Below, piece after piece: positions 1 to 60,731 of a stretch of 60,731 nucleotides of DNA. The translations under genes were made by a program, and so were the position numbers. The stretch's first letter is position 1, and the number at the start of each line of letters is the position of its first letter. Under the pieces are notes generated by a model that saw nothing but the letters and a program-made list of their open reading frames with translations, was not told the DNA's origin and ran no database searches. The DNA is from Smithella sp. (lineage in GTDB: Bacteria; Desulfobacterota; Syntrophia; Syntrophales; Smithellaceae): NCBI GenBank assembly GCA_049664145.1, contig JBATES010000123.1, positions 1-60,731 of the forward strand, given 5' to 3'.

Positions 1-11
1 AATGTACATTT

Positions 12-76
12 GTCATGCCGGACTTGATCCGGCATCCAGGAATTTTGAACTGGTTCCCGGCCTTCGCCGGGAAGAC
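12..76. repeat. REP/MITE-like nested-palindrome element, copy 1 (two hairpins arranged as an inverted pair)
   Basis: Read directly: GTC-ATGCCGGA-cttga-TCCGGCAT-CCAGG, 9 nt, CTGG-TTCCCGGC-cttc-GCCGGGAA-GAC. The same architecture recurs at 22550-22619. Confidence 0.6.
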
Positions 77-160
77 GTCACAACATAAATGTTCTTAGTC
101 GTAAATACTATTTTGAGACCGTTAATACATTTAAAAAATTTCGTTAGAAGCGAGCATCCT

Positions 161-1279
161 ATGCATATCGCACCACAATTCCGTAGCCTGTTCAAGGAAC
201 TTGAAAAAGGCTATTTGGAGACGCGTGAAACATTGAATAGCCTCAAGGAAAAAGGCAGTGAACTTGAAGCCATCCTGACACATGAACTCTTAAAGATGGA
301 ATCCTGGCGACCCCTCATCATGGAGCAGTTGTGGGCAGTCCATTGGGAACTGTCGCATGAGGAGCGGATAAAACATGAGGAGTTGATTCGGCAATCCATG
401 TTCCGGCGTGTTCTTTATGATGAAGCGCCTTTCTATCGCCGGATCATCGACAAGCCGGAAGGTTATGCGGGGGATGCCGAAATGATGAGGATAATCTATA
501 GGAATTTATTCGAGGGCCATACGCCCTTTGGCATGTTTGCCCATAAACAGGCAACGGCATGTCTGACCGGCGAGGCGCTTCGTAATCGCCGGGAATTTCT
601 GCGGAGGCACATCCATCAGGTGAAGCAAAAAGGGGGTGGGCGAATTTTGAGCCTCGCCGCCGGCCCCGCCATGGAAATCCAGGACGTGCTCGCTGAAGAT
701 CACAGTGGCAATGCCTTGCATTTCCACGCCTTCGATCATGACATCAATACCATCCGGAGCGTTCGCCGGCAATGCGTAGATCCCCGGTTGTCTTATGTCC
801 TGGGCAATGCTTTCCACCTGATGAAGGGAAACTATCATGTAGCGATCCCCCGGAAGCCATTCCTCAACTACTGCAATCCAAAGCAAGATTTCAAGGGCAT
901 TCGCAAAGCGCTTCTGCCCGTGAAATACAGCACCATGAAATTGAAAAGAAAAGATTACAACCTGATCTATTCCGCCGGCCTTTATGATTACATCAAAACG
1001 TTTCAAGATGATCCGACAAAGGGAACCATCGCCCTGACGAAACATGTCTTTGAACTGCTTCAGCCTGACGGCGCTCTGGTTATCGGGAATTTTTCCTCCG
1101 ATACTCCAACCGACATCCGGTTCATGATGGATAACGTTTGTGAATGGAAATTAATCTATAGAACAAAAGAGGAGATGTTCGACTTTGCCCGCGGCATTCC
1201 ACCTCAGCAGATCAAAAACATAGAAGTCCTCCAGGAACCTTTGGGAATCAATTATTTCTTAAAAATCGAGAAACGATAG
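161..1279 (+). CDS. class I SAM-dependent methyltransferase (ORF opens at 89; ATG at 161 preferred)
   Basis: Motif-I-like ILSLAAGPAMEIQD, then LIYSAGLYDYI and DGALVIGNF segments typical of Rossmann-fold methyltransferases. Confidence 0.6.
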   Translation: MHIAPQFRSLFKELEKGYLETRETLNSLKEKGSELEAILTHELLKMESWRPLIMEQLWAVHWELSHEERIKHEELIRQSMFRRVLYDEAPFYRRIIDKPEGYAGDAEMMRIIYRNLFEGHTPFGMFAHKQATACLTGEALRNRREFLRRHIHQVKQKGGGRILSLAAGPAMEIQDVLAEDHSGNALHFHAFDHDINTIRSVRRQCVDPRLSYVLGNAFHLMKGNYHVAIPRKPFLNYCNPKQDFKGIRKALLPVKYSTMKLKRKDYNLIYSAGLYDYIKTFQDDPTKGTIALTKHVFELLQPDGALVIGNFSSDTPTDIRFMMDNVCEWKLIYRTKEEMFDFARGIPPQQIKNIEVLQEPLGINYFLKIEKR

Positions 1280-1301
1280 TTAAGACAGATAAAGGGCAAT
1301 C

Positions 1302-2105
1302 ATGGAAATTAGGAAATTATTTCTTGCGTCAGTGTGTACAGCGGTGATGATTGCGATGATGGCTTGGTCTGGCCATGCTGCTGGACGTTCGGAAAACATT
1401 CTGGACATGACGTATGCTTATGACGAAAATACAATCTACTGGCCGAACGCAAAATCATTTAAGTTGACGCCTGAATTTCATGGCATCACTGATGAGGGTT
1501 ACTGGTATGCGGCAAATTTTTATGCGGCTTCGGAACATGGCGGCACGCATGCTGACGCGCCGCTTCATTTTGCAAAAAATGGTCGCACCATTGATCAAAT
1601 TTCTCTGGAAGAGTGGATTGGGCTGGCGGTAAAAATCGACGTGCGAAAACAGTGTGCCGGCAATCGGGATTATCTTTTGTCGATAGCGGATATTAAAAAA
1701 TGGGAGAAGCAATACGGCCGGATTCCGGCAGGAGCGTGGGTGATTATGTACACGGGAATCGGCACGCAATTTTATCCCGACCCGAAGCGCGTTTTGGGGA
1801 CGGATAAGAAAGGTTTGTCGGCAATTCCGGATTTGAGTTTTCCAGCTTTTTCCAAGGAGGCGGCAGAATTTCTTACCACTAAACGGAATATCAGGGGCAT
1901 TGCCATCGACGCGCCGAGCATTGATTACGGCAAGTCGCAGGATTTTTGGGTTCACCGCACTATCTGCGGCGCCAATAAACTCGCGCTGGAAAATATCGCC
2001 AATCTGGACAAACTTTCCACAAAGGGTGCAACACTATACGTGATTCCCATGTCGATCAAAGGGGCAACGGGAGCTCCGGCACGAGTTTTCGCCATTGTTC
2101 CCTGA
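1302..2105 (+). CDS. secreted cyclase-family protein (kynurenine formamidase-like fold)
   Basis: N-terminal signal peptide (LFLASVCTAVMIAMMAWSGHAAG). Metal-binding signature EHGGTHADAPLHF of the putative cyclase/arylformamidase family. Confidence 0.65.
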   Translation: MEIRKLFLASVCTAVMIAMMAWSGHAAGRSENILDMTYAYDENTIYWPNAKSFKLTPEFHGITDEGYWYAANFYAASEHGGTHADAPLHFAKNGRTIDQISLEEWIGLAVKIDVRKQCAGNRDYLLSIADIKKWEKQYGRIPAGAWVIMYTGIGTQFYPDPKRVLGTDKKGLSAIPDLSFPAFSKEAAEFLTTKRNIRGIAIDAPSIDYGKSQDFWVHRTICGANKLALENIANLDKLSTKGATLYVIPMSIKGATGAPARVFAIVP

Positions 2106-2183
2106 CCGGTTATTTGTGAACACGCATTCATCATTCTCCTTTGTAAAGTGATCTGTAGCCACCGCATCCATCTAAAAGATGTA

Positions 2184-2212
2184 TTGACAAGGCTGTCTTT
2201 TTCCTCTAATTT
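2184..2212 (+). promoter_or_regulatory. candidate sigma70-type promoter upstream of tolQ
   Basis: TTGACA (2184-2189), 17-nt spacer, TAATTT (2207-2212), about 35 nt before the tolQ GTG. The -10 match is weak. Confidence 0.3.
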
Positions 2213-2247
2213 ACACAAAAAAATAATTCCTTACTGGAGAATAAATA

Positions 2248-2967
2248 GTGAAAGAGATTGGTTCTTTAGACTTGGGCGGTAGTTTCCACGGCAGTCTTTT
2301 GGGTATGGTTATCGATGCCGGGCTGATGGTACAGTTTGTTTTGCTGTTGCTCTTTGTTTTTTCCGTGGTTTCGTGGGCGATTATTTTTCTGAAATACCGC
2401 TATTACCGGAAAGTGAACAAAGAAAACGATACTTTCGCCTCCGACTATACGCGCAGCTCCAAACTCTCCGACGTGATGCCTGCGGCAAAAAAATATGAAA
2501 ATTCCACTCTCGCGGAAGTTTTTAGGGTCGGTTATACGGAACTGACCAAAATCAACAAACAAGCCAGTGAATCGGCGGGCAGCGACGAAATCAGTCTCTC
2601 TTCTCTGGATAATCTGGAACGGGCCATGAACAGGGCGTGCAATACGGAAATGACAAAACTCGAAAGCGCTCTCGGTTTCCTGGCCACGACGGGTTCGGCC
2701 AGTCCGTTTATCGGATTATTCGGTACGGTCTGGGGCATCATGGATACTTTTAAAGAAATAGGCGCACGCGGAACGGCAACGCTGGCTGTCGTGGCGCCCG
2801 GCATTTCCGAAGCGCTGATTGCCACCGCCGCCGGCCTGGCCGCGGCCATCCCCGCCGTAATTTTCTATAATTACTTTTTGAATCAGTCCAAAAATATGGT
2901 TCAGGAAATGGAAAACTTCGCCTCCGAATTATTAAATATTGTCGAACGGCATTTTGTCCGAAAGTAA
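2248..2967 (+). CDS. tolQ: Tol-Pal system protein TolQ (MotA/TolQ/ExbB proton channel)
   Basis: GTG start. Three TM segments. SPFIGLFGTVWGIM and ISEALIATAAGLAAAIPAV motifs. Followed by tolR, tolA, tolB and pal. Confidence 0.9.
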   Translation: MKEIGSLDLGGSFHGSLLGMVIDAGLMVQFVLLLLFVFSVVSWAIIFLKYRYYRKVNKENDTFASDYTRSSKLSDVMPAAKKYENSTLAEVFRVGYTELTKINKQASESAGSDEISLSSLDNLERAMNRACNTEMTKLESALGFLATTGSASPFIGLFGTVWGIMDTFKEIGARGTATLAVVAPGISEALIATAAGLAAAIPAVIFYNYFLNQSKNMVQEMENFASELLNIVERHFVRK

Positions 2968-2987
2968 AAGCCGGGAAAGTTTTTTCT

Positions 2988-3410
2988 ATGAGCAAATTTC
3001 GCAGAATCCATCATTCCGAGAAGCCGCTGGCGGAAATTAACGTGACGCCTTTAGTGGATGTCATGCTGGTGTTGCTGATTATCTTCATGGTCACGGCACC
3101 GATGCTTTCGATGGGCATTGATGTCAATCTGCCGAAGGTGCAATCAAAAAGCATCGACGTCGCCGAAGAAAAACTCGTGCTGACCATCAGCGAGTCGAAG
3201 GAAATATACCTGAACAAGACAAAGTTGCAACTGGGAGAATTAAATCCCAAACTGGAAGCCATCTTCTCCAACAGAATCGATCGTGAGTTGTTTCTTCGCG
3301 CCGATAAAAGTGTGCCTTATGGTTTTGTGGTCGAGGTTATGTCGGAAGTGCGTAAATCCGGCGTTGATAAACTGGGGATGATTACGGAACCGCCTGAGGA
3401 AACAAAATGA
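2988..3410 (+). CDS. tolR: Tol-Pal system protein TolR (ExbD/TolR family)
   Basis: EINVTPLVDVMLVLLIIFM N-terminal TM motif, 140 aa, position after tolQ. Confidence 0.9.
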   Translation: MSKFRRIHHSEKPLAEINVTPLVDVMLVLLIIFMVTAPMLSMGIDVNLPKVQSKSIDVAEEKLVLTISESKEIYLNKTKLQLGELNPKLEAIFSNRIDRELFLRADKSVPYGFVVEVMSEVRKSGVDKLGMITEPPEETK

Positions 3411-4144
3411 TGCCCCGGATGCCCGGCAAAAGCTACGGCGGACATGACGGCAACCTCAACAATATGATTTTCGTTTCTCTTATCTGCCATTTGATTGTCG
3501 TTACCATTATTCTCGTTTCCGTCCCGACAACTTCACGGCGTCTGACTTTTGGACCGATTTATTCGGTTCAGCTTGTCGGTTCCGAAGTGATAGCGCAGTC
3601 CAGCGCCACTTCCGGCACTTCCAGTATGCAGGAGATGCTGCAAACCACTAAAGCGCCAAGCGCCATTATTCTCAAGAACAAGCTGACGAGCATCGCTCCG
3701 ACGCCGATCAAAACGCAGGACACCGACAGATTCAACATTGAAAAAGCCCTCCATGACATCCGGCAAAGCCAGCGTAACCAGAATAATCCGCCAACCGCGT
3801 CCGCCCAAGCAGCCGGAACCACCGGAACAGCCATTTCGGACGCTGCCATCAACGCGCAAACCAATGAATATATCAGCGCTGTATGGTCCAGGGTCAAACA
3901 GAACTGGGCGATGCCGCAATCATTAATGCCGGCCAGAAACATCACCACGATTATCGGTGTAAAAATTGCGCGCAATGGCGCGCTGGAATACGCGGGTTTT
4001 GAAAAGCGCTCCGGCAACAGTTATTTCGACAACTCCGCTCTTCGGGCGGTAAAAAAAGCAAGCCCGTTCCCGCCGCTGCCCTCCTGGGTCAGGGACAACA
4101 GCATTGAAATCGGCATACGTTTTCATTCGGCGGAACTGCGATAG
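3407..4144 (+). CDS. tolA: TolA-like protein (TonB/TolA C-terminal domain)
   Basis: 4-nt overlap with tolR. Single N-terminal TM, low-complexity linker, C-terminal SAVWSRVKQNW...ALRAVKKASPFPPLP TonB_C-type domain. Synteny supports the call. Confidence 0.7.
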   Translation: MMPRMPGKSYGGHDGNLNNMIFVSLICHLIVVTIILVSVPTTSRRLTFGPIYSVQLVGSEVIAQSSATSGTSSMQEMLQTTKAPSAIILKNKLTSIAPTPIKTQDTDRFNIEKALHDIRQSQRNQNNPPTASAQAAGTTGTAISDAAINAQTNEYISAVWSRVKQNWAMPQSLMPARNITTIIGVKIARNGALEYAGFEKRSGNSYFDNSALRAVKKASPFPPLPSWVRDNSIEIGIRFHSAELR

Positions 4145-4172
4145 TTATTTATAAGAAAGGATACCATTGGCT

Positions 4173-5486
4173 ATGATGAAAAAAATTGTTTTTCAATTCA
4201 TTTTGCTGTGGCTTTGCTTTGCGTTCATCGATTTCAACCATTCCGCCGCTGCGAAAGTATATGTGGATATAGACTCTCCGACATTTCGTCCGATTCCCAT
4301 TGCGATTGCGGATTTTAACAACAGAGCGCCGGGAGCGGCAGGACAGACGGGCATGGGCGGCGTAATCGCCGAAGCCGTCAGACAGGATCTTGCCCTGACA
4401 GGCATATTCAATATTCTCAATCAGAAAGGATTTCTGGAAACAAACGTGGCAACTGACAAAATTAATTCTTCAGATTGGACACCGCTCGGCGCCGATTACC
4501 TTCTGAAAGGTGAGGTGGTTAAAAATGATCAGGACATTATTGCCAACGGCTACCTCTTTGATGTCAGCCGGGGAGAGTTTATTTTGGCCAGGAAATACCG
4601 CGTGGCGGCAGGCCAATCCAAGGCGCTTTCCCGCGCCATCGCTGTGGACATTATGCGAGCCCTGGTCAACGATGAAGGGGACTTTAACACGAAAATCGCG
4701 TTTGTTCCCAAGAACGGTCTGAAATCGGATATTCATTCTATCGGATATGACGGGACCGACTTAAAAAGCATGACCAGTCACAAATCCATTCTGCTGACGC
4801 CCCGCTGGTCTCCGGATGGAAATTTTCTCGCCTTCACGTCCTTTAAACGGGGGCGTCCGGAAATTTACATACGCAATTTGAAAAACGGTCTGGAAAGGAA
4901 GGTGGCCGCTTTTACGGGAATTAACCTGTGCGGTACGTTTTCTCCCGATGGCAGAAAATTATTATTAACGCTGAGCAAGGACGGCAATAACGAAATATAT
5001 TCGCTGGACATTAGTTCTTTATTGCTCCGGCGTCTGACCAATAATCATGCCATCGATGTTTCTCCTTCGTGGTCACCAGACGGGAAAAAGATAGCCTTCG
5101 TTTCGAACCGTTCCGGCTCGCCGCAAATTTATACGATGGATGCCGACGGCGGTAATGTTAAAAGAATAACGTATGAGGGAACGTATAATTCATCGCCGGT
5201 CTGGTCGCCGCGCGGTGACGCCATTGCCTACGAAGGACAAAGTCATAGCCGGTATCAAATCTTCATCATTGATGCGGAAGGCGGCAATCCCAAGCAACTG
5301 ACTTCCAATAACGCCAATAATGAATCTCCTTCATGGTCGCCTTCCGGCCGGCAAATTGTGTACGTCTCCCGCAATCAGTCCAGAAGCAAAATTGTTATTA
5401 TGAATTCGAACGGATCAAGCCCGAGGCAGCTTTATGAGACAAGCGGTAAACTGGTTACGCCGTCCTGGTCGCCCCGCTTGAGATAA
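4173..5486 (+). CDS. tolB: Tol-Pal system beta-propeller protein TolB (ORF opens with TTG at 4167; ATG 4173 preferred)
   Basis: Signal peptide. Repeated WSPDG / FSPDG / WSPSG / WSPRG propeller blades. Synteny supports the call. Confidence 0.92.
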   Translation: MMKKIVFQFILLWLCFAFIDFNHSAAAKVYVDIDSPTFRPIPIAIADFNNRAPGAAGQTGMGGVIAEAVRQDLALTGIFNILNQKGFLETNVATDKINSSDWTPLGADYLLKGEVVKNDQDIIANGYLFDVSRGEFILARKYRVAAGQSKALSRAIAVDIMRALVNDEGDFNTKIAFVPKNGLKSDIHSIGYDGTDLKSMTSHKSILLTPRWSPDGNFLAFTSFKRGRPEIYIRNLKNGLERKVAAFTGINLCGTFSPDGRKLLLTLSKDGNNEIYSLDISSLLLRRLTNNHAIDVSPSWSPDGKKIAFVSNRSGSPQIYTMDADGGNVKRITYEGTYNSSPVWSPRGDAIAYEGQSHSRYQIFIIDAEGGNPKQLTSNNANNESPSWSPSGRQIVYVSRNQSRSKIVIMNSNGSSPRQLYETSGKLVTPSWSPRLR

Positions 5487-5638
5487 CGGTATAAAATTTT
5501 TCGGGGTTGTTATTTTTGCCGCTTTGCCGTATAAGACATCAACAACACAAATTGAAAATTATCAGCAGTCGTTTGAGGAAAATATTTTATTTTGTCATCA
5601 CATGAATTGATTGAGCTTATCAAGAAAGGATTTTTATT

Positions 5639-6202
5639 ATGAAAAATTGCATAACGTTTAAAGGCATGATCGTCGTTTTGATACTGAGCCTGCTGGTATT
5701 TGCCGGCTGTTCATCCAAAAAATCTGTCGTGACCAGCGATACCGGCAGAGATCAGGGTGTCACATCTGACACTGCCCGGCAGGACGCTCTGAAAGAGCAG
5801 GCCAGAGCGGACGCGGAGCGGGAGGCGTTGAATCAATCCGTTGATCTGGAAAAAATGTCCCAGATAAAATCGCCGGTCAGTGATATTAATTTTGATTTTG
5901 ACAGTTCCAGCATTCGTCCCGACGCCCGCGCCATTCTCGAACGCAACGCGGATTATTTCATGAACAACAGGGTGTCATCCATTGTGATTGAGGGCCATTG
6001 CGATGAACAGGGAACCGCCGAATATAATATGGCTCTGGGAGAAAGACGCGCTCAGGAAACAAAAAAATATCTGGTGAACCTGGGCGTCAAAGAATCCTTG
6101 ATGGAAACCGTCAGCTTCGGCGAGGAAAATCCTTTGGATCCCGCATCCGACGATGAAGCCTGGGCCAAAAACAGACGCGCGCATTTTGTAGTCAATCCAT
6201 AA
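5639..6202 (+). CDS. pal: peptidoglycan-associated lipoprotein Pal (OmpA-like domain)
   Basis: Lipobox LVFAGC. OmpA_C motifs NFDFDSSSIRPDA, IEGHCDEQGTAEYNMALGERRA. Confidence 0.9.
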   Translation: MKNCITFKGMIVVLILSLLVFAGCSSKKSVVTSDTGRDQGVTSDTARQDALKEQARADAEREALNQSVDLEKMSQIKSPVSDINFDFDSSSIRPDARAILERNADYFMNNRVSSIVIEGHCDEQGTAEYNMALGERRAQETKKYLVNLGVKESLMETVSFGEENPLDPASDDEAWAKNRRAHFVVNP

Positions 6203-6214
6203 ATATTATCCGAG

Positions 6215-7030
6215 GTGAAAAAATTGAAAAAATATTTGTCGATTATTTTGTTGCTGGCTTTGCTATCGCTGGTCGGCTGCGCCACCACCGGTGATTTGAA
6301 AGCGCTCCGCTCGGAATTGAACCAGAAAATGGATGAGAAATATTCCATGATCGATGCCGACTTGAGCGACTTGAAGAAAAACGTTGCCTCATTGGAAGCC
6401 ATGCGCAAAGGGCAAGCCAATACGGCGGCGGATATTTCCGAATTAAGAGACAATATTCAGCAATTGCGCGGACAGATCGAATCGTTGAAAAAAGATCTGG
6501 CTACCGGCTCCAAAAAGGAAGATCAGCGTCTTGACAATATCCTTTTAAAAATTAATTTCATCGAAAATTTCCTGGAAATCGGCGGCAAAACCAACTCCAG
6601 TGATGCCGGAGGGAAAACAAGCGGCATACCTGTCTCCGCTGATCCATCCAAAACACAGGATAAGGAAAAAGCGTATTCGGCCGCTTACAAGATGTTTCAG
6701 GACGGAAGTTACGATAAAGCCAGAAAAGCCTTTCAGAGCTTTCTGGAAAATTACCCCAACAGCGAGTATTCCGATAACGCCCAGTTCTGGATCGGAGAGT
6801 GCTATTTCTTTGAGCAAAAATATGAAGCGGCCATTCTGGAATATGAAAAGGTGACTAAAAATTATCCGAACGGCAATAAGGTATCCTACGCACTGCTCAA
6901 GCAAGGACTGGCTTTCAGCAAACTGGGCGACAAGACCTCGGCCAAATTACTTTTACAGCAGGTCATTAAAAATTATCCGAACACCAGCCAGGCGCGTATC
7001 GCCCGTTCCAGTTTGCAGGAAATCAAATAG
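6215..7030 (+). CDS. cpoB: Tol-Pal system protein CpoB/YbgF (coiled coil + TPR). The start may be TTG at 6224, behind a GAGGTG RBS.
   Basis: Lipobox LSLVGC, N-terminal coiled coil, C-terminal TPR (YSAAYKMFQDGSYDKARKAFQSFLENYPNSEYSDNAQFWIGECYF). Last gene of the tol-pal cluster. Confidence 0.8.
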   Translation: MKKLKKYLSIILLLALLSLVGCATTGDLKALRSELNQKMDEKYSMIDADLSDLKKNVASLEAMRKGQANTAADISELRDNIQQLRGQIESLKKDLATGSKKEDQRLDNILLKINFIENFLEIGGKTNSSDAGGKTSGIPVSADPSKTQDKEKAYSAAYKMFQDGSYDKARKAFQSFLENYPNSEYSDNAQFWIGECYFFEQKYEAAILEYEKVTKNYPNGNKVSYALLKQGLAFSKLGDKTSAKLLLQQVIKNYPNTSQARIARSSLQEIK

Positions 7031-7052
7031 ACGCTTTTTAGAACATCCCGAA

Positions 7053-7862
7053 TTATTTCAAGGTGATTTCTTTGGTATTGGCGGGAATCTCCAGATAAAA
7101 CAGAGATAAATCAGCGGACTTTTCCATTTTCACATCCGAATATTTCACTGTTAACGAAGAAGTGCCGTCTCCCATTTTAATGATAATTTGCCGCGGTAAA
7201 TCACCGGCAGGATCCTCGTAAATATATTGTACATTGTAAAGTTCCTGACCGGCTTCATCTTTGCGCAGCATTTTGAGCGGTTTATTTTGAGTCCGCATCC
7301 AAATGATTTGCGAACGGCCCGAAGGCGCTTTCATTTCCCGGCGTGAAAGATTTTCTTCCCGGAATTCGCGATCATCAACTTTCTTTCCCGGCAAAGCAGG
7401 AAAGCTTCCGGTCAAAATCATGACCATATCTTCAATTTCCATGGGCCAGGGTAGAAATTTTTTCAGGTTATCCGCTGTGGGTTGTCCACTGTATAATTCT
7501 CCACGGGAAGGAATGAAAATCTGCAATTTGTCGCGTGTGGTGGTCAGCACAAAATCCGGCACGCCGATGATCGGCAGCAATTCTATGCGCAAATAACAGG
7601 GTCTTTTTAAAACCAGAGCGGCTTTCACCGGATAATAACCACCGGACGTCACAATATCTATTTCCGCCAGAGCGCTGAATATAGCATCCTGATGCTCAAC
7701 GCCTGTTGATAACGGGGTAATTTCGTCTGCTGACAAACCGTTGGCAATTACCGTCTGTTGCTTGACACCACAAGAAAGCAAAGGTATCGACAATAAGCCT
7801 AGCGCTGCAAAGGGGAATACGGCTCTGACGAAAATTTTAAAAAAGACACGGCATGAAACCAT
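7053..7862 (-). CDS. outer-membrane lipoprotein, LolB-like/DUF4292-type
   Basis: Lipobox IPLLSC, about 270 aa beta-rich protein immediately downstream of a TPR lipoprotein. The family assignment is from memory and tentative. Confidence 0.45.
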   Translation of the reverse strand: MVSCRVFFKIFVRAVFPFAALGLLSIPLLSCGVKQQTVIANGLSADEITPLSTGVEHQDAIFSALAEIDIVTSGGYYPVKAALVLKRPCYLRIELLPIIGVPDFVLTTTRDKLQIFIPSRGELYSGQPTADNLKKFLPWPMEIEDMVMILTGSFPALPGKKVDDREFREENLSRREMKAPSGRSQIIWMRTQNKPLKMLRKDEAGQELYNVQYIYEDPAGDLPRQIIIKMGDGTSSLTVKYSDVKMEKSADLSLFYLEIPANTKEITLK

Positions 7863-7874
7863 GATGTATTGCTA

Positions 7875-9584
7875 TTATTTTTTCCTGGTTAAGTCTTCCC
7901 GTTTCTTTTGCACGGAAACATTTTGAGGATCAATTTTCAACGCGCGTTCGTACATCGTTCGGGCTTCTTTAATCTTTTTCTGCCTGACGTACAAATCTCC
8001 CATATGTTCAATGACGTCAACTTCATTCGGCAACAGTTCCAGCGCCTGCTTTAAATACTTTTCAGCATTAGACAATTTATTTTTTTTGAAATAAACCCAG
8101 CCCAGACTATCCAGCAAATAGCCGCTACCCGGTTTAATTTCCAGCGCTTTCGTAATCATTTTTTCCGCTTCGTCAAGATTGATGTCCCGCTCGGCATAAC
8201 TGTAACCGATGAAATTAAGGGTTTCGGCGTGATTGGGATCCATGACTAAAATCTCTTGCATCGTCTTAATGCTTTCATCAAAACGCTTGGTTTTATCGTA
8301 AAAGACACCTAAGGCATAATGCAAATCGATATTTTTCGGAGCAACTTTGATTCCTTCCCGGAGAATATTTTCCGCGCTGGAGGTATCGGTGGTTTCCTCA
8401 TAAAGAGCTGATAAGAAAAGATAGAAAGGCACCTGATCATTTTTTTTCTTCAGCGCTGTTTTGATGAGATTAATGGACTCGTTGATTTTGCCTTCGTTTT
8501 TATAAAGCATGGCAGCGCGAATCTGAGAGCTGACGTACAAATCGGAGGTTCCGGCAATATCTTTATATTCTTCTATCGCGTTTTGGTTCTCTCCTTTTTG
8601 CTCATAAGTGGTTGCCAGCAAATAACGAACCTTGTCATCGCTCACATTCTGCTGCAGAATCGCCGTGAATTCCGCAATCGCCAGATCCAGTTTATTCATG
8701 TCATAGTACAATAAGCCCAGCGCCACTCGGATATCCCGGTTGCCGGGATCGATTTTTAAAACTTCCCGGAATTCTTTCTCCGCTTCCTCGTATTTTTTCT
8801 TTTTGATCAGAAGCTCGCCTGTTCTGATTCGTAAATTGATCCTCGCGGGATCAACGGCCAGATATTTACGATAAATCTCTATCGCTTTATCCAGTTTCTC
8901 CTGCTTTTCATAAAGAGCGGCTAAATCAAATAAAGCCATTTCAAAGTAAGGATTTAAGGACATGGCTTTCTTGAACATTTTTTCCGCTTCTTCAAAACGC
9001 TGCATCTTCTCAAGCACTTTGCCGTAATAATAAATGCCCATAATATTGTCGGGATCTATTTTCAGCATTTTCTTAAAAGTTTCTTCGGCCTTGTTGTATC
9101 TCTTTTCTTCAGCGAAGATTATCCCCAGATAAAGATGGGCAATCAGATTTTGGGGATCCAGTTCAATGACTTTTTTGTGCTCGCTGATCGCTTGCGCATA
9201 TTCCTGGATATTCAGGTATAAACCTCCCATGATCAGATGCAGATCAGCATTAGCGGAGTGCCGGGTCAGGGCTTCTTCGCCCAAAGCAATCGCTTTACTG
9301 AAATTGCCCTGCTCCGCGTAAAGGGAGATAAGGTCGTTGGTCAGGTAAGCAGAATCGGGATCGGCGGCGACCGCCTGATGCATCTCCTGAGTGGCCTCTT
9401 CCAGCTTTCCTTCATTCCGCAAGAGGATACTCAGGGAATAATGGTAAGACGCTTTGGACTGGACTGTTTCCTGGGAGTCCGCATCCATTTTCTGCAGATT
9501 TGCGCAGCTGGAGATATTCAGCACAGCAAAAATAAATGCTGATAGCAGCATGAGCGGAACTTGTTTCGTATTGAATGTGCGCAT
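7875..9584 (-). CDS. tetratricopeptide-repeat (TPR) lipoprotein
   Basis: Lipobox NISSC. More than 12 consecutive 34-aa TPR units (e.g. AIEIYRKYLAVDPARINLRIRTGELLIKKKKYEEAEKEFREVLKIDPGN). Confidence 0.8.
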   Translation of the reverse strand: MRTFNTKQVPLMLLSAFIFAVLNISSCANLQKMDADSQETVQSKASYHYSLSILLRNEGKLEEATQEMHQAVAADPDSAYLTNDLISLYAEQGNFSKAIALGEEALTRHSANADLHLIMGGLYLNIQEYAQAISEHKKVIELDPQNLIAHLYLGIIFAEEKRYNKAEETFKKMLKIDPDNIMGIYYYGKVLEKMQRFEEAEKMFKKAMSLNPYFEMALFDLAALYEKQEKLDKAIEIYRKYLAVDPARINLRIRTGELLIKKKKYEEAEKEFREVLKIDPGNRDIRVALGLLYYDMNKLDLAIAEFTAILQQNVSDDKVRYLLATTYEQKGENQNAIEEYKDIAGTSDLYVSSQIRAAMLYKNEGKINESINLIKTALKKKNDQVPFYLFLSALYEETTDTSSAENILREGIKVAPKNIDLHYALGVFYDKTKRFDESIKTMQEILVMDPNHAETLNFIGYSYAERDINLDEAEKMITKALEIKPGSGYLLDSLGWVYFKKNKLSNAEKYLKQALELLPNEVDVIEHMGDLYVRQKKIKEARTMYERALKIDPQNVSVQKKREDLTRKK

Positions 9585-9631
9585 TGCTTTTTATCTTTCC
9601 TTATTATCGAATAATCATGACGGGTTACTTT

Positions 9632-10492
9632 TCATTTTTTAATCAACCTGGAAACAGGAACAATCGACACACCTTTTTGACGCATTATTTTTGTCGCGTC
9701 TTTAAGTGCCCGCACCGTTTCCGGATAAGGATGGCCAATAATGATCTCCGCGGAGGTATCGGCGCCATTGGCAACATTCATTAAATTACCGTAAATTTTA
9801 TTATAATCCCGATTATTATCAATAAAAATGTTTCGTTCAACCATTTTTAAACCTGTTTTCCCGGCGACAGCAGACGTTTTGGTGTCTGCTGACGTACGCG
9901 AATCCACAAAGAACATATTACGCTTTTTCAGTTCTTTAAAAACGACAGACAGTTTTTTTTCGTCCATCATAAATTTGGAACCCATATGGTTGTTCACGCC
10001 GGACACGTAAGGTACGGCGGTAAAATTTTTTCTCAATTGCAGCGCAATCTCCTCATCGCTCATGTCCGTAAAAAGTGCTCCTTCTCCCGGTTTTTCATCA
10101 GGATAAGAAACCGGCTCCATGGGCAAGTGCAGAAGGGTCTCCTTTTTTGCTTTATGAAACATTTCTGCCGCCTCGCGGGAATGTTTCTGAAAAGGAACAA
10201 TGGCAAATGTTAAATCGGCATTAATTTTCAGTAATGCCTGAGCAGCGTTTAAATCGTAACCGATATCATCAATAATGATCGCCACTTCCCGTAACGGCGC
10301 GGTTTTTACAGATATGCTTTTTTTCGATTTTTCTTTGAGCTTAACCGTTTCTTTCGTTATTTGTTTTTTTAATCGTTGCGTCTCTTTGATCGCGGGCTCT
10401 TCCTCCTGAAACAGCACATAAAAAATGCCCGCGACGGATAATGCGATGAATAGAATGAGTGTCGCCGTAAAAAGTTTTCTCAATAACGTCAT
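9632..10492 (-). CDS. divergent polysaccharide deacetylase family protein (YibQ-like)
   Basis: N-terminal TM, VAIIIDDIGY motif, NNHMGSKF. Located next to a Ctp protease, as in envC-ctp-yibQ neighbourhoods. Confidence 0.7.
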   Translation of the reverse strand: MTLLRKLFTATLILFIALSVAGIFYVLFQEEEPAIKETQRLKKQITKETVKLKEKSKKSISVKTAPLREVAIIIDDIGYDLNAAQALLKINADLTFAIVPFQKHSREAAEMFHKAKKETLLHLPMEPVSYPDEKPGEGALFTDMSDEEIALQLRKNFTAVPYVSGVNNHMGSKFMMDEKKLSVVFKELKKRNMFFVDSRTSADTKTSAVAGKTGLKMVERNIFIDNNRDYNKIYGNLMNVANGADTSAEIIIGHPYPETVRALKDATKIMRQKGVSIVPVSRLIKK

Positions 10493-10518
10493 GACCGATT
10501 TTATTCTTAACCGGGAAT

Positions 10519-11841
10519 TTAATGGATGTTATTATTTTTCATGATATCCCAGCTTTTCAGAATATCCACCGCGGTTCTGAGTTGGTTGTCTTTGGTTAAA
10601 TCAGAAAGCTCCTTACTGTCCCTGCCTTTGATTTCCTCAATTTTGGTACCGTCCTCTTTGGTCGGCTTGATGTGTCCTTTAAGATCCTTTTCGCGGAGTC
10701 GCTCCTCTTTATCCGCAGCGGTTTCCTTATCTTCCGCAGGAATGATAAACGGAACGGTGATATCGGGCGTGATGCCTTCCGCCTGAATGGACCGTCCCTT
10801 CGGAGTGTAATAACGGGCGGTTGTTAATTTCAGAGCGGAACCGCCTTCCAGGGGAATGACGGTTTGAACCGACGCTTTGCCGAAAGTTTGCATGCCCACA
10901 ATTAAAGCGCGACCGTTATCCTGTAAGGCTCCGGCAACAATTTCCGCGGCGCTGGCTGTGCCTTCATTGACCAGCACAACGATCGGGCAACTGATTTCGT
11001 TATTGTCGTCCTTGGCCATGGACTTTGTTTCCATGCTTTTGGCACGTCCGCGAGTGGAAACAATCATGCCTGACTTCAGAAATACATCAGACACTTCAAT
11101 GGCCTGAGTCAACAATCCACCCGGATCATTTCTCAAATCCAGAACCAGGCCCTTCAGCGGATTATTTTTTTCACTGACTTCTTTCAGGGCCTTGCGTAAA
11201 TCATCAACGGTTCTCTCCTGAAAAGCAGCGAGACGAATATATCCGATGTTGTCTTCCATTTTTTTAACTTTCACGCTCTTGATTTGAATAACGGCGCGTG
11301 TCAAGGTAAAGTCTTTCAGCGTGGTCATGTTTTCCCTCAGAATGGAAATGGTGACCTTCGTATCCTTGGGACCGCGCAGTTTTTTGACAGCTTCTATTGT
11401 CGTAATATCTTTTGTGGATTTCCCGTCAATTTTCAGAATCTGGTCGCCTGATTTTATTCCGGCGTTAAACGCGGGCGTATCTTCGATGGGAGACACCACG
11501 GTCAGAACATCTTTGAGAATCATAATTTCGATGCCGATGCCGCCAAATTGTCCCTGGGTCTCCACTTCCAGTTCTTTATATAACTCCGGTGTCATAAAAG
11601 AACTGTGCGGATCAAGGGACTTCATCATGCCGTTAATGGCGCCCTGCATGAGCGAGGTTGTATCAACTTCATCAACGTAATTTTTTCTGACCATGTCTAA
11701 AACTTCGTTGAATGTTTTAATGTCTTTGTAGAAATTTTTATCTTTAGCGGCAACATTGCCATCGTTACGAAGCCCCAGCAGGGTCAATGAACCCAGACAA
11801 ATAACGGCCAGCAGAAAAAATTTCACCGATATTTTTTTCAT
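10519..11841 (-). CDS. ctpA: carboxy-terminal processing protease (peptidase S41). The ORF opens at 11907; ATG 11841 behind a GAGGA RBS is preferred.
   Basis: Signal peptide, PDZ (GIKSGDQILKIDG), S41 motifs GLVLDLRNDPGG and VLVNEGTASAAEI. Confidence 0.9.
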   Translation of the reverse strand: MKKISVKFFLLAVICLGSLTLLGLRNDGNVAAKDKNFYKDIKTFNEVLDMVRKNYVDEVDTTSLMQGAINGMMKSLDPHSSFMTPELYKELEVETQGQFGGIGIEIMILKDVLTVVSPIEDTPAFNAGIKSGDQILKIDGKSTKDITTIEAVKKLRGPKDTKVTISILRENMTTLKDFTLTRAVIQIKSVKVKKMEDNIGYIRLAAFQERTVDDLRKALKEVSEKNNPLKGLVLDLRNDPGGLLTQAIEVSDVFLKSGMIVSTRGRAKSMETKSMAKDDNNEISCPIVVLVNEGTASAAEIVAGALQDNGRALIVGMQTFGKASVQTVIPLEGGSALKLTTARYYTPKGRSIQAEGITPDITVPFIIPAEDKETAADKEERLREKDLKGHIKPTKEDGTKIEEIKGRDSKELSDLTKDNQLRTAVDILKSWDIMKNNNIH

Positions 11842-11966
11842 TCTATTCCTCACAATGTTGAATATTAGGATTGATTTTCTTATACCACTTTCTTTTATAT
11901 TTTCCATTTCTTTTCAAAGATTATCTGGAAAATACAGAACTTTTTTCCACAAAGGCTTTTGAAAAA

Positions 11967-13448
11967 TTATTCCACCGTCCACGTGGTTCCGGTGGACGTA
12001 TCTTTCAGTACAATATTCATGTCCGCCAGTTCTTTTCTGAGTTCGTCTGCTCTGCTCCAATCTTTATTTTGCCGGGCGGCCTGCCTTTGCCTGACCAAAT
12101 CCTCAATTTTGTCAACGTTCAGCCCTCTTTTGCGCAGTTCGGTTTCTTTATCGGCAAGGACAAATTGGTCGGGATCGCTGCTAAAGACTCCCAAAACACC
12201 GCTGAAATGATCAAAAACCTTTTTTGCCTCCGCGAATATGACGGCTTTTTCCGGTGCGGGCATCTTTTTTTCGTCCACAATAAAGTTATTGGTCAGTCTG
12301 ACCATTTCAAAAACATGGCCCAGGGCCTGGGCGGTGTTGAAATCATCGTCCATGGCTTCATCAAATTTTTCCGCCAGTTTTTTGAATCTGCTCACGTAAC
12401 TTTCCACCTTTTCTGAAATGGCTGACGAAGTCTGACGGGCATCTGATGATAGTTGACTTCGGACTTCTTTGAGAAGCTGTAACGTCCGGTAGCCTCTGAG
12501 CAATCCCGCCCTGGCTTCGGTCAGCGATTCATCGGAATAATCAACCGGACTACGATAGTGGCTCTGCAGCATAAAGAAGCGCAGGACTTCCGGATGGTAA
12601 TTTTTCAGGATTTCTTTCACGGGAAAGATATTGCCCAGCGATTTGGACATTTTCTCCGAATTGATTTTTACGAAACCGTTGTGCATCCAGTAATTGGCCG
12701 GCTGTTTGCCGGTGGCCGCCATCGATTGGGCAATTTCATTTTCATGATGCGGGAAAATCAAATCCTCGCCGCCGCCGTGAATATCGAATGTCTCTCCCAG
12801 ATAACGCCCGCTCATTGCGGAACATTCGATATGCCAGCCGGGACGTCCTTTCCCCCAGGGACTTTCCCAGAAAGGTTCGCCTTCCTTGCTGTTTTTCCAC
12901 AGGGCAAAATCCAGGGGATTTTTTTTCTTATCATTGACATCGACGCGGGCTCCGGCCTGCATTTCTTCCAGATTGCGTCCGGATAAACCGCCATACTGTT
13001 TGAAATCGCTTATTGAAAAATAAACGTCGCCATCCACACTGTAAGCGTACCCTTTTTCTTCAAGACTTTTGATCAGGACAATCATTTCATTCATGTGTTC
13101 GGTGGCCTTGGGCACGACCGTGGGCGTCTGAACCCCCAGCGCCGCCATATCTTCATCGTGGGCTTTAATGTAGCGCTCGGATATTTCTCTGAAATCAACG
13201 CCTTCCCGGTTGGCACGGTCGATGATCTTGTCGTCGATATCGGTAAAGTTTTTGACGTAGGTAACATCATATCCTTTTGCTTTCAGGTATCTGACCACAA
13301 CATCGAAAACCACCGCCGCGCGGGCATGACCGATGTGGCAGACATCATAAGCTGTAATGCCGCAGACGTAAATGCCGACAGCGCCTTCCTTGATGGGCGC
13401 AAAGGCTTCCTTTGTTCTCGTTTTGGTATTGAATATTTTTTGAGACAT
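11967..13448 (-). CDS. cysS: cysteine--tRNA ligase
   Basis: HIGH motif (CHIGHARA), KMSKS motif (KMSKSLGN), CysRS-type anticodon-binding C-terminus. Confidence 0.95.
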   Translation of the reverse strand: MSQKIFNTKTRTKEAFAPIKEGAVGIYVCGITAYDVCHIGHARAAVVFDVVVRYLKAKGYDVTYVKNFTDIDDKIIDRANREGVDFREISERYIKAHDEDMAALGVQTPTVVPKATEHMNEMIVLIKSLEEKGYAYSVDGDVYFSISDFKQYGGLSGRNLEEMQAGARVDVNDKKKNPLDFALWKNSKEGEPFWESPWGKGRPGWHIECSAMSGRYLGETFDIHGGGEDLIFPHHENEIAQSMAATGKQPANYWMHNGFVKINSEKMSKSLGNIFPVKEILKNYHPEVLRFFMLQSHYRSPVDYSDESLTEARAGLLRGYRTLQLLKEVRSQLSSDARQTSSAISEKVESYVSRFKKLAEKFDEAMDDDFNTAQALGHVFEMVRLTNNFIVDEKKMPAPEKAVIFAEAKKVFDHFSGVLGVFSSDPDQFVLADKETELRKRGLNVDKIEDLVRQRQAARQNKDWSRADELRKELADMNIVLKDTSTGTTWTVE

Positions 13449-13468
13449 ATTTCTTCAACCTTTATCAA

Positions 13469-14506
13469 TTATGGATAGAGAGGCGCCATTTGCAGACCGC
13501 TGTCTTCCTTAAATCCGCACATGATATTCATGTTTTGAACGGCCTGTCCCGCGGCGCCTTTCATTAAATTATCGATGGCCGCCATGATAATAACCCGTTT
13601 TGTGCGTGGATCAACCGCGAGACCTATATCGCAGAAATTCGATCCGCAAACCGATGAAATGTTGGGATAGACACCCGGGGGACAAATCCGGACAAATTTC
13701 TCTGCCGCATAAAACGAACTGTAAAGCGCGTGCAGTTCCGCCAGAGCAATATCCTTTTTCAGTTTGGCGTAAATCGTACTCAATATTCCCCGCTTCACCG
13801 GCAGCAAATGCGGCGTAAAGGAAACAGCAAACTTTTTGCCCGCCAGAGCATTCAATTCCTGCTCTATTTCCGGCAGATGCCGATGCTTGCCGACTTTGTA
13901 GGCTTTAAAACCGCCGTCCACTTCACAAAACAGCGATCCGGTCAACGGTTCCCGCCCCGCCCCGCTGACACCCGATGCGGAATCCGCGATAATCGTGGAA
14001 ACATCCAGTATTTTCTTTTTCAGCGCCGGAGCAAGACCCAGAATAATACTGGTCGGATAGCAGCCGGGATTGGCTATTAATTTTGTCTTCCTGATTTTTT
14101 GCCGGTACAATTCGGGAATGCCGTAAACAGCATCCTTGATAAATTTGGAGCTGCTGTGTTTTTGATACCAGGCTTCATAGGTTTTCAAATCTCTCAGCCG
14201 GTAATCGGCGCTTAAATCGATTACCTTCTTGCCGGCCCTGACAAATTCCGGTGCTATCTCCATAGAAACTCCGTGGGGCAGGGCCAGAAAAACAACATCA
14301 CACGAACTGCAAATTTCCTCCGGTGTTGTATTTTGATATTTTAATGAAGTAAAGCCCTGTAGAGCGGGAAAGACTTGTGCCACCGGCTGTCCGGCAAATC
14401 GCCGTGATGTAACCGCAACTAATGTAACTTCAGGATGACCCGACAATATTCTGGTCAATTCCTGCCCGGTGTATCCGCTGGCGCCAAAAATTGCTGCCTT
14501 GATCAT
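13469..14506 (-). CDS. argC: N-acetyl-gamma-glutamyl-phosphate reductase
   Basis: GASGYTGQEL NAD-binding N-terminus, active-site NPGCYPTS, 345 aa. Confidence 0.93.
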   Translation of the reverse strand: MIKAAIFGASGYTGQELTRILSGHPEVTLVAVTSRRFAGQPVAQVFPALQGFTSLKYQNTTPEEICSSCDVVFLALPHGVSMEIAPEFVRAGKKVIDLSADYRLRDLKTYEAWYQKHSSSKFIKDAVYGIPELYRQKIRKTKLIANPGCYPTSIILGLAPALKKKILDVSTIIADSASGVSGAGREPLTGSLFCEVDGGFKAYKVGKHRHLPEIEQELNALAGKKFAVSFTPHLLPVKRGILSTIYAKLKKDIALAELHALYSSFYAAEKFVRICPPGVYPNISSVCGSNFCDIGLAVDPRTKRVIIMAAIDNLMKGAAGQAVQNMNIMCGFKEDSGLQMAPLYP

Positions 14507-14518
14507 AAAAAATCTCCC

Positions 14519-14545
14519 AAAAAAAAGGGAGGCCAGAAGCCCCCC
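14519..14545 (-). terminator. Rho-independent terminator after rpsI
   Basis: On the minus strand: GGGGGGC-uucug-GCCUCCC (7-bp stem including one G-U pair) followed by an 8-U tract, 10 nt after the rpsI stop. Confidence 0.7.
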
Positions 14546-14554
14546 TGTTGGATT

Positions 14555-14947
14555 TTATCGTTTGGAGAATTGGAATCTCTTCCTTGCTCCGGGCTGACCG
14601 TATTTCTTTCGTTCTTTAACCCGGGCATCTCTGGTTAAAAAACCAGCCCTTTTCAGGACGGAGCGTAACTCCGCATCATACTCCAGCAGCGCTTTGGAAA
14701 TTCCGTGTTTTACGGCTCCGGCCTGACCGGCCATTCCGCCGCCGCACACATTGATAAATAAATCAAACTGATCCTTCTTGCCCGTGATATCCAGAGGCTG
14801 CTTAATCAGCATTTTCAGACTGGGACGAGGGAAATAATCATCAAAGGTTCTTTTGTTGACGACAAAATTACCGCTACCCGCCTTCATATAAACACGGGCG
14901 ATAGCGCTTTTTCTTTTACCTGTTGCATAAAATCTTTGTTCCGCCAT
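14555..14947 (-). CDS. rpsI: 30S ribosomal protein S9
   Basis: [19 protein letters not shown] and the C-terminal RKRFQFSKR signature. Confidence 0.95.
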
Positions 14948-14985
14948 GACTTCTCCAATAATAATCTAATTTCTTATCTTCCAAA

Positions 14986-15414
14986 TTAAATGGATAATGT
15001 TTCCGGACACTGTGCTTCATGAATATGAGCATTGCCCGCATAAACTTTCAGTTTTTTCAACATCTTGCGTCCAAGATTGTTCTTGGGCAGCATTCCCTGC
15101 ACGGCTATGCGAATAAGGTTTTCAGGTTTTTCCGCCAGCATTTTTCCGGCAGCAGTCTCCCTCAATCCACCCGGATAACCGGAATAAGAATAATAAATCT
15201 TATCGGTCAGCTTTTTGCCGGTGAGGATAATCTTTTCGGCGTTGACGACGATAATAAAATCACCCGTATCAACGTGGGGTGTATAAATAGCCTTGTGCTT
15301 GCCCCTTAACCGACTTGCTATCTCGCTCGCAAATCTTCCCAGAACTTTGCCCGACGCATCCGCGACGTACCACTTTTGATTAGCCGTTTCGGCTTTTGCC
15401 ATATATGTCTTCAT
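14986..15414 (-). CDS. rplM: 50S ribosomal protein L13 (ORF opens at 15429; ATG 15414 gives the canonical MKTY N-terminus)
   Basis: [41 protein letters not shown] matches the conserved L13 N-terminus. rplM-rpsI order is conserved. Confidence 0.95.
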
Positions 15415-15448
15415 AAAACCACCATACAAATTAAAAATTTAAAGGCGA

Positions 15449-15477
15449 ACTTTATGCAATCTCACTTTGATTGTCAA
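15449..15477 (-). promoter_or_regulatory. candidate sigma70 promoter of rplM-rpsI
   Basis: Minus strand TTGACA (15477-15472), 17-nt spacer, TAAAGT (15454-15449), about 35 nt upstream of the rplM ATG. Confidence 0.45.
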
Positions 15478-15574
15478 GAAAAATGTTTCAAATATGAGCA
15501 ACAAAGTTAAAATCGGCAAATTTGTCCTTCAGTATTCATTAAATTAGTAAAAATCGAGCATATTCAATTGCTTG

Positions 15575-16777
15575 TTACATTTTTTGTGCTGCTTGTTCGA
15601 TTCCTTTTCTGATGCCGTCCAGTTTTTCCTGGCTCATCTTGACGGATATGCCCATGACGAGCGTGCGTCCCAAGATATCTTCGGCGTGTGGAATGTTTTC
15701 CTTCTTGTACTCCACCTTGCCTTTGTAAGTCGGATTGGTGAAGGGATATTTTTGCGAGTTCGCCGTTGATTTCGCCAGAAAATGTTCCCAGTTTGGCACA
15801 TAGTGCCATAAATTTTTCTTGTAGCAGACGGTATCCACGCCTTCAGCGGCCAGCAGGTTTTGGAACTTCTGCGTCTGATCTTCACTCGGCATATTGAATG
15901 CTAAAAATGTGGCGGAATCGCCTTCGGGATCAGGCTTAACGCGGAATTTCACACCGGGCACATTCGCCAGAACGTCCATGATGAACTTCTTGTTTTTCTT
16001 CTGCTCGCCGATGAGGTAATCCAGCTTGCGTAACTGCGCCAGACCCAAGGCTCCCTGGAGTTCATTCATCCGGAAGTTGAATCCAAGAATGGTTCGGCCT
16101 TCCAGCGCGCGGCTGACTTTGGGATTATGATCATGACCGTGGTCGTGATACCATTCCGACCGCAGATAAAATTCTTTGTTATTGGTAATCACCATGCCGC
16201 CTTCGCCGGTAGTGACCGTTTTCACATAATCAAAGCTGAAGGTTCCCATATCGCCGAAACTGCCCAGCTTTTTGCCTTGGAAGCTCGCGCCGCAGCCCTG
16301 GGCATTATCTTCCAGAACCAGCAGCTTATTCTTGCGGGCGACTTCCACAATCTTATCAATGTTGGCCCCCGAGCCGCACATATGCACGGGAATGACCGCT
16401 TTGGTGTAGGGTGTCATCTTCTTTTCGATTTCCAGCGGATCGAGATTGAGCGTGTCGTCAATATCGACCATGATCGGAATCGCGCCCACTTCCATAACCG
16501 CTTCATAAGTGGCCAAAAATGTAAAGGCGGGAACCAGCACGTCGTCGCCGGGTCCGACATCCATTGCGGTGAGCGCTATCTGGAGCGCCGTGGAACCGGA
16601 GGTCACGCCCAGCGCGTAGTCGGCGCCGCAATACTTGGAGAACTCCTGCTCGAACTCTCTTACTTTGTAAATTCCTTTTCTTTCCTTATCAAAACCGTAA
16701 CGCATCAGAATGCCCGTCTCGAGAACATCCATGATTTCCTTTATTTCTTCTTTGCCGATCAGTTCTGCTCCAGCCAT
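15575..16777 (-). CDS. DegT/DnrJ/EryC1/StrS-family PLP-dependent aminotransferase
   Basis: GVTSGSTALQIAL, VLVPAFTFLATYEAV, FSFDYVKTVTTGEGG (PLP-lysine region), NFRMNELQGALGLAQL. Confidence 0.85.
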   Translation of the reverse strand: MAGAELIGKEEIKEIMDVLETGILMRYGFDKERKGIYKVREFEQEFSKYCGADYALGVTSGSTALQIALTAMDVGPGDDVLVPAFTFLATYEAVMEVGAIPIMVDIDDTLNLDPLEIEKKMTPYTKAVIPVHMCGSGANIDKIVEVARKNKLLVLEDNAQGCGASFQGKKLGSFGDMGTFSFDYVKTVTTGEGGMVITNNKEFYLRSEWYHDHGHDHNPKVSRALEGRTILGFNFRMNELQGALGLAQLRKLDYLIGEQKKNKKFIMDVLANVPGVKFRVKPDPEGDSATFLAFNMPSEDQTQKFQNLLAAEGVDTVCYKKNLWHYVPNWEHFLAKSTANSQKYPFTNPTYKGKVEYKKENIPHAEDILGRTLVMGISVKMSQEKLDGIRKGIEQAAQKM

Positions 16778-16806
16778 ATCCTTAAAACCTTCCTTTCTTA
16801 TAGAAC

Positions 16807-17973
16807 CTATAATGCCTGCGCGTAAATCGCGATCATGTCGTCTTTGGTTATTTTGCGGGGATTATTTTCCAGCGGTCTGGCCACGGTTACCGCCACATCG
16901 GCCAGCGCCGGAAAATCTTTTTCCTTGATGCCGAACTGCGCCAGCGTTTCATGAACGCCACAATCCTCAATCAACGCTTCGACAGCGTCCAGCGCCAGAA
17001 AGGCGGCTTCGCGCACGGGAAGACCTTCCACATTTTCACCCATCGCTTCGGCGATATCCGTAAATTTTTCCAGCGACGCGGATAGATTGAAAGCCATGAC
17101 CGCCGGCAGCAGCATGGTATTGGCCAGGCCGTGTCCAACGCCGTATTTTCCGCCCAACGGATAGGATAGCGAATGCACGGCTGTTACGCCGGCGTTCGCC
17201 AGACCGATTCCGGCGTACAGGCTGCCCAGCAGCATTCTCTCGCGCGCGACAATATTTTTGCCGTCATGCACACAGGAGCGCAGATTTTCAGCAATCAAAG
17301 CGATCGCTTCCAGCGAAAACATCTCGCTCATCGGTGATGAATTCACAGACGTGTATGATTCAATAGCGTGGCACAGAGCATCCAGACCGGTATGCGCCGT
17401 GGGAACAGGCGGGAGGCTCAACGTCAATTCGGGATCGAGCAGCGCCAGTTCCGGATAAAGATACGGGCTGTTCATGCCTTCCTTCTTTTTTAAATTCTTG
17501 CGCAGGAAAACCGCGGTAAAAGTTACTTCACTGCCGGTGCCGGCGGTTGTCGGAATCATGATTTTGGGCAGGCCCGGCTTGGGAACTTTATTGAGGCCGA
17601 GATAATCAGCGGCTGCGCCTTTGTTCGTCGCGATCACGGCAATGGCCTTGGCCACATCCATCGCGCTGCCCCCCCCGATGCCGATAACCAGATCGCACTT
17701 GTCTTTCACGGCAATCTTTGCGCCTTCATCAGCCAGCTCAATGGGCGGTTCGGGCACAACCTTGTCATAAACCGTAAATTTAATTCCTGCCGGAATCAAC
17801 ACATTGGCGACCTTTTCCAGCAAATCCGTTTGGGCGAGATTCTTATCAATCACCACCAGTGGATTCTGGGCATGATGCTCCTTGACATGGCCTGCTAATG
17901 TCAACAATGATCCGTTGCCAAAAACAATTTTTTTGGCGCCGGTAAAAGAAAATGTTTTTCTCATAATGTACAA
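16807..17973 (-). CDS. iron-containing (group III) alcohol dehydrogenase
   Basis: GGGSAMDVAKAIA NAD-binding motif and metal-binding histidines in HAIESY / HSLSYPLGGKYGVGHGLAN. Confidence 0.85.
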   Translation of the reverse strand: MYIMRKTFSFTGAKKIVFGNGSLLTLAGHVKEHHAQNPLVVIDKNLAQTDLLEKVANVLIPAGIKFTVYDKVVPEPPIELADEGAKIAVKDKCDLVIGIGGGSAMDVAKAIAVIATNKGAAADYLGLNKVPKPGLPKIMIPTTAGTGSEVTFTAVFLRKNLKKKEGMNSPYLYPELALLDPELTLSLPPVPTAHTGLDALCHAIESYTSVNSSPMSEMFSLEAIALIAENLRSCVHDGKNIVARERMLLGSLYAGIGLANAGVTAVHSLSYPLGGKYGVGHGLANTMLLPAVMAFNLSASLEKFTDIAEAMGENVEGLPVREAAFLALDAVEALIEDCGVHETLAQFGIKEKDFPALADVAVTVARPLENNPRKITKDDMIAIYAQAL

Positions 17974-18052
17974 CCTCCAGAGGTTTCAATTTAAATTATG
18001 TACAGGAAAACCTTACGATAGGCGCAATTCCTATGGGAACTGTCCTGTAAAG

Positions 18053-18790
18053 TCAAGTTTTTTTCTGGTGAGCGTACCACTCCAGATGGCGGCAAATACC
18101 GCGGACAATTTTTACTTCACGCGACAAAATCCCGGCGCGCGCAAAGAAACGGCGCAGATGCATCATCCAATAATCCGGGTTTTCAGGATTCAAAAATCCG
18201 ACATCGTCCAGCAATGTTTTTATTTGACCATACATCCCTTCCAGTTCCTGTGAGCGCGCCAGTTTGGGCGCAACCTCCGTAGAAGAAACCGGAGACGAGG
18301 CAACGAATATTTCGTAGCAGAGAATCATCACGGCGTGAGAAAGATTAAGAGAAGTAAATTCCCGCGATGTCGGAATGGTCACCACGGCGTGACACAAACG
18401 TAACTCCTCATTGGCCAGTCCCGTATCTTCCGGGCCGAAAAGCAGGGCAACTTTGTTCTTCTGCGAAATATCAGCGACCTCCTGAGCGGCCTGACGCGGT
18501 GTCATAAACGGCCCACGCGCCTTGCCCAGACGAGCAGTTGTTCCCACAATGTAATTGAAGCCCCCAAGCGCTTCAGCTGTGCTTTCAACGTATTGAATAT
18601 CATCTAAAACATCAGCCGCCAGGTGCGTGGAGCGCTGCCGCATCTCTTCCGGGTCAAAATCATTGGAACCCGCCACAATAATATTCCGAATCCCCATATT
18701 TTTTGCGGCGCGGCTGATAGCGCCGATATTCCCCGCATATTTCGGTTTATGCAAAACAATGCTGATATTTTTCGTTTTGGCTTTCAACAT
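18053..18790 (-). CDS. trmJ: SpoU/TrmH-class RNA 2'-O-methyltransferase, TrmJ-like
   Basis: SPOUT motifs NIGAISRAAKNMG, LLFGPEDTGL, IPTSREFTSLNLSHAVMILCYE, plus the TrmJ-type C-terminal extension. Confidence 0.7.
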   Translation of the reverse strand: MLKAKTKNISIVLHKPKYAGNIGAISRAAKNMGIRNIIVAGSNDFDPEEMRQRSTHLAADVLDDIQYVESTAEALGGFNYIVGTTARLGKARGPFMTPRQAAQEVADISQKNKVALLFGPEDTGLANEELRLCHAVVTIPTSREFTSLNLSHAVMILCYEIFVASSPVSSTEVAPKLARSQELEGMYGQIKTLLDDVGFLNPENPDYWMMHLRRFFARAGILSREVKIVRGICRHLEWYAHQKKT

Positions 18791-18894
18791 AAATGACTTT
18801 CCTTTCGAAAGAAATCCTTTGCTTAAATATACATCATGCTATTTCCAAATCAACGATGATATGGAGGTTGTAAAACTTTTGCGCAACATGAATA

Positions 18895-18923
18895 TTGACA
18901 AATAAGGTTTTTTAGCACATTAT
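18895..18923 (+). promoter_or_regulatory. candidate sigma70 promoter upstream of the M14 peptidase gene
   Basis: TTGACA (18895-18900), 17-nt spacer, CATTAT (18918-18923). Confidence 0.3.
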
Positions 18924-19041
18924 GACCGTCAATGGAAAGCTAACTTTCTTTTAAAAACTTGCAGCCATACAAAACCGCACAGAAGGGATACAAGCGTTTA
19001 TTCATTGCCCGGTCATTCATAAGCCATAGACTCCAAATCAT

Positions 19042-19986
19042 ATGCAAAAAAGTAAAATCATCCTCTGCTGTGTCGTTCTTGTATTAAGCCTGTTGTCTTT
19101 TTTATGCTTGTCTTACCACAGTTTCTCTTATGATGCTTCTTCACGATATTTGAAAAAATATTTGGATTCACTCGATGTTCAATTTTCCCGTTATGGGTGG
19201 CAAGGCTTGAATCCGCAGAAAATTTCCTGGGAGTATTACCGAACAACAAAAAACCAAAATCCTCTGATCTTTACACATTTTGGCGCCAGCTCAAAAAACT
19301 GCATATTATTTTTGGGCGGTGTGCACGGCGATGAATTGTCCTCTGTTTATCTGATGTTTAAACTTGCCGATTATATGAAAGAAAATCCTGCGCTATTCAA
19401 AGACAAATGCATTATCATCGCGCCGCTGGTTAATCCCGACGGTTTTTTTTCAGCGAATCCCACGCGAACCAATTCCAACAGCGTGGACATCAACAGAAAT
19501 TTCCCTACGAAAGACTGGTCAGGCAAAGCCATCCGACAATGGATGAGCAAGGGTAAGCAGGAGCGCTACTTCCCGGGAAGCAAACCAGCATCGGAGCAGG
19601 AAACATTGTTTCAAATGGCATTAATTAAAAGATACAGACCGCAAAAAATATTGTCGGTGCATTCCCCTCTTAATTTTTTTGATTACGACGGACCTTCGTC
19701 TGATTTGAATTCTTTTGAACAATGGATGGAACAGATTTGCCGGGAAACCAATCATCCTTTAAAAAAATTCGGGTATTTCCCCGGTTCTCTGGGTAATTAT
19801 GCCGGGCATGAACAAAATATTTTCACGCTAACCCTGGAGTTGCCTTCGTCTGATCCCCGGTACGGCAATAATTACTTTCAGAAATTTCAGCCCTCCATTG
19901 TGAAATTTATCAACCTGCCGGTTGTCGGTTATCCGCCCAACATCAGGCTGGTTCATAACAGCAGGCCAACCGGCAAGCATGATTAG
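19042..19986 (+). CDS. M14-family zinc carboxypeptidase (murein peptide amidase-like)
   Basis: Signal/anchor segment, zinc motif GGVHGDELSS, NPDGF, DINRNFP, SVHSP. Confidence 0.7.
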   Translation: MQKSKIILCCVVLVLSLLSFLCLSYHSFSYDASSRYLKKYLDSLDVQFSRYGWQGLNPQKISWEYYRTTKNQNPLIFTHFGASSKNCILFLGGVHGDELSSVYLMFKLADYMKENPALFKDKCIIIAPLVNPDGFFSANPTRTNSNSVDINRNFPTKDWSGKAIRQWMSKGKQERYFPGSKPASEQETLFQMALIKRYRPQKILSVHSPLNFFDYDGPSSDLNSFEQWMEQICRETNHPLKKFGYFPGSLGNYAGHEQNIFTLTLELPSSDPRYGNNYFQKFQPSIVKFINLPVVGYPPNIRLVHNSRPTGKHD

Positions 19987-20339
19987 TTTTCTGCCAGCAG
20001 TTTTTTTAGAAAAGATTGTGTGATGTATCTGGTCAACGTATTCAGATAATGAGGAGCGCGCGCCATCCATGCGCCGATAAAAAAAACAACGCAGGACAGA
20101 GCGTAGGCCGTGGGCCCGCCAATCACGATAAGCAGGGGTTCCTGCCACCAAACCGCGAGGAAACTCAGCGCGGCAATCGCCGGCCACCCCATCATAAAGC
20201 TCAAGGCCATCAAAATCAAACCGGCAATCAGGCGGGGTGTCGGACGCTCCTGAAATTCACTGAGGTCAGCAGGAGGATGCATGAGATTTTGGATATATTG
20301 CTTTCCCGTCAAATATTCTGCAAGTTTTTCACGAATCAT
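19983..20339 (-). CDS. small integral membrane protein, unknown function (ORF opens at 20411)
   Basis: Three hydrophobic segments (LIAGLILMALSFMMGWPAIAALSFLAVWW, LLIVIGGPTAYALSCVVFFIGAWM). No recognisable family. Confidence 0.35.
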   Translation of the reverse strand: MIREKLAEYLTGKQYIQNLMHPPADLSEFQERPTPRLIAGLILMALSFMMGWPAIAALSFLAVWWQEPLLIVIGGPTAYALSCVVFFIGAWMARAPHYLNTLTRYITQSFLKKLLAEN

Positions 20340-20477
20340 TAAACTTCCTGAAAAGAACCTCGTTTGTGCTGACGTCCGCCAACATTTTAAGATATGGGTG
20401 ATGCCATACACGAGACATATTCTTTCTGCAACGGCTTTTCTGGATAAGATATTTTCCGAGCCATTTCTTGACAGAGG

Positions 20478-21251
20478 TTGATACTAATTATAAAGGTAAA
20501 TCGTAACAAAAATACTTTTTTTGAGGACAAAGTGCAAAAGACAAGTCACGTCTGGGATTTTTTTGACCGTTTGTACTGCATTTCGCTGCGGGAAAGAGAA
20601 GATCGCCGCCAATCGGCCCTTTACGAATTTTCGAAAGTGGGACTGGCGAATAGAGTGGAGTTCATCATTGTGGAACGTGTTTCCAACGATTTTGAACGGG
20701 AGGTGTACGAATCGCACATGCTGTGCCTGCAAAAGGGATTGAAGGCCGGCGCAAACAATATTGTTATTTTTGAAGATGATGTTGAGTTTGATCGCTTCAA
20801 CCCGGAAAGTCTGAGGAAATGCACGGAATTTTTGAAACAACATCCCGCATGGAAAGTCTTTCTTCTGGGCGCTTTAATCCGTTCCAGCGCTAGAACCACT
20901 GAGTCGTTTGTTCAAAAAGTGCGTTACCAAAGTCTGACGCATGCTTATGCGGTTAATCGCCACTACGCGGAAACAATCGCCTATGTTCCGTGGAGCGGTA
21001 TCGTCAACGATACCCTTTTTCGACCGTTGAAGGATGATGTTTACGCCATGTATCCCATGTGCGCATTTCAAAAAAACTTCACATCGGACAATTATAAATA
21101 TCCCGGACTTGTTTTTTTTCGTAAATTATTAGGCGGACTAAAAAGCATTCAAAAAGCGATTGAATTTTATCAGCGTCACAAAGTCGGTGTCATTACCGCG
21201 CATATTATCATTGTTTTATTCCTGCTGATGATGGCATTATTTTTTCGCTGA
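20478..21251 (+). CDS. glycosyltransferase family 25-like (LPS-type), C-terminal TM. TTG start uncertain.
   Basis: FDRLYCISLREREDRRQSA N-terminal GT25 signature, IFEDDVEF DxD-like motif. Confidence 0.55.
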   Translation: MILIIKVNRNKNTFFEDKVQKTSHVWDFFDRLYCISLREREDRRQSALYEFSKVGLANRVEFIIVERVSNDFEREVYESHMLCLQKGLKAGANNIVIFEDDVEFDRFNPESLRKCTEFLKQHPAWKVFLLGALIRSSARTTESFVQKVRYQSLTHAYAVNRHYAETIAYVPWSGIVNDTLFRPLKDDVYAMYPMCAFQKNFTSDNYKYPGLVFFRKLLGGLKSIQKAIEFYQRHKVGVITAHIIIVLFLLMMALFFR

Positions 21252-21258
21252 TCAAAAT

Positions 21259-21630
21259 CTACTGACCGGGTTTCCCCTGCTTGTATTTCAGTTTCCATGA
21301 AATGTAATCCTTCAGTTTACGAACAGCGTCGCCCGGTGTATTAACAAATTCGATCCCAGCTTCATACGCTTCATTTTCATAAATAATTTTTATCCACTTT
21401 ATTTTGCCGATGACTGTTATCATCTGACGCACGGTTTTTAAGTTCATTTCCATCATCACCAGGGTATCAACCGGTAAATAAAAATTGGCCTGAATCCTGG
21501 CTCCGGACATTGAAATATCTTTGCTGAAATTATGGATTACTTTCTCGGGACCATCCTCGCCTCCGGAGACGACTGTTATGGTAACCTCGTTCTCTTCCTG
21601 AAGTCTCGGCTTTCTTCTTCTCTCCACCAT
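21259..21630 (-). CDS. stand-alone PilZ-domain protein (predicted c-di-GMP receptor). ATG 21630 behind a GGAGGAG RBS is preferred.
   Basis: Canonical RxxxR (RRKPR) and DxSxxG (DISMSG) motifs at PilZ spacing. Confidence 0.75.
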   Translation of the reverse strand: MVERRRKPRLQEENEVTITVVSGGEDGPEKVIHNFSKDISMSGARIQANFYLPVDTLVMMEMNLKTVRQMITVIGKIKWIKIIYENEAYEAGIEFVNTPGDAVRKLKDYISWKLKYKQGKPGQ

Positions 21631-21957
21631 AACGATCAACTCCTCCCGGATTTATTCCATACCGTTGCAGGCTATCAGTCTAAGCAATTTTAATTTTCCA
21701 GTCAATTCAATAATGGAGGCAACCGGATCAAATTTGAGACGTCTTCACTATTGACAATCATATAATATTTCATATATTATTAATGCATAAAGAACATATA
21801 TTAACGCTAATATTCATACATCCTGCACCTGTTGATAATGTGTTGTTTCGACAATGAATCAGCTTATTCCGGGAAAATCCTACGATGCCGATTGCAACCT
21901 TCGAGGTGTTAACTAACAAACCAATTGGTTTTTCACAGATCAGAAGGAGAAAAGGCT

Positions 21958-22131
21958 ATGGGAAAACTTAATTTGACACCTGAAGAGGAAGTCAAGGTCA
22001 AGGAGATCCTTGAGAGATATCTTCCGGAACTGGAAACCGAAACTGTGCACACGGACAACAAGGAACTCCGCAAGTTTTTTGTGGAACGCAAAGCCTTTAT
22101 GCGGGAGTTGCTGCGGCGCCTGAAGAACTGA
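21958..22131 (+). CDS. small (57 aa) charged helical protein, unknown function
   Basis: Strong RBS GAAGGAG 9 nt before the ATG. Coding-like Lys/Glu-rich helical sequence. No family recognised. Confidence 0.45.
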   Translation: MGKLNLTPEEEVKVKEILERYLPELETETVHTDNKELRKFFVERKAFMRELLRRLKN

Positions 22132-22366
22132 CCGAATTGCCTCGATGACAATCTTATTATTCTGGTTAGAAATTACAGGGTTCTTCCTGTAATAATTTCT
22201 ATGAACAGGTTAGTTTGTGCCTTCAATGCCCGATAAATATTTATCACCCTGTAAGGTATTCGATCAGCCATCATCATTTCATGGTAGATTTCTAATTTCA
22301 ATTATGATAGTGAATTATAAAGTAATTTCATTACGATAATTAAAAAAACTGAGATGTGATTTGAAG

Positions 22367-22496
22367 ATGAGTACGAATGCAGAATTAAAACTTTACAAGA
22401 CTTTGGCAGATGCAGGCAGAGGTATGGTATAGTGAGGCTGCCGAGCAAGGTCACGAAGAGGCTAAAAAAAGGCTGGAAATGTTGCAAGCCCAATAA
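22367..22496 (+). pseudogene. remnant of a Sel1-repeat protein gene (two frames, internal stop)
   Basis: Frame 1 reads MSTNAELKLYKTLADAGRGMV*. The next frame continues WYSEAAEQGHEEAKKRLEMLQAQ*, a typical terminal Sel1 repeat (WY..AAEQGH.EA...L). Confidence 0.35.
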
Positions 22497-22549
22497 CGTA
22501 AGCAGTTAATGCAAAGGAAAAGGAAACCTTTGCACAATTCTTTTTTTGG

Positions 22550-22619
22550 TCATTCCGGTGAAAACCGGAATCCAGAAAGTACTTAAAAATACTGGATACC
22601 GGCCTAAGCCGGTATGACT
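22550..22619. repeat. REP/MITE-like nested-palindrome element, copy 2
   Basis: GTC-ATTCCGGT-gaaa-ACCGGAAT-CCAG, 16 nt, CTGG-ATACCGGC-ctaa-GCCGGTAT-GAC. Same frame as copy 1, with stems kept by compensatory changes. Confidence 0.6.
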
Positions 22620-22712
22620 AAATTGATGAATTGGTTTGGTTATGCAAAGCAAAAGGCATTTCATCAAAAATATTCATCCCCGGAAACTTAATCCAAAAGA
22701 ACAAAAAAATCT

Positions 22713-24029
22713 TTACTGAGAATCATAACTGGAGATCAGTCCCAGAAACACCCAAAAAATATAGGCGACTGATGCGACGCTGATATTAAAAAAAGCTTGC
22801 GCCAGGTAGCCCAGTACCGCTGCCGCAAACGGGACATATACAGGGCTTTGCCTCATTTTGACCAGACTTCTTTTCAGCACGAGCATAATAAAAATAAAAT
22901 ATATAATTAATGAGGGAATGCCCGTCGATACAGCAATGTTCAGGTATTCGTTATGAGCTTTATCAGGATGGGATGCTCTACCGAAGCCCAATTTCTGAGC
23001 CACAGATTCCTTGCCGAATTTCTGACCAAAAGGTTCCAGAAGATTTTCTATTCCATACCCGGTCCATGGTTTTTCTTTGATAAGTTCGATGACTTTCTCC
23101 CAGATATAAAACCGGGCAAGGCCGGATTCCGTTGCGCCACTCCTGTTGATGGCATCTTCGGTCACTTTTTGATCACTTTTGATCACTTCCCGGGCATCTT
23201 TCGAAATGGAATGCAATCTACTGGAAAAAATGTTGCCTGTCGTCATGTTGAAAATAAAGACAGCCAGGACAGTCATCAGCAGGGCATAGATTATTCTTCG
23301 CCGGTCTTGCCTGAAATTGCCATAAAAATATAGATTCATGAAGATATAAATGCTGATGGCCACCCCGATGCCGATCCACGGCCCCCTGGAGAGTGTACAA
23401 ACAAGGGCATAAATCATTACAGCGCAACAGATGCCCGATAAAACCTGCCTGTGCGCGATACAATTATATAGCACAACCGGGATAACGAGTACCAAATAGC
23501 TGCCGAAGAAATTCGGATTGCCGAATGTGGCGAAAGCGGTTTTCCAGCCCCCTCGGATAAAGTCTCGGGGAAACGGATCGAATCCATAGAATTGCGCAAT
23601 CCCGTATATGGATAATATCGTCGCCGAAATGGTTATCCTAATGAAGAGCTTTTTGCCAGGCAGTGTCACGGTGCGGGCAGCTAAAAACAAAAGAAAATAA
23701 CTCAGTAAAGTCATTAAACCTTCAGATCTGTATTGCCTCCCCACAATAGCCATTTTGATATTGTGAGCAAAAAACAGGGATATTATTAAAAGCAAAGCAT
23801 AAAAGAGAAGAAAGAGATTGATAAGATCAAACTTAATCAAAGAACGTATGTTTTTCCCGCTCAGGATCAGGATAAAAAGAAACATCGCGGCAATAACAAC
23901 CAGTGCATATGCCTTGGGCGCATAAAAAAAATCGCCGTTTTTTCCAACAGGGAAAAATATAAAGGGGACTAATGCAACGGCTGCAAAAATCAGATATTCT
24001 ATTCTTTGTTTCGCGGTTGTGAGATCCAC
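22713..24029 (-). CDS. O-antigen ligase/polymerase family membrane protein (Wzy_C/WaaL-type)
   Basis: About 11 TM segments with a periplasmic loop carrying HPDKAHNEYLNIAVSTGIPSLIIY (the AHN.YL....G signature of the O-antigen ligase family). Confidence 0.75.
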   Translation of the reverse strand: MDLTTAKQRIEYLIFAAVALVPFIFFPVGKNGDFFYAPKAYALVVIAAMFLFILILSGKNIRSLIKFDLINLFLLFYALLLIISLFFAHNIKMAIVGRQYRSEGLMTLLSYFLLFLAARTVTLPGKKLFIRITISATILSIYGIAQFYGFDPFPRDFIRGGWKTAFATFGNPNFFGSYLVLVIPVVLYNCIAHRQVLSGICCAVMIYALVCTLSRGPWIGIGVAISIYIFMNLYFYGNFRQDRRRIIYALLMTVLAVFIFNMTTGNIFSSRLHSISKDAREVIKSDQKVTEDAINRSGATESGLARFYIWEKVIELIKEKPWTGYGIENLLEPFGQKFGKESVAQKLGFGRASHPDKAHNEYLNIAVSTGIPSLIIYFIFIMLVLKRSLVKMRQSPVYVPFAAAVLGYLAQAFFNISVASVAYIFWVFLGLISSYDSQ

Positions 24030-24078
24030 TTACTTATTCCGTTTTTTCTAAAATAGTTTGTGTCTTATTATAAACAAA

Positions 24079-24987
24079 TCAATTCTTCGGCAAATCATTT
24101 TTATCGAGCTGAAATTTACGAGGACGAAAATTAAGATCACGGTTTGCCTCGCTATGATCAAAAACCATATCCTGATTCATTCTTTCCGCCATGGCAAAAG
24201 ACCAGTGACGAAACGGCGGGAAAACCCGCAGGATGGCCATAGCCGCACGAAATAGCCACAGGGGAAATTGAATAAAGCGACGTGTTTTGCCCAGCGCAGA
24301 AAAAATGCGACAAACCATTTCCCGATAAGTTAACACCTCTCCTCCGGAAATATGATAAAAGCGATTATGAGCCGCACGCGTCTTCAAAGCTTGCACACAG
24401 GCAAACGCCACATCGTTGGCGTGCAGGGGCTGGCGCAGTCCGCGGGCATCACCGAAAACACAAAAGAAAGAAAATCGACGTATGAAAGAGGCTATCACAC
24501 TGATATTTCCATCACGTCCCAGGCCGTAAATCATTGTCGCGCTCAGTATGGTAAAACTTATTTTTTCTTTTTCAGCCCACCCGGTTAAACTTGCTTCCGC
24601 CGTTTTCAGACGTTCCGCCAGTTTTTTTTCAGCCGGATCATCAGAGGTGCTTTTGGTAAATTTACTGGTTGAAGAAACCGTCACGATATGTCTGGCTCCA
24701 TAAGCCAAAAGCATCGGAAAGTATTCCGGCAAGACCCAGATTGGCGCCAGATTAATCCAGTACGATATTTTGTTTTCTGCCGGAGAAATATTGTTGATGT
24801 CCGATAAAGAGGATTTTGTCAGTCGCTTCCAGATAATAGAATTATTTTTCGATGTCGATTGAAAGCACTGTTCCTGACGTGAAAAAGCCACGACATCATA
24901 TCCCTCTTGAACCAATAAGGGCAAAAGAAATTCGCCCACAATGCTTGTCGCGCCAATGACGCCAACGCATCTTTTATAAGTAGCCAT
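24079..24987 (-). CDS. NAD(P)-dependent epimerase/dehydratase-family (SDR) protein
   Basis: Rossmann motif VIGATSIVGEFLLPLL, about 300 aa extended-SDR length, glycan-operon context. Confidence 0.65.
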   Translation of the reverse strand: MATYKRCVGVIGATSIVGEFLLPLLVQEGYDVVAFSRQEQCFQSTSKNNSIIWKRLTKSSLSDINNISPAENKISYWINLAPIWVLPEYFPMLLAYGARHIVTVSSTSKFTKSTSDDPAEKKLAERLKTAEASLTGWAEKEKISFTILSATMIYGLGRDGNISVIASFIRRFSFFCVFGDARGLRQPLHANDVAFACVQALKTRAAHNRFYHISGGEVLTYREMVCRIFSALGKTRRFIQFPLWLFRAAMAILRVFPPFRHWSFAMAERMNQDMVFDHSEANRDLNFRPRKFQLDKNDLPKN

Positions 24988-24991
24988 TTGT

Positions 24992-25879
24992 TTATCTTTT
25001 CATTAAGTTTCTTGCGCTATGGAAAACAGCTACGGCACCGAATCTCAACCAAACACCTATTCCAACAATCCACAACAACAAGCCCGGATATTGATGCCGG
25101 AAAAATTTACGATAGAAACGCATCATGCCTTTATGCTTATGCCATTCCACAAAAACAGGCCTTGCTTGGCTGCAAGTGCCCTGATGATGAACTACCCGGG
25201 CATCCGGGACAAACATTATTTTCCAACCCTTCTGACGAAAACGCATACACCAGTCCAGATCTTCACAGTGCATGAAATAATTCTCATCCAACAAGCCGAC
25301 ATCCGACAAAGCTTCACGCCGGACCAACATACAGGAACCGGAAATGGCCTCCACTTCCGCCGGACTATCCGGCAGCGGTTGTTGATGCAGTAAAAAATCA
25401 GTAAAGAGACGTGGAAATCTTTGACCGAGCTTTGACAATCCAAACGCACGAATAAAAGAACGCCACGGCGTCGGTACGGATCTTCTTCCCCCGGACTGTT
25501 CTGTTCCATCCGGATTGAGCAACAGCGGCCCGGCCATACCTGTTTCCGGCGATGACTTCATAAACGCCAACAACAGCTCCAGGGCATTTCCGTCAATCAA
25601 ACAATCCGGATTCAGAAAAAGCAGATATTCGCAATTGCCGGCAGCTTCAACACCGATATTACATGCCCTCGCAAAACCTAAATTTTTACTATTACGAATG
25701 CAAATCAAACGAGATTGCAAAGCGGCCAGCTGGTCCATTTCATCCATGCTGTGATCTGTAGATCCATTATCAACAACAAACACCTTAGCAACAGACGCCG
25801 AACCCAACAGCATATTGAAAGACTCTTTCAACAAAGGACCGGCATTATAATTGACAATTATTGCTGATACGTTTCGCAT
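24992..25879 (-). CDS. glycosyltransferase family 2
   Basis: VSAIIVNYNAGPLL, VFVVDNGSTDHS, LFLNPDC, CEDLDWCMRFRQKGWKI (rhamnosyltransferase-like GT2 motifs). Confidence 0.85.
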   Translation of the reverse strand: MRNVSAIIVNYNAGPLLKESFNMLLGSASVAKVFVVDNGSTDHSMDEMDQLAALQSRLICIRNSKNLGFARACNIGVEAAGNCEYLLFLNPDCLIDGNALELLLAFMKSSPETGMAGPLLLNPDGTEQSGGRRSVPTPWRSFIRAFGLSKLGQRFPRLFTDFLLHQQPLPDSPAEVEAISGSCMLVRREALSDVGLLDENYFMHCEDLDWCMRFRQKGWKIMFVPDARVVHHQGTCSQARPVFVEWHKHKGMMRFYRKFFRHQYPGLLLWIVGIGVWLRFGAVAVFHSARNLMKR

Positions 25880-26869
25880 TTAGAACCACCTCTGCCGGAT
25901 TTGCTTTAATCCAGGAAGAAACCGCTTATCCAATATTTTCCAGATATCTCCTGAAGATACTTTTCGATTTTTTTGAATTTCGCGCCGTTTCTGCCACATG
26001 CGGGGGATACCATAAAGAGCATCTCTTTTGGCCTTCAATATTACCTTACCCTGACCTCGCACAGTAAACCAGACGATGGTTATGAGATTAAGTGCTATAT
26101 GCGCTGGAAGCAACAGCCAAAACAGCGCACCCGGCATATTTTTTATATACGTCCAAACCAAATTACGGTGGCCGTGATATACGGCAAAATCACTGCGTCG
26201 CCCTCCTGCGGTCGCCGATCCGACATGATAGGCCACAGCCTCGGGTACCAGAAGACAGCGATGACCGGCAAGACGCAGACGGAATCCAAGATCAACATCC
26301 TCAAAATAGCAAAAGAATGCTTCATCAAATCCATTCACTGCTTCCAGGGCATCGCGCCGATATAGCGCGGCCGCCGCGCAGGGAGAAAATATTTCCCTGG
26401 ATTCTATAGAGGCCCTGGATACTGGTTGACCATATCCTGTCCGCCAAGCCAGACCGCTTGCATGCATCGTATCGCCATCACCATCGAGTATTTCTTGATT
26501 TTCAGCCTGTACAAGACGTGATGCAAAAAAGGAATATTCAGGATGGGCCAGTGCCGCTTTTAACATTTTGCTTAGCCACTCCGGCTCCAGAAACGCATCC
26601 GGATTCACCAGCGCTATCCAATCATATCCTTTTGTTTTTTGAAACAGCAGATTGTTCCCGGCCGCAAAACCAATATTATTTTCGCTTTTGAAAAATTTTA
26701 CAGAAGGAAATCTGATTGAGTAATCTTCCGGTATTGGATCCTCGCTGCCATTATCCAAAACAAGTATATCGGAAGTAATGAATTTCTGACCGATAAAGCA
26801 TTCCAGACAACGGACAAGCATGGCGTTTGAGTTATAATTGACAATAAAAATTGCAATTTTATTTTGCAT
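25880..26869 (-). CDS. glycosyltransferase family 2 with C-terminal TM
   Basis: IAIFIVNYNS, ILVLDNGSED, LVNPDAF, FEDVDLGFRLRLAGH. Confidence 0.85.
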   Translation of the reverse strand: MQNKIAIFIVNYNSNAMLVRCLECFIGQKFITSDILVLDNGSEDPIPEDYSIRFPSVKFFKSENNIGFAAGNNLLFQKTKGYDWIALVNPDAFLEPEWLSKMLKAALAHPEYSFFASRLVQAENQEILDGDGDTMHASGLAWRTGYGQPVSRASIESREIFSPCAAAALYRRDALEAVNGFDEAFFCYFEDVDLGFRLRLAGHRCLLVPEAVAYHVGSATAGGRRSDFAVYHGHRNLVWTYIKNMPGALFWLLLPAHIALNLITIVWFTVRGQGKVILKAKRDALYGIPRMWQKRREIQKNRKVSSGDIWKILDKRFLPGLKQIRQRWF

Positions 26870-26980
26870 AAGAACAAATCTGACCTACACTAATAAACTA
26901 TCCTTCAGATAAAAGCATTCATCATAATCGAATAGTGTTTATTGTCATTTGCGATTTGCAGCCCGGAGATTTATTAAAAT

Positions 26981-27046
26981 GTAACTTATCGAAGAAACTG
27001 TCATTTACTACTAAAATCATATTGTAGTGTCAATGGATTAGTTGGA
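26981..27046 (-). promoter_or_regulatory. conserved promoter/leader element, copy A (heads the GT2-GT2-SDR-ligase operon)
   Basis: Minus strand TTGACA, 17 nt, TAGTAA, plus about 25 nt of conserved leader. About 55/66 positions match 58958-59023 by hand alignment. Confidence 0.55.
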
Positions 27047-27323
27047 CTGTTTTTGCCTTTTCGGTGCTGTGCTAGCGAATGAGTTTTTTTTCATAACGAA
27101 ACGATATTCAAAGGCCGGAAATATTTACCCCTCACAAGCCAAAGGACCAATAGAGGATCAACCACTAAACGGAATCAAAACCAGGAACGTTACGGGACAG
27201 TGCCGAAAGCGTTATGGGAAGCGCTTTGGCTTCATTGAAGCACGGTATTTGGATGATTAATTTCAATGCTTTTGTCCGCTTTTTGTCTAAATGCGTTTCA
27301 CTTAAATCTTTAACGATAAACAT

Positions 27324-28754
27324 TCAGTTGCGACTGTGTAAATATTTGACGGAAATCTGTGCGGGTTGTAGGGGAGCAAGATAATATCTCTCAATTAGCA
27401 ACTTTGGAGTGCTAAAAATTGTAAATATTCCTAAAAGGATAACCAGACATAGCGCGATTTTCCGAAATATACCCCCGTAGAATTTTAATCCCCCTGAAAT
27501 GGCATAAGCAATCATAATCATTGGAATTAAAAAATATCGACCTTGAACACTTTGGATCAGGCTGGCAGGATGCTGATTATCTTTTATCAATATTGCAAAG
27601 AATATCAAAAGAATAGAAGTAAGCGCACTGAAAAAAAGGATCGACCGCGCAACCCACTCCTTCTTAAAGTTTTTAGCTGACACGGATAGCAGACCAATCA
27701 AGATAGTGCATGTGAAAAAAAACTTATATGCTTTTGGGCTGAATGGCGTATCCAGCCATCCGAGGTATCCAAAGAAAGACGCTCCATAGAATTGAGCAAG
27801 GCCAATATTCGAAAGTGTCGCCCACAGAACATTGAAGAATTGTAGGGGATTTTTAATGTAAAAGACAGTGGCATTTGATGTTGAATGTCCTACAACAAAT
27901 CTGGAATCAATGGTTGTATGCATTGTAAAACCAAGCCACGCAATAATAAAAAACGCTGCAGCAGTAAAAACACAAAAAAACTTCTTGTTCTTGGTGTAAA
28001 AACAAGCCGCCAAAACAAGGATTACTAAGGGCAGCAAAAAAGGTCTGCTCGTCGTTACCAGAGCGACAGAAAATGTAAGTATATAAAAGAACCAGGGGCT
28101 TGTATTGTCTTTTTCAGTTGTCATTCGTAAAAACGTCGCAATGGCAAGAATTCCCAGGGCGGTTGAAATACCATCCTGACTGGCAGATGAGATTTGAAAT
28201 ACACTCATCGGTATAATGAGCAGAGCGATTGTTAGGGGGTTCACAGGGTATATGTTAAATGTGACGAACAAAATTATTGCGATGGACACAAGAGCTATGA
28301 ATCTGGCCAAACGGTAGGATGTATCGACCGACAGCTTTAATTTTTCACCTAACGCAAGCCCCACTGCTTGAGGCGTGTATATTATCGGAAAATAGTAACT
28401 GATTCCCGGCAAGGAACGGAATTCTTTAGTACCTGTCCATTTAATGCGGTTTGCAGAATATACTTCGTCAGCGGATAACTTTCTTTCTGGTTTGCGTGGC
28501 AGAACTTCATAGGAGGACATGTAGGCCATAAGCCCGGAGTCTATCCTGCCGCCCGAATCCTTCCCTTTGGGCGCATCCAAAACAATCTTACCCTTGCTTA
28601 ATAAATAAGCGCGACTAATATGGTCAAACTCATCCGGAGATTGAAAGGGAGGGATGATTGCTGAAAAAAAAGATCCGGCAACAAGAATAAATAATATCAT
28701 CCACAAACTTACTTTATTTGATGAACCCATGGAGATTTGTTTCTCAAAATCCAT
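27324..28754 (-). CDS. polytopic membrane protein, DUF2142-like (GT-C-type glycosyltransferase candidate)
   Basis: About 12 TM segments. First periplasmic loop has the PDEFDHISRAY motif typical of DUF2142 proteins. Family recalled from memory. Confidence 0.5.
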   Translation of the reverse strand: MDFEKQISMGSSNKVSLWMILFILVAGSFFSAIIPPFQSPDEFDHISRAYLLSKGKIVLDAPKGKDSGGRIDSGLMAYMSSYEVLPRKPERKLSADEVYSANRIKWTGTKEFRSLPGISYYFPIIYTPQAVGLALGEKLKLSVDTSYRLARFIALVSIAIILFVTFNIYPVNPLTIALLIIPMSVFQISSASQDGISTALGILAIATFLRMTTEKDNTSPWFFYILTFSVALVTTSRPFLLPLVILVLAACFYTKNKKFFCVFTAAAFFIIAWLGFTMHTTIDSRFVVGHSTSNATVFYIKNPLQFFNVLWATLSNIGLAQFYGASFFGYLGWLDTPFSPKAYKFFFTCTILIGLLSVSAKNFKKEWVARSILFFSALTSILLIFFAILIKDNQHPASLIQSVQGRYFLIPMIMIAYAISGGLKFYGGIFRKIALCLVILLGIFTIFSTPKLLIERYYLAPLQPAQISVKYLHSRN

Positions 28755-28804
28755 AAAATAAAACCGGTCTCGAGTACCCTATTGCAGCCTGATCCTCGTT
28801 TTGA

Positions 28805-30016
28805 TTAATGACTTTTTTCCACTATAATTCTTCTTATTTTACGAAGCCATTGTCCCGTTGCTGTAGAAGGGGGGAACAAGAAGTTGAGTGCTTTCTTATA
28901 AGTGATTTTCTGTGCAATCTGATCTCTGCGACTTTTTTCAACATCGCGCCTGTATGTTTCTCTGACCCACTTATAATAACATGCGCCCTCTGTAACAACA
29001 AATGGGTTAGGGAAAAGGCCATATAGGTCTCTTCTCACATGCAATATTTTACGTTCAGCTTTTGAAATTAACTTGCCATTCGAATAATCTTTGTATTTAT
29101 ACGGAATTTTTTCTACCAGCTTCTGTCCGTTCTCTATTAACTGTTTCTCGTATATGGCGGATAGAATAGTTACCTCTCGATTCTTATCGTTATAATTCAA
29201 AGCTCTTTGCATCTCGTTATGGTGCCCTCCTGTATCAAAACCGGAAAAATGAAAAAATCTTAATGGCTTCCCATTGACGGTGTACGAACCATCTTCTTTC
29301 CGTTTGATATGCCTTCGAGTCATGTTCCATGTGCAAACATTATATCCCGGGTCTTTCAAGATATGATATCCATCAAAATAAGCCGGGACAAGATCAATCC
29401 ATTTTTGATCCGTAAACATACCAAGAAGACCATCCGGTTCAAGAATATTTAATAATTCATAATCATCATCAAAACAATAAAGCATCAGGCGATTATTCCA
29501 CCACTTTAAAAACTTAAGGCCGGTTTCGTCAGCCTTTACGCCAAAAAAACCCAAATTGTAAGTGCCACGTTTGAGAAATAAGATCTCGTTGGATACGACA
29601 TATGAATCATCTTCTTCAAAGTCAAGTTGATGGGGTGTAAAGATCATACTGTACTTATCAAGCAGAAGATCGATTTCTTGCATTTCCGCAAAAACCATAA
29701 TGTCCGGATCCAGGTACACAACCTTCTCAGCATTGTATTCTTGGATCAACGTGAGGGCAATGGCGGGCTTAACGGCTGTGCATACTTCGGTGACTGTATG
29801 CTTGAAGAAAAATAAATCTTTCTGCGTAATCAATTCAAGCTCATGTGTCAGTAAAATCCCGTCAAAGGGCTCCATGGCCGGATTAAAGTCGAAGGGTAGA
29901 TCACCGGTCAATCCCACGTAAAACTTGCTGTGAGGATTGTACTTCTTCAAAGTTTTGCACAATACCCTTGCCTTGGCGAGATAGTTTTCTGTGATGCTTG
30001 TAAAATAATGGATCAT
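28805..30016 (-). CDS. putative GT-A-fold glycosyltransferase (GT8-like). ATG 30016 behind an AGGTGA RBS is preferred to GTG 30028.
   Basis: N-terminal MIHYFTSITENYLAKARVL, CTAVKPAIALTL and VVYLDPDIMVF (DxD) resemble nucleotide-diphospho-sugar transferases. Strongly A+T-rich. Confidence 0.45.
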   Translation of the reverse strand: MIHYFTSITENYLAKARVLCKTLKKYNPHSKFYVGLTGDLPFDFNPAMEPFDGILLTHELELITQKDLFFFKHTVTEVCTAVKPAIALTLIQEYNAEKVVYLDPDIMVFAEMQEIDLLLDKYSMIFTPHQLDFEEDDSYVVSNEILFLKRGTYNLGFFGVKADETGLKFLKWWNNRLMLYCFDDDYELLNILEPDGLLGMFTDQKWIDLVPAYFDGYHILKDPGYNVCTWNMTRRHIKRKEDGSYTVNGKPLRFFHFSGFDTGGHHNEMQRALNYNDKNREVTILSAIYEKQLIENGQKLVEKIPYKYKDYSNGKLISKAERKILHVRRDLYGLFPNPFVVTEGACYYKWVRETYRRDVEKSRRDQIAQKITYKKALNFLFPPSTATGQWLRKIRRIIVEKSH

Positions 30017-30071
30017 AATGAATGTCACCTTCGTATCGTATATATTCAGCTCAATAAATGATGCATCCTGT

Positions 30072-32966
30072 CTAACAGACTATGCCCGCGTTATGATACG
30101 GGTCTCCCTGCTCAAAATATAATTTCCATTTGTTTCTAAAGAACAGACTTTCGGATTGTAATCTGGCAGATTTTTCCGGCGTCTTATCAAGACCCCTCGA
30201 TACGCTTTCATAATGATAAAGCTCTGCATAGGGTGTCCATACATTTATCTTTCCTGTTTCCCGCAACTTCAGGCAAAAATCAACATCATTCAAGCCAATT
30301 TTGAAGTTGATCTCATCCATGCCACCAACTTCAAGGTACAGACGCTTCTTCACCATTAAACATGCACCAGTCACTGCACAATAATTTTGTGGCATTGTCA
30401 ACCTGTGCATATAACCGGTATGTCTTCGGTCATTCCCATGATGATAATGCGAAGCAATATCTCTCGTAAGGCCTATCACCAGCCCGGCATGTTGTATCCG
30501 GTTATCGGCATAATAAAGTTTGGCACCCACTGCGCCAACGTCTTCACGTTGAGAAAATGCCAGCATTTCTTCAATCCAATGCGGAGTAATCACTTCCGTA
30601 TCATTATTGAGTAACAGGACATGCTCCCCTTCCGCACACTGAACTGCATAATTATTGATGGCGGAAAAGTTGAATTCTTTTCCAGTGATTTTGATGATCT
30701 TAATCTCTTTTACATTCTTTAATGCATCGTAATATTCGAAGATATCATCCGTTTCACTGTTGTTTTCAACGATAATAATCTCATAATTCCTATAGGTCGA
30801 TCCTGTCATGATGGAGTCGATACATTTTTTTAAATCCTGCTTATGGTCCTTATTGGGAATAATAATGGAAACGAGCGGATTTCCCTTGATTTTGTAATGA
30901 ATTCTGAAGGAGTAGGTTGCCCTCATAAATTCAACATCACCTTCATATCCGATCCGCTTGATATGTTCCTCTATCGCTTTTCTTCCAGCTTCATACGCAT
31001 ACATTTTACTTTCAGGATTCAGGGCAACAGACCCCTGACCAGCCCGGCTGAAATAAAGCACTTTAGGGATATTTAAAATCTTTCGTGCTTTCTCGATTAC
31101 TCTTAATTCAAATTCATAATCCTGGCTGCCATCATACCCTTGTTTGAGGAATCCGACTTCGTCAATGATGAATCGGGAAAACGCAGTAAGATGACTCGCA
31201 TAGTTACAGGAACGGAGCAAATCCGGGCTGAAGCCGGGAAGGCAATGGTAGGCAAGAATCTCTTTTGTTTCATCTGAAAAAACTGCCTTATCCGAATATA
31301 TAAAATCGGCTTCGCTATTTTTATTGATACAAAGAACCACTTCCATCAGAGCATCTCTGCTCAAGCAATCATCATGGTCTAACAAGATGATGTAATCACC
31401 GTGGGCAATGGCATAGGCTTCGATGGAATTGCCGGCGATCCCTTTGTTTTCTTCCAGAAATACAACCTTAATCCTTTGATCCAGTTTCTGCCATTGCAAC
31501 AGACAATCTTTCGTTTCCTTTCCACTGCCGCCATCAGCTATGCACAATTCCCAGTATGGATAGACTTGGTTGCGTACTGTTTCGATGGTTTCATTCAACC
31601 ATTCCGGTTTAGTGTTATACGTGGGCATCACCACCGAGATCAACGGCTTATGTTCAAAACTATCAATTAAAGCTTTCATTTGGGCGAGTGATTCTTCCGA
31701 GTATGTGTCATTCTGAGGAATCCGATAGGGCACAGAGGTGGCAAGCATCCGGAAACCCCGCTTGATACCAGGCAGGCCTTCATGACGGTATAGACGCATT
31801 GCTTTCGTAATCGTGCTTTTCAGACCGCCCCCTCGCTGAATAGCAGGTCCGGCAAGATCAACAGCGCGTTGGAATCTTTTTAGCTGTTGGCCGACAATGC
31901 GCAGCGGCAGCGTAATCTGCCAACTGGTTGACGATATGAGTTCAGAAATCTGACCATCACGTTCAGCCACGGATCGATGGAGATTGACGATCTGCGCATC
32001 GCGTTTGGCTACCGATTGACGAAGGTCGGCAATCTGACTGTCACGTTCTATAGCGATTTGGTTGAGATCGTCAATCTGGCGCTTGAGATCAAGGGATGTT
32101 TTATGGATTATGGATGCCTTTCTAATATCCTGATTATAAAATAAAGAACTTAATCTTTTATATTCAGCCCTGATTTTATCTATATCCGTTAAAACATTCT
32201 CATCCATTTCTGTACTATTGTGAGCATGCAACAGGATTTCATAAAAACGATCAATCAATGAGAGTGTGTCGCTAGCGAAGTTTAGCTCTTTTATATTATG
32301 ATGTTTCAACTTTGGATCTAATAATTCTTTGGCTATAACATCGAACGGTGATCCCGCATTCGGAAAATCGATGTTGAATTGATTAAAAATACAATGAAGG
32401 GTATCGGTCGGATATGTTAAAAAATCGTCAAATTTCAGGAAGATTCTTTTTGATGGCCGGCTGTAATACTCAATCGACAGCATGTTGTTCATCCACAGAA
32501 GAAGCCCCTTCTGAATGGAAAATCCATCCCTTGTTTTCAGTGATTCAGCCACTTCCAACGGATGTCTCAGCGGAATGATAAAGAATGGCTCAATATTGAG
32601 TTCCTGCAATATGCTGATCCAAAAGGGCAGGAGAATGGATATTCTCGGATCTTTAATACAAAACAATCGACTGGTAGAAAATTCCTGCTGGATAATTTTT
32701 TTAACAGCGTCGATATGGGGTATTAATTGCGGCATCCGCCACCATTCGTCTTCAAATAAAAACAGGTCATCCCACGATGAACCTAGTGTTTGCAGAATAT
32801 GATCATTCGCTTTGACAATGTAATCATTCTCAAAATATCCTTTTTCATTATATTCATTGGGCAACATCAGTTTCGATCCTAACGATATACCCAATTTGCT
32901 TAAATATCCGGTAACGGCTGACGTGCCGCTTCGGTGCATTCCTAATACGATTATACATTGCTGCAT
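30072..32966 (-). CDS. multidomain protein: N-terminal sulfotransferase - coiled coil - GT2 - GT2 (964 aa)
   Basis: aa 1-250: PAPS 5'-PSB loop VLGMHRSGTS, CIKDPRISILLPFW, 3'-PB-like RHPLEVAES. aa about 291-348: heptad-rich repeats. aa 441-690: VVMPTYNTKPEWL, LLDHDD. aa 705-964: IIIPNKDH, LLLNNDTE, GLNDVDFCLKL. Confidence 0.8.
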   Translation of the reverse strand: MQQCIIVLGMHRSGTSAVTGYLSKLGISLGSKLMLPNEYNEKGYFENDYIVKANDHILQTLGSSWDDLFLFEDEWWRMPQLIPHIDAVKKIIQQEFSTSRLFCIKDPRISILLPFWISILQELNIEPFFIIPLRHPLEVAESLKTRDGFSIQKGLLLWMNNMLSIEYYSRPSKRIFLKFDDFLTYPTDTLHCIFNQFNIDFPNAGSPFDVIAKELLDPKLKHHNIKELNFASDTLSLIDRFYEILLHAHNSTEMDENVLTDIDKIRAEYKRLSSLFYNQDIRKASIIHKTSLDLKRQIDDLNQIAIERDSQIADLRQSVAKRDAQIVNLHRSVAERDGQISELISSTSWQITLPLRIVGQQLKRFQRAVDLAGPAIQRGGGLKSTITKAMRLYRHEGLPGIKRGFRMLATSVPYRIPQNDTYSEESLAQMKALIDSFEHKPLISVVMPTYNTKPEWLNETIETVRNQVYPYWELCIADGGSGKETKDCLLQWQKLDQRIKVVFLEENKGIAGNSIEAYAIAHGDYIILLDHDDCLSRDALMEVVLCINKNSEADFIYSDKAVFSDETKEILAYHCLPGFSPDLLRSCNYASHLTAFSRFIIDEVGFLKQGYDGSQDYEFELRVIEKARKILNIPKVLYFSRAGQGSVALNPESKMYAYEAGRKAIEEHIKRIGYEGDVEFMRATYSFRIHYKIKGNPLVSIIIPNKDHKQDLKKCIDSIMTGSTYRNYEIIIVENNSETDDIFEYYDALKNVKEIKIIKITGKEFNFSAINNYAVQCAEGEHVLLLNNDTEVITPHWIEEMLAFSQREDVGAVGAKLYYADNRIQHAGLVIGLTRDIASHYHHGNDRRHTGYMHRLTMPQNYCAVTGACLMVKKRLYLEVGGMDEINFKIGLNDVDFCLKLRETGKINVWTPYAELYHYESVSRGLDKTPEKSARLQSESLFFRNKWKLYFEQGDPYHNAGIVC
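31923..32048 (-). repeat. 3 x 42-nt in-frame tandem repeat encoding the coiled-coil core
   Basis: ERDSQIADLRQSVA / KRDAQIVNLHRSVA / ERDGQISELISSTS (aa 307-348 of the 964-aa protein). Confidence 0.7.
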
Positions 32967-33288
32967 TTTTTACTCACACAACATCTGTTACTAAAATCTT
33001 TGTGATAGCTGACGACCACTTGACAATTTCATACTTGTTTCAAATATCCAGAATAAAGGCAATGCTTTCTTCCACCGTCAGTAAATCTGTTTTTTAACAA
33101 AATCCTCTGATTTTATAGCCCTTCATTCTGAATAGCACTTTTTTTCAAAAGCCTTTTCCTTCCGGCGGCAAGGATTTTTATTTAGTGCGGGCTTGCCTCT
33201 GACACCATGATGAATTGGAAAATTAGAAAAGATTTGAACTTACCCTAATCAACTTCTATTCGCAGCATCGACACTTTGGATCAATACT

Positions 33289-34230
33289 TTAATCATTTCG
33301 TGAAAGAACTTTTAAATTGTAACGCAAATCTTCCAATAATTTACGGTTCGCTGAGAGCAAATCAGCGACAACGGCAATGAGAAGTGTCTGAAAGCCCATA
33401 CCAATCAGCACACTGGTGAGAATCAGCGATTGTATGTGGCCGTCACCTTGCCCATTGATATAAAACCACATAAAACGCAATCCAATCAAAGTACCGGCCC
33501 CGAACAATACAATTCCAATCGAGAAAAAAAACCGAAAGGGCCTATAAATGATAAAGATGCGAACAATCGTAACGATGCTGTGGATAATATATGATGGAAT
33601 ACTTTTCACAAGCCTTGAGGGGCGCATATCCTGATTCACGCGGATGGGTATCGAAGTAATCGCCATGTTTTTTTGACCAGCCTGAATGATGGTTTCCAGC
33701 GTATAGGTATAATTATTAAAGACGATCAGTTGCTGGGCGGCATTACGAGTCATGGCACGAAAACCGCTTGCCGCATCAGGAATGTCTGTCCGGCTCGCCG
33801 TTCTGACAACCCAGCTTCCTATTTTCTGGAGCATCTTTTTAACCGGAGAAAAATGATTAATATTGTCGATCGGCCTTTCGCCCACAACAATATCCGCCTG
33901 TCCATTGATAATCGGCTGAATTAAAGACGGAATATCGTCCGCGTTATACTGATTATCAGCATCCGTATTGACAATGATATCAGCGCCAAGACGAACAGCT
34001 TCCCGGACGCCCGTCATAAAAGCGCGGGCTAGCCCCTGATTTCGGGTATGCCTCACAATGTGATCCGCACCATTTTCCTGCGCAACTTTTACAGTCGCAT
34101 CCATACTGCCATCATCAATAACCAGCCATTCGACTTTATCAAAACCCGGCACTGTGCGCGGAAGCGCAGAAAGTGTTATAGTAAGAGTATCCGCTTCATT
34201 GTAACACGGAATTTGTATAATGAGTTTCAT
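33289..34230 (-). CDS. polyprenyl-phosphate glycosyltransferase (GT2; GtrB/ArnC/DPM1-like)
   Basis: IQIPCYNEADTL, VIDDGSMDAT, NTDADNQY, and two C-terminal TM helices characteristic of GtrB/ArnC-type enzymes. Confidence 0.8.
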   Translation of the reverse strand: MKLIIQIPCYNEADTLTITLSALPRTVPGFDKVEWLVIDDGSMDATVKVAQENGADHIVRHTRNQGLARAFMTGVREAVRLGADIIVNTDADNQYNADDIPSLIQPIINGQADIVVGERPIDNINHFSPVKKMLQKIGSWVVRTASRTDIPDAASGFRAMTRNAAQQLIVFNNYTYTLETIIQAGQKNMAITSIPIRVNQDMRPSRLVKSIPSYIIHSIVTIVRIFIIYRPFRFFFSIGIVLFGAGTLIGLRFMWFYINGQGDGHIQSLILTSVLIGMGFQTLLIAVVADLLSANRKLLEDLRYNLKVLSRND

Positions 34231-36032
34231 TTTCCATCCTTTCCCGAAATCGAAATAAGCGGGCGGAGTACCTTGGGGTCAAGGCCATCGATGCGATAGA
34301 TATAATATTTATCTTCATTCACGCTGTATTCTCGGAGGGGTTTAAGATTAAAGAGCATACTGGAAACAAGAAGTGATGGGGATTGAATTGAAGCGAATTG
34401 AAAACCAGCCTGCGTTGAAACATCTTGTATCAAAATCTGCTTTTGCTTCACTCCCCAGAATGCAAGCCTTCGCTGGTTCATTTTCATGGCCCAATCTTTA
34501 CCACGGAAACTTTGACTCATCAATGGTGACAAGTCTTTACTGTCTGTATAGATATTAAATGTATCACCATGATCATTAAGGTTTGCTATGGCATAGGCCA
34601 TTTGCCGATAATGAAGACCATTCTGATAGGCAGACATTCTTTTGGCATCCACCATTATGGATACCAGCATAAACACAATCATGGGCAATACAAACAATCG
34701 AATATCAGTTTTTCGAAAGCGCAAAAATATCAAAGGCAGTAGAACACTGGCGATAGCTGTTAAATACACCGATGACGAAACCATGGCTATAACATCAACT
34801 CCACCGGATTCGCTTATGGGAATAGATATAGCATATTTTCCAATAGCTTTATTAAAAAGGATCTCCCAAGCTAAGAAGGAAAACCCGACCAACACGCCTA
34901 TACCGATGCATGCTTTCATATCTCGAAATGGCGCCTTTCTTTCAACAATCCTTTCCAGAAACCATAAGCCAACAACTAACATAATCGGCGATAAATGCAT
35001 CAGGTAGCGCCCGATCAAACGCTGCGGCACAGGGTAGTTATAACCTGCTCCAAAAGAGTGCTGGACGGCGAGGAGCCAATAACAACCCAAAAGTAGCAGG
35101 GCAAGAACAAGAAACAGTCTCTGTTGTGTGTCCAAGCGAATCCGCAAGGCTTTATCACTGAATTGAGACGCCCAGATTACGATCATCCCCCAGATAGGAA
35201 GCCAGGCCAGAATGACGTAGGAACTATAAGCCGCAACCCACATTAATAAAGAACCGCCTGTGGCTGCCTGTGCTATCCCTCCAGAGATGCCTAAACCAAA
35301 TAGCTGCCTTAAGTAAAAATCACTGGCCAAACCGTAAATCAGCCAAGCCCCCATAACCACACCGTAGCTTGCTAATACTAAAAATGCAGGCCTGTATCGG
35401 CGGAGCAGACTTTCGGATCTGGTATCCGGCATATTCATGCTGCGAGAGTACAACCATGCACCGAAAAGCAGTGGCAACGCTGGAAGAAACAGGTATTTCG
35501 TAAGATGGGTAATTCCTAAAACGAAGCCGAAGCCCAACGCTTCAACATTTCCGCGCTTGTCTCCCCGTAGTGCCAATGCCACGGCTATAACAAAAAGCGG
35601 CACAAATAAATTTTCACTTAATAGAAGATTTGTATATACAATGTGCATCGGCAATAAACCCGCAAGCAACGCTGCAAGTAATGGATGCCGCACATTGGCT
35701 GCACGCGCAAGGAACCAGGTAGCCGGAACGACGAGGCTTGACCAAAAAGCGTTTTGAACGAGCATAACCTCATACCAATGCTTAAAAAAAAGAGCGGGGG
35801 CAAGCACTAAGGGATATAAAGGCGGGTAATGCGCGGTCGCGTATTTTTGAAGAGCAAAAATTGCGCAAGCATTTAATTTATAGGTTAATTCATCAGGATA
35901 CGCTGGCCCGGAAGAAATGAGGACAGCCCATATCGCCTTAAAGGCAAACAGGACAAGGGTCATCAAGGCCAAAACGGGCAGGTCTTTATATGGTGAATCA
36001 TTCACGTTCGATATTTGGTTATTTATGTTCAA
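34227..36032 (-). CDS. GT-C-fold membrane glycosyltransferase (ArnT/PMT, GT39/GT83-like)
   Basis: About 12 TM segments. First-loop acidic motif AYPDELTY. 4-nt overlap with the downstream GtrB-like gene. Confidence 0.7.
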   Translation of the reverse strand: MNINNQISNVNDSPYKDLPVLALMTLVLFAFKAIWAVLISSGPAYPDELTYKLNACAIFALQKYATAHYPPLYPLVLAPALFFKHWYEVMLVQNAFWSSLVVPATWFLARAANVRHPLLAALLAGLLPMHIVYTNLLLSENLFVPLFVIAVALALRGDKRGNVEALGFGFVLGITHLTKYLFLPALPLLFGAWLYSRSMNMPDTRSESLLRRYRPAFLVLASYGVVMGAWLIYGLASDFYLRQLFGLGISGGIAQAATGGSLLMWVAAYSSYVILAWLPIWGMIVIWASQFSDKALRIRLDTQQRLFLVLALLLLGCYWLLAVQHSFGAGYNYPVPQRLIGRYLMHLSPIMLVVGLWFLERIVERKAPFRDMKACIGIGVLVGFSFLAWEILFNKAIGKYAISIPISESGGVDVIAMVSSSVYLTAIASVLLPLIFLRFRKTDIRLFVLPMIVFMLVSIMVDAKRMSAYQNGLHYRQMAYAIANLNDHGDTFNIYTDSKDLSPLMSQSFRGKDWAMKMNQRRLAFWGVKQKQILIQDVSTQAGFQFASIQSPSLLVSSMLFNLKPLREYSVNEDKYYIYRIDGLDPKVLRPLISISGKDGK

Positions 36033-36134
36033 TTGAGGTAAGATCTATATTTGATGCGCGATTGATATTTCAGTCACCGCATTTAATTTTATTCTTGTGC
36101 CACACTATTCGAGGGCTTGCCGTGGGTGGCGCCC

Positions 36135-37168
36135 TTAATCATCTGCAACACCTGCCGACGAATCGGCGCTTCCGTCCAATGGGAATTTGCGCGCAAAGTA
36201 TTTTCCACTACAGGTAAGGCGTTCCAGGTAACTTTCATCCAGAGTATTCGGTCCGCTATTTCCGTACGTCCAGAATAAGGCGTGATTACTGGCGGCAACG
36301 CGTAGTGCTTTCATATTACCAATAAGAGTATGAAAGTAGGATTCGTCAGGGATAAAGCACCGGGAAAAATGTTCGGCAATTTGCGGATGATCCTCTGGCA
36401 CCTTTAACAACAACTCGGCAACGCGACGCGATATGCCGAACCATTGTCCGCCAACGTAACAGTTCTCATAATCAAACAATGGAAAGCAGCCTTTCCCATT
36501 CGCTATTGTCATTTTAAAAATCAGCTTTCCCAACCGTTGCCGCAGTCGCCCTGTCAAAGTGGCCTCCGGCCTAGACAGGGCGCAATTCAACACGAGTCCA
36601 TCTGCTGAGCCGTCTTTTCGCTGCCTAGCCACCATGAGCGCGACGTCATGGCTATTCGCATGGCACGCCGGGAGCGCGTAAGATAACGCCATCCGTGGCT
36701 AAGCAGGATATCTGATCCTGGGTTGGTAAGTAGTTCCAGGTCGATCATCGCGTCAGGTTGCGTCGCCGCCAAATATGATTCAAAGTCCTTAATCGAGCGA
36801 ATCGGCAGACAGCTTTCAGACAATAGTTGGAAATGGGTACACTGCGGATCGCGCATCTCCTCCTGCATTAGCAGAGCGCAGGCCTCGACCAAAGACCATC
36901 CGGCCCACGCCGTATTTAGCGGTTGCGGCAGTATGATAACATTAGGCCGTTCAATGTCAAAATCGTAATGCTTTGAAAAATCATGATGTACTATAACCCT
37001 GTGCGGATAGACGGCGTTCGCAAGCTGTGTAACAGCAGCGGCAGAATCCCTGCATGAAAGGACACCGAAGGCGATTTTTGGATACTGCATTTTGTCCTGT
37101 TCTTGTATCATGATGGCAATCAGCTCTGTTTGTCTTCGGTTAGAAAATCGTATAGCATGATTTTTCAA
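36135..37168 (-). pseudogene. GT14 (core-2/I-branching 'Branch' family) glycosyltransferase gene split by a frameshift
   Basis: Two overlapping ORFs in different frames (36587-37168 and 36135-36692). The N-part reads KIAFGVLSCRD...VIVHHD; the C-part reads GGQWFGISRR...YFARKF. Total length 1034 nt is not a multiple of 3. Confidence 0.6.
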
Positions 37169-37197
37169 AAAACTTGTTTCGGTTCAACTTCAAGGTT

Positions 37198-37739
37198 TCA
37201 ACTGCCAGCATTGGACAGCGAACACAACCGGGTATATATTTTTTCGGCTTTCCGGAACGAAAGTGAACCGGGAAGAGTTCTTTTCAGACTAGCATCTACA
37301 AAACTTAAGCTGATATCAGCTTGCAGAAAATCTGATATACGAGAAATTCCCCGGCCATCAATAATGTCGTCATAATTTATAAAAAGAAAGACTGTATCTT
37401 TTTTTAAATACTTTTCCCAAACAGGCAATGTATAGGAAAAATGGGGATCTTTATAACAGAAAGGCACTTTATTTATTTCTTTAGTGAATTTTCTCCAATA
37501 TTTCAATTGATTCATTTCCAATATCGATTTGTGGTGTGATAGAGGACAGCCAGTTTCCGCGCTTTTTTACCTTGTTCATGCATCTTCAGATGCAAGTTAG
37601 TGCTCAATGGGGGCATATATTTCTCTAAAAGTTTAAAAATATACAATTCAAACTGTTTGCTTATTATACTCTTTTCATAAAGCTTTTCAAAAGGCTCAAA
37701 CATACCAGTTTGAAAGTAATAAATACTACCCAACAGCAA
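37198..37739 (-). pseudogene. probable eroded sulfotransferase remnant (two short A+T-rich ORFs of 75 and 107 aa)
   Basis: PFCYKDPHFSYTLPVWEKYL resembles CIKDPRISILLPFW of the 964-aa sulfotransferase domain, and FLFINYDDII resembles its IFLKFDDFL. There is no PAPS P-loop, and the roughly 55 aa between the motifs are missing. Confidence 0.3.
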
Positions 37740-37748
37740 ACAATTTAA

Positions 37749-39818
37749 TTATGAAGCATCTCCATTGCCTAAAAAAGTATGCTTTGCCCATGGCTGAGAT
37801 CGATCCCAGCCATTTGCAGATATTGTTTTGAGTTCACGTTTGCTTGGAAGAACAAGCCTGTCTGCACTGAATGTAGCACGCGTGCCATGCCAACCGCGCT
37901 GCTCCACTTCCTCGCGGGAATAAATGCGTTCGTTTCCATATTTTGCGATGGCATGGGCACGGCTTAAGACAATATAGTGACGCAGAATGAAATTATCCGG
38001 ATATATCTTCCTGCCTTCAAAGTTAGCGCTGTGCCCGCCGGAAGAGACGATATCGACGGTCTGGCCGGTATTTTTCCATGCTTTGATCTGCCGTAAAGGT
38101 ATTGGTTCGAAAAAATAATAATACTGCATTTTTTCAACATAATCCGTTCCTTCAAAAGACTCATCGTCTGATGTGGGCAGAAAAATAAATTCATCAAAGT
38201 TGATGGCATTGTAGCCTTCCTGATCGGCTTGCAGGATACCTTCATACAGAGATTTAAAAGGCGTGGGCGCTTCGCGGATTTCGTCGGCATCCAAATGAAT
38301 AAACCAATCAGCATCAATTTCTCTTGATAGTTGTGCTTTGTAAGATAGCAAATTCGTCCAATCATAAAAACCCGGGAAGGGTTGTGTTTCAATTCGAAAT
38401 ACAGCGTGGCCAAGATATTTATGCGCAATTTCCAAAGTGGAATCAGTCGATTCATTATCAATCACACATGTCTCAATGCCTTGTTCATACAAATGTCTCA
38501 AGCATCGATCAAGATACAACGCCTCGTTCCGAACCGTGAGCAGGGCAACGATGCGAATCTTTGATCGTGTATGAATACCCAGGTCAACTGTACCAAGAAA
38601 TGTTTTATTCTTTTCTATTACCTCGAATGACAACAGCCCCGCCTGTTTGTCAATGGGCTGAAAGACTGTCTCTGAAGCCCGGTCTTCGAGTCTGACCGTG
38701 ATGTGATAACGCCCGGCGGCCAGGTTCGCGCTGAAACGCGCAATAATCGCTCCCTTTTTCCATCCTTCACCGTCTAAAATACCATTAAGAGGGAAAAAAC
38801 TGCCTCCCACATCCATCATTCTGCGATCGTGGATGATTAAACTAATATAAGGGTTGGGCAACGACGTAAGGTGTTTAGCTTCGATACGTACTTCAATTTC
38901 TTCTCCTTTCATATAGCTGGAGAACAAGCCTTGTGAATTCGTAAAACTTGCCGATAGAATCTGGCCTTCTTCCGTGCCGAAGGCGATGCCGTTTTTTTCA
39001 CCCAGAAAAGGCTTGACCGTAATATGCTTGCCGGCGGCGGCATAACGGCGCTGCTCATCACGCATATCCATGTAATACCGTTCCGCCATTTCTTCCGGAG
39101 CGCCCCGAGCCCTCTCCCGCCCCTCCTGAAGATATAAAACTTGATGACAAAAATTCTTCATCATACTTACATCATGGGAAACAAAAAGGACGGTGGTGCC
39201 GCCGGATGTCAGAATCCGCAATCTGTCCAGACATTTAAACTGAAAGGCTGCATCGCCAACCGCCAGCGCCTCATCAATGATGAGAATATCCGGGTCCACG
39301 CAAACGGAAACCGCGAAAGCAAGCCTTACCAGCATTCCGCTCGAATATGTTTTCACAGGCTGTTCGATGAAATCGCCAATATCCGCAAACGCTGCAATAT
39401 CCTCAAAGCGGGCATTGATTTCCTCCTGGCTCAACCCCAGAATGGCGCCGTTCATAAAAACATTCTCGCGGCCGGTGAAATCAGGATTGAAACCGGAGCC
39501 CAGTTCCAGTAAGGCAGCAACGCGGCCGTGGGTTTCCACGCTCCCCGTGGTTGGCGAAATGGTGCCGCAGATCAATTGCAAAAGAGTGGATTTTCCAGAA
39601 CCATTGCGGCCAATGATGCCAACCGTCCTGCCCTTGATCACCTCGAATGAAATATCCCTGAGCGCCCAGAATTCGCGATAGTATTGTCCCGGTGTCATAC
39701 CCATAAGGCGTCGAATCCGGGGATAAATAGACTGTTTGAGCCGGTCGTTGGGCTGGTCGTAGATCTGATAGCATTTGCTGAGATTGTTAACCCGTATGGC
39801 AATATTTTCAGAGGACAT
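37749..39818 (-). CDS. wzt: O-antigen ABC exporter ATPase Wzt with a C-terminal carbohydrate-binding-type domain and an additional GT2-like domain
   Basis: Walker A GRNGSGKST, signature YSSGMLVRL, Walker B ILIIDEAL, H-loop SHD. aa about 295-420 form a beta-rich Wzt_C-like module. aa 437-706 have LTVRNEALYL, VIDNESTDST, HLDADE (GT-A). The ATG at 39818 overlaps the wzm stop. Confidence 0.8.
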   Translation of the reverse strand: MSSENIAIRVNNLSKCYQIYDQPNDRLKQSIYPRIRRLMGMTPGQYYREFWALRDISFEVIKGRTVGIIGRNGSGKSTLLQLICGTISPTTGSVETHGRVAALLELGSGFNPDFTGRENVFMNGAILGLSQEEINARFEDIAAFADIGDFIEQPVKTYSSGMLVRLAFAVSVCVDPDILIIDEALAVGDAAFQFKCLDRLRILTSGGTTVLFVSHDVSMMKNFCHQVLYLQEGRERARGAPEEMAERYYMDMRDEQRRYAAAGKHITVKPFLGEKNGIAFGTEEGQILSASFTNSQGLFSSYMKGEEIEVRIEAKHLTSLPNPYISLIIHDRRMMDVGGSFFPLNGILDGEGWKKGAIIARFSANLAAGRYHITVRLEDRASETVFQPIDKQAGLLSFEVIEKNKTFLGTVDLGIHTRSKIRIVALLTVRNEALYLDRCLRHLYEQGIETCVIDNESTDSTLEIAHKYLGHAVFRIETQPFPGFYDWTNLLSYKAQLSREIDADWFIHLDADEIREAPTPFKSLYEGILQADQEGYNAINFDEFIFLPTSDDESFEGTDYVEKMQYYYFFEPIPLRQIKAWKNTGQTVDIVSSGGHSANFEGRKIYPDNFILRHYIVLSRAHAIAKYGNERIYSREEVEQRGWHGTRATFSADRLVLPSKRELKTISANGWDRSQPWAKHTFLGNGDAS

Positions 39819-40659
39819 CGGCAAATCCCTTTCGTGTCTTTTGAAACCAGGCAAATCCGGCCCAGGCAATGATCAGCCCAACCACCATCATAATGCACCA
39901 GGTAACCGGATCAGGCAGTTTCCCGAGGATCAATACGTTTCTCCCCTCTTCGATAATCACGGCCAGGGGATTGAGTCTCATCCATATTCGGTAGGTCTCC
40001 GGTAGAGAGCTAATCGGAAAAAACACACCGGATATAAATAAAAGCACGGTCGTTATGATGCCGGTTATTTGACCGATATCGCGCATAAATACGCCCAGTG
40101 ACGACAGAAACCACGCGAATCCGATTGTTGCAAATACAAGCGGAAGCATAACGACGGGAAAAAGCAGCGCCGTAAAAGGGATATGCCCCATAAAGATTAG
40201 TTGGGCGACGATCAGGACGACCAGGCTTATGACCGCGTGAAAAAGCGCGGACCCGAATGCGATCCACGGCAGTATATCCAACGGGAAGACCACCTTTTTA
40301 ACGTAGTTGACGTTGGAAAGAATAAGTCCCGGCGCGCGATTAACACATTCAGCAAATAATCCATGAATAATCATGCCGACAAAAAGCATCATAGCGAAAT
40401 CCATTTTACCTTCCTGCACGTTAATGCCCCAGCGTGTCTTGAAGACAACTGAAAAAACAAAGGTATAAATAACCAGCATCAGCAGGGGATTGAAAAACGA
40501 CCACGCCATTCCCATCAATGAGCCCTTGTAGCGGCCTACCACTTCGCGCTTGGCCATCTGCACAATGAGCTGGCGGTTATGCCACAGGTTTCTGACCAGC
40601 GCCGCGGGCGATGTGGGATGGGCGGCATGGGGATTGACTTCTATGAGGGAATTAGTCAT
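39808..40659 (-). CDS. wzm: O-antigen ABC exporter permease (ABC-2 type, Wzm)
   Basis: Six TM segments. REVVGRYKGSLMGMAWSFFNPLL N-terminal ABC-2 motif. Paired with wzt. Confidence 0.85.
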   Translation of the reverse strand: MTNSLIEVNPHAAHPTSPAALVRNLWHNRQLIVQMAKREVVGRYKGSLMGMAWSFFNPLLMLVIYTFVFSVVFKTRWGINVQEGKMDFAMMLFVGMIIHGLFAECVNRAPGLILSNVNYVKKVVFPLDILPWIAFGSALFHAVISLVVLIVAQLIFMGHIPFTALLFPVVMLPLVFATIGFAWFLSSLGVFMRDIGQITGIITTVLLFISGVFFPISSLPETYRIWMRLNPLAVIIEEGRNVLILGKLPDPVTWCIMMVVGLIIAWAGFAWFQKTRKGFADVL

Positions 40660-40770
40660 GTGAAGTACTCTGCTTATTCCAATCGTTTGGCTGATTGATC
40701 TTTTACATGCATAAGTGTTTGTCTAATTGCTTGATTCCTCTGAGCCGGCGAAGGACAAAGCGGTATCTGA

Positions 40771-42675
40771 TCATCGTCTGATAATCTCTTTCTCTTTGAG
40801 CATATTCAGAATACAGGCAACGCTGTCTTCCACGCTTTGCAAATCCGTATGCAGCAGAATTTCCGGATGATCGGGGGCTTCATACGGCGACGATACACCG
40901 GTAAAATTTTTAATTTCTCCACGCATGGCCTTCTGATACAGCCCATTGGGATCACGCCGCTTGCACACATCCAGATCGCAGGAGACGTGAATTTCAAAAA
41001 AATGCCCTTCCGGAATTAAGGAACGGGCGATGGCTCTGTCTTTAGCAAACGGAGAAATAAATGTGCAAATGACCAGGTGACCGGATTCAAAAAACAGTCT
41101 CGCCACCTGAGCCGCTCTCCTTATATTTTCCTGCCGGTCTTTTTCGGAAAAGCCGAGGTCAGCGCACAAACCGTGGCGCAGCTGGTCACCATCCAGAAGT
41201 ATGGTCTGGTGGCCAAGATCAAAAAGTTTCTTTTCCAGCGCCATGGCGACGGTTGATTTTCCCGCTCCGGATAATCCGGTCAGCCATATAACCGCAGCCT
41301 GATGATTGCTGCGAGCTTCTCGGGTCTGACGATCAATGTTCCAATCCCGCCAAACCGTGTCCGGGGATTTGTTCTGATTGGACATGGCCGTTTCATCTTT
41401 TGGAATAATATCTTCAATCGTTCGGGATAATCCCCGGATCATCCCCGCCGCCACCGTATGATGGGTCAGGGGATCAATCAGGATAAAACACCCCGTACTG
41501 CGGTTCATTTTATAAGGGTCGGAAAAGATCGGCGATGTCGCTTGAAGCTCGACCCGACCGATGTCGTTCAGATTGAGGATATCCGCCTGATGACGATGAA
41601 GGTTATTGACATCCACTTTATAAATAATTCTGGAAACAAACGCTTTAACCGTCCGCGTGGTATGCAGTAAAAGATACGTTTTGTTGAGGGACATGGGCAC
41701 ATCATCCATCCAGCAGATCATGCCTTCAAAATTCGACCCGACATAAGGAAGATTATTCTTCCTGACGATCATATCACCCCGGCTGACATCAATCTCGTCT
41801 TCAAGGGTCAGGACGACGGACTGCGGTACGAAAGCTTCCGTGAGTTCTCCCTCATAGGTGACGATCGATCGGACGCGTGTCGTTTTGCCCGAAGGAAGAA
41901 TGACTATTTCCTCTCCCGGACTCAGTGTGCCGGAAACAATCCTGCCGGCAAAGCCCCTGAAATCCTGATGCGGCCGGATGACATACTGAACCGGAAAACG
42001 AAAGTCCACCAGATTCCTGTCGGCGGAAACGTGCACCGTCTCCAGATAATGGAGCAATGAAGCGCCCTCGTACCAGGGCATGTTCGCGCTTTTTTCCACC
42101 ACGTTGTCACCCTTGAGAGCGGAAACCGGGATGAAGACAAGATCATGGATATCCAGTTTTTCGGAAAATTCGGTATATTGCTCAACGATCATGTTATAAA
42201 CGTCTTCAGAATAATCCACCAGGTCCATCTTGTTGATGGCGACCACCAAATGAGGAATCCGCAAGAGGGATACAAGAAATCCATGGCGTTTGGATTGTGT
42301 AAGCACCCCGTTGCGGGCGTCAATCAGAATGATGGCGCAGTCGGCGGTCGATGCTCCGGTGATCATATTCCGGGTATATTGCTCGTGGCCGGGACTATCC
42401 GTGATAATAAACTTTCTGTTGGCTGTCTCGAAATAACGATGTGCAACATCAATGGTAATGCCCTGTTCCCGTTCCGCGGATAAGCCGTCCAAAAGGAGCG
42501 CCAGATCGACTTCCGCCATTCCCCGCTTGCGGGAGGTTTTTTCTATAGCGGCATACTGATCTTCAAAAATGGTCTTTGTTTCATATAGCAACCGTCCGAT
42601 CAACGTCGATTTGCCGTCGTCCACGCTGCCCGTCGTTGAAAACCGCAGCAGGGTATGTTCTTTACTGGTTGTCAA
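40771..42675 (-). CDS. cysNC: bifunctional sulfate adenylyltransferase subunit 1 / adenylyl-sulfate kinase (CysN-CysC fusion, NodQ-like)
   Basis: GTPase motifs GSVDDGKSTLIGRLL, DSPGHEQY, NKMD. C-terminal APS kinase P-loop LTGLSGAGKSTVA. Confidence 0.93.
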   Translation of the reverse strand: MTTSKEHTLLRFSTTGSVDDGKSTLIGRLLYETKTIFEDQYAAIEKTSRKRGMAEVDLALLLDGLSAEREQGITIDVAHRYFETANRKFIITDSPGHEQYTRNMITGASTADCAIILIDARNGVLTQSKRHGFLVSLLRIPHLVVAINKMDLVDYSEDVYNMIVEQYTEFSEKLDIHDLVFIPVSALKGDNVVEKSANMPWYEGASLLHYLETVHVSADRNLVDFRFPVQYVIRPHQDFRGFAGRIVSGTLSPGEEIVILPSGKTTRVRSIVTYEGELTEAFVPQSVVLTLEDEIDVSRGDMIVRKNNLPYVGSNFEGMICWMDDVPMSLNKTYLLLHTTRTVKAFVSRIIYKVDVNNLHRHQADILNLNDIGRVELQATSPIFSDPYKMNRSTGCFILIDPLTHHTVAAGMIRGLSRTIEDIIPKDETAMSNQNKSPDTVWRDWNIDRQTREARSNHQAAVIWLTGLSGAGKSTVAMALEKKLFDLGHQTILLDGDQLRHGLCADLGFSEKDRQENIRRAAQVARLFFESGHLVICTFISPFAKDRAIARSLIPEGHFFEIHVSCDLDVCKRRDPNGLYQKAMRGEIKNFTGVSSPYEAPDHPEILLHTDLQSVEDSVACILNMLKEKEIIRR

Positions 42676-43598
42676 AAGTATCCCTCTTTTTTCTTCTTCT
42701 CCATGGAAGCATCACTGGTCAAATCAATAACACGGTTTTCCCGTTCCGATTTTTTGGCCACGATCACTTCGGTTATGATTTCGTCAATACTGACCGCCGT
42801 TGACGCAATCGCGCCGGTGCAGGGAATGCATCCCAGACTCCGGAAGCGGCATCGCACGGTCTCAACGATTTCCTTTTCCGTCGGGCCGTCCTTCTCCGCG
42901 GCAACCACAGATGCCGACGACAGCGGAATCAAAATGCCGTTGCGCCGGACAACCTTCCGTTCCATGGCAAAGTAGATTGGCACCACCGGAATATTTTCCA
43001 TTTTAATATACTGCCAGATATCCTTTTCCGTCCAGTTGCTGAGCGGGAAAACCCTTACGGTCTCCCCTTCATTAATATGTGTATTATAAAGATCCCAGAC
43101 TTCCGGCCGCTGATTCTTGGGGTCCCACTGACCAAAGGCATCCCGCAGAGAAAAGACGCGCTCCTTGGCCCGTGACTTCTCCTCTTCCCTTCTGGCCCCG
43201 CCGATGGCCGCGTCAAAACCGTGTTTTTTGATGGCGGTGAGCAATGCCCCGGTTTTGAGATGACTGCAACATTTATCAACACCGGTCTTCAGGGGGTGAC
43301 ATCCCCTGGCAATCCACTCTTCGTTGCGTTCCACAATAAGCCGGACATCCAGCTTTTTGCAGAAAGCGTCCCTGAAGGCATACATTTCCGGAAACTTGAA
43401 GCCGGTATCCACATGCATCAGAGGGAAAGGAATCGGGCCTGGATAAAACGCCTTCAGTGCCAGGCGCACCAGTACGCTGGAATCCTTACCCACGGAATAG
43501 AGCAAAACGGGGTTCTTAAATTCCGCCGCTACCTCCCGCAGAACATGAATGGATTCAGATTCGAGCTGTTTCAGATACGGCATGCTGTATGAGGACAT
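42672..43598 (-). CDS. cysD: sulfate adenylyltransferase subunit 2
   Basis: PP-loop LLYSVGKDSSVL, CysD-type C-terminus (RFRSLGCIPCTG). 4-nt overlap with cysNC. Confidence 0.93.
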   Translation of the reverse strand: MSSYSMPYLKQLESESIHVLREVAAEFKNPVLLYSVGKDSSVLVRLALKAFYPGPIPFPLMHVDTGFKFPEMYAFRDAFCKKLDVRLIVERNEEWIARGCHPLKTGVDKCCSHLKTGALLTAIKKHGFDAAIGGARREEEKSRAKERVFSLRDAFGQWDPKNQRPEVWDLYNTHINEGETVRVFPLSNWTEKDIWQYIKMENIPVVPIYFAMERKVVRRNGILIPLSSASVVAAEKDGPTEKEIVETVRCRFRSLGCIPCTGAIASTAVSIDEIITEVIVAKKSERENRVIDLTSDASMEKKKKEGYF

Positions 43599-44395
43599 CA
43601 GCTGATTTCTCCTGACAAATAGGCCCGCGTCCGTTCATCTTTCGGAGCATTGAATAGTTCTTCGGCGGGGCCGTATTCCACCACTTCGCCCATGTACATA
43701 AAGACCACATAATCGGCCAGACGCCTTGCCTGACGAAGGATGTGGGTCACAACCACCAGAGTGTAGTCTTGTTTTAAAATCTTAAAACGGGATTCGACAA
43801 TCTTGGAGGAAACGGGATCCAGTGCCGACGTGGGTTCGTCGGCAAGAATAACCTCCGGTTCCACAGCCAGCGTTCTGGCCAAGGCCAGGCGCTGCAGCTG
43901 TCCGATGGAAAGTTTCGCCGCGGGGCTATGCAAGCGGTCTTTCACCTCGTCCCAGAGACCGGCCAGCTGCAAATAGTGTTCAACACAATGATCCATGGCG
44001 GAACGTGCATTTTGGGAAGCTACCTTGGCTGCCTTTTTCGGAATCCCCTCCCCGTTCAATCCGTGAATCTTCGGTCCGAACGCAACATTATTGTAAATTG
44101 ACATGGGAAGCGGATAAGGCCGCTGGGAAAGAAATCCGACCTTTTTCCGCAAAGCCAGAAGGTCGGCATCCTGATCATAAATATTGATCCCATCAATGAC
44201 AACCGATCCGGTCAGTGATACTTCATCGTAAAGATCCAGAAGCCGGTTCATGCTTTTAAGCAACGTTGTTTTACCACAGCCGGATGGACCGATAATCGCG
44301 ACAATCTGACGGTCGGGGATATCCAGGGTAACCTGTTTGAGTACCTCGAAATCTCCGTAGTGAACTGATAGATCATGTATTTGTATATGGGACAT
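43598..44395 (-). CDS. pstB: PstB-family ABC transporter ATPase (atypical signature motif)
   Basis: PstB-like N-terminus with GPSGCGKTTLLKSMNRL, LWDEVKDRLH. Signature LSIGQLQR instead of LSGGQQQR. Walker B ILADEP. The stop shares 1 nt with the cysD ATG. Confidence 0.8.
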   Translation of the reverse strand: MSHIQIHDLSVHYGDFEVLKQVTLDIPDRQIVAIIGPSGCGKTTLLKSMNRLLDLYDEVSLTGSVVIDGINIYDQDADLLALRKKVGFLSQRPYPLPMSIYNNVAFGPKIHGLNGEGIPKKAAKVASQNARSAMDHCVEHYLQLAGLWDEVKDRLHSPAAKLSIGQLQRLALARTLAVEPEVILADEPTSALDPVSSKIVESRFKILKQDYTLVVVTHILRQARRLADYVVFMYMGEVVEYGPAEELFNAPKDERTRAYLSGEIS

Positions 44396-44407
44396 CGTTT
44401 TTATTCC

Positions 44408-45253
44408 TTAACGGATTACATTTCTTGAGAAACGTTCCCCCAGTATTCTTGCCGCAATATTGACCACAAGCACAATCAAAAGCAGAACCAGAGCGGCGGC
44501 ATAAGCCCGTTCCTGCACTTCCGGAATGGGCGTCCCGATCTGAAAAAAAATGGCCAGAGGCAAAGATGCAACAGGATCCATCAATGACCGCGGCATATGA
44601 TCGGTATATCCGGCCGTAAAAAGAATGGAGGCCGCATCCCCGATCGCCCGGCCGAAAGCGAGAATAACTGCCGTAACAATACCGGGAATAACCTGCCTGA
44701 AAACGATCCATGTTGTTTCCAGCCGTGTTGTGCCCAGAGAGACGGCAATCTCTCTTAATTCCGCGGGAACCATGCGCAGGATCTCTTCCATCAACCGGAC
44801 CATAATGGGCATCGTCAGAAGTGTCAACACAAAGATGCCCCCCAAAAGAGATGCGCGAATGCCGAAATAAACCATCACCACAAAGCCGACGGCGCCATAA
44901 ACAATGGAAGGGGTCCCCCACAGCACTTCCAGGACAACCCGGCTAATACGGGCAAGGCGGGAACTGGCATATTCCTTCTGCAGCGCAAAAGCGACCGGGA
45001 GACTGAAAAACAACGCGCAAAGGGATGCGCCAAAAGCAAGATACAGGGAGCCGGCAATGGCATTGGCAATACCTCCTTCACCTCCCAGATAATATCCGCC
45101 TTTCGGGATATCGATGAGCATGGAGAGACTCAGTGCGGAAGCGCCCCTGACCAATATAACAAGAATCACACCGGCAAGCATGCCGAGCAGTAAAATCAGG
45201 GATAACTGCATTAATCGCTTAAAAAAAATCTCCTGCTGCTTGCGGTTCAGCAT
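44408..45253 (-). CDS. pstA: PstA-like ABC permease
   Basis: Six TM segments. EAA loop ELREIAVSLGTTRLETTWIVFRQV. Position pstS-pstC-pstA-pstB. Confidence 0.8.
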   Translation of the reverse strand: MLNRKQQEIFFKRLMQLSLILLLGMLAGVILVILVRGASALSLSMLIDIPKGGYYLGGEGGIANAIAGSLYLAFGASLCALFFSLPVAFALQKEYASSRLARISRVVLEVLWGTPSIVYGAVGFVVMVYFGIRASLLGGIFVLTLLTMPIMVRLMEEILRMVPAELREIAVSLGTTRLETTWIVFRQVIPGIVTAVILAFGRAIGDAASILFTAGYTDHMPRSLMDPVASLPLAIFFQIGTPIPEVQERAYAAALVLLLIVLVVNIAARILGERFSRNVIR

Positions 45254-46144
45254 TTAAAAAGAATACCTCCTGTGCATCCGGGAAAGAACCGCATGGGCGG
45301 CAATACTGAAACCCGCAACAATCACCATCAGGATCAGAGCGGCAAACAGCAGGGCCGAATCATATTTCGGTATCGACATCATCTCTCCGTAGTTGTTGGC
45401 AATCAGCGCCGGCAAGGGATAGACTGGGTCCAGGAGATGGCCGGGGATTTTAGCAACGTTGCCCGCGACCATCATGACGGCCATGGTTTCCCCAACGGCC
45501 CTGGCCAGACCGAGCACGATGGCGGCGATAATGCCAGGCCGTGATATTTTTAACAGCACATACCAAATAACTTCCCATCTTGTAGCGCCCAGAGAAATGG
45601 CGCTCTCCCTGACCTCCCGCGGAACATTGATCAGCACTTCAACCGTTAAAGAAATGATAAAAGGGCTGATCATTAATGCCAGGATAATCCCTGCTGCCAG
45701 GAGGCTATATCCGGTGCTGGGTCTGCCGGTCAATTCGCCAAGCAACCGCACCGCCGGGACCACCGTCAACACACCGAAGAGACCGAATATCACGGAAGGA
45801 ATACCTGCCAGAATATCAATCGACAAACGAATCCATTTGCGCAGGCGATGATTCATGTACTCTGTTATATACACGGAGCTCATCAAACAGACGGGCAACG
45901 CAAAAATCATGGCCAGCGCCGTGACAGCCAGCGACCCCGCGATAAAAGGGAGAAAGCCGAATTGGCCTTGTTGAGGGGACCAGACCGAGGTGAACAGGAG
46001 TTCTCCCAAAGAAATCGAGGATAGAATCGGTGCGGCTTTGACCGCAATAATCCCCAGAATCAGAAAGGCAATCCCGTATAGCAGCAAATGGGAAAAACGG
46101 ATCAGCGCACCGGCAACAGCGCTTTTGGCTTTTCGGTAAAACAT
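45254..46144 (-). CDS. pstC: PstC-like ABC permease
   Basis: Six TM segments. EAA loop EVRESAISLGATRWEVIWYVLL. Confidence 0.8.
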   Translation of the reverse strand: MFYRKAKSAVAGALIRFSHLLLYGIAFLILGIIAVKAAPILSSISLGELLFTSVWSPQQGQFGFLPFIAGSLAVTALAMIFALPVCLMSSVYITEYMNHRLRKWIRLSIDILAGIPSVIFGLFGVLTVVPAVRLLGELTGRPSTGYSLLAAGIILALMISPFIISLTVEVLINVPREVRESAISLGATRWEVIWYVLLKISRPGIIAAIVLGLARAVGETMAVMMVAGNVAKIPGHLLDPVYPLPALIANNYGEMMSIPKYDSALLFAALILMVIVAGFSIAAHAVLSRMHRRYSF

Positions 46145-46149
46145 CTTCT

Positions 46150-47121
46150 TTAGTTTTTCACCTTCCCGACGGCTTCCTGAATTTGCGAATCGGGAAGCCT
46201 GATATATCCCACCTCATCCACGAATTTTTGCCCATCCGTCAAGATCCAGAGGACGAATTCACGCACAGCTCCCGAAAATTGTCCTTTAACAACAATATAC
46301 AAATCACGCGCCGGGGGCGAAGGGTAAAGGCCTTTACGCACGGCGTCCATCGCTTTTTCTTTGGTGCTTAAATCTTCTTCCGGATCAACGTGTCCGTTTT
46401 CATTAATATCCACGGGGATGACCCGGATGCCTTCCTGTGGGATACCGGTTTTCATATCATAAGCATAATTGAGATTGTTATATCCAATGCCCCGTGTGTT
46501 TTTTTTCACTGCCTCCGTGATACCGGGATCGCCATAAACACCGACGCCCTTGAGATTCTCCTGGTGCTTGCCCAGATAAGCCGCCCAGGTTTCTGACGCC
46601 CCGCAGGAATCAGAACGTGTGAAAAGATGAACAGCATCATTATTCTTGCCGCCGGTTAACTGCCCCCACGTCAAGGATTGACCATCGATCCACAACGCCA
46701 CGAACTGCTTTTTCGTAAGCCCCTTGGCTGCAACTTCCCGCATGACGGGATTGTTTGCATTCATAACGGGAAAAACCGCGTCTTTGACGACCGGAATGTA
46801 TTTTGCCCCACGCTGTATTTCCTCCGGCTTAATATTTCGGGAAACCATCCCGATATCTACCAGACCGGTAAGTGCTTCAGCAATTCCTTTACCGGCACCG
46901 CCCGCAGCAACATCAATCTGACAACCGGGGTGCGTCTTTTTGTATTCGTCAGCCCACCGAATCATCATGGGGTAGAGCGCCCAGGCTCCAGAAATACGGA
47001 TCGTACCCTGAGAGCCGTTGCGGGGCACATCTTTCCCGCCTTCCGAATTACATGCGCAGAGGGTAGCGGCCATGACCACAACAATCATTAGCCTTACAAC
47101 TTTATTTTTTAAATAATGCAT
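46150..47121 (-). CDS. pstS: PstS-family (PBP2) periplasmic oxyanion-binding lipoprotein
   Basis: Lipobox TLCAC. GAWALYPMM, AAGGAGKGIAEALTGLVDIGMVSR, TRSDSCGASETW segments of the PstS/PhoT fold. Confidence 0.75.
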   Translation of the reverse strand: MHYLKNKVVRLMIVVVMAATLCACNSEGGKDVPRNGSQGTIRISGAWALYPMMIRWADEYKKTHPGCQIDVAAGGAGKGIAEALTGLVDIGMVSRNIKPEEIQRGAKYIPVVKDAVFPVMNANNPVMREVAAKGLTKKQFVALWIDGQSLTWGQLTGGKNNDAVHLFTRSDSCGASETWAAYLGKHQENLKGVGVYGDPGITEAVKKNTRGIGYNNLNYAYDMKTGIPQEGIRVIPVDINENGHVDPEEDLSTKEKAMDAVRKGLYPSPPARDLYIVVKGQFSGAVREFVLWILTDGQKFVDEVGYIRLPDSQIQEAVGKVKN

Positions 47122-47189
47122 TTGCTTCTCCTTTTCAATAGGGAATGATCATTAACATAATCGTAGCCGTTATCCTTTTGCGTGGCAAC

Positions 47190-48638
47190 CTATCTGAAGG
47201 AATGCCTCAGCCAAATCATGTCCTGTATCGTCAGGCACTTAAGCAGGTAACCTCCGACGGATAAAGTAACCAAAGAGCCCGCAAGAGCCAAAACCGGACC
47301 GGTGTAATACAGGATATGAAATGTTACCATAGTCAGCAAAAGCGCCAGTCCTGGTTTGATCACGGAAGAGCGTAAATCGAGCGTCATGCGTTTATGCACT
47401 ACGGTTATCAAACAAATTGATGTCAGAGTCATTGCAGCTGTCGCTGTCCAAATCGCGCCAACGGCATGATACATCAACACAGCTTTCGAAATGACTAAAA
47501 GGAAAAATAACGCGCCCAGCGCAGCGCAAAGCAGAACACGTCCGTCTTGTTTGCCGGCTATCAAAATACCGGTCATAGCGTGATTGGCCGCCAAGGGGAT
47601 CAACAGCCACAGCACTGGCCCAATCAAGGCTCCGGCCTGAGTGTAGCGATCGCCAAAGATTTGAACCGTCATCCAGGGACCGAAAGCTGTCCCCAGGAGA
47701 ATCAGGACCGTTCCGGAAAGCAGTGAAAAGCGAAGCGCCGTTTCCGCAAACAAACGGTCTTTTCCGTCCTCCCTGGCCACCGACCGGCTCAGAGCCGGCA
47801 GCATAACACTCCCGAGGGCCATTGGAATATAAGAGAGAATGATAAACGCCTGCATGGCCAGCGCCAGTTGTCCCAGAGTATCACTGGCAGAAGCCACGTG
47901 GCGAAAAAATATCAAGGGCCCTTGGTTCGGAAAAGCCATTAAAAGCATCGCTACTCCCAGGGGAACACCCTGAAGGAAAATCCGGCTCAGCTCCGCAAAA
48001 TTCATTCCCAACCTTAAAGGAAATACCCGGCGATGAATCATGAACAATCCGTAGAAGGCTTCAAGACACCAGACCAGTCCATGGATCAGAACCACCGGCA
48101 GCGCCTCTTGCCAGAGGATAAGGACCAAAAGGCCCAGAACCACTTCCAGCGGTCTGAAGATGGACTGCTGCCGGAAGGAATATTGATTGACTTCATAAGC
48201 CGTATAAACCGTTTCAGTCCAAGCAGCCATGGAACGACCGATCAGCGCGAAGGCGAAAAAAAATACCAGCAACCGGGACGCAGGATCGTCCTCTATAAAA
48301 AGAGAGAGAGAAAGATAGACCGCCGTGGCCATGAGGATGGACACAATCCGCAGAGTGAGGGTGAGTGACGCTGTGTGATTGCCCTTACGCCGGTCTTTAC
48401 CAACCTCCCTGCTCAAAACAACAGCCAGCCCCATACTGGTCAAGGGCATGAATAATAGGTACCAGGCGATTCCATAACTGATCATCCCGTAAACCTTGGG
48501 TCCCAAAACCCGAGCCAGGATCACCACATAAATAAACCGCGTGATGAAGTAAACACCGCGGCCTGCCAGCAAGTAGGTTAAATTTCTGGCGAGAGAGGCA
48601 ACACCTCTTCCTTCAATAACCGGCTTTAAGCTGGGCAA
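47190..48638 (-). CDS. wzx: polysaccharide flippase (MOP superfamily, Wzx-like)
   Basis: About 14 TM segments. N-terminal LARNLTYLLAGRGVYFITRFIYVVILARVLGPKVYG typical of oligosaccharide flippases. Confidence 0.75.
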   Translation of the reverse strand: MPSLKPVIEGRGVASLARNLTYLLAGRGVYFITRFIYVVILARVLGPKVYGMISYGIAWYLLFMPLTSMGLAVVLSREVGKDRRKGNHTASLTLTLRIVSILMATAVYLSLSLFIEDDPASRLLVFFFAFALIGRSMAAWTETVYTAYEVNQYSFRQQSIFRPLEVVLGLLVLILWQEALPVVLIHGLVWCLEAFYGLFMIHRRVFPLRLGMNFAELSRIFLQGVPLGVAMLLMAFPNQGPLIFFRHVASASDTLGQLALAMQAFIILSYIPMALGSVMLPALSRSVAREDGKDRLFAETALRFSLLSGTVLILLGTAFGPWMTVQIFGDRYTQAGALIGPVLWLLIPLAANHAMTGILIAGKQDGRVLLCAALGALFFLLVISKAVLMYHAVGAIWTATAAMTLTSICLITVVHKRMTLDLRSSVIKPGLALLLTMVTFHILYYTGPVLALAGSLVTLSVGGYLLKCLTIQDMIWLRHSFR

Positions 48639-48744
48639 TTCAAAATCGTCCTGTTTCCTGCAATATTTTCATTATGACCATTTACACCTATTCTGCAATG
48701 TGGCCTGGATGGGCACATAATAATGCCGGGGAAGGCTAAAGGCA

Positions 48745-49680
48745 TTAATTCGTCGCGGGATCATTCAGCCAATGAGTCAAATCCCGATCGATTAAGACTT
48801 GGAGCCTGGAGACGTCATCCCGATATAGGCTTTCCAGGATGCGCCTGGTCTCCGGCTTCATGATTTTTGTTTTGGCTAACAACCTGGATTTCAGTTTCTC
48901 CCGTAAACGGGTCCATCCATCCTCGGTGAAGATATTTTTACCCAGAAAGCTAACGACACTCTGCAATGGTGGCTTCCTGCTAAACAAGCTCTTAAGCAGC
49001 TTTGATTTGGGAACACCGGAGATATTATAGTCGGTCGTCATATCCGGAATGAAAGTGGCATCAACTTCCAGGAAGCGATACAGCTCTTGTATCAGAGAGA
49101 CCGGCTGGCGTTTCAAATCATCAAACAGACATACTTTTACCCTGCTGAAATGATCGAAGTAAGCCTTAACCTGGTGCGTATAGAATCCCAAATCCTGGTA
49201 ATACCAGGTTGGCCTCCACCCCTCCTTGATTCTTTTCGCTTCTTGTTGAAGAGCTTCCTCGAACGGCAGATTTTCCCGTCCTTCCAGGGTGAGCTCCGCG
49301 TGGGCTGCAAATGCTCTTTCAACAGGATTTCTGAGGATAATAATAATTTTGGGGTCACCCAAATACTGCCTGATCAGAGGAATGGTCTTCCGGTAATAAT
49401 AAAGATTCGTGTGACTGGCTTCGCCAATGACTTTCTTGCCGTCCGTGTATTCAAAAAGCCGGCGGTACTCGTCAAAATTTTGCACGATATTCAGGCAGTC
49501 ATCGCCGATGCCACCTGTCGGAATTTTGGAAAATTGTGCAAAAAAGAAATCCGGTTCTTTGGGGATACTCATGAAAACGTCGGGATGCTGTTTTAAGGCG
49601 TGATACAGGGACGTCATCCCGCATTTGGCTGCACCAACCAACAAGAAGTTGGGCAAGATGGGTTTTAAAATTTTAGTCAT
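48745..49680 (-). CDS. sulfotransferase-domain protein (paralogue 1)
   Basis: 5'-PSB loop FLLVGAAKCGMTSLY, 3'-PB IIILRNPVERAFA. Collinear similarity to 55175-56119. Confidence 0.85.
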   Translation of the reverse strand: MTKILKPILPNFLLVGAAKCGMTSLYHALKQHPDVFMSIPKEPDFFFAQFSKIPTGGIGDDCLNIVQNFDEYRRLFEYTDGKKVIGEASHTNLYYYRKTIPLIRQYLGDPKIIIILRNPVERAFAAHAELTLEGRENLPFEEALQQEAKRIKEGWRPTWYYQDLGFYTHQVKAYFDHFSRVKVCLFDDLKRQPVSLIQELYRFLEVDATFIPDMTTDYNISGVPKSKLLKSLFSRKPPLQSVVSFLGKNIFTEDGWTRLREKLKSRLLAKTKIMKPETRRILESLYRDDVSRLQVLIDRDLTHWLNDPATN

Positions 49681-49715
49681 ACATCAGCGCGCCCATTGAA
49701 CAACTTGATAACTTT

Positions 49716-50678
49716 TCAGTAATAGATTCTCCCGGATAATGTTTCTATTTTGCCAACTGATTCCTTCGTGATGCATGATCTGGTTTTCATTGCTTTCGGC
49801 AGCTCAATAATTGTATCCTTTATCCCCTGCAGGAAATAGATGATATGTCGGTTTCTGACCCCTGCAATAAAAAAATAGCCCCACCACAGTAACGTATGTG
49901 ACAAAACATTGATCCAAGGCAAATTTCTTATCGCCACCCAGCATCGACTTCTTACACCGTAATATATCCACTTCCCCGGCACCCTTGCTTGCTGCGTTTC
50001 ATAATGAATAACGGTTATCGCGGAGGAACGCATAATTTTATATCCTTCGTTCACCAGTCGATAGCTGAAGTCCAGTTCTTCGCCAATAAAAAACAGGGGC
50101 TCCCAAAACATTTCCATCTCCAGAAAGATGCTGCGTCTGACGGCAAAACCGGCGCCGCAGAAATAGGAGCATTCATAGTCCGCATCGATTCTTTTTTTGT
50201 CCGCCCGGGGAATGCTCTTATATTCTTCGCAACCGTCGCCTGGCTGCACAATCCGAAAGGCAAGGCACCCCAAGCCATTGTCTGAACGAAAACACGAAAC
50301 GACTTGGTCAAGAGCATTGTTCTCGGCAAACACAGCGTCATCATCTATGAAAACGCAGCATTCACCCCGTGCCATGCGGATACCGTGATTTCTTCCTCCC
50401 GGGACTCCCGAATTCGTGTTGAGAAAAAAATATCTGACGTGAGGAAACACTTGCCGAATCATATCGCCCGTGCCATCAGATGACGCGTTGTCCACAACGA
50501 TAACCTCGTAATCTTTGTATAGCTGAAGTGAAAAGGATTCCAGACAGCGCTTCAGGATTTCTTTGCGGTTCATCGTTACAACGATCAGACTCACCCGGGG
50601 CGGCCGTTCCGAGACGCTACTGTTTTTCATAGGATTGACTGCTTTCAGGCCGTACAACTTCCAACAGGAGATCAGCAT
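49716..50678 (-). CDS. glycosyltransferase family 2 (start possibly ATG 50630)
   Basis: VSLIVVTMNRKEIL, VIVVDNASSDGT, VFIDDDAVF. Confidence 0.85.
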   Translation of the reverse strand: MLISCWKLYGLKAVNPMKNSSVSERPPRVSLIVVTMNRKEILKRCLESFSLQLYKDYEVIVVDNASSDGTGDMIRQVFPHVRYFFLNTNSGVPGGRNHGIRMARGECCVFIDDDAVFAENNALDQVVSCFRSDNGLGCLAFRIVQPGDGCEEYKSIPRADKKRIDADYECSYFCGAGFAVRRSIFLEMEMFWEPLFFIGEELDFSYRLVNEGYKIMRSSAITVIHYETQQARVPGKWIYYGVRSRCWVAIRNLPWINVLSHTLLWWGYFFIAGVRNRHIIYFLQGIKDTIIELPKAMKTRSCITKESVGKIETLSGRIYY

Positions 50679-51801
50679 ACCGCTCCCAGCTAAACCGCTG
50701 TCGGAAACGCCTCACTTTTTCACCGCTGACGGGTGTTTTAAAGAACCATTCTATTTTTTTCGCAAGATCATCGGGATTACCCGTTTCGAACAGATAGCCG
50801 CTTTCGCCAACGCCAACACATTCCCGGAAAGCAGGCAGGTCACTGGCAATAATCGGCTTATTAAAGGCATAGGCAATATTAAGAGGCCCGGACTGCGTCA
50901 CCGACAGATAGGGAGCGACAAACACGTCGGCTACGGCAAAGTAGCCGCCAACTTCCTCATTGGAGACATAGCGGTCAATCCAGACAATCTGCGACCGGAG
51001 AGGGTCATCCTTGGACAGGCTCTGCAGAAATAGATCCTTCGTGCCCATCTCGCCGACATGAGCATAGAAGGATTCGCCAACAATCAGCAGGGAGATATCC
51101 GGATATTCCCGGGCAACGGTTTGAAATGCCGAAAGCAGAATATCCAATCCTTTGTACGGCCGAATGAAGCCAAAAAAAAGTAGAACCTTTTTTCGCAAAC
51201 CAAGCCTGCGGCGGATGCCCTCATACGATTCAGACGGGGGCTTAAACTGATCATAAACAGGATGAAATGTTCTAATCATTTTTTGATGATTAACTCCAAT
51301 GTGTCGAGCCAGATTGACCTCTGCCTGACCATGCATCACCAGCCGGTGCGCCATATTTAAAACACCGCGTGTCATGGCCTTATCGCCGAGAAAACGCTCA
51401 TGGGGAAGGCTGTTGTGAACAATCAGATAGATTTTTATTCTTGTCAGAAGCTTCAAGGCCGCAAACAAAACTTTAAACACCGGAAAATGGACCGGATGCA
51501 CCCAGTGAGTAATGAACATATCGTATCGGCCCCGGCGCAGGTGCTTGATCAGTCGCACCCAGGTCAGGGGATTGGTGTAACTCAAAATTTGCAAGCCTTG
51601 CCGGTGAAAAGTCAGACTGCTGTCTTCATCAAGACAAACCCGAGATGGCCCCGGCTGCAGGAATTCCGGATAGGGTTTAGACCAGTAGAACAGATCAACT
51701 GTCAGATCACGTCTGTCTTGAAGCTCTGCAGCCAAACGGCTGTTAAAATGAATAATCCCGCCACGGAAAGGATGCGACGGGCCAAGCAGGGCGATTTTCA
51801 T
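50617..51801 (-). CDS. GT-B glycosyltransferase (GT4/'group 1'). The ORF opens at 52089 but the true start is ATG 51801.
   Basis: MKIALLGPSHPFRGGI N-terminus. The ATGA overlap with the upstream stop at 51798-51801 was read directly. C-terminal VAPYLSVTQSGPLNIAYAFNKPIIASD...GYLFETGNPDDLA. Confidence 0.85.
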   Translation of the reverse strand: MKIALLGPSHPFRGGIIHFNSRLAAELQDRRDLTVDLFYWSKPYPEFLQPGPSRVCLDEDSSLTFHRQGLQILSYTNPLTWVRLIKHLRRGRYDMFITHWVHPVHFPVFKVLFAALKLLTRIKIYLIVHNSLPHERFLGDKAMTRGVLNMAHRLVMHGQAEVNLARHIGVNHQKMIRTFHPVYDQFKPPSESYEGIRRRLGLRKKVLLFFGFIRPYKGLDILLSAFQTVAREYPDISLLIVGESFYAHVGEMGTKDLFLQSLSKDDPLRSQIVWIDRYVSNEEVGGYFAVADVFVAPYLSVTQSGPLNIAYAFNKPIIASDLPAFRECVGVGESGYLFETGNPDDLAKKIEWFFKTPVSGEKVRRFRQRFSWERYADLLLEVVRPESSQSYEKQ

Positions 51802-52796
51802 GGATGGACCTCTCTGCCGATGCGCGCGAAAAAGACATACCCAAATGTTCTGGCCAGATGCAGGGAAATTAACAAAACCGGAACCACCATCAAGACCGAG
51901 AGGCTTTTCTTCCACCAGGCTCCACAAATTGCGGTCAGGACAACAGCCGCCAGATAGGATCCGGCCATGAAAAGAAGCACCGGTGTGATCCACGGAGAAA
52001 AAATTGAGGCGATCCCCAGCAGCGCGAGGCCTGCAAAGAAGAGGGCCATCGTGAAATGCGGCAGGCGGTGGATGCCCGCTTTCCTGCAAACGGCAGCCAT
52101 GGCCGCATTGCGGGCCAAGAAAGCTTTAAAATTTGTGTCACGGCTGTGTTCGACCCAGACTGATGGCGCATAGACTACTTTGCCATTTTGCGCCTCGATT
52201 CGGTCGATGAGATCGACATCCTCGTGAACCTGCAGGCCAGGATCAAAAATCAACCGGCCTTCCGGTCCGTCCAGCGCCACTTGCCTGGCAAGGGTTGCCC
52301 GAACGCACATATTCCAGAGCTTGGGATAATACCCCCCCGCCTTGAACGACCGGTCGGATCGAGTTCCCCCTGTGGCGAACCACGAATTCAAAACAACGTC
52401 CAGTGCATTATCAAAATCTGATGCGTCCTGAGCCAGAACATCCGAGCCACCGATAACAGCCACTCCTGGATTGTCGACAAAAACGCGCTCAATCTTTAAT
52501 AGCCAGTCCGCAGGCAATACACAATCATCATCAGAAAACACCCAATATTGACTGCGTGCCGCTTCGCAGGCCTCGTTAAGCGCGTTTGAACGATGGCCTT
52601 GCGATTCTATCAGAGACCAGTCCGGTTTGGCATACCGGTCAAAAATATCCCGAGCAATCTTTGACTCCCCCGAGACAATCACTTCATAGCCATCCGCGGG
52701 CGCAGTCACGTTTTGCAGGGAAGACAAAGCGCTTTCCAGAAACCGGCCGCCGTGACAAACAGGCAGGATAACGCTGAACATCGGCTGTTTATCCAT
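51798..52796 (-). CDS. glycosyltransferase family 2-like with C-terminal TM helices
   Basis: FSVILPVCHGGRFLESAL, WVFSDDDCVLPADW (DxD), three C-terminal TM segments. Confidence 0.75.
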   Translation of the reverse strand: MDKQPMFSVILPVCHGGRFLESALSSLQNVTAPADGYEVIVSGESKIARDIFDRYAKPDWSLIESQGHRSNALNEACEAARSQYWVFSDDDCVLPADWLLKIERVFVDNPGVAVIGGSDVLAQDASDFDNALDVVLNSWFATGGTRSDRSFKAGGYYPKLWNMCVRATLARQVALDGPEGRLIFDPGLQVHEDVDLIDRIEAQNGKVVYAPSVWVEHSRDTNFKAFLARNAAMAAVCRKAGIHRLPHFTMALFFAGLALLGIASIFSPWITPVLLFMAGSYLAAVVLTAICGAWWKKSLSVLMVVPVLLISLHLARTFGYVFFARIGREVHP

Positions 52797-52874
52797 CCAA
52801 CCTCGACACGGACCGGAAGGCTCTCCTTCGCACTTTATCCGTTTGCCGCATGAGCGGGAAAGAAGATAATATTT

Positions 52875-53927
52875 TCACAACGCTTTCCCGACAAAAATAA
52901 GATTTTTAAGGCTTTCAAGATGTCCCCTGCTTTCTCGCTGGATATTATCGAGCATTGGAATCTCAAAGTCGTCGGCAAAATGACGAAGGCGGCGAGCACT
53001 CATCAGTAAGGTGCATAATCGGGGAACATCCTGATGTTCATAGTAAAGAGAGGATAATTGAAGATTATTCAGCATCATTTTTGTTTTGGGATGTCCGAAA
53101 AGCGAAATAAACGGAATTCCATAACTCATGCAGACAACGCCTGTATGCATTTGCGTTGAACAGAGGAGATCCAGAGAGCTCAAAACGTCCAAATCGGCTG
53201 CAAGCTCATTGAAGGAATAATACTCAATATTCTGTCCGCGACCAAACCATTTCTTCAATCGGGCCACATTTTCCTTTTTTCCGGTGATATCGATTAGCAC
53301 AAAGTCGATATGCTTCTGCGAACGGGTAATAGCCGCTAACAGAATCGGGAGGTATGCTGCTCGCCGCCTGATCAAAGGCGTTGCGTGCAAATGAATTCCT
53401 ACGCGAAATCTCTTGTTTAGCGGGCGCTTCCTTGGAAAACAAGATGATGTTTGCCAGACAATGTCCGGGAAATATTCCAGCTTGGGAGGTTTGGGCAATT
53501 GTCCAAGCCAATCCAGATCCTGCCTGTTTCTGACGCTTATATACTTTACATTCTGCAAAAACATTTTCTGACAATTCCACAGGGGTTCGGGATACGCACC
53601 GTTTCCACCCAGTGAAAAACCATACAGAGGAATACCTCTGCGCCGGGCAAGTTCAATCAGTCGATCGCGGACAGATGAATATCGCAGTGCGAATTGCATA
53701 TGGCCGCACAAGAAGCCGCCTCCCCCGTAAACAATCGCATCCTTTTCCTCCAATAATTCTTCCAGGGAATGCGCGACGGAAAAATCATATGGTTGGGCGT
53801 ACTCGGAACGCAGTTTATAAACGGAAAAGGGAACTTTGCCGGTCTTAAGAAAACGGCTGAAAATAACGCCCATCAAATCATCGCCAAAGTTATGATCGTC
53901 ATAGTTACCGAATAACGCTATCTTCAT
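52875..53927 (-). CDS. polysaccharide pyruvyl transferase family protein (ATG 53927 preferred; ORF opens at 53954)
   Basis: MKIALFGNYDDHNFGDDLMG N-terminus and YGGGGFL motif, typical of CsaB/WcaK-type pyruvyl transferases. Confidence 0.6.
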   Translation of the reverse strand: MKIALFGNYDDHNFGDDLMGVIFSRFLKTGKVPFSVYKLRSEYAQPYDFSVAHSLEELLEEKDAIVYGGGGFLCGHMQFALRYSSVRDRLIELARRRGIPLYGFSLGGNGAYPEPLWNCQKMFLQNVKYISVRNRQDLDWLGQLPKPPKLEYFPDIVWQTSSCFPRKRPLNKRFRVGIHLHATPLIRRRAAYLPILLAAITRSQKHIDFVLIDITGKKENVARLKKWFGRGQNIEYYSFNELAADLDVLSSLDLLCSTQMHTGVVCMSYGIPFISLFGHPKTKMMLNNLQLSSLYYEHQDVPRLCTLLMSARRLRHFADDFEIPMLDNIQRESRGHLESLKNLIFVGKAL

Positions 53928-54033
53928 CAAAGTCCCCTCCCGGCCGGATGACATTACTGAGCGACCTCAGTGCCTTTTCCAGAAAAGATCCTCCGTGACA
54001 CACGGGCAGGATTATACTAAACTTCGGTGTCAT
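53905..54033 (-). pseudogene. 42-codon relic of a GT2 gene N-terminus
   Basis: Hand translation: MTPKFSIILPVCHGGSFLEKALRSLSNVIRPGGDFDEDSVIR*. It parallels MDKQPMFSVILPVCHGGRFLESALSSLQNVTAPADGYE of 51798-52796. It has an ATGA overlap with the radical SAM stop and overlaps the pyruvyl transferase start. Confidence 0.6.
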
Positions 54034-55178
54034 ACAACCTCTTTGTTATGGCCTGGAATCATCCATCTGTCAGCGATCGCAAAACATTGAACAGTGCAAT
54101 CCTCAGCAATCCGGTTTTTGTACGTGCAATTGCGGCATAAATAGAAGTCATTGTGCCCGGAGTTGAAGGCCTTTCGAAAGTCCGCAGCCACACGGCTCTT
54201 CCAGACGCTTAGAACATTCCTGTCTTTGATGTTGCCGAATGAGTGTTTGTTCTTATACTCGAATTCGCAGGGAATTATCTCGCCTGTCGCATCCATGGTG
54301 ATGCGCTTCCACGGCCGCATGCAAACAAAAGGCTTTTCTTTTCGTGTGAACGTGCCCGCATTATACTCATACCTGCGATAATCGGATTTTTCCGGCGCAT
54401 AGGATTGATCCAGATCACTTCCCAGAACCGGGGGCATATCCACGGTTTTCAATGTAAAATAATCAACGCCAAGTTTTTTCGCCAGGTCCCGTGCTGCCGG
54501 CACCTCAGATTCATTGTGGCGCATGACGACAAAACGCATGTTGATTCTCGGTGTGTCCACGCCTTTCATGGAGCGCACGCGCAGAATCTTCTGTATGTTG
54601 GAAACCACAATATCAAGGCGGCCGCCCTGACGATACTGTTCATAGGTCTTTTGCGTAGCGCCGTCTACCGCAACAACCAGAGAGTCGAGGCCTGAATCCA
54701 CCAGGGCTTCGGCCTGTGCCTCATCGAGCGGCACATTGCCGTTGGTGCTGGTATGCACAATGATGCCCTTCGCTTTGGCATAGGCAATCATTCGAATCAG
54801 ATCCGGATTGAGGAAGGGCTCACCCCAGTTCCAGAAAATGAGGTGCAACAGATAGTCGCCGCAATCATCAATAAACTGTTTGAAAGTCTGAAAGGGCAAT
54901 AAACTGGGCCTTCTGGATTTGGTAATGGATGACGTCAGGCACAATGGGCAGGACAAATTGCAGAAATTAGCCGGCTCGACCTGGGCGATGACCGGATAGC
55001 CCAGCGGTCGTGACGGCAACAGGTATTGATTTAATCCGGCCAGAAAAAAATTGGCCGCTTTGCGCAGGCCGATCTTTCTGGCGGAATAGGGAAGCAGTTC
55101 AAATTCAAAATCGAATTGACCTTTGAAAAACAGAGCCGGTATTTGAAATGCAACATCACGCAGTTGAAATATTTTCAT
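54030..55178 (-). CDS. radical SAM enzyme with C-terminal SPASM-type Cys-rich domain
   Basis: CNLSCPLC (CxxxCxxC) cluster motif, GEPFLNP. C-terminal cysteines CMRPW...CEFEY...CRNCTYKN. Confidence 0.85.
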   Translation of the reverse strand: MKIFQLRDVAFQIPALFFKGQFDFEFELLPYSARKIGLRKAANFFLAGLNQYLLPSRPLGYPVIAQVEPANFCNLSCPLCLTSSITKSRRPSLLPFQTFKQFIDDCGDYLLHLIFWNWGEPFLNPDLIRMIAYAKAKGIIVHTSTNGNVPLDEAQAEALVDSGLDSLVVAVDGATQKTYEQYRQGGRLDIVVSNIQKILRVRSMKGVDTPRINMRFVVMRHNESEVPAARDLAKKLGVDYFTLKTVDMPPVLGSDLDQSYAPEKSDYRRYEYNAGTFTRKEKPFVCMRPWKRITMDATGEIIPCEFEYKNKHSFGNIKDRNVLSVWKSRVAADFRKAFNSGHNDFYLCRNCTYKNRIAEDCTVQCFAIADRWMIPGHNKEVV

Positions 55179-56119
55179 ATTGGGTCCTTCCCCAGCCAGG
55201 CGCTCAGCTCTCTTCCGATGAGATCCTGTAGCTTCAAAATGTCCTCTCTGTAATAGCTCCGCAGACTGCGCTCTATATCATACGGCATCGCCTCTGGTTT
55301 GTCCATGTTGATGAACCGGACGCGGTCGCGCAGGCGGATCCACCTATCTGCTCCCAGGATCGAACCGCCGATGGTTCGGGCAATCTTGTGCAGCCTTTTA
55401 GGCTTAAAGAAAAGATCGTTGAAAAGACTCCAACGTGGAATACCTGAGACATTGTGATTGTGGTTTCTATCCGGAATAAAATTTGGCTCAACGTCGAGAA
55501 AAGCATATACGGAATGAATCAGCGTAATGGGATCGCGCAGGAGATCATCATGGAGAAGAACCTTCACTCGGCTGAATTGCTTTTGAAAGGCATGCACCCT
55601 TGGAGCATACAAGCCACCTTGCAGATAGTGCCACATACACGCATACCCATCCTGTATACGTTCTTCCTCCGCGGCCAAAGCGTCTTTAAAACAAAGCTTT
55701 TCACGGCCATCCCGTACATGATAATTATAGGCGGAATAGGCGCGTTTTACCGGATCCCTCAGAATAATAATGATCCTGGGATCGCCAAGATATCGTTGAA
55801 TGGCCGGTATCGTCTTTTCAAAAAGAAACAGAGTGTCCACGCTGGCCTCACCTATCGCCTTCTTGCCAACACTTTTTTTAAACAAGCCAAGGTAATCGTC
55901 AAACAAGCCTATGCTGCTTTGTGCAACTATATTGTCGCCGGGGCCTCTGCCCGGATTGGCCGCGCGACCGCTCAAATATCGCGGTTCCTTGACCGGGCTC
56001 ATAAAGACATCCGGATGCTGCCGGAGATAATGATAAAGCGATGTCGTGCCGCATTTGGCCGCACCTGCAATCAGAAAGTTCGGCAGAATCGGTTGGACTA
56101 TTTTTGACATTCCCATCAC
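55175..56119 (-). CDS. sulfotransferase-domain protein (paralogue 2)
   Basis: 5'-PSB loop FLIAGAAKCGTTSLY, 3'-PB IIILRDPVKRAYS. 4-nt overlap with the radical SAM gene. Confidence 0.85.
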   Translation of the reverse strand: MMGMSKIVQPILPNFLIAGAAKCGTTSLYHYLRQHPDVFMSPVKEPRYLSGRAANPGRGPGDNIVAQSSIGLFDDYLGLFKKSVGKKAIGEASVDTLFLFEKTIPAIQRYLGDPRIIIILRDPVKRAYSAYNYHVRDGREKLCFKDALAAEEERIQDGYACMWHYLQGGLYAPRVHAFQKQFSRVKVLLHDDLLRDPITLIHSVYAFLDVEPNFIPDRNHNHNVSGIPRWSLFNDLFFKPKRLHKIARTIGGSILGADRWIRLRDRVRFINMDKPEAMPYDIERSLRSYYREDILKLQDLIGRELSAWLGKDPI

Positions 56120-56219
56120 TTTAATCTAAAATGTAAGTTATTCAAAGCTCTCATGAAGTTGACTAGAAAATCGCGGATAATATTTTCATGATCTTCAACA
56201 GTTTAGGCAAGTTGGGTGA

Positions 56220-56930
56220 TCAGCTCTGCGTCGAAACCAAAGCGCCGCGATCCAAACGGATGGTTCGGTTGCAGATTGTCGCAACAAGTTCCGGTGAATG
56301 CGTGGCGATAATCAGAATGCTGGATTTCTGAACAATCTCATGAAGCCGCTGCTGCGCTTTTTCCTTAAAATCAGCATCCCCGACGGTCAGCCATTCGTCC
56401 ATCAAGAGAATTTCGGGCTGGACAAGGGTGGCGATGGAAAAGGCCAACCGCATCTGCATGCCGGTAGAATAAGTCCGCAGCGGCATGCGGATGAAATCAC
56501 CAAGACCGGCGAAATCTACAATGTCACTTATTTTTGAGGATAACCATTGCCGGTGGAAACCGAGCAGCGCTCCACGAAGGTAAATGTTTTCAACCCCGGT
56601 TGCCTCACCATCCATCCCGAGACTCAGATCAATCATACTGGTAATTTTTCCCTGGACTTCGATAGCACCTTCTATCGGCTCATAAACTCCGGAAATGACG
56701 CGCAGCAATGTGCTTTTCCCCGCGCCATTATGACCAACTAAACCCACCCGGTCCCCTTCTTTGAATTCAAGACAAATGCTTTGCAAAGCCCTCACGACCA
56801 CACGCCCCTGTTCGTTGGAACCCATACGGCCGCCGGTTGCTGCCTGCATCAGCTGATTTTTCAGCGAACGCCCGGTGGTATTATAAATCGGAAAATCAAC
56901 GCATACATTATTCATACGAATGTGTGTCAT
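56220..56930 (-). CDS. polysaccharide ABC exporter ATPase, short form (no C-terminal binding domain; Wzt/KpsT/TagH-like)
   Basis: Walker A GHNGAGKSTLL, signature YSTGMQMRLAFS, Walker B ILLMDEWL, 236 aa. Confidence 0.85.
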   Translation of the reverse strand: MTHIRMNNVCVDFPIYNTTGRSLKNQLMQAATGGRMGSNEQGRVVVRALQSICLEFKEGDRVGLVGHNGAGKSTLLRVISGVYEPIEGAIEVQGKITSMIDLSLGMDGEATGVENIYLRGALLGFHRQWLSSKISDIVDFAGLGDFIRMPLRTYSTGMQMRLAFSIATLVQPEILLMDEWLTVGDADFKEKAQQRLHEIVQKSSILIIATHSPELVATICNRTIRLDRGALVSTQS

Positions 56931-56939
56931 AAACCAGTC

Positions 56940-57764
56940 CTATAACCAGTAAGCTATGCGCGAGCGAAAGCGTCCGTAAAATAAAATGGTGATGCCCCAC
57001 CCTGCCAAAGCGAGCATAATACAGACCAGCCAGTTCAAAGCGGATGGTAATGTCCCCATTAAGGGAGCGCGGACAATTTCGATTAAATGGAAAAACGGAT
57101 TGGCATCCAGCAAAAGAAAACTGGCGCGTTTCGGTAACAGATGCGGCATCCAGATGATCGGTGTCAGGTAAAAGAAAACCTGCAACAGATTGGAAACGAT
57201 CTGAGGAATGTCGCGATAACGGGTGCATAAAACGCCAAGCAGTAGAGCCATCCAGGACAGGTTGATCATCAACAGCACAAGGCCCACGACAGACAAAGCA
57301 GCGGACGGACGCAAAGGCAACCAAAAGACGAGCAACACCAAAGGATAGATGACGATATTGTGGCCAAAAATAACCAGGTTGCGCCATATCACCCGCAGAA
57401 TGTGGGTAAACAGAGGCAAAGAAATTTGCTTGATGATGGCTTCAGCCACGGTGAAGCCCGTGCAGCCTTCGGTCAGTATCGTCGTGATCAGCGTCCATAA
57501 AATCAACCCGACCGTCAGAAAAGGGAGAAACTCTTTCATGGAGGTGTCAAAAAGATTACCGAAGACCAGACCGAGCGCTCCAATTAAAACGCCCATGCTG
57601 ATGGTAATCCAAAACGGTCCCAGCGATGAACGCCGGTAGCGCTGGCGAATATCCTGCCAGCCCAGCACACCGGCGAGTTCATATCTTTTCAACGCCGCGA
57701 AGATATCCTGCCAACCGGATTTAAAAATTCTTAATAAAAATCCCTGACTATTTATACTCATCAA
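56940..57764 (-). CDS. polysaccharide ABC exporter permease (ABC-2 type, Wzm/KpsM-like)
   Basis: Six TM segments. GWQDIRQRYRRSSLGPFW N-terminal ABC-2 motif. Paired with the ATPase downstream. Confidence 0.85.
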   Translation of the reverse strand: MMSINSQGFLLRIFKSGWQDIFAALKRYELAGVLGWQDIRQRYRRSSLGPFWITISMGVLIGALGLVFGNLFDTSMKEFLPFLTVGLILWTLITTILTEGCTGFTVAEAIIKQISLPLFTHILRVIWRNLVIFGHNIVIYPLVLLVFWLPLRPSAALSVVGLVLLMINLSWMALLLGVLCTRYRDIPQIVSNLLQVFFYLTPIIWMPHLLPKRASFLLLDANPFFHLIEIVRAPLMGTLPSALNWLVCIMLALAGWGITILFYGRFRSRIAYWL

Positions 57765-57789
57765 TCATCACTTGGTAATAATTATTCTT

Positions 57790-58863
57790 TTACAAACTTA
57801 CCGCCATTTTTGTGCGAATGTACCAGCTTATGAAAGCAAAAACAAGAAAGCAGGTTGTGAGAAACAGCACGACCGTTCGCGCCCCATAAGCGTAAAGCAT
57901 TAGAACGCCACCGCCAATGGCGAGCTGTACCATGCCATACAGCAGCGTTACTTTCCAGTGAGCGATTCCCCGTTCATTGGCCAGAATCTGGTACAGGTGA
58001 CGTCGATGCGGTTTTGTTAGATTTTCTTGATCCTGAAGACGGATGGCCATCGTCGTGAGTTCATCAGCGTAAAAGGGAAAAAGCAGCGCTGCAAAACAGA
58101 CCATCTCGAGGTAATTCCTGGCCAAAGTAACAACCAGCGCGGCAAAGACAAATCCCAGCAGGATGCTGCCGACATCCCCCATGAAAACCCTGGCACGAAA
58201 CATATTCAATGGAAGATAGCCAAGACACGCCAGGCCAAGACAGATGGAAAAAAGAGACAAGGCTGTTTGGAAGGCCTCTGCCGGCATGCGGTCAAGGGTA
58301 TAAATGCCCAGCAAGCCGAAGGCGATGACGCCACTGAGACCGGCAATGCCGTTGATGCCGTCCATAAAATTATAAAAGTTCGCCGTGCCGATCAGAAAAA
58401 TAAAAATCAGCGGCAGAAGCAGCAGGAAAATAAACGGAGAAAAGCCGAAAGTGGAAATGTCGTAATGGGCACTGAGTCCGGGCAACAGGGGAAACAGAAA
58501 AATCAAAGCGCAAATAAGTTGAACAATAAGCCGGAATTTGACCGAGATTCGAAAGTAATCTCCATAGAAACTGACGGCAGAAATGAGAATCGCGGCAAAA
58601 AGAAAGGTTGTCGGAATGCGCAATGTCAGTCCCGCCACGATGAAAGCCGCCAGAATACCCACGCCGCCACCCCGCGGGGTCGGTTCCGTATGCGAACTGC
58701 GCTCTTTGGGCACATCCAGCAGATGTTCCCGGAACGGAATGCCGGCAATCAGCCAGGCGCCGGCAAAACCGAGACCGGTACAGGTCAAAAACAGCAGGAA
58801 GATCCTGTGCTGTGTCACCCCGGCGACAAGTTGATTAAAAATGTTGGTTATCTCTTGAATCAT
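57790..58863 (-). CDS. polyprenyl-phosphate N-acetylhexosamine-1-phosphate transferase (MraY/WecA family), initiating enzyme
   Basis: About 10 TM segments. NFYNFMDGINGIAG and VFMGDVGSILLGF motifs of the glycosyl transferase 4 (MraY/WecA) family. First gene after the promoter element. Confidence 0.85.
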   Translation of the reverse strand: MIQEITNIFNQLVAGVTQHRIFLLFLTCTGLGFAGAWLIAGIPFREHLLDVPKERSSHTEPTPRGGGVGILAAFIVAGLTLRIPTTFLFAAILISAVSFYGDYFRISVKFRLIVQLICALIFLFPLLPGLSAHYDISTFGFSPFIFLLLLPLIFIFLIGTANFYNFMDGINGIAGLSGVIAFGLLGIYTLDRMPAEAFQTALSLFSICLGLACLGYLPLNMFRARVFMGDVGSILLGFVFAALVVTLARNYLEMVCFAALLFPFYADELTTMAIRLQDQENLTKPHRRHLYQILANERGIAHWKVTLLYGMVQLAIGGGVLMLYAYGARTVVLFLTTCFLVFAFISWYIRTKMAVSL

Positions 58864-58957
58864 GCCTGAAACAAAATCAATAATTCTGTTTAATACACTT
58901 GACGACTCATGTGATTAATCACAGCTCCGCCCTCTGAGTTACATAAGTCTGAGCATC

Positions 58958-59023
58958 GTAACTTTGCGAAGAGATTGTTTTTTACTACTAAAATCATCAT
59001 ATAGTGTCAATGTATTCGTTGGA
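58958..59023 (-). promoter_or_regulatory. conserved promoter/leader element, copy B (heads the wecA-like ... operon)
   Basis: Minus strand TTGACA, 17 nt, TAGTAA, plus conserved leader. About 55/66 positions match 26981-27046 by hand alignment. Confidence 0.55.
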
Positions 59024-59040
59024 ATTTTCCGACGATATTG

Positions 59041-59949
59041 TCAAGATTTGCCTTGCTTGCTTTGGTGCAGTTTGAGGTTTAAAAAAATTTCCGCGCGAAG
59101 GGCCGGATCCTGACGATAATATTCTTTCAGAACCTTGTACAGATCAGGCGCGTTTTGCATCATGACTAAAGGCTGATCAAAAAACTGTTCCGTGGCCACC
59201 GCAAAGAATTCCGCTTCACTGTATGCGCCGTAATCATTCAAAAATGTTTTGTTGCCCTGTTCGGCATCATGTCTCAGGCGCAAATATTCGCGGGAACAAA
59301 TGCTAACCCAGTTGCGATATTCTTTCCTGTCTTTCAGCGGTGGCGTACCGTCGGCAGCGCCGTCGAGCATATCCAGCTTATGCGCGAATTCATGATAAAC
59401 GACGTTATGACCCAATTCAGGGTGACGCCCGCCATGCAACGCGGCATCCCAGATGATAATAACCGGTCCGTGTTGCATCGCCTGACCGACAATGGGATAT
59501 TCATTTTCTACAGGTTCCATAACCGTTTCAAAAAAACCCGGATTACGCTGCGGCGGCATCACCGTGGAAGGATAGACAAGGATCGTTTCCACATTCTGAT
59601 AATAATTATGAGGGAGGCCCAGAAGCAGCAAACATGCCTGAGCGGCGATGGTCACTCTGATTTCGTCCGTCAGCACCAGTCCGCCGCATCCTTCCCAATT
59701 TTTCTCGGCAATAAATACCTGAATCAACCGGTATAAATGAGCGCGTTCAAAATTTTCCAACATGCCGTAATGCGCGATATTGCGTTTTATAATGTCATCC
59801 CAGGCCTGCGGAAATGGTTCTTTCAGGAGTTTTGCCCGACGGCGGTTAGTCAACCAGCGAAAAATATGATCCACCTCCCTCAATGAATGTTGGAATATTT
59901 TTTTAACATTGCGCATACGCCGTGTCAAAAGAATTGTATCCTTTATCAT
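59041..59949 (-). CDS. mtfA: zinc-dependent peptidase, MtfA/M90 family
   Basis: HEFAHKLD zinc motif and EFFAVATEQFF segment typical of MtfA-type peptidases. Confidence 0.75.
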   Translation of the reverse strand: MIKDTILLTRRMRNVKKIFQHSLREVDHIFRWLTNRRRAKLLKEPFPQAWDDIIKRNIAHYGMLENFERAHLYRLIQVFIAEKNWEGCGGLVLTDEIRVTIAAQACLLLLGLPHNYYQNVETILVYPSTVMPPQRNPGFFETVMEPVENEYPIVGQAMQHGPVIIIWDAALHGGRHPELGHNVVYHEFAHKLDMLDGAADGTPPLKDRKEYRNWVSICSREYLRLRHDAEQGNKTFLNDYGAYSEAEFFAVATEQFFDQPLVMMQNAPDLYKVLKEYYRQDPALRAEIFLNLKLHQSKQGKS

Positions 59950-59991
59950 TTATCATTTGCGGCACTGGCTTTTTTTTGTTATTTTTTCCAT

Positions 59992-60657
59992 ATGGATCAG
60001 GAAATGGTACAGCTCGGCAAACACGCAAGGCTTTTGGGCATCGATTTAAACAATCAGCAATTGTCTCAGTTTGCGTTTTATAAAAATGAACTTCTGGAGT
60101 GGAATGCCAGAACAAATTTGATTTCCGAAAGTTCCGCTGGGGAAATTATCACGCGCCATTTTCTGGATTCGCTCACCGCGTTACAATTTATCACCAAACC
60201 CCGGGCGCTGATCATTGATATAGGCTCCGGAGCCGGTTTCCCCGGTCTTCCCCTGAAAATAGCACGGCCGGATCTTAAAATTTACCTGCTGGAGGCCAAT
60301 CGTAAAAAGGTTTCTTTCTTAAAGCATGTCATGCGTGTTTTGCAACTTGAATCGGCAAATGTTCTTCACGACCGTGTTGAAAACATCCTCAAGTCGGATT
60401 TGTGGAAGGAAAAATTTGATATTCTCATTTCCCGCGCTACTTTTAAAATGGATGAGCTCTTGACTCTGGGTGATTTTTTTCTCGCACCGGCAGGTCAATT
60501 GATCGCCTGGAAAGGTCCCAGCGTTGAACAGGAATTAAGTCAATGCCTGAAAACAACCCATCAGCACAAAATATCTCAATTGATTCAACATGATATACAG
60601 GTTGATTTTCAGGCCGCGCCGCTGAAAATTATTATCGGAAAAAATAATGCCAAGTAA
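59992..60657 (+). CDS. rsmG: 16S rRNA (guanine527-N7)-methyltransferase RsmG/GidB (ORF opens at 59887; ATG 59992 preferred)
   Basis: NARTNLISESSAGEIITRHFLDSL, IDIGSGAGFPGLPLKI (SAM motif I), about 220 aa. Confidence 0.88.
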   Translation: MDQEMVQLGKHARLLGIDLNNQQLSQFAFYKNELLEWNARTNLISESSAGEIITRHFLDSLTALQFITKPRALIIDIGSGAGFPGLPLKIARPDLKIYLLEANRKKVSFLKHVMRVLQLESANVLHDRVENILKSDLWKEKFDILISRATFKMDELLTLGDFFLAPAGQLIAWKGPSVEQELSQCLKTTHQHKISQLIQHDIQVDFQAAPLKIIIGKNNAK

Positions 60658-60731
60658 ACCAACCTTTTAATGTCCGATAGCTAATTGGTATAAAAAATCC
60701 TTCTAAAAAACAATTTTTTATGCTAGGGCTA

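Follow-up and report, generated by a model that had tools for sequence, protein, structure and literature searches.

Which oxyanion is carried by an importer of phosphate-transporter ancestry when its genes run directly into those for sulfate activation? The question is raised by a glycan island of Smithella sp., contained in the 60,731-nucleotide stretch of contig JBATES010000123.1 that was analyzed here as a whole (the window), in which four genes resembling the Pst phosphate system precede cysD and a cysN-cysC fusion. The sulfate uptake systems on record are SulT, SulP, DASS, the PiT-type CysP and CysZ (PMC5840216). No published description of the present transporter family was found in the literature.

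Gene Organization of the Locus

All of the genes considered here lie on the minus strand. A Wzx-type flippase gene (47190..48638; PF01943) is followed, across a 68-nt intergenic gap (47122..47189) in which an AGGAG ribosome-binding site precedes the ATG by 8 nt, by genes for a substrate-binding lipoprotein of PstS ancestry (SBP; 46150..47121, 323 aa; PF12849), a PstC-like permease (45254..46144, 296 aa; TIGR02138), a PstA-like permease (44408..45253, 281 aa; TIGR00974) and a PstB-like ATPase (43598..44395, 265 aa; TIGR00972). An earlier sequence-only reading had placed these four open reading frames between the Wzx gene and cysD, and all were recovered there on the same strand. They are succeeded by cysD, encoding the small subunit of ATP sulfurylase (42672..43598; NF003587, 449 bits against a cut-off of 195), and by cysNC, whose PAPS-making product fuses the ATP sulfurylase GTPase subunit to APS kinase (40771..42675; NF004035, 926 bits against 715). 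On the far side lies a Wzm/Wzt exporter, comprising a Wzm permease (39808..40659; PF01061) and a Wzt ATPase fused to a GT2 domain (37749..39869; PF00005, PF14524 and PF13704). The surrounding island carries at least two sulfotransferases, both matching PF13469 and PF00685; one, a consumer of PAPS, is encoded in the same co-directional glycan operon (48745..49680), and the second lies at 55175..56119.

The pstB-like gene, cysD and cysNC form a fused operon. The first junction reads ...atcagcTGATGtcc, where the TGA stop (43600-43598) and the cysD ATG (43598-43596) have one A in common (TGATG), as had been claimed, and at the second the TTG start of cysNC overlaps the cysD stop (TTGA). The 68-nt gap holds a weak promoter-like match (TTGCCA-17-TACGAT, 9/12) that is no better than background, and no Pho-box-like repeat; such repeats occur across the window at chance level only. 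No terminator-like hairpin was found in the gaps of the operon, the Wzx-SBP gap included, and no regulator gene adjoins the transporter in the window.

A Conserved Module Within a Widespread Clade

The six-gene order SBP, permease, permease, ATPase, CysD, CysNC recurs in relatives whose SBPs are 52-84% identical to that of the window, and the arrangement is therefore not due to chance. At individual loci SBP identity is 84% (L001), 76% (L003) and 60% (L004-L006), and each of these modules is embedded in a different glycan cluster. The module was found again in Syntrophaceae, NC10 and Holophaga. In loci of Kiritimatiellae, Bacteroidales, ANME-1 and Methanospirareceae, the CysD/CysN genes that come after the transporter are divergent or less tightly linked. 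Members of the SBP clade as a whole occur in at least 552 species-level genomes of anaerobes from many phyla of bacteria and archaea, its carriers including Thermodesulfobacteriota, Chloroflexota, Acidobacteriota, Planctomycetota, Bacteroidota, Kiritimatiellota, NC10, Methanoperedens, ANME-1 and Bathyarchaeia. Most clade loci of sufficient length retain all four subunits. The initial description of the importer as a feature of a glycan operon is thus accurate for this locus but too narrow, as the transporter is the property of a large family in which the cysDN-coupled form is one recurrent arrangement.

Sulfur-related neighbors across the clade comprise CysD/CysN, Sat, APS kinase, CysH, TauE, MetY-MetX-MetW, an Sbp-like protein and Rrf2. 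In a tally of the first two downstream genes at 63 loci, PAPS_reduct was counted 15 times, APS_kinase and the CysN-type GTPase 12 times each, an Sbp-like SBP_bac_11 protein four times, ATP-sulfurylase three times and TauE twice. The gene upstream, scored at 73 loci, encodes an Rrf2 regulator in 19 cases (best specific model CymR) and MetW in five; at the one locus checked with family models (L044), MetY and MetX come before MetW. Of 77 loci, 33 have a sulfur enzyme or transporter within 4.5 kb, or 56 if Rrf2 is counted, and an informative sulfur neighbor is missing at 21. PhoU, sought by family tallies and a tblastn probe, is absent from the 77 clade loci scored, from ~8 kb around the transporter at 80 loci and from the window, whereas a PhoU-domain gene adjoins each of the two nearest relatives that keep the canonical motifs with the full hydroxyl set and whose flanks could be used (P0178, 39% identity; P0240, 32%). 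On the SBP tree, PBP-1 and Sll0540 lie across a very long branch from the clade, and the members linked to sulfate activation fall at no fewer than four separate places, in nine phyla. Scattered in this way, the link cannot be ascribed to one inherited accident.

The Binding Protein and Its Predicted Pocket

The SBP bears a signal peptide with an LCAC lipobox and matches PF12849 (PBP_like_2) at 101 bits in a profile search. It falls below all curated PstS cut-offs (TIGR02136, 118.4 vs. 206.6; TIGR00975, 75.7 vs. 205; NF008171, 24.3 vs. 339). Its best 30 matches among PDB sequences are phosphate-binding proteins or close homologs such as Sll0540, and the top 40 Foldseek matches of its predicted model are all PstS-type, the first ModA-like fold appearing at rank 44. 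The closest solved relatives are S-type PstS proteins (E = 9e-21), among them PBP-1 of C. perfringens (4Q8R/4GD5), which binds phosphate through S11, T12, S13, S41, S59, R125, S129, G130 and T131 (PMC5381212). An HMM alignment sets the SBP loop T-R169-S-D-S-C173-G-A175-S onto PBP-1 R125-E-D-G-S129-G130-T131 and thereby confirms an anion-loop pairing previously made by eye, in which the Ser/Thr ligands are replaced.

Ligand columns were counted over 84 clade rows with PBP-1 as reference numbering. In all 84, S11, S13, S41 and T131 are replaced by A46, A48, A76 and A175; T12 has become W/F47 and S129 C/A173 (69 and 15 rows in either case), and S59, R125 and G130 are retained as S94, R169 and G174. 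By alignment, then, six of the seven phosphate-binding hydroxyls are replaced, including the proposed proton acceptor Ser13, now Ala. In S-type PstS, the S13-type residue has been proposed to accept the proton of HPO4; it matches Thr17 of SphX, mutation of which substantially reduces binding affinity (PMC13614923). The phosphate ligand set, i.e., a hydroxyl-rich pocket with a proton acceptor (Asp56 in the D-type, Thr/Ser in the S-type), is by the same alignment absent from the SBP. This reading of the pocket rests on a sequence alignment at ~23% identity and on a predicted model of moderate quality (pLDDT 76), with no coordinates inspected. Moreover, the clade loci were fished with two motifs covering three ligand columns (A46, A48 and A76), so the invariance of these columns arises partly by construction; it is also true of 40 word-search matches, and C173, G174, A175, S94 and R169 lay outside the bait motifs.

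If the alignment is correct, the clade pocket would be left with donors only: an Arg, a single Ser hydroxyl and five main-chain NH groups. Pflugrath and Quiocho are said to have found that Sbp holds sulfate in a similar manner, through the same number of main-chain NH groups together with a Ser OH and a Trp NH, and we infer by analogy that the predicted pocket is Sbp-like. A pocket of this kind, poor in hydroxyls and lined by donors alone, would nonetheless suit any fully ionized tetrahedral oxyanion, and the main cargo could instead be thiosulfate, selenate, molybdate or tungstate, with sulfate at best a side substrate. PF12849 also includes TupA-type tungstate binders, a molybdopterin oxidoreductase is encoded upstream in two clade loci, and MetY or TauE contexts are not specific to sulfate. 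We regard this as unlikely, however, given that the commonest enzymes adjoining the transporter, CysD/CysN and Sat, act on sulfate, that the module in the window feeds only PAPS synthesis and sulfotransferases, that the top-25 neighbor tallies of clade loci contain no genes for molybdenum or tungsten cofactors, and that the ModB and WtpB models are matched only at scores far short of their cut-offs.

The Permeases and the ATPase

The PstC-like permease exceeds the TIGR02138 cut-off (244 bits vs. 196) and retains R215/E219 at the positions of E. coli PstC R237/E241 (alignment to 9K3S chain B). The PstA-like permease falls slightly short of TIGR00974 (180.7 vs. 193.45) and keeps an Arg matching E. 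coli PstA R220, with E224 replaced by Asp (alignment to 9K3X chain A). In E. coli Pst, this transmembrane Arg pair is said to confer Pi specificity (residue roles: PMC12976172). The PstB-like ATPase scores 310.7 against a TIGR00972 cut-off of 343.2, and Pfam and NCBIfam detect nothing beyond the ABC domain in its 265 residues. Its signature, AAKLSIGQLQRLALARTL, reads LSIGQLQR rather than LSGGQQQR, as was first noted, and there is an insertion after GPKIHGL. Among 72 clade ATPases, including that of the window, the signature is LS[IVTAL]GQ with a single ISVGQ, and LSGGQ occurs in none; apart from the second Gly of the signature, the ATPase motifs are intact.

Here lies the counterpoint to sulfate as the cargo: homology points to phosphate systems throughout, the PstC-like subunit passes the PstC cut-off and the Arg pair is retained. 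A true importer of phosphate, possibly one with little selectivity, might reside in a glycan operon by happenstance (e.g., PAPS synthesis and nucleotide-sugar metabolism use phosphate). Pst proteins are the best matches of all four subunits, every relative with a source name is labeled a phosphate transporter or substrate-binding protein (PGAP, IMG), and a few clade loci have phosphate-flavored neighbors, namely Na_Pi_cotrans-like proteins (five), OprO/P-like Porin_O_P proteins (three) or OmpR-type regulators (six). Such an importer would nevertheless have forfeited most of its hydroxyl ligands and its proton acceptor throughout the clade, would carry an SBP far below the curated PstS cut-offs, would be without the PhoU that adjoins its canonical-motif relatives (0 of 77 loci) and without Pho-box-like repeats above chance in the window, and would offer no rationale for a repeated, phylogenetically scattered fusion to sulfate-activating genes; we consider it quite improbable. 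Scarcely credible is a system that is mainly a sensor, reporting oxyanion availability to a regulator as Pst does to PhoR with transport secondary, for although Pst has a known signaling role and an Rrf2 regulator is adjacent in many clade loci, the window has no such neighbor, the near-intact ATPase motifs are retained, as are the four subunits in most loci of sufficient length, and translational coupling to biosynthetic enzymes points to supply.

Sulfate as the Probable Cargo

Because the module is conserved, the neighbors concern sulfur without PhoU and the phosphate ligands are replaced, sulfate is the most likely cargo of this Pst-type importer, and we hold that it is probably what is carried. 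The earlier proposal that the cargo feeds ATP sulfurylase is supported by the conserved module, by clade contexts of sulfur and not phosphate, by a phosphate ligand set that is dismantled across the clade, and by the PhoU genes that adjoin the closest relatives with canonical motifs; it is not proven. No binding, transport or expression data exist for any clade member, and the identity of the cargo is inferred.

As we envisage it, the four genes would encode a binding-protein-dependent ABC importer descended from the S-type branch of the Pst system, with a periplasmic lipoprotein putatively rebuilt for a tetrahedral oxyanion in its fully deprotonated form, of which sulfate is the likeliest. 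Once bound in the periplasm, the sulfate would pass through the PstC/PstA-like channel, with both arginines retained, at the expense of ATP hydrolyzed by a PstB-like dimer. CysD and CysN-CysC, made from the same message, would then convert it to APS and on to PAPS, which the sulfotransferases of the glycan island may spend on sulfation of a surface polysaccharide. We infer that sulfation is the one purpose for which a syntroph in sulfate-poor, sulfide-rich habitats needs a sulfate pump of high affinity; provided that sulfate is the cargo, this suggests that Smithella sp., living on sulfide, keeps such a pump solely for decorating its surface glycan. Clade members in general would serve assimilation (under Rrf2/CymR-like control, with Sat, CysH or MetXYW alongside) or, in the case of the window, PAPS synthesis for glycan sulfation.

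On balance, we lean toward viewing the clade, with its 552 or more species-level genomes, as a sixth prokaryotic sulfate transporter family that arose from an S-type Pst ABC system by loss of the SBP hydroxyl ligands and proton acceptor, and that supplies assimilation or PAPS synthesis. Were sulfate indeed the cargo, a widespread ABC family would join the list of sulfate uptake systems, and the label “phosphate transporter” would be wrong on hundreds of genomes. Reconstructions of phosphorus and sulfur metabolism in anaerobic communities would consequently be skewed, also for methane-oxidizing archaea, in which the identity of the sulfate transporters is uncertain (PMC6286981). The SBP would also amount to a natural experiment in discriminating phosphate from sulfate, with fold and Arg unchanged and the acceptor-capable hydroxyls gone except for one Ser, and would be useful both for understanding anion selectivity and for engineering it.

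Comparison With Known Systems

With E. coli PstSCAB (PhoT, TC 3.A.1.7; 9K3S/9K3X, 1IXH), the importer shares its four-subunit architecture and gene order, permeases that align over their full length with equivalents of PstC R237/E241 and PstA R220, a PstB-like ATPase and the PstS fold. Unlike PstSCAB, it has neither the phosphate ligand set nor any proton acceptor, neither PhoU nor a Pho-box, a clade-wide LS[IVTAL]GQ signature in place of LSGGQ, and an operon that runs on into cysD-cysNC. The S-type PstS proteins (PBP-1, Synechocystis SphX and Sll0540) have in common with the SBP a Ser-Arg motif at the Asp56 position, an Arg-x-Asp loop and an Asp-Arg pair (Asp114/Arg272 in the window); the Thr/Ser proton acceptor of their triad is what the SBP lacks.

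With the sulfate-thiosulfate importer CysPTWA/Sbp (SulT, TC 3.A.1.6), the shared feature is a predicted function, high-affinity ATP-driven sulfate uptake, together with linkage to sulfate assimilation or activation genes, seen in the window as coupling to cysD-cysNC and also in the clade; the systems are not homologous at the family level. The Sbp/CysP family models (TIGR00971, SBP_bac_11) gave no match to the SBP at E <= 1e-3, the permeases score far below the CysT (44.7 vs. 246.1) and CysW (38.7 vs. 329.1) cut-offs, and the ATPase fails both the sulfate ATPase subfamily model (127 vs. 342.75) and CysA (112 vs. 502). ModABC/WtpABC were likewise rejected (ModB, 55.3 vs. 182.6; WtpB, 26.8 vs. 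340; WtpC, 111 vs. 440). No TupA-specific model matched the SBP at E <= 0.001, the presence of such a model in the library not being established.

A further comparison is with B. subtilis CysP (TC 2.A.20.4.1), a sulfate carrier of the PiT phosphate family that has lost the Asp residues critical for phosphate and whose gene shares an operon with sat (PMC5840216). CysP belongs to the secondary carriers, which are unrelated to ABC systems, and complementation has proven its function, whereas that of the importer in the window is only predicted. The evolutionary logic is nevertheless the same in both: a protein of a phosphate family, the loss of residues critical for phosphate and a place in a sulfate-activation operon.

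A Six-Gene Operon in a Surface-Glycan Island

Nearly all genes of the surface-glycan island that runs from 58.9 kb to 22.7 kb of the window lie on the minus strand, and they encode glycosyltransferases, a pyruvyl transferase, a Wzx flippase, Wzm/Wzt exporters, an O-antigen-ligase-like protein and at least two sulfotransferases. Tol-Pal genes are present at the window's 5' end, and the DNA therefore belongs to the chromosome of a diderm bacterium. Within the island, and throughout on the minus strand, the Wzx gene (48638-47190; PF01943) is followed, after a 68-nt gap containing an AGGAG ribosome-binding site, by the genes for a predicted substrate-binding lipoprotein of PstS ancestry, here termed the SBP (47121-46150; PF12849, 101 bits), a PstC-like permease (46144-45254; TIGR02138, 244 bits, cut-off 196), a PstA-like permease (45253-44408; TIGR00974, 180.7 bits, cut-off 193.45), a PstB-like ATPase (44395-43598; TIGR00972, 310.7 bits, cut-off 343.2), CysD (43598-42672; NF003587, 449 bits, cut-off 195) and a CysN-CysC fusion (42675-40771; NF004035, 926 bits, cut-off 715). 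Wzm and a Wzt-GT2 protein come next (40659-37749; PF01061 and PF00005 + PF14524 + PF13704, respectively). The gaps inside the transporter measure only 5, 0 and 12 nt, the pstB-like stop overlaps the cysD start as TGATG, and cysD overlaps cysNC as TTGA. Neither a convincing terminator nor any promoter or terminator signal above background was detected by scanning the intergenic gaps of the operon, and a Pho-box scan of the window returned five loose matches vs. 3.8 expected, none of them in the promoter gap. The sequence-only reading, which had proposed a Pst-like importer coupled to cysD as a candidate dedicated sulfate (oxyanion) uptake system, described this locus correctly in every detail, including the LSIGQLQR signature of the ATPase and the R-S-D-S-C-G-A-S loop of the binding protein. 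The module lacks CysH and sulfite reductase, and flux in the window therefore ends at PAPS.

Two further features of the island deserve mention in their own right. The Wzt ABC ATPase (37749-39869, minus strand) carries a Wzt_C glycan-binding domain and a C-terminal GT2-like domain (PF13704/PF00535), an unusual exporter-glycosyltransferase fusion. Beyond it, PF02485 (Core-2/I-branching enzyme) is split over two overlapping minus-strand ORFs, with profile positions 31-118 matched by the first (36587-37168) and 162-225 by the second (36135-36692); 36135-37168 looks like one glycosyltransferase gene broken by a frameshift or a sequencing error.

A Remodelled Pocket in a PstS-Type Fold

The closest solved structures to the SBP are S-type phosphate-binding proteins, first among them PBP-1 of C. 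perfringens (4GD5/4Q8R, E = 9e-21). Its AlphaFold model is of moderate confidence (pLDDT 76) and was used for fold assignment only, without inspection of coordinates. The best 40 Foldseek matches to this model are all PstS-type, a ModA-like fold first appears at rank 44, and Sbp is absent from the best 50 matches listed.

In PBP-1, HPO4 is bound by Ser11, Thr12, Ser13, Ser41, Ser59, Arg125, Ser129, Gly130 and Thr131, with Ser13 the proposed acceptor of the phosphate proton (PMC5381212). In the Synechocystis S-type protein SphX, the equivalent Thr17 is the acceptor, activated by an Asp-Arg pair, and its mutation substantially lowers affinity (PMC13614923). We mapped these ligands by HMM alignment onto 84 sequences of the clade, by which we mean the relatives of the SBP with the same remodelled pocket; the printed PBP-1 positions match the published numbering (PMC5381212). 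Ser11, the proton acceptor Ser13, Ser41 and Thr131 correspond to Ala46, Ala48, Ala76 and Ala175 of the window protein, and each is alanine in 84/84 rows. Thr12 is replaced by Trp47 (Trp in 69 rows, Phe in 15) and Ser129 by Cys173 (Cys in 69, Ala in 15), while Ser59, Arg125 and Gly130 are kept in all 84 as Ser94, Arg169 and Gly174. Positions 46-48 and 76 were covered by the motifs used to scan for relatives, so that their invariance among scanned loci is partly by construction; the same pattern holds in 40 matches from a word-based search, and positions 94, 169 and 173-175 lie outside the scan motifs.

What remains of the pocket would, by inference from the aligned residues, be five backbone NH groups, one Ser hydroxyl and the Arg guanidinium. 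Such a pocket would be donor-only, with nothing to accept a proton, and may suit a fully ionised anion such as sulfate, an inference for which there are no binding data. Sbp itself reportedly grips sulfate, according to the work of Quiocho, by five backbone NH groups, one Ser OH and one Trp NH. The idea that Trp47 convergently mimics the indole donor Trp192 of Sbp was rejected as an essential feature, given Phe in 15 rows; Cys173 as a thiol donor was rejected likewise, given Ala in 15. The two positions vary independently, also among sulfate-activation-linked members, and Phe at position 47 occurs in members linked to CysH-CysDN and to Sat.

Permeases and ATPase

The transmembrane anion site of the E. 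coli transporter is formed by PstC R237/E241 and PstA R220/E224 (PMC12976172). By alignment, the PstC-like protein retains the equivalents of R237 and E241, and the PstA-like protein retains R220 and has Asp for E224. This site was rejected as a discriminator of phosphate and sulfate: the Arg pair is kept, and it is uninformative either way because two arginines would suit either anion. The ATPase signature is LS[IVTAL]GQ(Q/L)QR in all 72 clade members examined (ISVGQ in one) and LSGGQ in none; the second Gly is replaced by Ile, Val, Thr, Ala or Leu in 72/72, including the window's ATPase (43598-44395). A sub-clade of Thermodesulfobacteriota and NC10 members, again including the window's, has an insertion of some 15-35 residues following GPxIHG (GPKIHGL in the window).

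Family Boundary and Spread of the Clade

A HMMER search run exhaustively over 1.84 billion cluster representatives retrieved 4156 at E <= 0.001, of which 966 reach E <= 1e-10 and 174 reach E <= 1e-30. Full-length matches, once aligned, fall into three layers, the first of which has A-[WFY]-A / A / S-R / R-x-D-x-[CSA]-G-A as its core pattern and reaches as far out as ~35-40% identity. A second layer holds other variants, such as A-Y-A / T / ... S-G-A, and proteins of a third, at 32-40% identity, carry the complete canonical set of S-type motifs (S-[ST]-[ST] / S / S-R / R-x-[DE]-x-S-G-T). Four canonical-motif relatives were inspected: two (P0178 and P0240) have a PhoU-domain gene immediately upstream in divergent orientation, and the contigs of the other two are too short to show phosphate genes. 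This contrast group is small, yet it points the expected way. An orphan distant variant (L093:8001-8984; 37% identity; ligand columns A-Y-A / T / S-R / R-x-D-x-S-G-A) has no permease genes and adjoins opposite-strand genes resembling heterodisulfide-reductase or Qmo components (FAD_binding_2/Fer4, CCG, Fer4).

More than 120 relatives of the SBP at 56-96% identity were found, including proteins from Smithellaceae, Smithella and Nitrospirae MAGs, and the closest relatives of the operon genes come from Smithellaceae MAGs. The same six genes occur in the same order on the contigs of all three relatives inspected (SBP identity 84%, 76% and 60%), and the glycan genes around the module differ among these contigs; the link between transporter and cysDN is not accidental. 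A scan with two motifs of the clade, in which each species was represented by a single genome, gave at least 600 stretches, and at least 552 of them encode SBP relatives. The bacterial carriers include Thermodesulfobacteriota, Chloroflexota, Acidobacteriota, Planctomycetota, Bacteroidota, Kiritimatiellota, NC10, Aminicenantes, Armatimonadota and others, and the archaeal carriers Methanoperedens, ANME-1, Methanospirareceae and Bathyarchaeia. When 80 loci retained from this survey were probed by tblastn with the window's proteins, the three transporter partners adjoined the SBP in most loci of sufficient length. Immediately downstream of the transporter, close CysD/CysNC homologues are found in Syntrophaceae, Smithella, NC10 and Holophaga; in Kiritimatiellae and Bacteroidales they stand a few genes off. 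In other loci, among them those of ANME-1, Methanospirareceae and Syntrophorhabdaceae, the CysD-like/CysN-like genes that follow the transporter are more divergent. In a maximum-likelihood tree of the SBP, built by a quick method, sulfate-activation-linked members span nine phyla and are scattered, requiring 12 label changes, at least four of them forced by well-supported branches. Canonical S-type PstS proteins (PBP-1 and Sll0540 of Synechocystis) are separated from the clade by a very long, well-supported branch.

Genomic Neighbours of the Transporter

All flanking ORFs of the loci were clustered and the cluster representatives annotated, and every nearest neighbour was also run through Pfam. 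Within two genes downstream (63 loci), we recorded PAPS_reduct (CysD or CysH) 15 times, APS kinase and CysN-type GTPase 12 times each, NfeD seven times, a weak Na_Pi_cotrans match five times, a second binding protein best matched by TIGR00971 (a sulfate-binding family) four times, Sat-type ATP-sulfurylase three times (including one Sat-APS kinase fusion in a Chloroflexus MAG) and TauE/SafE twice. One gene upstream (73 loci), Rrf2 regulators account for 19, rising to 25 within 4.5 kb, MetW for five and Porin_O_P for three. A sulfur enzyme or transporter lies within 4.5 kb in 33/77 loci, or 56/77 counting Rrf2. PhoU appears in neither the downstream nor the upstream Pfam tally, and a tblastn probe with E. 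coli PhoU, a query of limited reach, gave no match in the window or at any of the loci.

Upstream of clade transporters, the neighbour seen most often is Rrf2, and the best specific model of these regulators is the cysteine-metabolism repressor CymR, below cut-off (e.g., L039:7543-7959, 70.7 bits). The Rrf2 regulator beside the SBP gene is a candidate for sulfur-responsive control of the family; no counterpart is present in the window. A comparable arrangement in C. thermocellum concerns a sulfate transporter that is presumably of the CysPTWA type. An Rrf2 regulator lies upstream of it, a case in which sulfate uptake by an anaerobe is under Rrf2-type control (PMC3848806). As a Pst-like case this transporter was rejected, the paper giving no sign of it, and the comparison is one of analogy only (PMC3848806).

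Individual neighbourhoods are more varied. In a Methanoperedens MAG, the clade transporter is immediately preceded by genes for MetY (O-acetylhomoserine sulfhydrylase), MetX and MetW (L044:3161-6245), and the same three ORF clusters are each represented in L058. This arrangement connects the transporter with the synthesis of sulfur amino acids in these archaea. In an Anaerolineae sub-clade (L026, L034, L037, L048), an Sbp-like second binding protein (TIGR00971, 120 bits, below cut-off) is encoded downstream of the ATPase gene, followed by a membrane protein that matches Na_Pi_cotrans weakly and by a tandem Usp protein, and several of these loci have OmpR-type regulators and hybrid kinases upstream; the signal is a mixed one of sulfur and phosphate, and is unresolved. 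In three Thermodesulfobacteriota loci, a PF01663 gene (type I phosphodiesterase/nucleotide pyrophosphatase) sits between the ATPase and the divergent CysD-/CysN-like genes (L011:11604-12569; L020:11550-12968; L022:11561-12835).

Proposed Function and Its Alternatives

We consider it probable, in the absence of experimental data for any member, that the four genes constitute a Pst-derived sulfate importer. Imported sulfate would feed CysD/CysNC and, via PAPS, the sulfotransferases of the glycan island. We infer that a syntroph living where sulfide is plentiful and sulfate scarce would require a high-affinity pump for PAPS and sulfation only. A different oxyanion as the main cargo would be compatible with the pocket argument, but the adjoining enzymes disfavour it, and we regard it as unlikely. 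That the system is a true phosphate importer is improbable as well, being contradicted by the loss of phosphate ligands, the absence of PhoU and the repeated fusion to genes of sulfate activation. A mainly sensory role can be given very little credence.

Comparison with Known Transporters

The recognised sulfate uptake families are SulT (CysPTWA/Sbp), SulP, DASS, PiT-type CysP and CysZ (PMC5840216). We found no prior description of a Pst-type sulfate importer in the literature searched, which did not cover most subscription journals, and this is absence of evidence only. The window system fails the membership tests of SulT. It meets the architectural tests of Pst but fails three defining ones, namely the curated PstS cut-off, the ligand set and PhoU linkage. 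The nearest precedent in logic is CysP of B. subtilis, a member of a phosphate-transporter family that has lost phosphate-critical residues, is encoded beside sat and carries sulfate (PMC5840216).
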